Shown here piece by piece: positions 1 to 64,000 of a stretch of DNA of 64,000 bases (position 1 is the first letter of the stretch; every line of letters starts with the position of its first letter). Source of the DNA: Narcine bancroftii (Eukaryota); the NCBI RefSeq assembly GCF_036971445.1, contig NC_091474.1, forward strand, positions 35,650,001 through 35,714,000, given 5' to 3'. Below the pieces are notes generated by a model, which saw only the letters and a program-made list of their open reading frames with translations, ran no database searches and was not told the origin of the DNA. The position numbers and the translations under genes were made by a program.

Positions 1-170
1 ATTACAATTGAGAAAAGATGGGCAGAACTTTGTCAAAGTTGTATGACAATTATTATCAATGTTAGATACTGTTTAGTTCAATATAATTACTTTACATCAA
101 TTATATTTAACACTGCAAAAATGCACAAAGTGAAATTGGATTAAATGTTTTCGATGTGGTGAAAAAATAT
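1..170 (+). mobile_element. Degenerate L1-clade LINE ORF2 C-terminal fragment
   Basis: Broken frames read WAELC..NVRYCLVQYN..HQLYLT..CFRCG, resembling the end of ORF2 in the L1 at 17900-18100 (LHRLYITPQK..CFRC). Confidence 0.5.
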
Positions 171-769
171 ACTAGTGTTTCTGTCACCAGCCATTTTAAC
201 TCCAGCCATATGTCCAGCCACAGTGACATATTTTGTCTCACCCTATCCATTGCCATGGTGAGGTCAGAGATAAACTTGAGGAGAAACACATCATATTCCT
301 TCGAGACAGCCTTAAACCCAATGGCATGAGCAATAATTTTTTTTAAAGATAATTTTAGGTAAGCCCACCCCCCATCTGATTCCACTGTTTCATCTCTTCT
401 TTACTTACTTTCTTCTCTCACTCTAACTCTTCTTCCCCTGCCTTTCTCTCTTTACCTGTGTCTTCACGTCCCACACCTTCCGTCTTACAATCTATCTCTT
501 CTGGTCCCCTCCCCCAGCTTCTTTCTACCTTTTATCTGTAATTTTACCAATTCTTTCTTAATTTTGTTAAAGGATTCAGACCTTTTCTAGCCATGAATTC
601 TATCTGACCTGCTGAGTTCTACCAGCAAATCTTTGTCTACTCAAAATTCCAGCATCTCCAGCATTTCTGTTTCTCTGAATATATGTAATTGCAGCAGATC
701 AGGAAGGGATAGGAGTGGATAAATCTCCTGCTCCATTTTATATGGCACACTATTGAAGAGAGGAGAGTT

Positions 770-1100
770 AAAATTGCTGCCTCTGTGATAGGTTTTCAGG
801 GACGAGTAAAGAAAGTGATGGATTTTGAGGACATACAAAAAGAAATAAAGAATTCTTATCAATATCAAAATCTTCCCTCATCTGATTAAAAGTTAAAAAC
901 TTACCCTCTTTAAAACAATCTCCCAAATTTTTCACACCTTTAAATCTCCAATGCAATAAATTTTGATAATGTATTGAAAAAGAAACAAGTTGATTATTAT
1001 ACAACGGAGTCAACGCTAATAATTTACCCCTAGAACCTATCATTTTATTTTTCTTTATCCATAACTTCATTAAATGTTTTAGTACAGGCACATTATATTG
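770..1100 (-). mobile_element. Old L1-clade LINE ORF2 fragment
   Basis: ORF 768-1181(-) contains LTPLYNNQLVSF..WRFKGVKNLGDCFKEGKFLTFNQMREDFDI, homologous to NQLIPF..WEKKGIKRIENCFSGNKLLSFEQMKDKYNI of the L1 at 17434-17886. Confidence 0.65.
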
Positions 1101-1111
1101 TTGTAACAAAT

Positions 1112-1335
1112 AAATATTTTGCTTGAGAAAAATTGTCATTGGCCCATTTCCTTCGGACTTATGAAACCGTGCACATAACAAGTCAATTAGGTATGATTAA
1201 AACAGTAGTTTTCAAACTTTTTCTTTCCACTCACATACCACCTTAAGCAATCCCTTACTAATTACAGAGGACCTATGGCATAGGGAATGCTTAAGGTGGA
1301 CTGTGACTTTTAAATAAAAAGGTTGCCTACCCCTG
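1112..1335. mobile_element. hAT-type MITE (partial compound copy)
   Basis: Same sequence family as 41560-41886 and 62535-62837 (TTCCACTCACATACCACCTTAAGCAATCCCTTACTAAT core, palindromic unit). Confidence 0.65.
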
Positions 1336-2895
1336 GTGTAGAGAATCATGAACTTTTCCCCCTTGTTAATAATTGTCCACCACCACTCACAGCTGGGTAT
1401 GTTAGGACTTCAGAGCTTTGATCAGACCTGATGGTTGAGGGATGCCTTAATCCAATCTGGAGCCTGTGTGTGGTAGTCCTTCATTGTTGTTTCACCAAGC
1501 TGGCATCTCATTTTCTGTTATGCCTGGTGCTGCTCCTGGCATGCTTGTCCATGTACCTCATTAGACCAATGTTGATGAGGTCTTGCACCATGTTATTAAG
1601 TTGCATGTGGGTCCACTCAACAGACTTTTGATTCACCCCACAGCACATTACGCTATTGGGTGGATTAAGCGGTTTACAGATTTAAAAGGGTAGAAATTCA
1701 TCTGTAGTCACTATGAATGATATAGAGTTGACTGCCTCTTGTACTCCCCTCTCAAAGTTAAATTCCATTAACTTCAATACTGTATATATCCAAGTATCAA
1801 GAGGGATTCTATAGCTGGGTGCCAATAGTATTTTGTAACTCCGCAGCAATACAAGAGGAGACATTATTACTACTGTAATACTAACTTGACTCTATTGACC
1901 TGTCCCATCAAATAACAAATGCTGTCAGTTTGTATCTCAAAGCAGTCGACTGTGTGAGATTTTCTGGAATTAAGGAAAAGCCACAGACCCTTTCTCACTG
2001 ACCAGAAAATGCAACTGGAATTAATTCAGTGTAATTGTATTCCTGATTATGAATCTATTCAAAAATGAGGACTCATCTTTATTTAAGCTGCTGCCCAAAT
2101 GAATCAGGCATAAATCACAGCCTACTTTTATTTCTGAGATCACATATTTCTATAAAAGATTCTCTCCTGAATACACTTAGGAATAATATATTCCCTGTGA
2201 TTAAAAAAAATGTATCCAATACAAACTAAAATGCGAAATTCTTACCAGGATCCAAAGCACAATCAGCTGGTTCAGAAGCAATCTGCTATTCCTTTACAAC
2301 TCAGCCAGATAGACCACATGTAGTACAGGAGCTCCTTATCTCATGATGAGCATTTAACTATCTTCAGATCCAACAGGAATTTCTGATTTTATAAAACATC
2401 CATGCCTGAATATTAGTGGTGTGGTATTTACAAAATAGCTGAGTAGCACGACCAGGGCATTCAAGAATCAGACAAACCACAGTAGATAAGGCAGAGCAAA
2501 TACTTCAGTCAATTGATTAGGGGAGAAATGCAATTAACAGATGTGATAAACCTGACTGTTAAGACAGCACTTCAAGAAAATGGAAACTTCTGTCAGAAAA
2601 GCTTAACATACTTAGAATTCAAACAATACATGAAGAACAAGAAATGACTCTAAAATCACTATTCTGATACCACATTTAAAAGAATGTACAATCTTCTCAC
2701 TGTCTACAAACCCCTACCTATATATTTATGCAGGTACAGATATCTCTTATTTGCTCTTTGTTTCCAGGTTTCATAAATTACTGATTATGGATTTAGTGAC
2801 ATTGTAAAATTCAACTCCAGCAACTCCATAGTTAGCAAGTCTTTCTTGTTGCTCATTACAGGAAACTTCACTAAGGAGCTACTATTGCAGCTGAA

Positions 2896-3041
2896 CTTCT
2901 CTGTGGATTGTCACCTTGTCGTGGTGGAGAAGCTTGTGCGGTCCTGAGATCGCGAGAGTGATGCCACCTGGAGCTATGCTCCTGGTAGGACCACCCATGG
3001 CGGTAAGGGCGAGGGTGAGGCCCCTGACAAAGAACAATCCA
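2896..3041 (+). ncRNA. Candidate HDV-like ribozyme fold
   Basis: P1 CTTCTCT(2896-2902)/GGAGAAG(2926-2932); P2 TGGATTGT-C(2904-2912)/G-a-ACAATCCA(3032-3041); P3 ACC/GGT around L3 TTGTCGT; single P1.1 pair G2918-C2933; J4/2 C3028-AAA. Confidence 0.5.
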
Positions 3042-3340
3042 AGACCTCAACAGTGGAGCAGGCAACCAAGTTACTCTGAACTCAACGGATGTGAAGGCAG
3101 ACGAAGGCTATAACAAATCCATCAGCTCCATTTGTTGCGGTTTTCATACCATTGGAACTAATTGGTTGCTTTGTGAAGTATCATGTGCTTCTTGTGGTGT
3201 AACAGCAAGTGCACATTAAACAAATACATGGACAGGCGTCTTCGCTCGGTGGGCTACTTTCCAAGACTGGACTCATAAGCCACTTGAGAGCCCATAGGAA
3301 TGAAGACCATCATCCTCAACCTCAAAGGGTAGCCACAACT
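2896..3340 (+). mobile_element. Non-autonomous bipartite RTE-derived retroelement (RTE 5' UTR joined to RTE 3' end)
   Basis: Starts with an RTE-type leader (GTCACCTTGTCGTGGTGGAG). From 3260 reads SKTGLISHLRAHR, the RTE ORF C-terminus (compare SRIGLVSHKRAC of the long RTE), then an RTE-like 3' hairpin (ATCCTCAACCTCAAAGGGT). No EN/RT sequence in between. Confidence 0.7.
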
Positions 3341-3789
3341 AGGACATACCCATGATTCTGGACACTCACACACAAAGTGAGAAGTATATAGATTTCAAAC
3401 TTCCAGAAAAATAATTAAGGTTAAATGGATGAATATGGAGAAAACTTTTGAGTTATCCTAATAACAGGTGTTCAAGTGTTCCCACTCTGTATACTTTAAT
3501 TGTCATGCAATTTAAACTGGCACTAAAATAAGAGAATGTCTAATTTAAATGATTCCTTATCTTTGGAAGTTGACAAATTAGACAAGAGACTGCTGGAAAA
3601 CCAAAGTGAAATTCGAAATTATTCTAAGCACACAACCAGTTATCAAAAATAAAAGGGAAGGTTTTCGATTAAAAAGTAAGGAGCACAGAGCCCCTCTGAA
3701 GGGTTGTAAACATTAATCTAACCTTTTCCTTCAGAAACCAAACGATCGACTGTGTATTTCAGAAATAATCACCCTGATTATTAGGAAGA

Positions 3790-3935
3790 ACTGTGACACA
3801 GCAGCACCAAAACCCAGAATGAAGTCTCCCTTGGAGCCACTGTGGCCAGGCACGTCTGTCCCTGACTGGCCTCGTCATCTACCAGCGAGCCTGCAGCCCC
3901 CTTCCTAAATCTTTGTTCACAAAGCCAAGCCATGA
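3790..3935 (+). mobile_element. Degenerate RTE LINE 3' fragment
   Basis: Ends GAGCCTGCAGC..TAAATCTTTGTTCACAAAGCCAAGCCA, matching the 3' end of the RTE at 7197-7270. Confidence 0.6.
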
Positions 3936-4429
3936 TCTGTCGATATTTTTCTTAAAACTATAATCAGATAATTATGGATGTCTTTAAAAAATGGTCTTTT
4001 AAGGTTTATATCTCAATTAAATACAGGGTTTGATTTACCTCACAATATAATTACTTACCATTGTGTTCCACTGTCAAATCATCAAATCCATCATCATATT
4101 TATGGCACCTTGATATATGAACAACTGGGTGCCTTCCCTAGAAAACCAGCAATAATTATTTATTTACACTGGAAGAACTTTTCCCTTCTTGATTTCCAGT
4201 AATTGAAATGTTTTACATCTGTTACAGTAATGTGTGGGTTTCTTATCTCTCACTCTCTATCATCTTGCATCTCTTCCTCATCTGCATCTCATCTACAGAA
4301 ATCAACTACACACCTACATTTAATATGCCTTTACCACCCACCCTCTCCAAGGGGCAACACATCAATTGTGTCATTTACACTCCCTGGTTTCTGTTGTGGT
4401 TAATGTTAAAGGCTGTTGTAGGTAACAAC

Positions 4430-5250
4430 AGAAAATAGTCAGAACGTAGAGATGGGTGGAAAAAGTGTCAGATAGAGTTCAATCCAGATAAATGTCAGCT
4501 GATGCATTTTGGTAGGTCAAACTTGAAGGCAGAGTACATGGTTAATGGTAGGATATTTAACAAAGCGGAAGAACAGAGGGGTCTTATGGTCTAAATTCAT
4601 AGATCTCTTAAGGTCACCACGTAGGTTGATAGGACAGTTAAAAAGGTCGATGGTATGCTGGGCTTCACTAATTGAGGGATTGAGTTTAGGAGTCATGAGG
4701 AAATGTTGAAGCTCTATAAATCTCTGGTGAGGCCACACTTAGAATATTGTGTTTAGTTCTTGGTCACCTCATTTCAGCAAAGATGTGGAAGCGATGGACA
4801 GGGTGCAGAGAAGATTTATCAGGATGCTGCCTGGATTGGAAAATATGTCTTTCTGAAGCCAAGTTAGCAGAGCTAAGGGTTTTTTCTTTAGAGTGAAGAA
4901 GGATGAGAGAAGACTTGATATAGGTCTACAAAATTCTGAGAGGCACAATAGGGTGGACAGTCAGCACCTTTTTCTCAGGGCAAGAATAGGAGGCACCAGA
5001 AGACATCTGTAGAAAGTAAAGGGAGGAAAGTTTAGGGGAGATATAAGGTACACAGAGAGTTGTGGGTGCTTGGAATGCATTGCTTAGGTGGTGGAGGTTG
5101 GAACAATAGGGCCATTTAAGAGACTCGTAGACAATCACATGGATGAATGAAAAATGAGGTGGGATGGGTTAGTTTTTTTGGTACATATAGTTTGGCACAA
5201 CATTGTGAGCCGAAGAGTCTATACTGTTCTACAATGTTGTATGTTCTATT
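4430..5250 (+). mobile_element. CR1-clade LINE 3' fragment
   Basis: Decayed ORF2 motifs FNPDKC.LMHFGRSN, LYKSLVRPHLEYCV.FW, VQRRF.RMLPGL; TGTTCTA-type tail. Confidence 0.85.
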
Positions 5251-7196
5251 GCAGACACTGTAGTTGTCCTTTCTACCTCTACAACCTCTCCTTTGCAATT
5301 TAAAACACAACCACAGGAGAGAACAGAGAAACGGTGTCAAAAAATCATCGCACATCCAAAACAACTGGCGGAAGCAGGGGCCAAATGTTGTGTGCACAAG
5401 TAACCAAGAAATCTAATCTGAAGTAAACTACATCCTAAATAATGCAATGCATTGCACAGACAAAAACTTACTGGAGGAACTCAGCAGGTGAGACAGCATC
5501 TGTGGGTAGAAATGGTCACTCTGCAGCTTTTGTGTTTTTCTAATGGAAGGCATTTACTGACATCAAATAATATCTATTCACTAGCTAACTTCCTGCTATA
5601 CTCTCACTTTAAATGCAGCACTGTGACCCAAAATGTCAACAGTTCCTTTGCCCTACATCAATGCTGCTCGACTCCCTGCTTGACTTCTGCCACCAATTTG
5701 GTTTTTTTTTGCTCCAGGTTCCAGCATTTGCAGTCTCTGTGTTTCCAGTGGATGTTCACTGCCACCATTCTAGGCCAATAAAGAATCATTTCAGACACTA
5801 AAGTGATTAACATATTGAAATTCAGATCCTGCTTTCCTCAAGGGGCTTTTACCCCAGATATGGAAGTCGATGGATTAGAATTAGGTTTTAAAAATGCCAT
5901 CAATTCTAATGCAACTAACCTCCTAATTGGTTGATCTGCCTTCAAGCCTGTAATACATTCATGGTAGATTCATCCCAGTCTTTATCTCCACTTCTATGCC
6001 ATCTCCCCATAGCCCTCATTTCCCTGTCTTTGCTCTTTAAATACTCCATATGATCAGGTCTCCACAACCCTTGGAATTTATGCTATCCAAAAAAAAAAGG
6101 TGAGTCATTCATCTTAGATTTGTTCTGGAAAGTTGGGTTCCTCCATTGACTCTTCACTAAACCCTGCTCTACTGACTGACAGAAATGGACCGTCAACATG
6201 GCCTGGAGCCTTCAGTATTTATCACCATGAAAGATAGCCCTGTGAACACTTGACATCAGCTCATGTAAGCGACATCACATCTTGCCAAGAACATTCCCTA
6301 AAACTCATTTATAAAAATATGTAGGGATTTTAAGGGAAAAGAATAAGATATCTATGTAAATTATTCACTGTAACCTATGTGTGATCACAGCTAAAAGTAA
6401 GGTGAGATGGATTGCCACAAGGCAGATACAATCAGTGTCTGTTGGTTAAATAGGCACCATACAAGGAAGACATTTAAATTGCTTTCACCAATGTGCAATT
6501 AACCAGACTTTTTTTGCCCCAGCGCTTTGACCTTGAGAATGTCTTAAAATATTGATAAAAGTAGAGAAGAAGAGTGCATTCCATTATATATGTTGATTCA
6601 GCAAGGCTAAATCTGATTGTGAAGAACAACTCCTTATTAAACAAAAGCAGTTAAAGACTATTAACTACTGGGTAAGGGACACGGTCCAATGTAATGAATC
6701 CTTAGAAACATACTTCAATGGAAAAAGGATTGTGAAATGATGTTCAAATGTTCTGGAAAGCTGGCAGTCTGTATAAATATGCAACTTATGAGTTCTCATG
6801 CTTTGCAATGTAACAATAAAGTATAGTAAAATTTGTAGCCATATTTACGTTCATTTATCAAGTAATCTTAGGTCCACTTTTCACAATCTCATTATCATTT
6901 TCAATATTTTCAGAAACTATTTGTGCTGTTTATTTCCTCAGCACACATCACAGGGACTAGTTTCAGGAAAACGAAATCTCAGCAAAGACTATCCAGCCCT
7001 CATTAAAGCCTGTATACCGCATTTCTTAAAATTTAAGGTGGATGCTGTTGGAATCTAGGGGTTAAAACATTATGAAAGAAATGATTAATTAATAAGTTTA
7101 TATTTACTGCATGGTTCAGGGGAAAAGAGGAATGTGATTAAGTGGCAATCACAGCATGGAGCAAAGTTGGCTGAGCAAAATGGTCTGCTCCCAAAT

Positions 7197-10100
7197 TTTT
7201 TTTTTCTTTGGCTTGGCTTCGCGGACGAAGATTTATGGAGGGGGTAAAAAGTCCACGTCAGCTGCAGGCTCGTTTGTGGCTGACAAGTCCGATGCGGGAC
7301 AGGCAGACACGATTGCAGCGGTTGCAAGGGAAAATTGGTTGGTTGGGGTTGGGTGTTGGGTTTTTCCTCCTTTGCCTTTTGTCAGTGAGGTGGGCTCTGC
7401 GGTCTTCTTCAAAGGAGGCTGCTGCCCGCCAAACTGTGAGGCGCCAAGATGCACGGTTTGAGGCGTTATCAGCCCACTGGCGGTGGTCAATGTGGCAGGC
7501 ACCAAGAGATTTCTTTAGGCAGTCCTTGTACCTTTTCTTTGGTGCACCTCTGTCACGGTGGCCAGTGGAGAGCTCGCCATATAATACGATCTTGGGAAGG
7601 CGATGGTCCTCCATTCTGGAGACGTGACTCATCCAGCGCAGCTGGATCTTCAGCAGCGTGGACTCGATGCTGTCGACCTCTGCCATCTCGAGTACCTCGA
7701 CGTTAGGGGTGTAAGCGCTCCAATGGATGTTGAGGATGGAGCGGAGACAACGCTGGTGGAAGCATTCTAGGAGCCGTAGGTGGTGCCGGTAGAGGACCCA
7801 TGATTCGGAGCCGAACAGGAGTGTGGGTATGACAACGGCTCTGTATACGCTTATCTTTGTGAGATTTTTCAGTTGGTTGTTTTTCCAGACTCTTTTGTGT
7901 AGTCTTCCAAAGGCGCTATTTGCCTTGGCGAGTCTGTTGTCTATCTCATTGTCGATCCTTGCATCTGATGAAATGGTGCAGCCGAGATAGGTAAACTGGT
8001 TGACCGTTTTGAGTTTTGTGTGCCCGATGGAGATGTGGGGGGGCTGGTAGTCATGGTGGGGAGCTGGCTGATGGAGGACCTCAGTTTTCTTCAGGCTGAC
8101 TTCCAGGCCAAACATTTTGGCAGTTTCCGCAAAGCAGGACGTCAAGCGCTGAAGAGCTGGCTCTGAATGGGCAACTAAAGCGGCATCATCTGCAAAGAGT
8201 AGTTCACGGACAAGTTTCTCTTGTGTCTTGGTGTGAGCTTGCAGGCGCCTCAGATTGAAGAGACTGCCATCCGTGCGGTACCGGATGTAAACAGCGTCTT
8301 CATTGTTGGGGTCTTTCATGGCTTGGTTCAGCATCATGCTGAAGAAGATTGAAAAGAGGGTTGGTGCGAGAACATAGCCTTGCTTCACGCCATTGTTAAT
8401 GGAGAAGGGTTCAGAGAGCTCATTGCTGTATCTGACCCGACCTTGTTGGTTTTCGTGCAGTTGGATAATCATGTTGAGGAACTTCGGGGGACATCCGATG
8501 CGCTCTAGTATTTGCCAAAGCCCTTTCCTGCTCACGGTGTCGAAGGCTTTGGTGAGGTCAACAAAGGTGATGTAGAGTCCTTTGTTTTGTTCTCTGCACT
8601 TTTCTTGGAGCTGTCTCAGGGCAAAGACCATGTCAGTGGTTCCTCTGTTTGCGCGAAAGCCGCACTGTGATTCTGGGAGAATATTCTCGGCGACACTAGG
8701 TATTATTCTATTTAGTAGAATCCTAGCGAAGATTTTGCCTGCAATGGAGAGCAACGTGATTCCCCTGTAGTTTGAGCAGTCTGATTTCTCGCCTTTGTTT
8801 TTGTACAGGGTGATGATGGTGGCATCACGAAGATCCTGAGGCAGTTTACCTTGGTCCCAACAAAGCTTGAAAAACTCATGCAGTTTGGCATGCAGAGTTT
8901 TGCCGCCAGCCTTCCAGACTTCTGGGGGGATTCCATCCATACCTGCTGCTTTGCCACTTTTCAGTTGTTCGATTGCCTTATATGTCTCATCCAGGGTGGG
9001 AACCTCATCCAGCTCTAGCCTTAGGGGCTGTTGAGGGAGCTGGAGCAGGGCGGAATCTTGGACTGAGCGGTTGGCACTGAAAAGAGATTGGAAGTGTTCT
9101 GACCATCGGTTGAGGATGGAGATCTTGTCGCTGAGGAGGACTTTGCCGTCTGAGCTGCGCAGCGGGCTTTGGACTTGGGGTGAGGGGCCGTACACAGCCT
9201 TTAGAGCCTCGTAGAAACCCCTGAAGTCGCCAATGTCCGCGCTGAGCTGTGTTCGTTTGGCGAGGCTAGTCCACCACTCATTTATCTCCCGGAGTTTGCG
9301 CTGAAGATGGCTGCATGCGCGACGGAAGGCTTGTTTTTTCTCTGGACAGGACGGCTTTGTAAGGTGAGCCTGGTGGGCAGCTCGCTTCTTTGCCAGCAGC
9401 TCCTGGATTTCCTGGCTGTTTTCCTCAAACCAGTCCTTGTTTTTCCTGGAGGAGAAGCCCAGTACCTCTTCAGTGGATTGCAGTATGGTAGTCTTCAACT
9501 GATCCCAGAGGGTTTCAGGGGACGGGTCCGTGAGGCGGGTTGCAACGTCGAGCTTTGCTTTGAGGTTTGCCTGGAAGTTTCCTCTCGCTTCGTCTGACTG
9601 CAGTTTTCCAACATTGAACCTCTTTCTGGGGGCTTTATTGTTCCTGGGCTTTGGCTTGAAGTGAAGGTTGAGCTTGCAGCGAACCAGCCGGTGGTCAGTG
9701 TGGCATTCCGCGCTAGGCATGACCCTGGTGTGGAGCACATCTCGTTTGTCTCTTTCTCGCACCAGGACGTAGTCCAGGAGGTGCCAGTGTTTGGATCGGG
9801 GATGCATCCAGGTAGTTTTCAGGCTGTCCCTCTGCTGAAAAAGGGTGTTTGTAATGACAAGCCGCTGTTCTGCGCAGAGCTCCAACAGGAGGCGCCCATT
9901 GTCGTTGCACTTGCCGACGCCATGCTTGCCCAGGATTCCTGGCCAGGTTTCTGAGTCTTTGCCGACACGAGCGTTGAAGTCGCCCAGGATGACAACCTTG
10001 TCGGCTGTAGGGGTACGTTGGATGAGGTTGCGCAGGTCGGTGTAGAACTTGTTCTTTTCTGCTGGTTCCGCCTGGAGGGTTGGAGCATAGACACTGATGA

Positions 10101-10496
10101 GGGTGATGTGACGCTTGTTTTAAAGTGGGAGTCGCATGGACATGATTCGGTCCGAGAGGCCTGTCGGAAGGTTTTCGAGTTTGGAGGCAATGAAGCTCTT
10201 GACCATGAAGCCTACACCAGATAGGCGTCGTTCATCCGAAGGCTTGCCAGACCAGTAGAGTGTGTAGCCCGCGCCGCGTTCTTGGAGGCTGCCTACATCT
10301 GCCAGGCGGACTTCACTGAGAGCGGCTATGTCGATGTCAAGTCTGAGGAGTTCATGTGCAATGAGGGCAGACCGACGTTCAGGTCGGTGGCTGTCAGCCT
10401 TGTCTAGCATGGTTCTGATGTTCCAGCATGCTAGCTTGAGTTTGTGAGCATCTTTTGAGGGGGAGGACGTGGAGGGGGAGGACGTTGAGGGGGAGG
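7197..10496 (-). mobile_element. Young RTE-clade LINE, 5'-truncated just upstream of the endonuclease
   Basis: Single EN-RT ORF, short 3' UTR ending GCCAAGCCAAAG plus A-tail; interrupts LTR #1; GC- and CpG-rich relative to flanks. Confidence 0.95.
7258..10494 (-). pseudogene. RTE ORF (APE endonuclease + reverse transcriptase + C-terminal Cys/His motif) with one premature stop
   Basis: LACWNIRT, ALSEVR, VILGDFNARVG, LDYVLV, HTDHRLV (EN); QCGFR, FVDLTKAFDTV, GVKQG, LFADD, YLG (RT); CNRCNRVCLSRIGLVSH. ORFs 10120-10410 and 7258-9885 share a frame, separated by TAA at 10120-10122. Confidence 0.92.
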
Positions 10497-10554
10497 AAAT
10501 GCATAAAACGATTTAGGAGGAATGCTCAAACTGAAGGAGGTTGGGGGTAGCACA

Positions 10555-11363
10555 TGTCGGACTCTGGCTTTAACTTACTCTTAATTTAGTCTATGTGTAG
10601 TCTGAGTCCAGCGCGTTCTTTGAATGAAGTGATAGGAGAAGGTATTCGGTTCAACAGTCAATTTATTACACAGCACAAGAATAAAACTTAACAGAGCTCT
10701 GGGTCACTCATTAGTTCATAGGTCACCTGCACAGTGAGCTACTCCCCAAGACTGACCCCTATTGTCCAGTTGGTTCAGTTTATATAGATCAACCTTATAC
10801 AGAACAAAAGTTGGCTTCCTTTGCTAGATTTCATTATCATACAGAACAAAAGTTGTCTTCCTTTGCTAGATCTTTTTGCATAAGGGTTATCACAAGTCAT
10901 CTCCTGTTTTGCAGATATCTGGGGTGTAGCACTCCCATCTTAATCCTCCAGGCCAGACTATCTTGTTGTGTTGATCAGAAATTAATTCATCCCCAGATAT
11001 TTCTAATCACCATTCTGTCCCTGTCTGGCCAATTTCTGCTGTTCTCTTTAACACCTCCTCCTGCCTTAATCTTCCTCCTAGACTGGTTTTCCATTCCCTT
11101 TGTTTCTTACAGGCCATTCTTTGTTCTGATCTGGCCTGTGTCTCCTGTGCTACTCACCACCTCCTTTAGTTTGAGCATTCCTCCTAAATCGTTTTATGCA
11201 TTTCCTCTCCCTGTATTTTGGAGAGACAATTTTTGTTCAGCCAACTTTGCTCCATGCTGTGATTGCCACTTAATCACATTCCTTTTTCCCTGAACCATGC
11301 AGTAAATATACACTTATTAATTAATCATTTATTTCATACTGTTTTAACCCCTAAATTCCAACA
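10555..11363 (-). mobile_element. Solo LTR #2 (809 bp), same family as LTR #1, inserted in inverted orientation
   Basis: Plus-strand termini TGTCGGA...TCCAACA; TSD CACA (10551-10554, 11364-11367); its own sequence shows the uninterrupted target GTAG-CACA-GGAGAC. Confidence 0.92.
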
Positions 11364-12477
11364 CACAGGAGACACAGGCCAGACCAGAACAAAGAATGGC
11401 CTGCAAGAAACAAAGGGAATGGAAAACCAGTCTAGGAGGAAGATTAAGGCAGGAGGAGGTGTTAAAGAGAACAGCAGAAATTGGCCAGACAGGGACAGAA
11501 TGGTGATTAGAAATATCTGGGGATGAATTAATTTCTGATCCAATCAACAGGATAGTCTGGCTTGGAGGATTAAGATGGGAGTGCTACACCCCAGATATCT
11601 GCAAAACAGGAGATGACTTGTGATAACCCTTATGCAAAAAGATCTAGCAAAGGAAGACAACTTTTGTTCTGTATGATAATGAAATCTAGCAAAGGAAGCC
11701 AACTTTTGTTCTGTATAAGGTTGATCTATATAAACTGAGCCAACTGGACAATAGGGGTCAGTCTTGGGGAATAGCTCACTGTGCAGGTGACCTATGAACT
11801 AACGACTGACCCAGAGCTCTGTTAAGTTTTATTCTTGTGCTGTGTAATAAATTGACTGTTGAACCAAATACCTTCTCCTATCACTTCATTCAAAGAACAC
11901 GCTGGACTCAGACTACACATAGACTAAATTAAGAGTAAGGTAAAGCCAGTAAGGTAAAGCCAGAGTCCGACAATGCTCACAAGTAACTGGCCTCTGGTGG
12001 CTGAAAATTGTGGCCACGGATGAATCATGGTCGCTCCCTGTAACTGAGCATTGACCATAATTATCTTCTAGCTGTGGTCATTGATAATCAGCAAATTGAT
12101 GAGTCTAGATAATTTTTGGTTCAGAACTGTGTCATGGTTCTGTTTAGGAGTCCTTTGGGTGACGTGTGTGGAATTAATGACCCTTCACCCATTAGGAAGG
12201 CTGATCTCCTGGAAAACCTGCAATGCTGTCCTCATCCTAAAAAAAGAGAGCTACTTGTCCCTCCTTGGGAAGAGACCCCACCCCCTACCCCACCACCACC
12301 AAATGCAATGATGAGCTCTAACTTTATACGTACTATCATCTGCAAGAAAAGAGCCAAAGTTGTAAAAGTTCCTTGGCTGTACCAGTCGATAAGGCTGCAG
12401 TGTGTGTGGTGGATCCCCAGTGGAATTCCTTGCTGAAACAAGTCCTCTTATACATTAATCCACCGCTCAGCTGATAT

Positions 12478-12738
12478 TTTTTTTTTAAATTTAGAGATAC
12501 AGTGCAGTAACAGGTTCTTCTGGCCACAAGACTGCACTGCCCAAATACATCCATGAAGCTAATTAATCTACTAACCCTGTATGTCTTTGGAATGCGAGAG
12601 GAAACCAGAGCCCCCAGAAGAAATCCCTTCGGTCACAGAGAAAACATACAAACTACTTACATGACTGTGCCGGATTTGAACCCTGGTCACTGGAGCTAAT
12701 ATACTGTTGCAATAACCACCATGCTAACTATGCCACCC
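12478..12738 (-). mobile_element. tRNA-derived SINE (V-SINE/HE1-like)
   Basis: Minus strand: tRNA-like head with A/B boxes (GGTGGCATAGTTAGCATGG..GGGTTCAAATCC), body CTCTGGTTTCCTC.CATTCCAAAGAC, CR1-like tail and poly-A. Confidence 0.75.
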
Positions 12739-14777
12739 TTACAGTGGGAAGGATTTTAAAAAAACATTGTGGATACACATCCAGATTAATGGCTACTTTT
12801 GCCTCTTTGCCCATGTTTCTAGCATATCATCTTCCTCTATAGATTCTTCTTTTAATTTCCCCTGTCACTTTGGAGGCATGAAGGTATGACCACTAAATTC
12901 CCCATGCCAGACTCATACTAAACTCAGCTTTAAACCACTTGCTCACTAATCTGACACTTCAGCTCTGCATAAAAATCAAAAATGAAACAAATGTCATCAA
13001 CTAATTCTTCTCCCTTGGTTCACCTTTCCCATTCATTCCCCATCCGCCCAGCCATCCCTGAAGTTGGAAAGTTATTGGAGTCGATCATCAAGAACAAAGT
13101 CATGAAATACCTTGAGGTGCATGACATGTTAGGTCCAAGCCAGCATGGTTTCATGAAGGGAAGATCCTGCCTGACCAACCTATTGGAATTTTTTGAGGAA
13201 ATCTCAAGTAGGATGGACAAGGGAGAGGCTGTGGATGTTGTGTATTTGGATTTTCAAAAGCCCTTCAATAAGGTGCCACTTAAGGGCTGCTTAATAAGAT
13301 GAGAACCCACTGAATTACAAGAAAAATATTAGATTGGCTGATAGGCAGAAAGCAAAGGGTGGGAATAAAGGGATCCTGTTCTGGTTGGTTGCCAGTTACT
13401 AGTGGTGTTCCGCAGGGGTCGGTGTTGGGGCTGCTTCTTTTTACAACATATATTGATGATTTAGATTATGGATTGATTGATTTTGTGGCTAGGTTTGGAG
13501 AGAAGTGGTGGAGAAGAAAGTGTTGAAGAAATTGAAACGTTGCAGAGAGACTTCAACAGTTTAGGAGAGAGGGCAAAGAAACAACAGATGAGATACAATG
13601 TTGAGAAATGTACGGTTGTACATTTTGGCAGAAAAAATAAACAGACAGATTATTATTTGGATGGGGTGAAAACTCAAAATTCGTAAGTGCAAAGGGACTT
13701 GTGGGTCCTCGTGCAGGATAACCCAAAACACACATGTCAAACTCAGGCCCGCGGGCCAAATTTGGTCCGTGATATAATTATATTTGGCCCGCAAGATCAT
13801 ATCAAATATGTATTAGAGCTGGCCCGCTGGCCGCCGCACCAGTATAACGCATGCACAGCTAATCCTACAAATCCCAGAATGCTTTGCAAATGCATTGGCA
13901 CCGGCCCGTCAGCCCGCTAATCGCCCCCACCTCCTCTCTTTACTTTCATTAGCATCTGCGACCTGTCGCCCAACTCACGTGTAATAAACCCCTTACGAAA
14001 AATGGCCAAACGAAAGACAGAAAACAGGACCTTTCAAGACAGGTGGGAGGCAGACTATATGTTCATCATTTTAAAAGACCAACCTGTTTCTCATTGAAGC
14101 AAGTTGTTATTCTTTTGACTTGTTGGCTTGTGAAAAAAAAACATTTAAAAGGAGCTTAAAGGCTATAGAGAAATATTATTTATTGAATATTTTATTTCTG
14201 GAGGAGTCACGTGATGGAGTAGTGGCTGGTCGGGGAACTCCAGCCCTCTCCGGAAAAGTTTAAAAAAAATACAGAAAACACAAAGGCACAAACATAAAAA
14301 TTAAAATAAAGTGAAAGTAAAGGTGGGAAGAAAATGGCAGCGAAGAAAGAAAAGTCGAAAGCAACAGGAAAAAGAGAAGAAGAAAGGACGTCGGAAGAAG
14401 AAGGTGAAGGCCTTACCTGTCCGAGGAGGCCCGCTGCGGAGAGAGAAGCCCGCTCCCTAAGGTCAGTCGAAGCCCCGAGCTCGGGACTACAAAAATGGTT
14501 CGCGGAGCCAAGCAAAAGTGCACGATGCGCATGACAAAAAAAAAACACTGACGGGAGGGGGGACCAGCTGAGGAGTCGATCTCCACAGCTGAGAATGACA
14601 GCTACAACACCACAACAGGAAGAGAACATAGAAAACAACGAGAACAAGAAAGAGAGTAAAAAGAAAACAAGGAAACAACAGATGACCAACCCAGAGGAAG
14701 AAGAAGAGGAAGAATATAGAGAAATGGAAGAAGAAGGGAAAGGCAAGACAATGGATATATATATTTTTAAATAATAT

Positions 14778-15548
14778 ATGGAATCAGTAAAAGAATGGCA
14801 ATCACAAGAAATTAGTGAAATAAAAAGAAGAATTAAACGTACAGAAGAAAAAATGAATAGATTAGAGATGGTCATGTCAGATATAGGAAAAAGAGTGGAC
14901 AAGGTGGAAGAACAAGAAACAGCCGTAGAAATGGAAGTAGAGGACTTAAAAAAGAAATTAGAAGAATCTAATAAAAAAGTTAAAGAGACACAAGAGCTGT
15001 TAGCTCAGAAGATAGATATAATGGAAAATTATAATAGAAGAAATAATATAAAGATAGTGGGCCTTAAGGAAGATGAAGAAGGCAAGAATATGAGAGAATT
15101 TATAAAAGATTGGATCCCCAGGGTCCTAGGAAGACCAGAATTACAGGAAGAAATGGAAATAGAAAGGGCACATAGAACATTAGCCCCGAAGCCACAGCCA
15201 CAACAAAAACCAAGATCCATATTAGTAAAATTCCCAAGATATACAACAAGAGAAAATATATTGGAGAAAGCAATGAAGAAAATAAGAGAAGACAAAAAGC
15301 CACTGGAATACAAAGGTCAAAAATTTTTTTTCTATCCAGACATAAGTTTTGAACTCCTGAAGAAGAGAAAGGAATTTAATACAGCAAAAGCAATCCTATG
15401 GAAAAAAGGATATAAATTTATGCTAAAGTACCCAGCGGTACTTAAAATAGTTATTCCAGGGCAGCAAAACAGACTATTCTCGGATCCGGAGGAAGCACAA
15501 AAATTTGTAGAACAACTACAAAACAGACAGAGAGATGAAGACATGTAA
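14778..15548 (+). CDS. L1 ORF1p (coiled coil + RRM/CTD); N-terminus probably cut off by an upstream stop
   Basis: MENYNRRNNIKIVGLKE, EIERAHR, PRSILVKF, FFYPDIS, YPAVLKI motifs. Confidence 0.8.
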   Translation: MESVKEWQSQEISEIKRRIKRTEEKMNRLEMVMSDIGKRVDKVEEQETAVEMEVEDLKKKLEESNKKVKETQELLAQKIDIMENYNRRNNIKIVGLKEDEEGKNMREFIKDWIPRVLGRPELQEEMEIERAHRTLAPKPQPQQKPRSILVKFPRYTTRENILEKAMKKIREDKKPLEYKGQKFFFYPDISFELLKKRKEFNTAKAILWKKGYKFMLKYPAVLKIVIPGQQNRLFSDPEEAQKFVEQLQNRQRDEDM

Positions 15549-15557
15549 CGAGAGTAA

Positions 15558-15729
15558 NNNNNNNNNNNNNNNNNNNNNNNNNNNNNNNNNNNNNNNNNNN
15601 NNNNNNNNNNNNNNNNNNNNNNNNNNNNNNNNNNNNNNNNNNNNNNNNNNNNNNNNNNNNNNNNNNNNNNNNNNNNNNNNNNNNNNNNNNNNNNNNNNNN
15701 NNNNNNNNNNNNNNNNNNNNNNNNNNNNN
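15558..15729. other. N run (gap or masked sequence) in the L1 inter-ORF region
   Basis: Run of N. Confidence 0.99.
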
Positions 15730-16144
15730 TATTTAAAGGAAAATGTATAGAGTATAGATAAGAATTACTAAGGGAAAGAAAGGGAAGAGAGGAAGTAAGG
15801 AGGGAATTAAGAGAGTGACCTTTGTTATATATGAAGATTAAAATCTTTTCTGTGGGGGGCTGGATGGGGAGGAGTTACGGTCACTGCGAAATCAGTTGAT
15901 GCTTGCGAGTGAATTCGCAAATCCAAATGGAGAGGGGAGATGTGGTTGCCCGACAAGGGATAAAGGGCAACTCAGGAAGGGGAGGGGATAGTGGGGTTAA
16001 AGAAATTTTAGATAGGAGAATAAGGGAAATGTCTCATGTTTTAGAAATGTTGTCTTATAAAGTGTTCAAAACAAGAAAACAGAAATGGATAAGAAGGAAA
16101 GGTGATGATGAGGAAACGGAAAGGAAAGATAAACAAAGTATGAA

Positions 16145-18472
16145 ATGGCTACGTTGAACTATATGACTTTAAATATTAACGGAATACATAACCAAATCAA
16201 AAGGAAGAAATTGCTAAATTTACTGAAAAAAGAAAAAATTGATATAGCATTCGTGCAAGAAACACATTTAACTGAAATGGAGCACAAGAAATTAAAGAGA
16301 GATTGGGTAGGACATGTAACAGCAGCGTCATATAATTCAAAAGCTAGAGGAGTAGCTATATTAATCAGTAAAAATGTACCAATTAAAATAAAAGAGGAAA
16401 TAATAGATCCAGCAGGGAGATATGTAATGATAAAATGTCAGATATATTCGGAGTTTTGGAATTTACTCAATGTATATTCACCTAACAAAGAAGATCAAAA
16501 ATTTATGCAAGATATTTTTTTGAAGATAGCAGACACGTAAGGGAACATACTAATAGGAGGGTATTTCAACCTTAATTTGGATTCAAATATGGACAAAACT
16601 GGGAAAAAAATTAACAGAAAGAACAAAGTAACCAACTTTATAATTAAATCGATGGAAGAAATGCAACTTTTGGATATATGTTAGCTATAGAACCACTAGC
16701 AGAATTGATAAGAACAGAAAATAATATAAAAGGGATAAAAATAAAAGACAAGGAATATAAAATCAGTTTATTTGCAGATGACGTTATAGTATACTTAACA
16801 GAACCAGAAATATCAATAAAAGAATTACATAAGAAATTGAAAGAATATGGAAAAGTGTCGGGATACAAGATTAACGGAAATAAAAGTGAAGCAATGCCAA
16901 TGAATAATGTGGATTTCTCAAAATTTAAGAAAGAATCACCATTCAGATGGCAAATGCAAGCAATATGATACCTAGGTATACAAATAAATAAAAACTTCGG
17001 CCATCTATATAAACTCAATTATTATCCACTAATGAAAAAATTACAGGACGACGTAGAGCATTGGAAAGACTTACCACTAACACTTATAGGAAGGATAAAC
17101 TGTATTAAAATGAACATTTTCCCAAGGATACAATACCTATTTCAGGCATTGCCAATACACTTGACGGAGAAATTCTTCAAGGAGTAAAAGAAAATAATAA
17201 GGAAATTTTTATGGAAAGGGGGGAAACCGAGGATAGCACTAGATAAATTAACAGAATGGTATAAACAAGGAGGCTTACAACTGCCAAACTTTAAAAATTA
17301 TTATAGAGCCTCACAATTAAGATATCTATCAGATTTTTATCAAACAAGGGAAAAGCCAGATTGGACTAGATTAGAACTAGATAAAATAGGGGAGAAGATA
17401 CCTGAACATATATTATATAAATGGGATGAAAAATTGGTACAACGTAGGAATTCTCCAGTATTACATCATCTGCTCAATATTTGTAAGAAGATTCATGTAG
17501 AAAGGAATAAAACAAATTACCAATTACCAAAACTAATACTGACGCAAAATCAGCTAATCCCTTTTACAATAGATAACCTTTCCTTTAGAGAATGGGAGAA
17601 AAAAGGGATCAAAAGAATAGAAAATTGCTTTTCAGGAAATAAATTATTATCCTTTGAACAAATGAAGGATAAATATAATATAACTCACGATACAGTGTTG
17701 GCATACTACCAACTGAAATCCTACTTGAAGGACAAATTGGGAAGCAGTCTAAGGTTACCAGAGGGAAGTAATTTTGAATATGTGATTACAGACACAATGA
17801 TAATCAAAACATTTATAACAAATATGTATATTAAACTGCAAGAAAAGGAGAATGAGGAAACAAATGGTAAAACTAAACAAAAATAGGAACAAGATTTAAA
17901 CATAAAGATAAAGAAGGAAACATGGGAGAAGTTATGCTCTGGAACTATGAGAAATACAATAAACACGAGGTTATGTATGATACTGGATACACAGGCTATA
18001 CATTACACCTCAAAAGTTAAATAAATGGGACCCAACAGTATCTGAGAGATGTTTTCGCTGTAAAAAGGAAATGGGAACAACAATTCATGCAATCTGGGCA
18101 TGTGAGAAAGTGAAAAAATTTTGGGAAGATCTAAACCAGATATTAAATAAAATCACAAAAAGCAATATACCAAAAAACCCAGAGATCTTCCTCCTAAATA
18201 ACATAAAAAACAAAGAATTTGGACTTGATTTGGATGGTGCACAAAAAAGATTTGTTAGGATAGCCCTAGCTGTAGCAAAAAAATATATTATGTCAGCCTG
18301 GAAATTAGAAGATAACTTGAGAATACAACAATGGTATATAGAAATGAATAAATGTATTCCATTAGAAAAAATAACATATAATTTAAGAAATAATATTACA
18401 ATATTTGAACAAATTTTGGAGCCATACGTGAAACACAATAGAGAAAACCTACCGGGGACATCTACCACCTAA
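16145..18472 (+). pseudogene. L1 ORF2 pseudogene (EN, partial RT, C-terminal Cys motif)
   Basis: MTLNINGI, AFVQETHL, NVYSPN (EN) jumps at ~16680 to LAIEPLA..SLFADDVIVYL (RT); several stops and a frameshift; CFRC..HAIWAC. Confidence 0.9.
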
Positions 18473-20455
18473 AATGACAGAAGGAAAAGGAAATGAAAAG
18501 AATTGACTCAGTGGAATTTCTTATTTATTTTTATTGAGTGACAACATTGTTTGACGGGTTTAATGTATCTTAGATTCTGAACTTTAAATGAATGGGAGGG
18601 GAGGTAGGGAGGGTGGGATGGGAAGAGGGGGGGGGAAGAAAACGACACTGTATATATTTGAAAAGAAAAATTTATGTATCTTGATCAATGTGGTTTATAG
18701 TGTGAAAAATAAAAATAAAAAAAAAAGAATATTTTATTTCTCATTTGTTAATGCTTCTTCTGGAAAGAGTTTAACCAAAGCTATTATTAAACATTTATTC
18801 TAATAAGAAAAAGTTTAACATTACATATGTTGAAAGAAGAGAAAACATGCATATGTTGTTAAAAATTTTCAATAAATATTTAGTTTGGCCCACGACTTAG
18901 TCCAAGTTTTTAATTTTGGCCCTCTGTGAATTTGAGTTTGACACCCCTGACCTAAAACTTACTACCAGGTTGGATCGGCAGTAACAAAAGCAAATGCTAT
19001 GTTTGCAATCATTTCAAGAGGAATAGTGTACAAGAGTAAAGAGGTCTTGATGTGGCTCTGTGGGGCACTGGTGAGACCACATTTGGAGAAATGTGTGCAG
19101 TTTTAGGCCCCTTATCTTAGAATGGATGTAATGATGCTGGAGAGAGTACAGAGAAGATTTACGAGGATGATTCCTGGAATGCGAGGGCAAACACATGAGG
19201 GACGTTTATTGGCTCTTGGACTGCATTCATTGGTGTATAGAAGAATGAGAGGGGATCTCAAAGAAACATTTCAAATGCTAAAAGGATTGGACAGAGTAGA
19301 TGCGAATAAGATGTTTCGCTTGGTGGGTGAATCCAGGACAAGAGGGCACAGTCTTAGAATTAGAAGGTACCCACTTAAAATAGAGATGACAAGAAATTTC
19401 TTTAGCCAGAGGGTCGTGGATTTGTGGAATTTGTTGCCACTTACAGCTGTGGAAGACTGATCATTGGGGGAGTTTAAGGAGGAGATTGATAGGTATCTAA
19501 TTAGTTAGGGTAGCAAGGGATACGGGGGAAAGGCTAGAAATTGGAACTAGATTATGTGGTAGAGCAGACTCGATGGACTGAATGGCCTACATCTGTTCCT
19601 TTATCTTGTGATCTCACCCTCCACCATCTGCCCATTATTCTTCCATAGCTGGTTATACCTATGATCTACCTTCATCTCCCCCCCCCCCCCAACCCCCCAC
19701 CACCACCCCAATCCATCTGCTTAGTTTGCTGTCCCTTATCAGTTTCCACCTATCACTCAGCAGCCTCTGCCTCAACCCTCCCTCTCACTTCTATATACTG
19801 GCTATAACTCCTCCACATTCCTAATCCTGATGCAGGTTCATAACCCTAAATGTTGACAACCCCTTTGCCGTAAGTCCTCCATTTCCCAATGAGTTCTTGC
19901 AGCAATTTGGTTTTTTTTGCTCCAGATTCCACCATCTGCTGTTCTTTGTTCTTTCCTTTCCACGTCTAACCCTCATTCTAATCAATCACTAACACGCTGG
20001 AAAATTATCCCCATAAACAGCATAATGTAGGAGCTGGTGAGAAGGGAATTCTTCCTCTTGCAGAATACTAAGTTCCCTGTATATGATTGATAAATTACTT
20101 TAATTGAATTTTCATGGTCCAATTTGATGACATTAGCATCAGATCAATATTGTATGAGGATTGATGACATGATCTGTTTGATCTTTCTACTTCCTGCATA
20201 CATATTATTTTAATTAATTTGCCAAAGAGCACAAATTGTGTCATTATGCATTAATGACTGGCACACAAGACTGGAAACATTTCAGCACCTGTATCGCAGG
20301 CACAACCATTACTACTCAGCCCAACTTCACATTGTAGTAATCTTACTTGTATCTCGAGGAGTGCTAGACTCATTATATATTGTATAATGTATATATGCAC
20401 CCAAATTCTTACTTGGAGCAGGCAAAAGGGTATTTTGTAAGCAAAAATTTTATAT

Positions 20456-20579
20456 ATTCACCCACCAAGCGAAACATCTTATTCGCATCTACTCTGTCCA
20501 ATCCTTTTAGCATTTGAAATGTTTCTTTGAGATCCCCTCTCATTCTTCTATACACCAATGAATGCAGTCCAAGAGCCAA
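20456..20579 (-). repeat. Perfect 124-bp inverted duplicate of 19209-19332
   Basis: Base-by-base reverse-complement comparison shows no mismatch. Confidence 0.95.
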
Positions 20580-20974
20580 ATTATTCCCAATTTTCCAGAA
20601 CACAGTCTATTTAAAAAGATTTGAACGGGAATAAGGACTCATTCCCGTTCTGACATTTTACTTTCTCGACCCCTAGTTATTTTCACAAATCACCTGCAGG
20701 CGATCCATGAACAATGGGTTCATGAATAGGATGTCCGGCCTCCTTAACTACTGCATTCTGTTTAAACACGCGATGTGATATGGATATTTAGAGTTTTGGT
20801 CGCTCCTGTGTGAACAGCCACTCCTGAAGGTAGGGAGAACCTTCAGAGCAGAAAAATCACGGAAGATCTATGTTTTCAAAAAACATATTAGTGTCATTCA
20901 AAACACCAAGGGTGAAAGTCACCATTTATCAAGGGCAGTATGAATATTTACCATATTTCTGTACTCCACAACAT

Positions 20975-21235
20975 CTCTTCTTTGGCTTGGCTTCACGGAC
21001 GAAGATTTATGGAGGGGGTAAATGTCCACGTCAGCTGCAGGCTCGTTTGTGGCTGACAAGTCCGATGCGGGACAGGCAGACACGGTTGCAGCGGTTGCAG
21101 GGGAAAATTGGTTGGTTGGGGTTGGGTGTTGGGATTTTCCTCCTTTGCCTTTTGTCAGTGAGGTGGGCTCTGCGGTCTTCTTCAAAGGAGGTTGCTGCCC
21201 GCCAAACTGTGAGGCGCCAAGATGCACGGTTTGAG
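20975..21235 (-). mobile_element. 5'-truncated RTE copy, same family as 7197-10496
   Basis: Near-identical to 7205-7462; encodes NRASWRLTVW..CNRCNRVCLSRIGLVSHKRACS. Confidence 0.92.
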
Positions 21236-21699
21236 TCTACAGATTGCTTTAAGCGAGGCTGCCTCACTGATTGGTGAGTTACCCATAAGTCACTGCTTTC
21301 TTTCATCTTTCACCTTCAGGAGCAACTTGATCCCTGAAACCAGCTGATCATTCAAGCCTCACCCCCAATGCAGGGACTTCCCGCTAAAAGTCGCAAGCAT
21401 CATGTCTACAAATGTTTTACAAGCAGACAAAGCCACCCATGCATCCCCCACCCATGGGATTGTAAACGGTTGTTTTTCACACTGGAGAAAATGCTATGCT
21501 TTATCAAGCATTCTGCACTTGGACCTCTGCAGCTTTTGAAACACAGCGATGATGTGGGCAAACTTACAAAGTATCCAATCAAAAATTCAGTTTATTCCCA
21601 CAGCTCTGATTTATATGTTACTCTCTCTGACCTCTTTCCAAGTCCTTACATCCCTCCTCTTGCATGGTGTCCAGGGTTACATGCACAACTCTAGTCAGG

Positions 21700-23420
21700 G
21701 ACAAGCTGGTGTTTTCTCCAGGTTAGCATATATTCCTGACCTTTATACCTACCCCAGGTCTCTGATTATGCTCATAGTTCCCTATCACCAACTGCTTTGT
21801 TAATCCCTCCAACCATTTTCAGATGTTCATGACTAACCACATCAAATCGCTCTGCATTTTTCCCCAATTTAAAATTCACCCTTTGGCCTGGATTGCCTCA
21901 TCATTCTTCACACAAATTCTATCACCTCCCGCTGCACCTCCCCTACCCTTACATCTGTCTTATGTCAGTCCATTCTGTGTTTGTCCGACTGTCCTAACTG
22001 TCTTTATTACACTTTTTATGTTAAAATGCCTATTTTTAAACTCTGTTTAATTATTAGTGAATGCCAAAAACTCCAGTGCTTCCTTCTAAAACAGAGCACT
22101 TGAGAAATCTTTGTATAACATCCTCTAGTCCAAAAAACAACTATTCTCAACACAAATCTGTTCTATTCCCAAAACAATTTTTAACCCCTCCTGCCATTGG
22201 CATTTTTATTGTACGAATCTCAATTATGCAAATGAATCCAGCACATCATTAAATATTTTTTGAAAGTCAATGTACACAATATCCTCTGCACTGCCTTCAG
22301 CTAATTTCTCATTACATCTTCAAAAATGTAACCATTTAATCAACCATGTTTTGCCCGTAATACATCTGCATTGATTTCCCGCTTGTTCAAATAGTTTGTT
22401 TCTCTCAATTATAGGTTTAAAAGATTTCTCTGTGCTCAACATTTTCTTTTTCCCCTTTTGAACATGGGATCAACAGTTACAATCCTCCAGTCCTCTGGGT
22501 TCTCCCTATTGGATTGGATGATCATGTTAAGCCCCTCCTAAATTTCTATCCATATTTAACTCAGTGACCTGAGTCTCCTACCATTTAGTTTGGGTGAATT
22601 TTCCTTGCACTTCCTCTTTGATATTCTACCTTACAAAATGTTGATGGGATGTATTCATTTAAAACCCCAGATACCTTCATCCTTCACAGTCTTTTGTTTT
22701 GGAACCTAATGAGTTCCTCTTTACTTTAGATTGTGTTTTATTGTTAATATGCTCTGGAGAGAGCGTGAGGGTTCACTTTATATGCTAGAACTCAACTTCT
22801 TGTTTTCGGTCTCTGATTTTATCTCTTTTGTATTTCTTAATCAAGCTAATAAATATCATAAGGATTTTCTTTTTACTTTATTCTATTCTCTAGGCTGGGA
22901 GTCTGGTCCTTTGTCATATTGACTTTGTTTCCCTCTTTTCCTTTCTTTCTGACTGGACTGTACCTGAACTAGTTGCTCTATCACAAGTTGTCAATTATCC
23001 CACAACATATCTGCCTGGAAGTTTTTGACTCCAATTTCAATTCAATGAATGTTCCCCCCTTTCCACTCAAAAACTTTATTGTTCCATTTTGCTTTTAGTT
23101 CTTTTTAGCACTAATCTAATATGGCTTTAGGGCAGAAGATTCTGGGTTCAGGTCAAAGACCCAGCATTTTCTACAGCTTTGGTTTCAATTATTTCTCTAA
23201 TACTTTTTAAAAAAAAAATCACTGTTCTCAAGATGTTTCCCACCCTCCATTCCATGATATTCTCCACCTGCAACACATCCTTCCTGATTGCCAGTGCAGA
23301 CATTAAATAGTTAAAAATATCTCCTCCATCTCCCCTACCTTTAAACACAAAACCTGCTCCCTTCAATACTGGGATGGTCAAGATCTCCCATCATCCTATA
23401 GTCCTGCACCCTTCCATAGA
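21700..23420 (-). mobile_element. Highly decayed CR1-like LINE remnants
   Basis: Scattered reverse-complement CR1 phrases (GAGGACTGGAGGATTGTAACTGTT..TGTTCAAAAGGG; GGAGATCTTGACCATCCCAGTATTGA); no intact ORF. Confidence 0.45.
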
Positions 23421-24476
23421 ATGATGCGTTGATTGGATTGCCATGAGGATAATGGTCAGATATATGTTATAAATCCATTGCAGAATATTGTGGCTGACAC
23501 TGATACCATGTGTCAAAGACCCCGTGCTGTTCTATGTATATAAGATTTGTATCAAAAGAGTTAGTTCAAGTATCCTACAAGTCGGAAACCCTAACTCCTT
23601 CTAATCTGTCCTATTAACTTGTTTTTATTCCCTTCATCAAACACATATGGGAATAATGTTGAGATTATTCTATTTGAAATATTTATTTTAAATTGACCTC
23701 TCTATCCTCTTGCATACATTCTATACCTTAAAGAATAGCTCAGGCCCAAAAGATTGACTACATCTTTACCTCCTATGGATGTTGCAAGACCAGCTGAGTT
23801 CTTCCAGCATTTTTGTGTTTTTACTACAATCACAGCGGTTGCAGACTTTCGTGTTTCATTCCACATCTTCACTGTGGTTCATACATTGGTGCAAGTGGTG
23901 TTCTTCACATGTTTTTCTACATCTTCATCTGGAGATGTTTTTCCCCTATTATTTCTTTATTTTTACTCAAATGAATCATCTCTGTTTTGTCTGTGCTTTG
24001 TGAAAGTAAAAGTTTCCATTATTGTCAATACTACATTTAGAATGCCTACCATTAGGCAATCAGAGAGTTGCCACAAACCCCTGGAGTGTATTTTCACCTC
24101 ATGCTCAGTACATGCCTTTAAAGACATCGTCATCGATGATCTTATTTCATATCATTCCTTTGTCAATTTACTTAAGATCTTGCATAATTCCCTTGAAATT
24201 ATCATTCATATTTAAAATATGACACTGAAATAAAAATAGATTTATCTGTAGTGAAAAAAATACTTTAATTTAAAGTATTTTGCCTTCAGGAAATTTGTGT
24301 ATTAGGATATTTCTTATTTCCTTAATAATGATAAACATGACTGGCATTAACAGTGGATACTTCCCTAACACGTCGTTTCGGAAATGTAAAAACAAATTTC
24401 AAAAATACCAAAATGAGAATACATTAGGCCCAAGTTCTATTTTATATTCAGTGGTATTTCATGTTTTATTCACTTT

Positions 24477-24839
24477 AGCCCCTTTTCCACTGGCATCCCA
24501 GTTAATTGGCCATGCATGTCCCGGGATAGGAAACCCTATACGCAGTTGCCACTGGGCCACCCTTAACTGGGACACTAATTACTTTTCCACTGAACACACT
24601 CATCTACCTTCAACTGGAAACGGGTGACTTCCTGCTGTCCTTTTTTCACTGGTTTTATCAGCATGCCGGTGTGTCAGCAAAAATCAGGGATACGAGTAGG
24701 GGTAGAGGGAATTAATCCCCGGCGTGAAGTGATATTATTATTTGATGCCGACATTCGGACAATGTTCCTTTTCCACTGGACGCTGTCCCAGTAAATTCAC
24801 AATTAATTCCTGGGACAGGGAGCCAGTGAAAAAGGGGCT
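24477..24839. mobile_element. MITE, probably PIF/Harbinger-like
   Basis: Terminal inverted repeats AGCCCCTTTTCCACTGG / CCAGTGAAAAAGGGGCT; internal TTTTCCACTG repeats; related fragment at ~51240-51420. Confidence 0.65.
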
Positions 24840-26456
24840 ATAGTTACAGATATCACTATTAAAAATAAAATGTTTGTCGGCTGTTGGAATTACATGGCAA
24901 GGTGTGTGCTAACATCCATTTATAATGCAAATATTAAAATAACATTCATACAGAAAAACTGATTTAAAGCTCTTTCATCACAGTCCAACAGAGTCAAAAC
25001 AGGAAAAGAAGTTGCAGCCTGCCACTATTTGATCTGAAGATAAGAAAAGTAACTAAATGCTCCTGGGCATTTGTAATTGAGATTGCTTTATCTTTCGTTT
25101 ATGCATCTAAATGACAGCTCTTCTAGCACTAAGAAACTGGAAGTCAATAAATGAAGATTGGTAGCTTGAATGAGGTGAATACAAGATGGTTCCTATAAGG
25201 TATCAGGGAATCTTAATTTTACACATCAGCAGGGAATGAGTGGAAAAATTGAACGATGTCTATCTATAACTGGTGCACGTTAGATCATGTCAAATAAATA
25301 TATAGTAAAATGCCAATAGTTCTTTCACATCCCAGCATTTATTGATTTTGAATTGCCCCACACTATGAAATATTTCAGCAGTTTTCTTCCTCTTTCGAAC
25401 AAGAATGATGGTTAAAATCAAGTTAATGAATGTGTTTCCCAAATGAACCATCGGAGAAGGAAAATGACGTGTTGCCTGTTTCTGGAAAACAGCCTTTTAG
25501 TCTCCATGAAAGTATTCCTACATTGCAAGGTTGCCATATTAATGTATCTGTCCTTGATTTCAGGATTGTTGCTGTGGTAGATCAGCCGCCCATCTTGTTT
25601 CTCTTACAAGATAATGATCTTGCTCAAAAAAAAAGCAGGCAGCAGACAGTAATAGATATTGCAGTTGGAAAATATTATACGTAAACATGCTTCGCAAACA
25701 AAATCAAAGCAGTGATGAATCTGAATAAGATATTGATTAGCCAACAGCCAGGCTATTCTGAGGTGTTTTGTCTGTCTCATTACAGACACAGCGTCAGATC
25801 TATGAGGAAATTACATTGTAGATACTGGAGCAGAAAAAAAGATGAGGAGGAACTTGATCAAAATGAAAAAAAAACATGAAATAGTTAGAAACTAACAACA
25901 GTGAACAATGTTAACCAAGGAAGCCTGCAGATGCTGGTGTCAAGTGCACTACAAAAATATGCTGGAGAAAACCAGCAGGTCACACAATATCCATAGGAAG
26001 TAAAAGATAACCAATGTTTCAGGCTGGGGCCATTGTCAGGCCTGAAATTTTGTGCATTGCAACAGGGGGTAATTTCCTGCACTGGTGCACTGGAAAGTTT
26101 TATTATGGGAAACATGGATCGGGGACCATTGTCGTCATGCAGGCACGAACAGAATAAGATATTATTAAAATGGCTATAATTACATTCAACAGAAAATATG
26201 GAGCAAAGGGTAAGAATTAGACTGGGTTGGATTAGAACAGATAGTTAGAACTGATCAGATTTGAACAACTGAATGGTCTACTCCTCCACTAAGGTGTCTC
26301 TGGTTATATCCGAGCATATACTATTTTCCAACTGCAGAAGGTGGCTAAAAGTGATGAATGTTTTAACCATAGGTTGTAATTTTTATTTTTATTTAATATT
26401 TGCTAGTTTCAAAATGATCAGATATTTAATACAAGCAAAGTTCCTATTTATATATT

Positions 26457-26680
26457 GGGGCAGCCTGGTTGGAGAGTAGTTAGCATAGCACCTTTGCAGC
26501 AGAATCCCGTGCTGTCTGTAAGGAGTTTGTACGTTCTCCCCGTATCTGTGCAGGTTTTCCCCAGGGGCTCTGGTTTCCTCCCACCATTCAAAACTTACCG
26601 GGGTGGGGGGGGGGGTAAGTTAATTGGGTGACACAGACTCATGAGTGAAATGGCCTGTCACCGTGCTGTCTGTCTAAAGA
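26457..26680 (+). mobile_element. tRNA-derived SINE (V-SINE/HE1-like)
   Basis: GTCTGTAAGGAGTTTGTACGTTCTCCCCG..GGCTCTGGTTTCCTCCCACCATTCAAAAC body shared with 12478-12738. Confidence 0.7.
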
Positions 26681-26799
26681 ATAATATAGTGCCAGTTTGA
26701 ATTAGAAAAGTTATGTAATTTACATTAGATTAACCATTTGCCTGCTCTCTGAGATGTGATGATTTGCAAAATATTAACATTCAGAAAATTTATCATTTC

Positions 26800-27140
26800 A
26801 GGACAAGGGGGCGATGTGATGGAGCTTTAGAAAATTATGAGGGGCACAGTTAGGGTTGAGAGTCAGAGTCTTGATCTCAGAGCAGGGAGTTTAGAACTAG
26901 AGGACATAGGTTGAATGTGTTTTTCACACAGAGCGTGGCAGTTATCTGGAATGAGCCACTCAGGGGGTGGTGGAGGCAGATACAATTACAGTGTTTAAAG
27001 GGACAGGTGCTTGGATAGAAAGGCATAGAGGGATAAAGACCTAACACAGACAAATAGAGTTAGCATAGAAACCGTAGACATCCTGACAGCTTGGAAGAGG
27101 AGGGCAAAATTGAATCATTTCTGTGCTGTATGATTCTATG
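26800..27140 (+). mobile_element. CR1 3' fragment
   Basis: AGAACTAGAGGACATAGG, TTTTCACACAGAG, TGTGCTGTATGATTCTATGA tail. Confidence 0.65.
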
Positions 27141-27155
27141 AATCAATAATCTAGT

Positions 27156-27376
27156 CTGGCCATTCTCAACAGGAATCCTAAGGCCATCCTTTTCAGTGGG
27201 GGGCCCAAAGCATATTTAAGTTCCACCTCACATTACATAAATATTTTAATGTTTTTTTTAATGCAGTCGGTAGAAGTATGGTAGAAACCAAAACTTGATG
27301 GTTTCATAGGGAAAGAGGCCCATAAACTTTGTGGAGTACTGGGGGAGCCATAACCGAAAAAGGCTGAGAATGGCTG
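27156..27376. mobile_element. hAT-type MITE
   Basis: Inverted ends GCCATTCTCAAC / GCTGAGAATGGC; ATCTAGT present on both flanks. Confidence 0.6.
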
Positions 27377-27639
27377 ATCTAGTAAAATCCTACATTACCA
27401 CCAACAGTGGGGCGTGGGCCAATTTCCTCTCACCTTTTGACACCAATTCCTAGTGCTCTTCACTGATCAGCCAATCTCTGATCGAGCCGAGAAACATTCA
27501 AGGGAGGTTGGGTGCTAGCATAGTTGACAGGCCACACAATCGGTGGAATTGCCATTCAGTCAAATGATAAGCACAGTGAGCTCTGTAAACAACACCCACA
27601 CTCGCGATAATGAGCTACCTTTCTTTGAATATTTCAGAA

Positions 27640-28165
27640 GACCCCTCCTGGAGCCAGCACATTGAGGCAACTGTAGAAAAAGGCACAGCAATGCCTAAAC
27701 TTTCTAAGTCTGAGATTTGGCATAGGGTCAAATACGCTAACAAACTGTGGAAAGTTTACTGACTGATTGCTTCAGAGCCTGGTTTGGTCATTCGAGTATC
27801 CAGGAACACAGAAGGTAACTAACAAAGCCAAATCCATCACACGCTTCGACCTTCCATCCACTAAATGCACTGATGTGAGGCATTGCCTCAGGAAGGCAGC
27901 CAACATCAGAAAGGACCCCCATCACCCTGATCACAATATTTTCTCACCATTTACCTTCAGGCAAAAGGAACAGAGGCTTGAAGACCAGCCCCTCTCTCTA
28001 CAAGGTTAGTTTTTTTTCAGCTATCAGGGTGTTGAACCTCGCCTTGTTACACTAATCAGGGACTGCTCTGACACCATAAAAGGACCAGCTCTCCTATAGT
28101 TTTTTCTTACACTATGCGATACGAATTTCAGTGCATATGTACAATATATACGACAATAAATTCTA
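27640..28165 (+). mobile_element. Rex1/Babar-like LINE 3' fragment
   Basis: CLRKAANIRKDPHHPDHNIFS motif in ORF 27767-28009; GACAATAAA tail. Confidence 0.65.
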
Positions 28166-28584
28166 TCTCATTTTCATTACTTTGTTATGTAATATATAGA
28201 TTATATACACAGACCTACACACACACCGTATAGAGAGAGAGAGAGGGAGAGGGGTAGAGCGAGAGATATTGTAGAACATTCACAATAGATCACCAGCACC
28301 AGATCAATGATCACTTTTTCAGAATTTATTGCTCCCTCCACAATACCGCCATGTCAGAGGGACTTTCACAAAGGTCTGTAACATTCTGTTGGGAATATGA
28401 CTCCTTGATATAAAATCTCCCACTTTCTTGAGTGGGACATGGTTATACAAATGTTGTTATCTGAAACCACGATATTACAAGACATGCTTTGCTGAGGGTT
28501 CAATGAATTTGAAAGTATGTCAAAGGCCCTTTGATAATGGCCACTTGGTAAAAGACCACATGAGCATTCTTGTCTCAAGTTTCT

Positions 28585-28745
28585 CCACCACCACCACCAC
28601 TACTGACAGCCTGCTCCTCTTCGAGGGATGACATTTGTGGATGGAGGTCAACTTCATCAGCCCCTGCATATCTAGATACGGTATGTGTAAGTGAGTTCTA
28701 TGGGCATTGTGTTGAAGCATTACGTCAGCTCCAGTATGTTTTAGC
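28585..28745 (-). mobile_element. Degenerate RTE 3' end
   Basis: Minus strand GTCATCCCTCGAAGAGGA hairpin followed by a (TGG)n tail, resembling the 3' end at 3310-3340. Confidence 0.45.
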
Positions 28746-31534
28746 CTGTCGCGGACGCATACTTACCTTCGTTGGGAGGAGGAGAGTGAGAGCGTTAGGA
28801 TCACCTGTATGACAGTAAGCTCATAAGAAGGTGAGAGGTGTTGAGCTGGGCAGTCTTTGGGGAGTTGAAGAATGCAATGTTATGTCTAGTGAATAAAAAA
28901 GGAAAGTCGACTTCATGGTGTGACTGAAAGAAACGAGTGAGTGCATTCTTTATTTGTTTGTAAGTTGTGGTAAATCAGCGCCATTACAAGCCCAATAGTT
29001 TAAGATCAATAGTTAACTGCACCACCTACAACCCCTGCCAATAGTCGACAATATCCTTTTGAAAAATGTGTTAGATGAACTTTCCAAATTGATGGTGCTG
29101 TTTAACAGCCAAGGCAGATATGCCAATTCACCAGCTGATGTCTTTGTTTCGTGATCAAGCTTCACGTGGCTATTTCCTGAGAGGAATGAGTTCATAAATT
29201 CAAGTAATGAGAGATAGGTCAAAGCTGCTAATAGAATTAACACTCTAAGCAGGGTGTTTTAGGAACCACTCTTGAAATTTGAGGACAAAAGTAGCATTGG
29301 CGTGTTCTTGACATTTAGTGCTCGGCCCAGGATTTCCGAAAGGCAGAGTGTATTATGTTTTTTTTTCATGGGAGTTTTTAAGTTCATCCTTAGACCTTTT
29401 CTTACATCCACCTGTTAATCTCATTGCATGCACAGAGCTTGCAAAAGACCATCTGATTTTGAAGTGTGGTGTTGGCATGTGAATTACATGTCCTGCTCAA
29501 TGGGTCTGAGCACAATTGTTCGACCAATGGCTACAAGGTTGGCTTGGGAGGAGATGCTGATGGTAGATTGAGAATTTATTGGCACAGTGTCTTTCCAATT
29601 TATTGGCTTGGAAGTATGCGATAGAGTAGGGCAGGTAACAAAGCCAGCTGGTACACCAGAACTCTGTGTTGGGCTGGAGGTCCTGATCTTCTAACAGCCT
29701 TTCACCCAGATACTAGTGTATTGAAGGAAAGAATGAATTTCATCATCAATTTGTGGTTTCACTATGGGATGAATTCCAAGATATGGGAATTTGTTCCTGT
29801 TTTCTGGGGAGTCGCATGGGAGCTTTACTCTTGGTGGGCATGGTCATATGGTGGGGGCAGTGTGCAGAGGATGTTAATTTGATGGAAACTGAGTGTAAAT
29901 CTGGTTGTCTCATTTTCTTCCAAAGTGATGATTTGTGTCTGGAGATTAAAAAGCCACTTATCTACAATTGCAAGGCTTCCCTTACATCAGGGAAGAAAAT
30001 ATATGGGAACAACCTATCACACCCTATCCTACCTTGGAAATATGTTGTAGTTAATTTATTATTCTTGGGTAAAAATCATGGCATTCTTGACCTTACAGGC
30101 CTATTTAGAATATCTTCATCACAAAGAAACAGGCTCACTACTTGATACCTTAACGAAGGGCTCAGGCTGGAAACTTTGGTTATATGTATGTATATCTTTT
30201 CCTCCTATGGATGTTGCGGGACTTCCTCCAGCAATTTTGTATAGTCACTATTTACCCTTTAAAGGGATAGGTAATGAATGCTATTTTTTTTTTATCAGCG
30301 CGACTCACAGACAAAGAAACAAAGCAATAAAGTATTTTTAAAATTGAGATCATGAATGAGATTAAATAATTTTTTTTCCTTATCTCTAATATTACTCAGC
30401 AGTATGAATCTCATTACAGTAAATTAAATATCAAATTTTATTTGTGTTTCACCAGTTGAGAATTGCCCTGCATTGGTATTTTTAGTAAATTACAAGATAA
30501 TCCTTCTCTAAAGCAATAGAGTATTTAGTTTATCTTGGGAAATTCTAGAATGTTCCTCAAAGATAATAAATATAATTGACCAAAAAGTAGTTTGTATGAC
30601 CATATTGCCTAATCTGATATTCCCCGCAGAATCCTTGTTTGAGATATTGAAATAGACTATAACTCTCTAATCCGAAGAATGAATCAATTAATGATTCTGG
30701 AAATGTAATGTGATCTTTGAGAGGCTTATGGATAAATGTCAAGGCCCAGAAGATCATTTTGGTTTATCTTATACTGTATTTCCTTCTGTGGGGTTTTTTT
30801 TAAAGAAAATTCTTCATATAATGATCCAGCACAGGAGCGAGCAGTTCATTGTTGCTTTGTGCAATCCCCACTTCTTTCAAGTTGAGGAGATACAATAGAA
30901 TATAGAATGCATTACTTTCAGGAAAAAAACCTGATAAGTCATGAATGTACAAATGAGTTGTTAACTTTTGACATGAGTGGAGAATTTTCGGTAATCCACA
31001 TTTTCCTATTAACATACTCAAACACTCATCTATAATTAGTTTTTAAACTAATTAATACAAATTACACTGCATTCATTTTTACTACGTGTTGTTATAAGCT
31101 TGGATGTTTCTTTAATCCTGATTAAGATGGATTTTTATGTCTTCATCATCTTGAGGTAATAACTTTCAAATACAATGCAAGGTGCTGAACAATTATGAAA
31201 AAATATTCTGATGTTTTATGCAATTGTGATGCAATTCTCATCTTTCCATAATTAAAGCATTATTAAATTTTCTGCTGGGTATTGTATAATGGAATGAAAC
31301 AGAAATCTTACACTCTGAAATTAGATTGTAGGATACAATATGTTGAATTGAAATAGCTATCCTAAAGGAAATTATTCATCACTCCTAGTTAATAGTATGG
31401 AATTTTAATCATTAATAACGAAGAGAAAGGCATATGGTTAGTTCCTTAATACACAAGAATGAGATAACATAATAAGTGAGCTCATTGGCCCTCTTGACGC
31501 CATGATTTGAACATTTATTGTATAAAATGCATTG

Positions 31535-31745
31535 ACACTATCAATGTGCTGTTCTAGATTAATGTATCTGGGTTCGAATCCTGCACAGTCAGTAAAGAGT
31601 TGGTTCATTCTCCCATGTCTGTGTGAGCTTCCTCTAGGCGCTCCTGTTTCCTCCCACCCTTCAAAATGTACAGGGTTTGTAGGGGTATTTGGGTGGCATG
31701 GGCTCTTGGGCTGTAAGGGCCTGTTACTGTACTGTATGTTTAAAT
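31535..31745 (+). mobile_element. tRNA-derived SINE
   Basis: B box GGGTTCGAATCC; same body as the other SINE copies. Confidence 0.65.
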
Positions 31746-31839
31746 ATTTTAATCTTCAAATTACATTAATCCATACCCTATAAATATATTTTATTTTGAA
31801 CAAGATAAAAAATGCCATAAAATAAGGACACAAGCAACA

Positions 31840-34800
31840 GTGGATCATTGGGATCTCTTTCGGGGAAGGTCTGACCTGTACAAAAGGGACAAGTTGCTTC
31901 TGAACTGGAAAGGGACCAATATCCTGGCGTGCAGGTTCGCTAGAGCTGTTGGGGAAGGTTTATATTAGTTTGGTTGCATGGGTGGGGAAGGGGGTCGTGG
32001 TGGGAACCAGATTGAGTGCACAGAATAAGGCAGAAGGTCAAAAGCAAGATGCTGTGTGTTCTGAGTTTGTGAGGAAAGACTGGTATAAATGTAGCTAGTT
32101 AGATGGTTGAAATCTGTCTCTTTCAATGCTAGGGTTATTAGGAATAAAGGGGATGGACTTGGAGCGTGGATCTACATGGAACTACAATGTTACAATGTGG
32201 TCATTGCAGAGACTTGGCAGGATTGGCTGATTCAGCTATGAGAGTTGAGGTGTTTTAAAAAGGTATAGGATGGGAGATAAAGTGGGGGGTGGGGGGGTGA
32301 GAGGAAAGTAGTGTTACTTATCAGAGATAATATCACACCTATAGAAAGGGAGGAGGCTGCAGAGAGAGTGTCCACTGAGTTGGTGAGGGTGGAAGTCTGA
32401 AATAGGAAGGGAATAATCACTGTATTAGGAGTTGTCTATAGGCCCCCAGGTAGCCTTCAGGTCATCGAGGAGCTGATAAGCAGGAGATCTTGGAATGGTG
32501 CAGGAAATACAGGGTTGCAGTTATGGGTGATTTCAACTTCCCTAATATTGCCTGGTTCCTCCTGACTACAAGAGGGATAGATGGAGCTGAATTTTTCAGA
32601 CGTTCAAGAAGGATTCCAGACACAGTATGTAGACCGGCCAATGAGAGGAGAGGCTCTACTGGATCTAGTTCTGGGTAATGAACCTGGTCAGGTGGTGGAC
32701 CTCTCGGTGGGGGATCATTTTGGTGAGAGTGACCACAACTCCCTAAGCTTTAGCATAGGTATAGATAAGAATAAAAGCAGATAAGATGGGAAAATGTTTA
32801 ACTGGGGAAGTATTAATTATGAAGGGATGAGGCAAGAACTAGAAAGAGTAAATTAGAAACAGATGTTCAAGGGTGACAGCACAGAAGTAATGTGGAGGAA
32901 GTTTAGGGACCATTTGTGTTGGGTTCAGGATAGGTTTGACCCACTGGGACAGGGTAAAAATGGTAGAAAAAGGCAACCATGGATGATGAAGAGGGTGAGG
33001 CAGCTGGTCAAAAGGAAGGAGGAAGCAGACATTAGATCAGGGGTCCCATCCTTTTCAGACCATCGACCCCTTCGTGGAATACATGATCCCTCATCGACCC
33101 CCAGGCATGGAATCCCGGTGCTGGATGTGGGGGAGGGGGGGGGGAAACAAGGGGGGTGGTGCTTGATGAGGGGATGGGTGTGGTGGTGGGGCTTGTTGGG
33201 GTGGTGAGGTGTGGCAGTCGTGCACTGGGGGGGTGGGGGTGGAGTTGCTGGACCCAGAGGGGTGGGGGTGGGGGTGGGGGGGGGATACATAGATACAGTA
33301 TATACTCGAGTAATAATCAATCCCTTGTAAAAGTAGAACCTACCTATTTTGGCCTTGGCCACTCACCCATCTGACTCCCGACCACTGATCCACATCCCAG
33401 CTCCTGCCCATATGATCTCCTGACTATGAGTCCTTGCCCGTCTATCTGAGCTACCAATACTCCAACTATGAATTTACCACCCATTCCCAGCCATCCAAGT
33501 GCCTGAGGTCTTAAACAATACAGGTAAACCTGAGATCAAAAGTTTGACCCGTGTAAAATCCAACCCCTTTTTTTTCTCAAAATGTGGTCAAATCATTCGA
33601 CAATTGCATGAGTATAAAGCAAAGTATATATACCTCTTTCTGTCCTTCCATTTGCTTTAAACTAAGTCAAAGGCCAGTCAAATATAACATGTCAGCTACC
33701 AAAGCCCAATCTCATGAGAGGTTGTCCACCCCTTGCATAGGTACTATTTTCAATCACCCCACCCCCCAGTGTTATTGACCGCCTTTCAACCATCTGGTAT
33801 TTATCGACACTTTGGATGGTCCCATCGACTCCCTGTGGTCGATATCCATAACTTTGGAGATCCCTACATTTGATATAGGGAGAAGGAAATCAGAATGGCT
33901 CATGAGAAGTATATGGTAGCCAGGAAGGAGCTTAAGAAAGAACTTAGGAGAGCTCAAAAGGGGCATGAGAAGGCCTTGACATACAAGATCAAGATATTCT
34001 ATGCATATGTGAAGAAGGATGATGAGAATGAAGGTGGGACCGCTAAAGAATAAATGAGGCCACATGTGCCTGGAGTCCGAGGAGGTTGGGGAGGACCTCA
34101 ATGAATACTTTGCTTCAATATTCACAAGAGAAAAGGACCTTGATCAGGGTGAGATCTGAATAGAACAGGCTTGTGTGTTGGACAATGTGGAGAATAAGGA
34201 AGATGAAATGTTGGATCTTCTTAAAAACGTCAAGATTGAGAAGTCCCCGGGGCTGGAAGCAATATACCTCAGGTTGCTGTGGAAATTGATGAAGGTAGGA
34301 TGGTAGATATGGTCTACATAGATTTTAGTAAGGCATTTGGCAAGGTCCCCCATAAGAGACTCATTCAGAAAGTCATGAGATACATGGAACTTTGGCTGTG
34401 AAGATAAAAAAAAATTAGCTTGCAGGTAGAGACTAATAGTGGAGAGAAAGAATTCTGCCTGGAGGATTGTGACTATTCGAGCACTGCAAGGATCTGTTAT
34501 GGGACCTTGCTCTTTGTGATTTTTATAAATGATGTGGATGAAGAGGCAGAAGGATGGGTCAGTAGGTTTTCAGATGATATGAAGGTTCGAGGAGGTGTGG
34601 ATGGAGCTGAAGGTTGTTGAAGACTACAAGAGGATTATAGACAGGATGCAAATTTGGGCAGAGAAGTGGCAGATGGAGTTCAATCCAGATAAATGTGAGG
34701 TGATGCATTTTGGAAGGCAAACCAAAAGGGTTAAGAGTGTGGATGAACAGTGGGACCTTGGGATCCGAATCCATGCAACCCTCAAGATCACCACACAGGC

Positions 34801-35430
34801 TGATAAGATAGGTAAGAAGGCCTATTGGATGCTAAGCTTCATTAATAGAGGATTTGAGTTCAAGAGTGGAGAAGTCATGTTGCAACTCTACAAATCTCTG
34901 GTGAGACCACAATTGTGTACGGTTCTGGTCACCTCATTATATGGAGGATGTGGAAGCTTTGGAGAGGGTGCAGAGGAGATTTACCAAGATGCTACCTGGA
35001 TTGGGAAACAAGTCTTATGAGGCAAGGTTAGCAAAAATTGGGACATTTTTATTTGGCACGTAGAAAGATCAGGGGAGACTTAGAGATCTACAAGATTTTG
35101 AGAGGTATAGATAGGGTGAACAGCCTGTACCTGTTTCCCAGGGCAGTAATAGCAAACACTAGAAGATGTGTACAAAGTGAAGGGAGAGACATTTATGGGA
35201 GACATCAGGGGCACGTTTTTTTTTAAATGTAGAGAGTTGTGGGTGCCTTGATTGACTTGCCAGGAATGGTGGTGGAGGCTGAAACATTAAGGGCATTTAA
35301 GACACACTATGACAGGCACGTGGATGGAAGAAAAATAGAGGGTTACGGGATATGGAGGGTTTAGCACATTTTTTTTTAAAAAGAATACGAGTTGGCGCAA
35401 CATTGAGGGTGGAAGATGCTGTACTGTTCT
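31840..35430 (+). mobile_element. Decayed near-full CR1 LINE (ORF1 end, EN, RT, tail) with a hAT-like insert at ~33038-33870
   Basis: VYRPP, VMGDFNFPNI, ALLDLVLGNEPGQV..HFGESDHNS (EN); LFVIFIND..FSDD, WAEKWQMEFNPDKCEVMHFG (RT); insert starts CAGGGGTCCC and has GC-rich, palindromic content. Confidence 0.85.
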
Positions 35431-36079
35431 ATGTCTTATGCATTAAATAATGAAGTCTTAAATTCATTGTTGTTTTGTTGCAATGCAGAAATTTCCTCCA
35501 CCTTTCAATAAGATAAAAAAAAGAAGCCGGATCATCATGGATCAGTGAAAGGGGTTATCCATTAAATTCAATACATCAATTAATAATTCATTTCAATTAC
35601 AAGTTACTGCATACCACACGAGTGATCGAAAATTTATAAGCTAAATAGATAAAAATCTGTGCATAAGAATAAAAGTCCTATGTTGTACACTGGAAAGAAT
35701 AGTAATTTTCCTAAAGTTTAAGGCAGATCTTTGAAATCTATTAAATAGATCTTAATTCAAATATTTTCACAATATTGCAAATAAAAATGACTGACATTTG
35801 AACATTAGCAATTATCATTCAATAATTTTTTTAATAAATAAGTAGAACTAACTTGAACAAAATTCCAATTAAATTAAGACTGTGCAATTTTATTCAAAAG
35901 GGAATTGAATTCCATGCCAATATTAATGGGTTTTCGTTTAGAACTGGTAACTCTTTTTGAAAAATGTTGCAAGTGTTCAAACCATATTATAAATAATTTT
36001 ACTTGTCCTTTCTGTGTTTGGCTTGGTACCAGAGTATGAGGGGACAGCTAATGTGATACTTTTATTTTTAAAGAGAAAA

Positions 36080-36870
36080 AAAGAGACAGACTGAGTAATT
36101 ACTGGCCAGTTTGCCCAACATCAGTGGTCGGTAAATTATTGGAATAAATCCAAGGGACAATATAAATCATCTTTCTGAAAGGCAAAGATTAATCAAAGTC
36201 ATTCAACATTTTTTTGTTAAGGGAATGTGTGCCTGACTAACAAATGAAATTCTGAGGAGGTACAAGGAAGCGCATTTGTTGTAGAGTTGGTCGTTTTTTT
36301 AGCAAAGCCTTTGAGAATGTCTCCGAAGATAAATTACTTCGGAAACCAAAAGCCCATGGGATCTGAGGGAAATGGCAATTTAAAACAAAAGTTGACTCAA
36401 CAGGAAGGAAGAAAAATTAGCAATGGGATATTTAGAGAAAGGAAGATTACTCACAGGGAAGCTGAGGAGTTTAGAGATGAGGAATGATGACAAAATTAAG
36501 GTGAGAACAGTGGAAACTGAGTGCAGATTTAATCAGTGATATTTTATTAGGGAACTGGATACAATGAGCAGGAAGGAACTAATTCCTGACCAAAGGAATG
36601 AAAAGCTAATGAGCATAGATTTAAGATAAGCCATAGAAGGATTAAAAAAGAGTTGGGGAAACCATTTTTTAAAATCTAAGAGTGTTTTGAGTCCAGATGA
36701 ATTGCCAGAGAGCATGGCAGGTAATGGGAACCCACACCACATTTAAAAAAATACATGGATGTACATGATCTTCTGTAATGTACAAGGAGCTGGAAAGTGG
36801 AATTAATCCTAATAGATCTTTGTATGTCAGCATGGAACACATCCTTTACTGCCATAAATTTCTATTATTC
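36080..36870 (+). mobile_element. Decayed CR1 fragment
   Basis: AATTACTGGCCAGTTTGCCCAACATCAGTGGTCGGTAAATTATTGGAA resembles the NYRPVSLTSVVGKLLE motif. Confidence 0.55.
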
Positions 36871-38599
36871 ATGACGACGACTGTCTCAGAAACTGTTACA
36901 TAAATTCATGGGAACTTTAAAATTAGGGTAGGGTATCCTCATGTATTTACTCTACTAAAATACAATCATTACCTAAAATTCGACTTTAAAGCATGACTGA
37001 GGATACTTCAGTTCTCACAACATATGGTGTCACACCGTTGTGAATAACATTCTACTATTTCACACAGTCATGACGTATTTAGCAGACTTCATGCCACATC
37101 CCGCATTACTGTTTATAAAATCCACTCTATTGCTGCCTTTCCATCCTCTTCAAATAGCGGTGTCAAAAACCCAGCTCTTTGACTCTCTAGCCCTAATCTT
37201 TACCCCACCCCCAATGAATCTTCGATCTGTGAGCAACTTTGGAAAATGGAAATCCAGGAAAGATACAATATCATCAAAAGTTGAGGGGTTTAGCTTTCAT
37301 CTATTTTATGTCATTAATATATTGTAAAGCACACCGCATTGGGATATTGAAGATATCGATGAGTATTATAGATGAGGTTGTCAGATTGAATATTTCACTT
37401 GTAATATTTCACAAGTTTGCGATTTTGGCATTCGTGTACAAACACTCTTAATTGCTTTATCCATTTTGCACTACTTTTTTCACCTCAAATGCTTCATAAG
37501 TACAACATTTACAAAGCCACTTTTATTTTTCTAGCATGACGTCGACATAAAATGCGCAGCATTAGTTTAGCAGCACATTTTGAAGGAATCAGGAATCTGA
37601 AGTCCATCAAAAATTCTACCATTTGATTTTCACTTGAAAATGTATTAAAAGAAATGATTTGGAACATATATTACTCAAAATTGAATTTAAATAGTTCATT
37701 TTCATCCAAGTTAAACCATCAAAGCTGATTCTTAATCACCTTATGGTGAACCATAGCATTTTGAGCATCTACTAGGCTTGTTTTAAGTGTGATGAAAACC
37801 TTCTTACTTATGTGGATGTGTCCAACTCCAACAACATTCAGGTGTTCAACAGTATTAAGGCTAAACCAGCTCCCTTGACTAGCACCTCATTCACAGGCAT
37901 TCATTCCCTCCATTGTCAAGCTGCTCCACAGCTGCTATATGTTGTATTCTCAAGACACACTGCAGCAGCTTTTTGTTTTAATTACACCTCCAGAAGTTCC
38001 AAAATTACAGTGTGAAAGAATAAGGGCAACAGATGCAAAGTGAATACTTCCATGTCTCCAGGTCAGACTCCATACAAATGGAAATATATTTCTTTTCCTT
38101 CATTATTGCTAACTCAAAATCTTGAAACTCCTTCCCAATATGAGGATGGGGGAGTACCTTCAGCAAGCCTAAACAGTAGTTCAAGAAAGTGGTTCACAGC
38201 AAAGCATTCAAGTGTAAATTGGGGATGGACAATATCTTTCCATTCCAGCAATACTCTTGTCTAAAAATAATAAAGATTATTGCATACCATAGAAAGATAT
38301 TTAATGCATCTGGAGAGATATTTTAAAAAAACATTTAAACTCACCTGATCTCATGCAACAAGCAAAGAGCATAATGTAAGTCAATCCGTGAAGCATATGA
38401 TTACATTGCCATCACAACTAGTGAGGTTTTTTTTTGGATGTAATATGCTACAAAGATGGTCAGTTATAATTTGAACTTCTCTCGGCTTGGGGTTGCTATC
38501 AATGTGTTGAGCATCTGTTCTTTCCTTATCAGCAGGGGGCATCCTCACTTTTCCAGTAAACACCACTGTCTCCATCCAGATTCAGCAAGAACCAAAAAG

Positions 38600-39040
38600 C
38601 ATAGAACAGGATTCAAAGCAGAATTAGAGGATATGAGCTACAAGGAGAGGTTGAACAAACTGAGGATGGAACACTGTAAACTGAGGAAGAAGTGACAGAA
38701 GTTTATAACATTATGAGAGGCATTGATGGGATAGATAGACAATAAGAATCTTTTCTCAGGATAAAAATGTAAAAAAACTAGAGAACATACATTTAAGGCA
38801 AAGAGGAAAGGGACTATTTAAAGGATGTGTGAGGCAAGTTTTTTTTTAAAAACATAAGAGACTGCCGGGGCTAATGATGGAAGCAGATACAATAGTAGTG
38901 TTTGAGCTTCCAGATCGATGCAGGGAATAGAAGGATATATCTCATATACCAGCTGCAGAGATTTAGTTTCATCTTACATCATGTTCGCGCAGACATGATG
39001 GGATGATGGGCTGGTTCCTGTGCACTACTATTTCATGCTT
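38600..39040 (+). mobile_element. CR1 3' fragment
   Basis: LEDMSYKERLNKL..EVYNIMRGID; GGGCTGGTTCCTGTGC tail. Confidence 0.65.
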
Positions 39041-40839
39041 ATCTAATGATATAATTTTTCAATTAATCTAAAATTCAAGAAGACAGCAACATTTTGAAAG
39101 AAATGCATCTTCTGGCAAAGATATTTGCTTTTGTTGCCTCTCCCAGAAGATTCTACAATTCTGAGCAGGTAGGGCATGTCAGGGTGGAGATACTTAGAGT
39201 CACAGTGATGAGGCGCAGGTTGGGTGGGAGACTGAGTCTTGCCCCTCAAGTCTGTATGTTTGGATGTTTAGAAAATGTTCATCTCTGGAAAGATCAAGCT
39301 ATTGCTGTTATCTTATTTTGGCAAAAGACCATACAAAATGGTCACAATAGTTTTAATGGACTAGAAATGTCCTCCAGCCCATGATGAAAGTACATGATTT
39401 GGACCTTCTCGGGAAAGTGGATTTGGTGTATGCTGGATGGCCCCGGAGCAAAACATTTGGGTTTTATCTTTCAAAAATAGTGCAAAGCACATCTTAAAAT
39501 AACTTTATTCTCCTCCATGAGTCATCACGTTTAACAATGCTTAACAGTCAGAATGCTGCAATGTTACTCCCTCACCCCATCCTCTACCCCACCTAGAGCT
39601 GGCCTATGGAGCTGTTATCACATATTGCCAACCGATCCTCAGGTCGACAGCATTGTGTTGGGATCTTTGGGCATTTAGATGTTTACCTGTTCATCTCTGG
39701 AAAGATAATGCACTACACAACATAGTTCCCTATGTTGGAAAAAAGAGGGTAGAGAATGGTCAAAATAGTTATATAGCCCAAGTTACATTTATCTTGGAAA
39801 TGTGAAGATTTATAGGGATGCTACAGTTTAATGATTCTCACCACCGAAACAGAAGAATATTACCAGCATTGAATGACCTGGAGGTACAGAACCACATTTT
39901 TGTTCCCACCCACCCACCCACCTACCCCCACCACCACCCCAGACGCACAGGTCGAGTAGTACAAATGAATAAGCCACACAGAAACCAGGTTAATACTCAA
40001 ACAGCTTATGTGACAAAGTTTTAGAGTGGAAAAAAAGGCCAACCACTATATTATTGCTCACGTACAGAATTCATGAAACAAACTGCTACTCCCGGACTGC
40101 AGTCAATCACAGCGAGATCCAAAGCAACCAATTAGAGGCAAACGGATTATCAGCACGATGTTCCCAGATTCAAGCAGGATGCCCTGTGAAGATTCCTTTC
40201 TGTTCAGTAAATTATTATTCTTGTGAAGTTGAATTGAAATAATAGCAAAAAGATAAAGCAAATAGAATCGTGAGATCATTAATCATTCAAGTGTGAACGA
40301 GACAAAAAAAAATTCGGTTCAAAATAATGACTGGCTTTGAGAGAGTTAACCATTACTCGCAACACACTCGCACTGTGGCTTGGTCCAGGATCGCACACGG
40401 ATACACAAGGAGGGTAAGAATACTGATGCATGGTCCAGTTTCTCTCCTTGCCTACCACAGACCTGGCGTTCATCCTAATCAGGGCAGGAAGTTTTAGCCC
40501 TGAATAGAACCCATTATTTTGATGTGACTATCTGTTAGAAATCAACACTGAGAAATGCAATATATATTGTAACGAGCAGGGCATGGATTCGATGCAGACT
40601 TTAACCTACCTTATAATTCAGAGGGCAATGTTTCATTGTAAATAAATAAACTGGATGAAACGCACAGCGAACCTTCTATTTAGGAATATTCTTAAAATGT
40701 TATTAGACATTCTTCCTTAATTTCTAACCAGCAGGTTAATTATGAACTTTACATTGCATTCTGTGGTTAGGAAGGAAAGGAACATTGTGGAACAAGGAGC
40801 ATTGGAAGTATACTCCTCGGCTGCTTGCATTGAACCTGC

Positions 40840-41320
40840 GCTGGGGGGTGGGGGTCGCCAGGTCTCACCTTGCGAAGAAGCGGAGAGTTGGACGTAGAGC
40901 CCCAGGTAATGCAAAGCTCCTACAATCACTCCAAGCATCCCCATCATGTCTGCTGCGCTGTGCATCTCACATCCGTCGGGCTGGGGTGTCGGAAATCCGG
41001 ACCCGGGTGAGCCGAGTAAAGCACCGCTCGATCTCTCCGCCGAACTGTTCTCCAGGAGCCGCCTCCTCTCTGCGGTACTCGCCGACGTGGCGGAGGAGGC
41101 GCTCCCGACTGAACGGTGCTGAACACGTGGGCGCCTACTCACCGCGCGGAGGCATTCGCCCAACTCTGCCTTTCTTTCATTCTCTCTCTCTCTATCTAAT
41201 TTGCGGCGTCCACGGCCGCTGCTTGCAGAATTAAACTTTTGTAGCCGCAACTCCCAGCTGTCCTCAATAACGTCCCCCGCCTCGTCTTGACTCGGCTTAC
41301 CGGCCTCTCTGACAATCAGT
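40840..41320 (-). promoter_or_regulatory. CpG island covering promoter and 5' UTR of the VSTM2L-like gene
   Basis: Sharp rise in GC and CpG over an AT-rich background; GC-box-like CCCCGCC at ~41275; E-box CACGTG at 41124. Confidence 0.75.
40869..40947 (-). CDS. VSTM2L: First coding exon (signal peptide) of a V-set and transmembrane domain-containing 2-like gene; remaining exons not found in the window
   Basis: 79-nt CDS MMGMLGVIVGALHYLGLYVQLSASSQ+G, then donor CAAG|GTGAGA. GALHYL.L..QL matches the human VSTM2L leader as recalled (GALHYLALFLQL); length and LYVQ..SSQ ending match paralogue VSTM2A. Good Kozak context, inside a CpG island. In-frame upstream ATG at 40965 (MHSAAD) is possible. Confidence 0.78.
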
Positions 41321-41559
41321 GTGCTTGGAGTTGGCTGGTGGGGTCTGGGTGAGTGGCTGGTGGTCCCTTGAAGGGACCTATAGAAGGTCCCGCATTGGGA
41401 CTCACCTGAGTTTCAACGCCCAGGAGGGCGAGGAGGGTGAAAATGAGTGATAAGGAAAACGAGATGTTCTTATAAATACAGTGCGAGTTCCAGTAATATC
41501 AGGGAACTGGGCAAATTGTAGATCTTGTGATGAGTGCCTCGGTCTCTCCAAGCCCTAGA

Positions 41560-41886
41560 CAGTGGATCTCAACCTTTTTCTTTCCACTCACATCCCTATG
41601 CCATAGGTGCTCTGTGATTAGTAAGGGATTGCTTAAGTTGGTATGCGGGTGGAAAGAAGTTTGAAAACCACTAATTGACTTGTTATGTGCACGGCTTCAG
41701 CACTCCAAAGAAAATGGACCAATGACAATTTTTCTCCAGCAAAATATTTCAGTAACAATTGGGTCTAGAGCAGTGATTCTCAACCTTCCCACTCACATCC
41801 CACCTTAAGCAATCCCTTACTAATTACAGAGCACCGATGGCTTACAATGGAATGTGAGTGGCAAGTAAAAGGTTTGAGATCCACTG
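41560..41886. mobile_element. Compound hAT-type MITE just upstream of the promoter
   Basis: Ends CAGTGGATCTCAA / TTGAGATCCACTG; two palindromic units joined by a spacer; flanks CCCTAGA/CCCAAGA. Confidence 0.75.
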
Positions 41887-42562
41887 CCCAAGAGCGCTCT
41901 GTGGTCAGGGGAATACTTCTGAATAGTACCCGCGATAATGCAGAAAACGTTGTGTAGAGAAATGTCCCACAAAAGTTCTGTGACAGCAACCGAACTGTGA
42001 ATAGGGACCTCTTTTCCCTTACTTTCACTCACTTCGCCTCCAAGAGCGTCGAAACTCAGGGTGAGAGCTCCAAATGCAGGACTTTCCTTGCTCTTTACTG
42101 GACCACTTCAGCTCGAAAGGGCCAGTATATTTCCTGCCACCGAGAGCCACGCTGAGTCGGGGCTCATCGGAGCCTGTGGAGCCTCCGAACCAAGCCCCAC
42201 AGGGAATCAGACGCAGAGCCCTTGGGCAATGCAAAGCCCCAGTATTCATCCCACCCACGAATAAGCCTGCATTCGGACCTCATGCAAAGATCCCGGAAAC
42301 GTTAGCTGCCTTTCTCGCTCCGCTGCTGCCAGACCTGCTGGGTGTTTCCAGCACTTTCTGTTTCAGATTGAAAGTCCCACAATATAACCACCAAGTGATG
42401 ACAGGATTCATCTGCTTCGGGAATGCGTTCCGCTGCAAAACCCCCTAAACGGAAAAGTTAACCCTATGGCAAAAGAAGTCTGTCAAAGGAGCTTAGAGGG
42501 ACGAGCAGCATCAGCACCTGGGTCGCCCTCCTGGGACCCCGTTTAGATTAATGGGTAGTGTG

Positions 42563-42719
42563 NNNNNNNNNNNNNNNNNNNNNNNNNNNNNNNNNNNNNN
42601 NNNNNNNNNNNNNNNNNNNNNNNNNNNNNNNNNNNNNNNNNNNNNNNNNNNNNNNNNNNNNNNNNNNNNNNNNNNNNNNNNNNNNNNNNNNNNNNNNNNN
42701 NNNNNNNNNNNNNNNNNNN
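42563..42719. other. N run (gap or masked sequence)
   Basis: Run of N after GTGTG. Confidence 0.99.
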
Positions 42720-42989
42720 ACAAGTTCAATAAAATCCCTCTTATCTTCCAAAACATAGGCGGAGATGCAGCTTCTAATTAAAGGATGGAAAGGCCGTGCT
42801 GTCCTGATCTTGCTCAACGAACAATTGAATTGCTAGGTTTGAGCTGAGGCCTTCAGTATTAGAGCTTCAATCACAGCTTTTCCCAAGCATTTCATTCTGA
42901 ACATTTTCCAACTTAAGCAGTGTAAATAAAGCGTCAAAGAATGATATTTGTATCCATTAACTGGAAATAAAATTATGATCATTTAATTA

Positions 42990-43365
42990 GAACCATAGAA
43001 CATTACAGCACTGAAATAGGCCCTTGGCCCGAGCTCAGTTCCATTGACATCCATAAACTTCCCATTCATGTACCATGTCCACTGACAGTTTGTTCCACAC
43101 TCTCTCCACTATCTGCGTGAAGAAATTCCCCCTAATGTGCCCCGAAACCGCTCACCTTTCACCCCGAACATGTCCTCTATTCTGTCTCACTTGTGGACAA
43201 AGCCTGTTTGTATTTATCACCCTACCCATTATAATATGATATCCCTCTATCAAATCTCCTCTCGTTCAACTACGCTGCAGGGAATGAAGTCCGAATGTGT
43301 TTAACCTTTCCTTAAAACTCAGTTCCAGAAGTCCCGTCAACATCCTTGTAAACCTTTCAATCTTT
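42990..43365 (-). mobile_element. CR1 3' fragment
   Basis: Plus strand AACCATAGAACATTACAGCAC..ACCCTCTATCAAATCTCC-like text is the reverse complement of a CR1 tail. Confidence 0.6.
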
Positions 43366-45303
43366 CCTGCTTGCTTCGCATGACATCATCTTTTAAAATT
43401 TGTTAATAAAAACGCTGTTTCTGACTAGCACTGCGATGTTAAGTCATTAAAACAGGAAGTAATAGAGATGGCTATCTGAGAAGGAAAATAATCGATTCTG
43501 ACCAAAGCCTTACGACCTAAAACGTTTTCCTGGTGGCAATTATTGCTGGAGACCAGATACAATTTATGACACATTATAGACCGTTCCGCCTATCGAGTTC
43601 AGCCTGGTCGTTCAGCCATCGCTATTCCACTATCCATACTTGGTGTGTGGCGTGGCAGACATTCTTCAAGTACACATCTCACTGTTCTCTGCCTCTATCA
43701 GAGAGTGGGTGCCAGACCCCTATTGCCATTTGGGTGAATTACATTTCTTGCATCTCTTCTCTAATTCTACCACTTACATTTATCCGGCGTTGTTGGAACC
43801 TTAGTCAAGGAAAATCTGTCTTATCAAGGAGCTTTAAACTTTATTTAAAATAAAACCACTTAGCAAACATATTACAATATTTCAAACTTAATCCAAATAC
43901 ATGTGGTATTTTATAAAAAAAATAAACTAAAGACAAAAGAATGAAAAAGCTCATGAATTCCCCCAATTCCCTACAAACTAAAAAAAAGAAAGAAAAAGAA
44001 GAGGGACAAGAAAACCATTACAGGAGAACTTCACTTTCCGATACTTTTACATGTATTTGTAGAGACCGAGAAGATAAAGGGAATGTTCGAGATTCATTTA
44101 AATTTTAATACCAACAGTTTGTAGATATGGGCTCCATATTTCACAAAATGTGAAATTCCCATTCATGTATCTCTTAAATTAGAAGTAATTTCTCAGGTGG
44201 AATACAGCTCCGAACTTCTGCATGCCACCTATCCATTCCCAAATCAAACATTTTTCAAGGAGCTGAATAGTTAATAATTGTCTCCCTCGCCTCATCTATT
44301 CCAAGGAAAAGAGGCTATTTAATCATCAGCTTTGGAAAATCTCTTGTTTGTGATGCTATGGACAGAACTGTGCATAATTCCCAGGCTGAGCCCAGGAGCG
44401 TCATATACAATTATTTAATTCTGCCCCCCTTTCCAATATGCTGTGATAAAGTCAAAACGGGAAAGCCATCGCGTCCTTTAATTACCTTACTAACTCTGCG
44501 TTAGGTATACTGAGCATTTCCGGCAATATCCTTTTGTTTGCTTGGGCGGATCTCTCAAATATTTTGGAAGTAAACTACAATCAAAGATCCAATGACCTAC
44601 AAAGAAAAAACATTCTTAAATCCCCGCATGGACTTCACAAGAGCTTCATACTTGAAGAAATCAGACTTGGCATAGAGCCATAAATCAAGGTATGAGCTAT
44701 CTTTCTGTTGTCTAACCTTAATCACAAGTTCTCAGCGCGGTGCTTGGCATTGCACCCCAGAAAGAAAGAAAAAAGAACGCGTTAGCTAATCGAATTGGGG
44801 CCTTCTTCAGAAGATATATTCGTGTTCTTGCATTAGCAGTTCACTTGCCTTGTCTTCTAAAAGGTAAGGCAGTGGAACCCATTGGCTGAGGAGGCGACGG
44901 GGGGTGGGGGGGGGGGGGTCTCCATATGAGAATAGCGTGCCAATAGCAGTTATCCTGAATTAATCGCTCAAAACTTCCTTTAGATATTATTTGGACGTCA
45001 GAAATGTTATCTGCATTCCCTTCGCATGAGGATGATTATGAAAGTTAATGATAACATACACCGATTAGGATGATTACATATTAATAAGCACTACCTTTGC
45101 CCTAGTGCGCGCAATAGGAGGAAACCACGTCGTCGCCACATGGGGAATCACAGGTCAACACTGACGCCTACAACAACTGCTTGATTTCGCGCCTGCATAA
45201 ATAAAGGCGAGTCTCCCGTGACCAGGGAGGCACCGGTGCTTTCACCAGAGCACTGTGTGTTCTCAGTGAAATGCATCTGATATCCGCTACTTGATAGCTG
45301 GAG

Positions 45304-45330
45304 TTCAGCACCACTCCGGTGGACAGCACC
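45304..45330 (+). promoter_or_regulatory. Non-canonical (8-bp spacer) RE1/NRSE REST-binding site
   Basis: TTCAGCACC-actccggt-GGACAGCACC: both half-sites match the RE1 consensus; ~4 kb upstream of a gene whose family is mainly neural. Confidence 0.65.
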
Positions 45331-45384
45331 GGTAGCCACTAGAAACGCCAGAGCAGTTAGCCCCACTACTTGTCAACTGAGGTA

Positions 45385-46018
45385 CTCTCTCTCTCTACCC
45401 CCGCCCTCTCTCTCTTCCCCTTTCCTCCCTCCCGCCCCTTTCTCTCCCTCCCCTCTCTCTCTCTCTCTCTTCCCCTTTCCTCCCGCGCCCCCTCTCTCTA
45501 CCCCCGGTCTCTTCTCCTTTCCCCCCTCTCCTCCTTTCCTCCCTCCCGCCCCCCTCTCTCTTCCCCTTTCCTCCCACGCCCCTCTCTCTCCATTCCTCTC
45601 TCCCCCTCTCTTCCCCTTTCCTCACTCCCGCCCCCTCTCTCCCTCCCCTCTCTCTCTCTTCCCCTTTCCTCCCTCCCGCCCCCTCTCTTTTCCCCTTTCC
45701 CCACTCCCTCCCCTCGCTCTCTCTTCCCGTTTCCTCATTCCTGCCCCCTCTCTCCCTCCCCCTCTCCCCCCTCTCTCTCCCCCCTCTCTCTTCCCCTTTC
45801 CTCCCTCCCGCCCCCTCTCTCCCTCCCCTCTCTCTCTCTCTTCCCCTTTCCTCCCTCCCGCCCCTCTCTTCCCCTTTCCTCCCTCCCGCCCCTCTCTCTC
45901 CCTCCCCCTCTCTCTCTTCCCCTTTCCTCACTCCCGCCCCCTCTTTCCCTCCCCTTTCTCTCTCTTTTCCCCTTTCCTCCCTCCCGCCCCTCTCTCTCCC
46001 TCCCCCCTCTCTCTTCCC
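45385..46018. repeat. Polypyrimidine/polypurine minisatellite running into an N gap
   Basis: Repeated core CTCTTCCCCTTTCCTCCCTCCCGCCCC with (CT)n linkers; plus strand almost purely C/T. Confidence 0.95.
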
Positions 46019-46174
46019 NNNNNNNNNNNNNNNNNNNNNNNNNNNNNNNNNNNNNNNNNNNNNNNNNNNNNNNNNNNNNNNNNNNNNNNNNNNNNNNNNN
46101 NNNNNNNNNNNNNNNNNNNNNNNNNNNNNNNNNNNNNNNNNNNNNNNNNNNNNNNNNNNNNNNNNNNNNNNNNN
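46019..46174. other. N run (gap or masked sequence)
   Basis: Run of N after the CT-rich repeat. Confidence 0.99.
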
Positions 46175-48490
46175 GATAATCAAAGCCACAATTTCTGATG
46201 TTTATTTAACTCAAGGACATATTTTATCACGGAATTAGAATGTTCTTGGATGCTGGTTGTAGCTTGCATGCTGCTGTGTTGAGATGCCACCTAATCCTTT
46301 ATTTGCTCTATTCCCACGAACAAAGCTGCCTCTTTCCGCGTGATATACGCCAAATGTCAGGGTTTTCTATAATGCAGCAATCATTATCAGGCACTCTGCT
46401 GCCTTCCCTCAAAGCATCCCTGAGCCGAAGGATTTCTCGTGCAACCCAGTTATGTATTTTCACTTCACTTTGCCATCAGTGTATCTATTAAGATACTGTT
46501 CCTCGCTATGAAAGGATCATAGCTGGCCCTTTCTAAAGATTTCCAGTGCCTTTGTCAAATATTCCAATGTTTATTAATTTCAACATTCCTACTTGAAATA
46601 AAGTTAGAATCCTACGCTATCTGTTATTTCCCTTTTGAAATGGCTGCTTAAAGATGTGACTTTATTTGTGTGTGTGTGTGTGTGTGTGTTCGCGCAAGGA
46701 GTCGTAGACCCAGGAACAGGATGCAGAGGGATGGAAACGGCGCCCATGTCAAACCCGCTCGAATCCATTCACCGGGCAGTGAAAAGAGACGGCGATAAAG
46801 GCGACAGGTTTGCACACGGAAAAGGAACAGCCCGTCTGAAACCGCTGTCACTTTCCATCATCCACACTTGGCCATCAAGCAAAAATTCTCAAACTTGGAG
46901 GCAAAGGTGTGTCGGGTCTCGGCAGCACGAAGTCACAATATAATTCAGGACAAGAAGTCCATGCGATCGTTTGTGTTCGTACTGGCTTCTTCGAAAGAGC
47001 TAACAATGCGCCCCACTCTTTGCTCTTGTTGTTCCCCGCTTAGATGCAGATCTCGTTGTACACGCAACTGTTTGCGGCAACATTTTCGAGCTCTCCAAAG
47101 CGGCAGAAATGGAAAATCCCTTCGGATTCTTTTGCCAATTAGATTTTTAAAAATATAACATGTATGCCTTGTGTTGATGGAGCCTCCTGCATGTGTTGTC
47201 GGTCTTTGCTTGGCTGATTTATTAAAACTCCACAGCTGCGAATATTTCAATTAAACCCCTCTCAGTATTTATCCATCCAAACCGTATTAAAGGTCACAAA
47301 GCGGTGCGCTTTAAAGTATGCTCACTGATGTAACAGAGGGAAAATGCATGGACGGGCGAAACATAATAACCTGATAGATCACCAAAAATGATCGGGTAAC
47401 CTTGCACCCGCCAATGTTACGGTCATGGCCGGTTTAACTCGTGGGGTAACATCTTGCCCGATTTGTTTGAAGGCACATTGCGGTCACCGGTCAATTCTCG
47501 AATTCTCGTGAAGGGCAGCGGTTACAAACCATTGGAATTAAAAATCCGGTAGCCATTCGTTGCTGGGACAAAGATGAGGATGGATTTTGTTATTTTCTCC
47601 CTCGTTCGGGCAGTAAAAGTGAGTTATGGGAGCCCACCTGCTATGACACATGTTAGCCCATCATCCCAGCAAATGCTGTGAATTATGAAGCAGTTTCTTT
47701 TAAACAACACCTGGCAGCTGATGCTGTTCCTGTTAGACTGGAGGTTAGATTCTTCACCGCTTGTACTACATGCTTTCAGGTGTTAGAACCTACTGGCTCC
47801 AAACGCCAATGAATCAACCTGCAAGGTCCCCATGAATGGGCTTTCTTTCTCCCTCTGCTTCCCCTACTCATTACGGTCCATCTTCCACCCCCACCGCCCG
47901 AGTGCCATCCGGGTTCTTGATAGGGCTGGAGACAGTCTATACCCAACCATGGGTTAAAGGTAGATAACGACATGACAGGTCACCTTGTTGAACTGCTCGC
48001 CATTTCTCAGGGGTCCTGTTGTCCAATCCACCAGTAAAACATACTTTAAAAGAGAAGCTTCGCCAGTGCTTATCATGGATCACCTCACGTCTGATCTGAC
48101 AGTTATCATGTGCTCCCGTTTTCTGCGCCACCCATGTGTATTAATTTCACCATCTGGGTTCTAACAAAGTGGTAATTAAGGTAGAGGAGGCGACTTATCT
48201 CAGAGAATTCTGCAACCTCTCGCCCACTCTATCGGGGTTCGTCCCCTGGACGTCAGCAAGAGCGAACTCTCCAAGAGAATGTTAAGGGGCGGCGATCTTT
48301 CCAACCCCGGGCAACAGGCCAGGGACAGTCATGGGGTGGGAATCACTTTGGGATGGTAGACTGGACGGTCATCTCAATGTTGGACGGTTGGTATTCTTGC
48401 TGGGTGACCATATTAGTTGATAAAGTTCATTTGGTAATTTAAGATATATTGGTATCCGACACAAGGCGGTTGAGTACCCATCCCCAAGAG

Positions 48491-49170
48491 CAGGGGTGTC
48501 AAACTCAAATTCACAGCGGGCCAAAATTAAAAACTTGGACTAAGTCGTGGGCCAAACTATATATTTATTGAAAATTTTCAACAACATCTGCATGTTTTCT
48601 CTTCTTTCAACATATGTAATGTTAAACTTTTTCTTATCAGAATAAATGTTTAATAATAGTTTTGGTTAAACTCTTTCCAGAAGAAGCATTAACAAATGAG
48701 AAATAAAATATTCAATAAATAATATTTCTCTATAGCCTTTAAGCTCCTTTTAAATGTATTTTTTTTTCACAAGCCAACAAGTAAAAAAAAAACAACTTGC
48801 TTCAATGAGAAACAGGTTTGTCTTTTAAAATGATGAACATATAGTCTGCCTCCCACCTGTCTTGAAAGGTCCTGTTTTCTGTCTTTCGTTTGGCCATTTT
48901 TCGTAAGGGGTTTATTACATGTGAGTTCGGCGACAGGTCGCAGATGTTAATGAAAGTAAAGAGAGGAGGTGGGGGCGATTAGCGGGCTGACAGGCCGGCG
49001 CCAATGCATTTGCAAAGCATTCTGGGATTTGTAGTATTAGCTGTGCATGCGCTATACTGGTGCGGCGGCCAGCGGGCCAGCTCTAATACATATTTGATAT
49101 GATCTTGCAGGCCAAATATAATTATATCACGGGCCAAATTTGGCCCGCGGGCCTGAGTTTGACATGTGTG
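48491..49170 (-). mobile_element. Non-autonomous hAT (Charlie/Buster-like), uninterrupted 680-bp copy
   Basis: Ends CAGGGGTGTCAAACTC / GAGTTTGACATGTGTG; TSD CCCAAGAG/CCCTAGAG; reverse complement of 13729-14199 + 18742-18949. Confidence 0.9.
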
Positions 49171-49879
49171 CCCTAGAGTAATATATTATCCTCTGACCGT
49201 AATCTGGAGGGTTACTAATCCAGTGCTTTGATTGATGTATCATTTATGTTATTTTTATAGTGGTAATGTAGCTAAACACTTAAATCATTTTAACTCTATG
49301 TTGTAAAGTAAGTTATACATACCCCAGTATGTATAACCACATTAAAATTAAACTACTGGTGCTAACATATAGTATGTTATTTATAAAACAGGACCAGATA
49401 AATTAGCAATTTGCAGTGCACAATAGTGTATGAAAAATTTTGCCAAACAATGGAAAGAAACATATTTAATATTTAAGTTCAGCATAACCGCAATTAACAA
49501 ATGTGTTGGTACTAATTTAAAATACAGAGCCCTGGGCATGTCCCATTCCTATAGTGAGATAGGATAATGATATTCTGAGCACAAATTGGTTGCACACATG
49601 TGATAAGGGGAAAGTGTGTTTTGCAGAATGATTTTATAGAACAATATTTTGACACATTTTATGCTTGAGTGTCATAAAGTACTAGCATTAACACAACTCA
49701 GGGAAGTAGATTCATGGCTTAATTACACATGCCCAGTTTAGTAGTGAAATATTTTTAGTACAGTAGGAGTGGTGTACATTTAGATACATTTCACTCTGAG
49801 TTATTTTCTCTGATGATGACAAATGGACCAATATTATCTTCTCCCAGGTCAACATCCTTAGCACCTAGATCCTTGTTAC

Positions 49880-50130
49880 TCTTAGTCAGCTATGTTGGGC
49901 TGGCCATTTTGTTCACATACTTGACACCAGATTGCATGAACAGATAATCTGTTCTGAGCTCTGTCATAGGAGATTATTAGGAGGATGGGGTGAAAAGATT
50001 CAATAATGCACTCAAACATTCCTTGAAGAAATGCAAAATTCCCACTGTTTCTTGGGAACCCATGAGCTATGACCATTTATATTGGAGAAAGAGCATTTGA
50101 ATGGACCTGTGAAAGTCAAAGATATCTACA
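49880..50130 (+). mobile_element. Decayed RTE ORF 3' fragment
   Basis: WAGHFVH..DTRL..QI..SEL..KRF..ALK.SLKKC, matching the RTE C-terminal pattern. Confidence 0.5.
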
Positions 50131-51479
50131 GGGAGTACACAGAAGCTCTATAAATGCACTAGAAAACACACCCACCCTTTTAAACTGTCCATCACACCCG
50201 GACACAATCTCCCTCTTTCTCTTCCAACCAGAGCAAAGGCTTAAGAAAACACGCACCTAAAGAAAGTTTATTTCCCACAGCTATCAGGCTCCTGAATGAT
50301 CCCCACAACAGTGCTATCATGCTTACCTGGAGCATGAATTACACTCTGTAATTGTGCCCTTTTCATGACTTTATGAATGGTAAAGGTAACCTGTTAGTTT
50401 GCTCACAGAAGAATCCTTTTCATTGTACTAGGTAGTTTAGGACAAATAAACAAAACTAAAACTTGAACCCCTTCTCCCGCCTTCTTATGGAAGAGCCTGC
50501 AGTTCCAACATTGGCCTCGTCAGCCAATGGAGAACCCAGAAAATCAAGAGGGGAATGAGTCATCCTTGGCCCCAATAGTCTGCCTCAGCAGAGAGGAGAT
50601 TAATTTGATAATAATATGAAGTATCACTGAGACATGATATTGGTTAAATATATGACAGAATAAGGCAGGATTTGCCAGAAAGTGTTGCTATTCAGTGCTA
50701 ATTAGTCTTCATGATGCCATGTGCACATTGAGTGAAATGAGGAGGAAATCAAAACAAGTGCTCTGCCATCTGATGATCTCTATCTGATGACCGAGGACTG
50801 AGTTTAGCAATATTACTCCACTTTAGAAGGGTTTTATAATTAACTGGAGAAAAATAACAATGATTATAGTTGAAGGAACACTGGCAAACATATTTATCTT
50901 TGCTTTTCAAAACTATTATATGGAAATTTTTAAAAAAGGGTTTTCAATAATGTTGCACATTTTTTTGCTCAGATTTAAACGGACTGTTCTCAATTATAAT
51001 CAAGTGCATTTCTTGCTGGTAAGCAAGATAGCTCTGGTTCTCAAAGAAAAGTAAGAATGGTTTTAAAGTAGTATGTATGAGAAATTGCTTTCAGTGAAAG
51101 ATCTATCTTCAGACACTAAAGGTACAATATTGCAATGTGTACTTACGCTTAAAGAGATTTGAAACATATAAGTAATCACTGATAACATTGCAAATTCATC
51201 ACCTATGTTCTAGCATTTGTCGTACCTCATTATCTTTAGCCCCTTTCACACTTGTAAGAGGTCCCAGGAATTAATGGCCATCGGCCTAAAAAGGGACTAG
51301 TGTGAAATGAAAATCTTCTTAACACTGGCATGAGATGACACCAGTGATAGATGGCCTCGACCCCTAATACAATCCCTGGCATCTGCAGACACCGGCATTG
51401 CAATCAGGCAAGTGTAGAATAGGCAATTGCATTCTGGGATAGAAATTACCCAAGTATCTGCCTGAGTGCAGGAATGTGA

Positions 51480-52177
51480 AGGATTCTCTGGTCCTCGGTG
51501 CAAAACATACAGACACACAACCAGACATAAACACATACAGACAAACAATTCATATGCAGGACGACTACTCATATATAAAAATAAATAAATAAATATTGTT
51601 TCAGGAATATGAGAGTCTTGGATGGTTTGTGTGTGACAGGCCCAGAGGACCCAAAACCTAGCAGCAATAGAAATTCACCAAGACAAATGGTTACTTAAAC
51701 AAAAGTTACTTTTAATTTTCTTTAAACATAAAAAACAGGATCAAACTTTAACTTATTACTATCAATTTAACTTAACCCCCCTTCTAATTCTAAGTCAAGT
51801 GTGTGTAATTTGTGTATAAGTTCAGAAAAGTTCTTTGATTTACAGTCCAATCTCACTTCTTACTCCTCAAGTTCACCAGTATCAGGCAAATCTTATACAG
51901 AATTTAACATTTATGAATTTCGCCAGGCTTTGGTGCTTGAAAGGTAAATGGTTACCACTCAGGAACACACTTGTCAGTTTTCAGAGAGAGATTGTTGCTC
52001 ATTAGACACACACTAACTGATTCCTTCCAATCAGCCACTTCAGTGTCTTGCCGAAGAAACTTGCCCCATCGGGGTTTTCCAGATGATAATCTCTTTCCCC
52101 CGGGTCATCACAGATTTCCTTTTTGTTTCCCTTATTTCACCACAAGGGTTCCCAACAGGCTGAACTGCAGAAAACCT

Positions 52178-52269
<92 letters not shown>

Positions 52270-52950
52270 ACACTCACAGAACAAAAAAAAAACTGTTTGA
52301 CCCTCTCTTCTTGCAAAACCACATGAACTTCCTAAAACAGCAAACTGGTTTCAGACAGATTGCAGCTCCAGACCCAATCTTCTGAGTCCGTTCATCTGTT
52401 GCTTTCCAAAACAACAATCCATTACTCCACAGCTTGTCCTTCAGCCAAGTTGTTTCCATTGTTTTTACAAAGGCATTAGGAACCTGGACTGTCTGGCTTG
52501 AGCAGAGATCAGGCATTTTAAATGAGATCTGTGTTGTGAAGTGTTTGTTTGTGACCTAACTAAAAAAGTCCCCATAATTTATCTTACAAAAATATATCTA
52601 TATATAATATAAAATATAACATAATCTGTCACAAGGGTAAACAGTTATTTTGGTCGTTCAGCGTTCTCATTGTCCGTGGGAAGAAGCTGTTCCTCATCTT
52701 GGTGGTGTTAGCTCTGATACTCCAGCATCTCTTCCCTGATGGGAGCAGCTGAAGACACTGTGTGCAGGATGGAAGGGGTCCTCAATGATTTTGCACATCC
52801 TCTTCAGACAACGATTCCGGTAGATCATGTCAATGTGGGGGGGGGGGGGGGGGGGGCGGGGTACAGTGATCTTCTGTACCACACTTATTGTTCTGTGGAT
52901 TGTCCTCCAATCCATTTCTCTGCAGCAACCTTACCACACTGTGATGCAAC
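51480..52950 (-). mobile_element. Rex1/Babar-like LINE 3' fragment interrupted by a solo LTR
   Basis: IYRNRCLKRMCKIIEDPFHPAHSVF; same family as 63140-64000. Confidence 0.7.
51632..52633. mobile_element. Probable solo LTR (~1 kb, unrelated to LTR #1/#2) with an internal (CT)n tract
   Basis: Inverted termini TGTGACAG...CTGTCACA; interrupts a LINE fragment; flanks TGTG/AGGG could be a decayed 4-bp TSD. Confidence 0.65.
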
Positions 52951-55699
52951 CTCCAGTAGAAGGTTTGGGAAGCAGTGTGGGAAATATCTGGAAATCTGGA
53001 TCATTAAAATTACATGACCATGTATTTAATTTTGATTTGCCTGAATACACATTGGGTGAAACAAAAATATAATTATGAACAGCATGTTTCAATTAAATAT
53101 TTTTTATGTATCGCATGAGTCAGAGGTACTATGGGAAATCAAAGCAAAAAGATTAAGTAGAGCAGCTTTTAAACAAAAGGTTTTGTGTCCCTAAAATGGA
53201 AAATAAATCACATAAAATGTTTATTGGCTTTTGCTACCTCTTTAAATTTCCACTCAGATTTTATTTTATGCTAAATCCCAGACTAGCTGAGTTCTACTGG
53301 TCACAAATAAATCATATTGTCATCTGTGACTTCGATTCAGTGAAACAAAGACCTCCCAGTTAGGGGAGAAGACTTGAAAAGATTTGTATTTTTTTCTAAA
53401 GAAGAAGAAAGACAGCTACTTTATCCATCTTATCATACAAGTCAGGCAACAAACTCATGACTGAATTTCAGTACATCTGAACTGCCAGAGAAATAGTCCA
53501 GCAACCAATTCATGCTGTAGATAAGAGATAAATAAATTAAACAACAGCTCAGCAATAGGACACAGCAGGATAGATGTTCTACAATCCAACAGCTTGTACT
53601 GAAATGTATTATTTACATATTTTTGCAGTCTTTATCCTGGATAAACTAGAACCTATCATTTCTCTTTCCTGTGTCGTTTTTCAAAGGTAAAAGCGCTGAG
53701 AAAGGATGGCAAGATTTAAGATTATAAGATCTGTTTCTTAAAGGAAGAATCCTCTCCTGTCATTTTCTTTCTCCATAGCATTCATTGGCTTGTTAATCTC
53801 AGACATCAACATATAAATCTGATTAGGGTTTTCAAGAAGCAAATTCGGCAAAGGAGTTTTTAAGCAATCAGTTTTTTGTCAATTCATCATTTCCAGGAGA
53901 GAGGCACACTGGTGATGTTGAAGAGGGATGGCTCAGACATGACTACTTCTGTCAGCACTGCAGCAAACTTCCTCAACTAATTTGCTATAGTTTTGGCCTT
54001 TGATATTGATTCAGGATGACTAAACAGTGATAACAAAATGCAATCTTGTCACGATAACTCGGGTTAAAGTGATTGAAATTTCTCACTGTTGCGCGTACAT
54101 TGCAACCCTGAGTTCCACTCCATTTGTATGGAAACCTTCAGCCACTTTTCTTTTACCTGTACACTGTACTGGCCTGCCAGCTTAATTGCACCTCTAGATC
54201 AACTATAACTAGAGATTCTAAAAAAAATCAAAATAAACTACTCTTGTGATCCTTCTTTTCCTCTAGATATACAATTGTAAGATAGTATACAACTTGCACT
54301 TTCCTGAAAATAAATCCTTGAGGCGTGATTCCAGTCTTCTATAAGTAACATGGAATACTGTTAATACAGTAAATTACAATGTGCAGTGTTTATTTGAACA
54401 GTGTTTCTCCAGTTATCTCAATTAATCTTCTGAGCAGTTTTAACATGGTTACTTAGTATTTTGCCCAGATCAAGCACTCCTGATCAGACACGAGGCAATC
54501 AAATTGGTTGAATACTTACCAGGAGGATGGAGAGGCACTCGGGACAAGATGGTTTATCAACTTGGCAAATCTGGCTGAATATGGCCTGTGGGCTTGTGCT
54601 CCTCCCCTGCCCCTCCCCCAACCCTTTTATTTAGGTGCCTGTCTATATTTTGCTCATACCTTGATGAAGGGCTCAATCCCAAAATGTTGGTTATCTTTGC
54701 TATATGAAGTATGTTTGACCTGCTGAGTTTCTCCAGCACTGCGTTTTTACTTCAAATACTTTAGCTATGTCTTTTGCAGTCATGACGTGATATGCTTTTG
54801 CCTTGCTGATGGTAATGTAGTCCACGGAGCTGCCCCTCCTCCCATTCACTGTTTAATTGTCCACCACTGGTCACGGATACCAAATTTTGTGTTGCATTCT
54901 GGTTCTGTTTTTGAGTGGGGATAGAGGAATGGGATTGTCTGGCCCTATGTAAGTGCAACTTGGATTGCTCCGTGGTCTTGATGTGTCCACTGGTTTCCTT
55001 TCATGCTGAAACCAATTCTGTGATTTACAAATGAAGTTTTCTACAGTCATTTGGCTGTAAAGACTATGATGAGCTTTCAACAGGAAACAGTCAGCTGGAG
55101 GAACTCATTTTTCTGGCTTTCTCCCAACTCCATGATCGGGCTCAATGGAGGGTTTTAAGCTGAAGGGTCAACAATTCCTTTCCTTGCACCCTTTCCTCTC
55201 TCCATCCCCCTTCCCCGGTATTACTCAGTTGTGGGGGTGGAGGGGGAGGGGAGAATTGTTGACATTTCTGGTAGACTGATCAATGGGGGGAAAGCCAGAA
55301 AAGGAGGAGAGGGAGAACCAGGAGCCAGAGTACCGTGTTCAAAAGAATCATCCTCTCAAATACATCTTGATGCCTTCTGGAGTCCGTTAAAGTAGAACTC
55401 CAGGTTCATGGTGACATGAACCACTATCCCAATATCAGAAACCCAGCATCTATTTATTTTTCTCATTTCACCCACGAAAAATAAGCTTCAACCTGGCTAA
55501 GAGCACTTCGTGCTTTCTGCAGGAAGATGACGAGGCCTTGTTCTTGCAAGCGCCTTATGGCTTGTCACGAATGCTGAATCCCATCATAGAGCCACATGTG
55601 TATCTGGTACAACAGTACACGGACACAAATGAAAGCAATCACAGATTTCTCCTGTGACCTTGTCAATTATTAGTTTAGTTAACTTGGTAGCAGTCTTCT

Positions 55700-56330
55700 C
55701 TGTCAGCAGGTTCAAATCTAGATTTCAGATTTATTGTCAGAGTATATACATGACATCACGTACAACCCAGAGACTCTTTTTCTTGCAGGCAAGGCAGAAT
55801 TGTCAGTTATTTGTAGCGCAAAAAACTGTACTCAAGAAGATACATATGCACGTAAACAAATGATAATTCTGCCTCACCTGCAAGAAAAAGAACTTCAGGT
55901 ATGTTTATGATGCCATGTCTGGCAATAAATCTGAAATCTGAACTTAGATTTGAACCTGTACCCTGCTGTAAATGTAGACAAACTGACTCCAATACAGAGA
56001 GAAAGAAACAATAAACTGCAAAAGTAAGAATCTTTAAGTGAGACTCTAATAGAGTTTGTCTTTGAGGATTCTCATGGTGGAGGGGTAGCAGCTGTTCCGA
56101 AACGTGGTGCTGCGAGTCTCGTGGCACCTGTACCTCTTCCCTGATGGAGGCAATGAGAACCATGTCTTGGTTGTGTGGCACCTTGATGATTGCTGCTGCC
56201 CTCCGACGGCAGCGTTCCCTGTAGATGTTCTCGATGGTGGGGAGGATATTGCCTGTAATGTCCTGGACTGTGTCCACTACCTTTTGCAGGGTTTTCTGCT
56301 CAGGGGTATTGCAGTTCCCATACCACACCC
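55700..56330 (-). mobile_element. Rex1/Babar-like LINE 3' fragment
   Basis: WYGNCNTPEQKTLQKVV...LPTIENIYRERCRRRAAAIIK. Confidence 0.75.
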
Positions 56331-56489
56331 ATTACGTGACTAGAAAGAATAATGTAAACTGACACTGCAGTTCATTGTTGAGGAAATGTCCCTTTAGGTG
56401 AAATATTAACCTTTTATATTTAGCTGCCTATTATCCAATGTACACCAGGTTATCATAATCAAATAATTTTTTTTAACATAATACTGTTG

Positions 56490-56880
56490 ATGAATGTGAC
56501 CAATCACACAGACGCAATGAAGTGATGTTTTCTTATCTTCTTTTCTTAAGCAATTCTTTTGGGCAATAGGGTGAGAGAAAGAATTTAGTGGAAAAAGTGG
56601 AAAAGAGAGTTTCTGCATTCTAGTTTGATGTGTGGTGGGATACCCGTGGCCAATGAGTGAGGTTGATCTGTCAAAATGCGGGTGCAGGGTCCCTTCCCAT
56701 GGAGTAACAACCCTATTGACTCGAGGAAGATATTTGCAGATGTAAGAGAAACATTCCCATCCTTGCCTGCTCTACTTTAAATCCTCCTTTAAATTCTTTC
56801 ACTCACCCTCTTGCCCAAAAGATGTGCACGAGCATAAGAAAACATCACTTCATTGCTTCCGTGTGATTGGTTTCATTACA
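56490..56880. repeat. Old foldback/MITE-like palindrome
   Basis: Arm pairs ACCAATCACAC..GCAATGAAGTGATGTTTTCTTAT / ATAAGAAAACATCACTTCATTGC..GTGTGATTGGT and TTTTGGGCAATAGGGTGAGAGAAAGAATTTA / TAAATTCTTTCACTCACCCTCTTGCCCAAAA. Confidence 0.75.
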
Positions 56881-59800
56881 TATGTACAAACCACTGGTGT
56901 ATAAATAGTTAATTATTTATAGCATTGCCCACAGAAAGTTGGAGGTGACTCTCTCATATCTGCCATCGATAATCTTCTGCTCCTTTCATTAATTCTCACG
57001 TTTTGTTTCTTTGGTTTCTATTTTAGAATGATGGTTATCTTGGTGGGGAGGGCACGAGTTACTGAGGGGTGAGGTGGGTGAGTTGACCATCATTCTATCT
57101 GTCCCTCTCTCTGATTTATTTGCTCCTGGGCAACCTCGCACTTCACTTCACAGTTTTAATCCCTTGCATTTGCATCACCAAGTTCCATTCACCTTATGAC
57201 TCTCATCCCCTTGGCACAGTTACTCCCACCTGTCACTTCTTCGTGCATTTATTATCCTCACAGAAACAGAAACCAGTGAGAGATTGTATGATGCCTGGAA
57301 CGAGCCCAACGGTATTGCATTCCTAAGGACCAACCACAAAACAGGCCTGAACCATCGAAGGCCACAGCATTAAGGACATTTTGAAGAGGTGACTGGACAG
57401 TTTTTAATAGTCTGTAGAAAGAAATCCATAGAGACTGTTGACATAAATTTTAAAGACATAATGTGATAAATAAACTGTACTAGTTTATTTCTGAGGTAGG
57501 TTGAAATAATGGAAAAAAGCCAAGGCAAACATAATTTCTCTTGCCACAGACATTTCTGAGAAATTTCAAGATCACACAAGATATGTTTTAAGATTTTGCT
57601 CAGTCGTATGTGATAAATTTGCACATATGAAATGACAGGCTCTCGCCACTGGCCCAACACATTACATCCTGCAACATGGATCCTAAAGTATTGGGTACCT
57701 ACAATTTGAAATAGCATATGGCAGAAAATATAAAACCCACCTGATTTAAAAAAAATATTGGTGTACCCACAAGGATATAGAACGAGTTAATAGGAAAGTA
57801 TATTTATACAGCACCTAAATGTTTCAGAACTTAATGGCAGCTGCATCAGACCCTTTGTTGTTAATAAAGGAAGTTAGTTGTTGAAAGAATATGGGCTCAA
57901 AATCTAAATGGAAAATATGGAAATTAAACCAATCTGGGAACGATTTTGGATGAGAAATGAAATTATCAAGTACATTTATTGGGTTACTCAAGAATATAAA
58001 AATCAGTTACTTGATTTGCTTCAAACAAATTCTCAGGGATGACTGTCTGAAATATAAAAGAGATCCTCAATTAAATTTGTAGCTAAGCCCTCTGACATGA
58101 CATTATTAATATTTCCAAGCTCCTATCTCTCTGTTCCTTATGCATGTTTTCAAAAGAGACATCGACACTCAGGTGGATTCTCCCCACCGATGGAAGTGAT
58201 TCCAAATGTTCACCACCAGGTTAGAAATGGCAAGAAGCAGATGCGCTTTGCATCGACGCCGTCTAAATCCATTTTAACAAGTTTAAAACATTAAGTTGCA
58301 AGCTGTAAGAAAACATTTGCAATTTCATGGAGAAATAGATTAATGGTGCCTTAATGCCGCAGAATAATTTACAAGCAGTTGATTTTTGAGTTTGCGGTGT
58401 TTCCTCAACCTTAAGAAATTCAGGATCCATAAATTCTACTGTTGTTTCGAGGTGAAAACAAAGAAGTACATGTCGCGGAGAAGAGGGAGTTGGCAGTTTT
58501 GGGGATTGGGATGACGGTAGATGATGAGGTATTTATTTTGAGTGGCTATAACAGAATCAAATTATGTCATTTTTCTGTTCAACCATAGTCATAGAAAGTG
58601 GAGTTATCCTGCAGTTTCCAACTTGGAGTTTGTCTTCGAACTCCTACATCAAGATTCTAATGATATAGAAGACTTACAAAAGAATACAAGATGGAAGATA
58701 AATCATTCAAAAGAATGTTAATATGATTTATGAATATAAATTGATTATTAACAAATCCAGCACCTCTACAATTTCAGATATTGTGTTTACGATCAAACTT
58801 GATTAAGGTTATGGCAACAATATACCCTTGACATTTTACATTTTCTTATGATGCAATTACAAACATTTTCCACAGCCCTGCAAAAACATTCTTAAAATAT
58901 ATTCATGCACAATATTCATCTAACATGCGGTCCAGAATTTGCAAGTTTTGTAGCCCAATTGATATATTGAAGCCTGAGGCTAGTGTGAATTTCTGTCTCC
59001 TTATGCAATACATGAAAGGCATCTGTATTCTGGAATGAAACCCCTGTTAGATGAAGGCACTAAACAGAACGACACATCAACTGTAATTGAGATAACTGGT
59101 ACATTCATTTTTGGGTTTGGTTCTTATTTTCAAAGAATGAAACTTCAATTGGTCATTTTCAGTAAGGTAGAAAAATGAGAAACTCTTAACCTCCTGTGAA
59201 CAGTTTCAACAAAGTTTGTCAAATTCACAGTTGTAAGACTTTAAAACCAAAACTAGAAAGATACTCTTCGCCACATTGCCATGGTAACTTCTAAAATTTG
59301 TATGCAGGCTGATATCCTGGAAGTCAAGAAAGAAAACCTATCAGAGCAAAATTGATATGAGGAAACAAAGTAGAGGAATGGATGCAAGGAATAATCTTAT
59401 GGGAATATTACAAACTGAGAGATTACTAATTCATTCAGCTGTCAGCGCTGTTATGGTGGTGCTGCATTAACAGAACCAACAAAGTAATTTCTAATGTGGA
59501 TATGTATGAAAGGGGATGTTTTTATCTTTGGAAGGAGATCATTAAAATCAGGTTTGCAGCAAATGCTTTTAACTGAAATGCTGCAAGATGCAATTTGAAT
59601 TATTACTGAAAATGATGAAACATTATAGAGCTACACAGGGAATGGAAACTATTTTATCTGTCCTAGATGCATGTATTTCATAAATAATGAAGAAGCCATA
59701 TAAATCTCTTTCTTAACAACCCCATCTACCACCTGGATGTGGTCAGCTTCTAAGAAGTCATGGCTAAAAGTATATTTTAAAATATCTTCAGAATGGAAAC

Positions 59801-62534
59801 AATGCCACATTTATAGCAGGTCTCTGCTTCGAGAGAGCTCCTCTTGCGATCTTCAGTTCTTTTGCGAAGTTGGGGTGGTTTGGTTCACCTTCTCCCAAGG
59901 CATCTCATTATGGCCAATGTAAATCTTGGTTGAGTTAAGAGAAGCTTTACTGAGATACAGAGAAAATCTCTGTTCCCAAAGCTAATTTATTGAGCCTTAG
60001 TTCCAGCGGATTAATTTTAGAAAATGGCATCCACCAGCAGGTTGCGAAAGCAGAGTTGAGGAAGGACCATCCAGCCCTTTGACCTCAAGCTGTTGGCCTT
60101 TCCACCATGTGAAGGGCATGCACGGAGAGAGATTTTAATCCTCCTCTTGCCTCGATTCTGCAACTCACGACTCCCTACAGAATCAAGATTCTGGCTAATT
60201 GTTTTTGAAACTGCAACTGCATTCACTACACTAGGTGGCAGTCTGCACTTGCCCCATCATATCTGAGCCTGTCCTGTCATTTATCATGAAGAGTAATCCA
60301 GCTACCATCACATTTATGCCTCCTATATGGTTGAGTCTTCTGGGTTCCTTGCCTTAGAGGATTTCTCCCAATTGAAACCAATGATGCCCTCAGGATTTTT
60401 TAAATCTCGGTTTTTATTCCATATGGAGATATTTTTTAAATAAATCAGTTTAAGTATTGAACCCTTTGTTCCCATTTATTATGAGCAATGTGGATGGATT
60501 AAAAAAGAAATTTTAGCGATTGAGTGATATATTGTGGAAGCAGGAACAATCAATTTAAGGTCATTAAGGGGTGATGCCTGCGCTAATCTTTAAATACTGA
60601 CACAAAGTTCTTTACAATACCATGCACTTATTGGTGCCTTTAATGTTCTTAGTTAAACCTTTTTTAAAAATACTAATTTTCATGAAACAATCATGATTCA
60701 ATTTATTGTCATAGTAATAAAACAGTGTCACATTACATGAATTTTTTTTTGCCTGCTGCAAGGCAGACAGATTTGCCACTGGCAGGAATTGCCTAAGCAC
60801 ATCTTAAAGTCAGAGAGAGAGAAGCAAAAGAGAGTGTGTACCCCCCTCCACCAAGAGTCAACAAGTATCCATAGATTTGCCTCCAGCGCTTCTGCAGCTA
60901 CACAGAGACCAGTCCAAACTATGGGCAACCCGAACTCCAGATCCGAACCTCCGACACGGTCAGGAACCCTTCAGTGCCCTCGCTGCCTCCTCACATCCAG
61001 GTTCCGGTAATTAGTTAAGTAGATGCACTGCAAATGTGTTATCTCAACACAATTATGGGACCAATATGAGAACATATTTTCTGACTGTAGTGCACGTTTA
61101 AAAGCAGTCTTAATCATGTGCAGCACTCAATCTTTCTTTGAAGGCTGTGTCTTTGCACACAGCAATTCTTATTCCAAGGTTCAGAAATCATAAAGTGAAT
61201 TGATTGAGTAGAGCATGTAAGCAAAGAAGATAGTTCAAATACACATTTATTGAAAATAATCTTTTCACATTTGCATTATGGTCCAAAACATCAATAATTC
61301 TTGCATTCTTTAAATATTTTATAGTCTCCTTTCAACCATATCTATACTTTGCCCTGTGAATAAAAGATACTTTCAAAAAGGTTCATATCAGATTACAATT
61401 TGGATTTCATCTCAGACAACAATCATCTGCTAGTGATTTAGCATCTGCTGGGATAGTGACCCCTTATGCAGACAATTCGAACTGATGATCTTCAATTAAC
61501 TTTCAGCTATAATATGCCAAGTGATTAATTCAGAAACCAAATTAACAGAATAACATCCAGCCAGGAGACTTGGTGGGTAAAAGATATTTGGTGCAAAATC
61601 AGTCATTCTTGCAGTTGACCAGAGTAATAATGTAAGAAGGTTAATTTTTAATAGAGGGAACTGAAAGTTAATGAATTAAATTCTGTAATTGGTTCACCTG
61701 CATGATGGTTTTGCAACTGGATCACTGGTAGGGGAATGGGCTGATGCCTTGAGGTGCAATGCAGACACATCTTCTTGATGCTGATTTAGTGAATGGTTGC
61801 CAGAGTAGTTGATGACTCTTGCCGAGGAGGAGAATGATGTTCCACTCACTAACAGTGAATTTGGCTGCCAGGAAATAGAGCAGCAGCTTGGTAACCAGCA
61901 AGTGGAACATTTCAGAGATTCTGGTGGTACAGGATTTGAGTCCCAACTGTGATACCACTCAATGTTGGCAATCCTCACTTTGGCTTCAGGTTGGTGGCGG
62001 ATTACTTCAAGAGGAAGATTGGGGGTGGGATGGTGGTCGGTAAAAGGAAACTGCACTGTGTAAGTAGACTACAATACAGCTTTAGTCTCTGATTGTAGTT
62101 TTGTCAATGGTGTTAATGGGATTCAAGTACAAGTCCAATTAATTTTAAAAGCTCCCCATTCTTAGTCCTAACAATTATTATTTTCAATGTAGATTTTCCT
62201 TCTTTAAATCTCTATGGAATAAACCACTTTCACTCACAGTGAAAGTTATAAGTAGACTGTTATAACCCCTATTTAATTGAAACACAGGCATATAGCCCAT
62301 TGATATTGTATCCTTTAGTAGATTATGGTCAATATAATTTAGATAGCCAAAAAACATACTTTAATTTCCCAATACACCCTACATATTTAAGTGAAAACTT
62401 CAGGAAAGTTGTGACCATCTATAAATATGAATCAATATTGATTAATGGCTTGCCACAGATAGCAGGTCCATGTTATGACAACACGGACTATCTGCAGAAC
62501 ACTTCATTATCATTTGATACTTGGGTGTGGAGTT

Positions 62535-62837
62535 GATTAGTATGGGATTACTTAAGATGGTATGTGAGTGGGAAGGGAAGGTTGAGAACCACTGCTCTAG
62601 ACTCAATTGTTACTGAAATATTTTCCTTAAGAAAAATTGTCATTGACCCTTTCCTTTGCAGTTATGAAACTGTGCACAACGAGTCAATTAGGTACGATTA
62701 AAACAGTGGTTTTCAAACACTTTCTTTCCACCCACATACCACCTTAAGCAACTTCTTACTAATCACAGAGCACCGATGGCATAGGGAATACTTAAAGTAG
62801 TATGTGAGTGGAAACAAAAAAACGTTGAGAACCACTG
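62535..62837. mobile_element. Compound hAT-type MITE
   Basis: Reverse orientation of the 41560-41886 family; ends GTTGAGAACCACTG. Confidence 0.75.
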
Positions 62838-63139
62838 TGCTAAAGGTTTCCTTGAAAATCTGCAACATGCTGATTATCTACTGAGAATGTCTGCCAAGGT
62901 TGATGAAAATTGTATGGCATGGAATTTGGGATGGACCTTGAGTTTACATAACAGGAGCAAGATAAAGCCCTGGGTAAGTGGAGAATGGAGCTCGCCACCA
63001 TGCACATTACCCACCCACTTGATTGGGCAACATCTGCCCCATCTGTTGAAGAGTCTGCAGTCTTCGTGCAAGTCTCACCCTTCAGAATCTGCTCCCAAGA
63101 GGGATGGATTTTTTTTTTCTGCAAAGTTTACTTTGCATT

Positions 63140-64000
63140 CACAAGTCAAGTCCAGTTTATTGTCATCTGATTGCACAAGTACAACCCGATGAAATATTGT
63201 TCGCTGGTCCTTGGGACATAACATTGGGACACACAACCAATGCATATGCAGTATTCATATTTACAAATAAATACAGTAGAAGTTGCTTCATGAGTATAAG
63301 AGTCTTCGATGGCTAGTGTGAGCAATTACTTCGGGTTAGGTCATTTACCATCCTCACTGCCCAGGGGAAGAAGCTGTTCCTTCGGCTGGTGGGGCTGGCT
63401 CTGTTACACCTGTATCTCTTTCCTGATGGGAGTAGCTGAAAGATGCTGTGTGTGGGACGGAAAGGGTCCTCCATGCCTTTGCGCACCATCTTCAGGCAAC
63501 AATCCTAGTAGATCACATCGATGGAGGGGGCAGGATTGACCTCTGATCCATTTCTCTGCAGCAACCTTACCACATTGTGATGCGGCCGGCCAGGATGTTC
63601 TTGATAGTGCTTCTATAGAAGGTTGACATAATGGTGGCCGATAGCCTTGTCCGCTTCGGTCTTCTTAGGTGGTGCAGTCACTGTTGTGCCTTCCTGACCA
63701 GTGAGGAGATGTTGACTGTCCACGATTAGTCACTAGTTAAGTGAACTCCAAGGAACTTGGGGCTCTTCACTTTCTCCAATACAGAGTTGTTGATGTGTAG
63801 TGAAGGGTCGTTGTTTCTCATCTTCCTGAAGCTCATAATCATCTCCTTTTTCTTGTTCATGTAGAGACTCAGGTTGTTATTCTCACACCATTTCACAAGG
63901 ATTTCTACCTCTATAGTATGACTTACCTTTGTTGCTGATGAGGCCAACTACTGTTGTATCTTCTGCAAACTTGATGGCTCTGCTGGAACTGGATCTGGTG
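63140..64000 (-). mobile_element. Rex1/Babar-like LINE fragment, continuing past the window edge
   Basis: KFAEDTTV (decayed FADD), LVKWCENNNLSL.M.K.KEMI..FRK, KFLGVHLTSD. Confidence 0.8.

Follow-up and report, generated by a model that had tools for sequence, protein, structure and literature searches.

An HDV-like fold of inverted core polarity, probably a ribozyme that cleaves itself, at the 5' end of a non-autonomous RTE-derived element of Narcine bancroftii

A stretch of 64,000 nt of Narcine bancroftii DNA was analysed (the window; all positions are those of the window). The first 146 nt of a dispersed, high-copy, ORF-less element of about 445 nt, derived from an RTE retrotransposon, are predicted to fold like the ribozyme of the hepatitis delta virus (HDV). 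The motif is quite probably an HDV-like nested double pseudoknot with an inverted core of the L1Tc type (C1-G37 and G22-C38), and the RNA of the family likely self-cleaves just 5' of C2896. Its pairings covary in relatives, two pairs of its core flip together and the family starts at C1.

Results

The elements of a nested double pseudoknot (P1, P2, P3, P1.1 and P4) are all present in order, as judged by pairing and covariation (Table 1). P1 is completely paired (7/7; six Watson-Crick pairs and one U-G) and its first pair is C-G. P3 is ACC/GGU (3/3 paired) and L3 reads UUGUCGU, in which U2916, C2920 and G2921 are the equivalents of U20, C24 and G25; these three bases were set by the search patterns, so that their conservation in relatives is no independent test. 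Two canonical features are absent. The first base is C2896 paired with G2932 instead of a G1 paired with U/C37, and P1.1 consists of G2918-C2933 plus a U.U instead of C(L3)-G(J1/4). A direct check of the letters confirmed P1, P3, L3, the G2918-C2933 pair and C3028 before AAA as they had been assigned in a sequence-only reading of this DNA. On the other hand, the P2 of that reading (2904-2912/3032-3041 with a bulged A) was placed in the wrong register: relatives give a bulge-free helix of 8 bp, leave C2912 as a linker and fix the position of J4/2.

Table 1. Coordinates of the motif and of its host element in the window
Feature	Position	Strand	Remark
P1, 5' strand	2896..2902	+	C2896 is the first nucleotide of the family; predicted cleavage site directly 5'
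P2, 5' strand	2904..2911	+	Register from relatives
P3 (2913-2915/2923-2925) and L3 (2916-2922)	2913..2925	+	Equivalents of U20, G22 (2918), C24 and G25
P1, 3' strand, ending with G37 (2932), then C38 (2933) and U39 (2934)	2926..2934	+	
P1.1			G2918-C2933; U2934 opposite U2917 (U.U)
P4 domain	2935..3027	+	Long, multi-helix; common to RTE-type families; six private substitutions in the window copy
J4/2, C-N-A-A-G-A	3028..3033	+	C3028 at the catalytic-C position; next base variable
P2, 3' strand	3034..3041	+	
Non-autonomous bipartite RTE-derived element (5' UTR part and 3' end remnant)	2896..3339	+	From depth of family contigs; 3' end approximate
RTE C-terminal coding remnant (S-K-T-G-L-I-S-H-L-R-A) and short 3' UTR	3203..3339	+	Weak match

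A generic HDV-like descriptor, composed after the motif was known (P1, P2, P3, U..CG in L3, any Watson-Crick 22-38 pair, C-N-A and a free +1), matched the window once, at the motif, and 1 of 150 dinucleotide shuffles. No HDV-family match was obtained from Rfam at E ≤ 10 within positions 1500-5500. The pseudoknot-free minimum free energy (MFE) fold of the motif has a z of –1.83 and pairs L3 with J4/2 instead. In the window copy its energy is –58.1 kcal/mol, versus –45.6 for P2, P3 and P4 together and –7.4 for P1 alone. The L3:J4/2 pairing was rejected as the conserved structure because the phage forms described below are unable to make it. By eye, the base of P4 (2941-2952 with 3013-3024) shows a bulge of 3 nt and, after it, GA opposite GA or AG, and looks like a kink-turn, which is retained even in two mid-length metagenome forms (L026 and L059).

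Copies of the family were read as contigs from four public runs, aligned to 2780-3440 at 80% likeness, and 281 to 2,815 contig records per run align to the element. At 2895-2917 the summed contig depth, about 9 in the flank, climbs to thousands, and it comes back down within 3332-3354. As the earlier reading had anticipated, the 5' ends of the family pile up at 2896. Loose contig ends at 2896/2895 number 154/52 in run X1 and 112/49 in run X5, and 20 lie at 2896 in run X6. The share at 2895 would fit a chance match to an A, the flanks being AT-rich. Fewer ends (32 in X1) are piled at 2904. Run X7, which is RNA by guess, covers the family and has no pile at 2896 among the ends listed; contigs cannot show RNA ends, and it was not counted as evidence. 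Against an RTE-type ORF found elsewhere in the 64 kb, the 3' part of the element gives a weak C-terminal match (8/13 identical, E 4e-4). Behind 3336, family copies of X5 carry (GAC)n tails, which the window copy lacks. The element and its relatives are labelled RTE by their domain layout and by Repbase names.

The window copy is probably old. A search for its target-site duplication gave just 6-8-mers, most of them mismatched, and no second copy of the element or of its core was found within the 64-kb window. It has A at –1 and differs from the X1 majority at 25 places (about 6%) among the positions listed. None of these differences falls in 2896-2938 or 3022-3041, and six are in P4. Two private changes (2939 and 2952) favour a wrong hairpin. 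The suspicion that the copy is decayed therefore applies to P4, but not to the core, which equals the family majority; the private P4 changes may misfold this copy and, even supposing an active family, it may cleave slowly or not at all. Contigs of X5, which comes from a different organism (B), cover both flanks (2849-2894 and 3307-3440), so both organisms, A and B, probably share the insertion, which would then be old.

Other LINE sequences lie in the window. At 7204-10512 on the minus strand there is a near full-length RTE-type LINE of another family, with RT and endonuclease. It is interrupted by a single in-frame stop near 10120, lacks its 5' end and there adjoins a 586-bp inverted repeat pair (10564-11149 / 11364-11949, 97.6%); the core search of the window found no ribozyme core at this LINE. 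Fragments of a LINE with two ORFs, presumably L1-like, occupy 14200-18500 on the plus strand.

Relatives of the motif were sought in metagenome contigs with the pattern P3-L3-P1(3')-CUU, and 101 of an estimated 380 loci were recovered. Together with one viral locus and the window, 103 core matches were parsed. C-N-A-A plus a pairing P2 was present in 56 of the 103, which formed 21 clusters. Eighteen families were kept, as L013 and L049 are internally deleted and L022 has a misplaced J4/2. Across these families, whose rows were picked partly for pairing, P2 shows two-sided change at 8/8 pairs and its covariation score was reached by 0/500 shuffles. Among unselected matches with enough flank, a P2 score of at least 12 was found in 51/86, versus 10% of 6,890 swaps. 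P1 is perfectly Watson-Crick in 7/21 representatives, versus 1.3% of swaps; P1 swaps between families still average 5.1/7 paired, owing to the purine- and pyrimidine-rich strands. In 14 long forms P4 is homologous, and 18/23 of its predicted pairs show two-sided change. When 24 LINE and phage cores, also picked partly for pairing, are aligned together, 99.2% of the cells in P1, P3 and P1.1 are paired, although the search patterns fixed most of P3/L3 and, for the LINE set, C-N-A-A. P1.1 in this alignment is G-C in 19 cores, C-G in 4 and A-U in 1. The covariation proposed for P1, P2 and the G2918-C2933 pair was thus found, the last giving way to A-U and C-G in relatives. The second base of J4/2 is variable (T11 A4 G3 C3), as expected of a position that is extruded in HDV.

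The motif heads LINEs in these contigs. Conservation in the largest metagenome family (15 flanks) rises from 0.33-0.60 over –12..–1 to 1.00 at +1; two smaller families, which reach 0.56 and 0.71 at +1, have a less sharp boundary. APE endonuclease or RT domains were detected in 3/3 downstream metagenome LINE ORFs of one set and in 6/12 of another. The relatives of one such ORF (L074) are mostly single APE+RT proteins of about 1000 aa, and the named ones come from fish, molluscs, a lancelet, a coral and a turtle. A single APE+RT protein of this length is the RTE layout. One further locus scan gave, by reading, four distinct full folds among 115 loci, and the remainder was chance. Two metagenome loci (L046 and L060) have ORFs 650-870 nt past the motif with no endonuclease or RT match. 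These ORFs look like gag-type ORF1, and the motif may also head two-ORF LINE clades. A minimal C1-type motif without P4 was seen on a metagenome contig (L080:1480-1545, +), where the downstream ORF has no Pfam match.

Named families carry the same module, as compared by eye in the supplement of Kojima 2018 (PMC5786205). The start L3-P1-CUUG is shared by RTE-3_Crp, RTE-1_Crp and RTE-14_Lch, and window 2916-3044 resembles RTE-3_Crp 24-155 at roughly 80-85%. BovB_Plat has the A22-U38 version. RTE1-N1_LA and RTE-1_OAf have AGT/ACT as P3, a compensatory change that lay outside the reach of our search patterns and could not have been found by them. The P4/J4-2 part also occurs in RTE-7_PM, RTE-4_PM, RTE-60_LMi, RTE-3_MD and BovB families of that supplement; as far as the source was covered, RTE-3_MD shares part of the module and RTE-1_MD was not seen to. 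The 5' end of our element is thus homologous to the 5' UTRs of RTE LINEs, and like the bipartite non-autonomous RTE elements of Kojima 2018 (PMC5786205) it joins 5' and 3' RTE parts and has no ORF. The description of the motif as a vertebrate RTE-lineage variant holds for the RTE link but not for the restriction to vertebrates, since locust-named RTE families, further metagenome LINEs and phages have it too. In the same supplement, the long P4 domain is common to R4-1B_AC and Dong-2_Lch, the latter with G at the place of C38; this is possibly the same module with canonical polarity in another clade.

The two departures from the canonical core are coupled. Four scans in which positions 1, 22, 37, 38 and 39 were left free gave 116 matches; 56 passed the P1/P2 filter, 37 of them distinct. 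Pair 22-38 is Watson-Crick in 37/37 distinct full folds (G-C 25, C-G 11, A-U 1). C1-G37 always comes with purine22-pyrimidine38 (26/26), and all folds without C1 have C22-G38 (11/11), with G1 or A1 at +1 in 10 and U1 in one. By lineage, 15 are C1/R22, 9 are non-C1/C22 and none is mixed (Fisher p 7.6e-7, with lineages that are partly dependent, several sharing a contig). The 60 matches that failed the filter were uncounted; many are more C1-type copies with one P1 mismatch, and L502, L510, L512 and L533 among them read G1-C/U22-A38, which fits the coupling. Because 22-38 pairs throughout and co-varies with pair 1-37, the core that had been called non-standard is, by its sequence, a coupled, polarity-inverted subtype of the HDV-like fold, broader in hosts than the earlier reading had it. 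We infer that the coupling reflects negative design, in which a mixed core would slip by one base between P1 and P1.1 (G1 with C38, or C1 with G38).

Viral contigs contain minimal forms of about 55-80 nt; 66/132 cores pass the P1 and P2 filters, 39 of them distinct. The C1-type forms of about 57 nt sit mostly between co-directional phage genes, and one contig often has several. In 19/26 lineages, versus 40/104 control positions, the end of a hairpin lies no more than 4 nt from C1. The G1-type phage motifs show the same tendency near +1 (6/9 versus 14/36 controls). G at –1 is found in 0/26 phage C1 lineages against a background of 24% G, unlike the LINE insertions, where 6/16 have it. A role as tRNA-processing theta ribozymes was ruled out for the phage motifs, since 0/39 distinct motifs lie within 10 nt of an ARAGORN tRNA. 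Rfam matched 1 of 14 phage loci, to RF02682, at 27.2 bits versus a threshold of 44. A prokaryote-genome scan, whose pattern allowed short P4 only, returned 116 loci and 46 parsed cores with 0 full folds, and one phage motif, compared by blastn with annotated phages, had chance matches only. Three viral contigs have multiple matches (L252/L253/L326-L328; L226/L257/L268/L336/L337; L231/L280). Most of these parse as divergent C1-type motifs between short co-directional genes, most with an upstream hairpin and a downstream start codon. Their arrangement suggests a device that likely cuts polycistronic RNA into units.

Discussion

The closest known system is L1TcRz/Pr77 of the trypanosomatid L1Tc, NARTc, ingi-clade and SIDER elements. 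It shares with the window motif C at +1 with G37, a one-pair P1.1, a pyrimidine at 38 and an RCC/GGY P3 (PMC3185411, PMC4035085), and in both cases P1 begins at +1 of a non-LTR element and of a short non-autonomous derivative. The L3 of one phage motif (L222/L548) is identical to that of T. brucei copies. There are differences as well. P1.1 is G22-C38 with U21.U39 in the window motif and A22-U38 with C.C in L1TcRz (A22 being taken from T. brucei copies), and the branched P4 of about 93 nt corresponds to a short hairpin in L1TcRz. The setting here is the RTE clade in an animal, plus phages, rather than the ingi clade, and cleavage by our motif is a prediction. In L1TcRz the cut lies 5' of C1, and a G at –1 inhibits it (PMC3185411). 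The C at +1, which the sequence-only reading had regarded as unusual, thus departs from G1 indeed but is not unprecedented. In a Leishmania copy, a C1-A39 mismatch accompanies very low activity (PMC4035085).

The fold, its place at the 5' end of an element and a proposed release from co-transcripts are shared with the HDV-like ribozymes of RTE, R2, R4/Dong and Baggins elements (Ruminski 2011, as cited in PMC6765202, PMC5786205 and PMC3774820; also Eickbush 2013). Published HDV-like descriptors fix G1 and C-G in P1.1 (PMC6326823, PMC8495972). The window motif has neither, and was not filed as canonical HDV-like for this reason. The theta and minimal phage ribozymes (PMC10879173) resemble our phage motifs in their fold of about 55-60 nt, RCC/GGY P3, CUAA J4/2 and intergenic position, but the rows seen in their supplement have G1 and CC/GG P1.1. 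In the searched supplement files of that paper, four C1-type L3 strings had 0 occurrences, versus 675 for one canonical string. A literature search whose scope excluded Ruminski 2011, Weinberg 2015 and the supplements of PMC13635239, any of which may bear on novelty, did not find a C1-type HDV-like class or this L3 string as a ribozyme. Twister variants have been reported at other RTE 5' ends (PMC7761336; PMC8501958). The window motif shares one feature with three further ribozymes. The polarity of the CPEB3 ribozyme is G1 and C22-G. Its P1.1, like those of the C. briggsae and Ackermannviridae ribozymes and of the window motif, has one Watson-Crick and one pyrimidine-pyrimidine pair (PMC13635239), and the two RNAs crystallised in that work have a U:A pair.

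The proposed mechanism is as follows. The family RNA would be transcribed inside a longer host transcript and then fold, and cleavage 5' of C1 would free the element. C3028 would serve as general acid together with a Mg2+ ion, as the J4/2 cytosine does in HDV ribozymes (PMC13635239). The cleavage would leave a 5'-OH end, which the fold may then protect, and full-length reverse transcription would set the 5' end of the new copy at C1. With a G at –1, P1 would extend into C38, and cleavage would be expected to weaken. Fast cleavage can go together with a U.U second pair in P1.1 (PMC13635239). As counterpoints, a review calls G1 invariant and the G-U wobble essential (PMC8495972), a design descriptor fixes the G1-Y and C-G P1.1 pairs (PMC6326823), and among trypanosome Pr77 copies there were some that folded well but did not cleave (PMC4035085).

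The same counterpoint on the wobble, which is absent here, would suit a fold that is real but no longer cleaves, that shields the 5' end or aids cap-independent translation or protein binding, with +1 set otherwise. The large conserved P4 points the same way, being dispensable for catalysis as the minimal forms without P4 indicate, and the HDV fold in R2 templates has been described as a cap-like protection (PMC13708176). Yet L1TcRz cleaves despite its C1, which moves the odds from a non-cleaving fold towards self-cleavage; besides, the minimal phage forms retain the catalytic core alone, lie between genes and avoid G at –1, and the J4/2 pattern is the same as the catalytic one. We regard loss of cleavage as unlikely.

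An internal promoter that starts at the pyrimidine-rich +1 would also produce a sharp 5' end, which would then be the start site, and the fold would be secondary or share the job as in Pr77, which is both promoter and ribozyme (PMC3185411). Copies do begin with C and a pyrimidine run, but this run covaries with its P1 partner, and phages, in which a promoter of this kind would play no part, have the same core, so that this account appears quite improbable. As for a chance resemblance in a purine/pyrimidine-rich repeat, it could be argued from the missing Rfam match, the low z value and the well-paired P1 swaps. It is largely refuted by the single match among the 150 shuffles and by the covariation of P1, P2, P1.1 and P4, and can hardly be maintained. 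Self-cleavage 5' of C1 is thus the preferred reading.

A wider proposal, on which we are evenly divided, is that HDV-like ribozymes have two coupled polarities. The inverted one would be the standard active 5'-processing device of much of the RTE/BovB LINE clade, mammals included, and would also cut polycistronic phage transcripts, having gone unrecognised since searches fix G1. The inverted polarity has so far been tested only in trypanosomes (PMC3185411, PMC4035085). If true, the proposal would offer a concrete, testable account of the way in which RTE/BovB-type LINEs define their 5' end precisely, and would suggest a reason why bipartite non-autonomous elements arise from them so readily. 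The motif is missed by Rfam and would be excluded by descriptors in which G1 is fixed; such searches would undercount the HDV-like family in animals and phages. The minimal forms offer natural 57-nt RNAs for asking whether HDV catalysis needs the G1 wobble. One RTE element serves as a tool for gene insertion (PMC13708176), and the design of templates would be affected by a 5' ribozyme fold in related UTRs.

Apart from the motif itself, two elements may hold a clue to the origin of the mammalian CPEB3 ribozyme. A close likeness to this ribozyme was noticed at the 5' end of Vingi-2_Gav and in the body of SINE2-1_AMi (PMC5786205 supplement).
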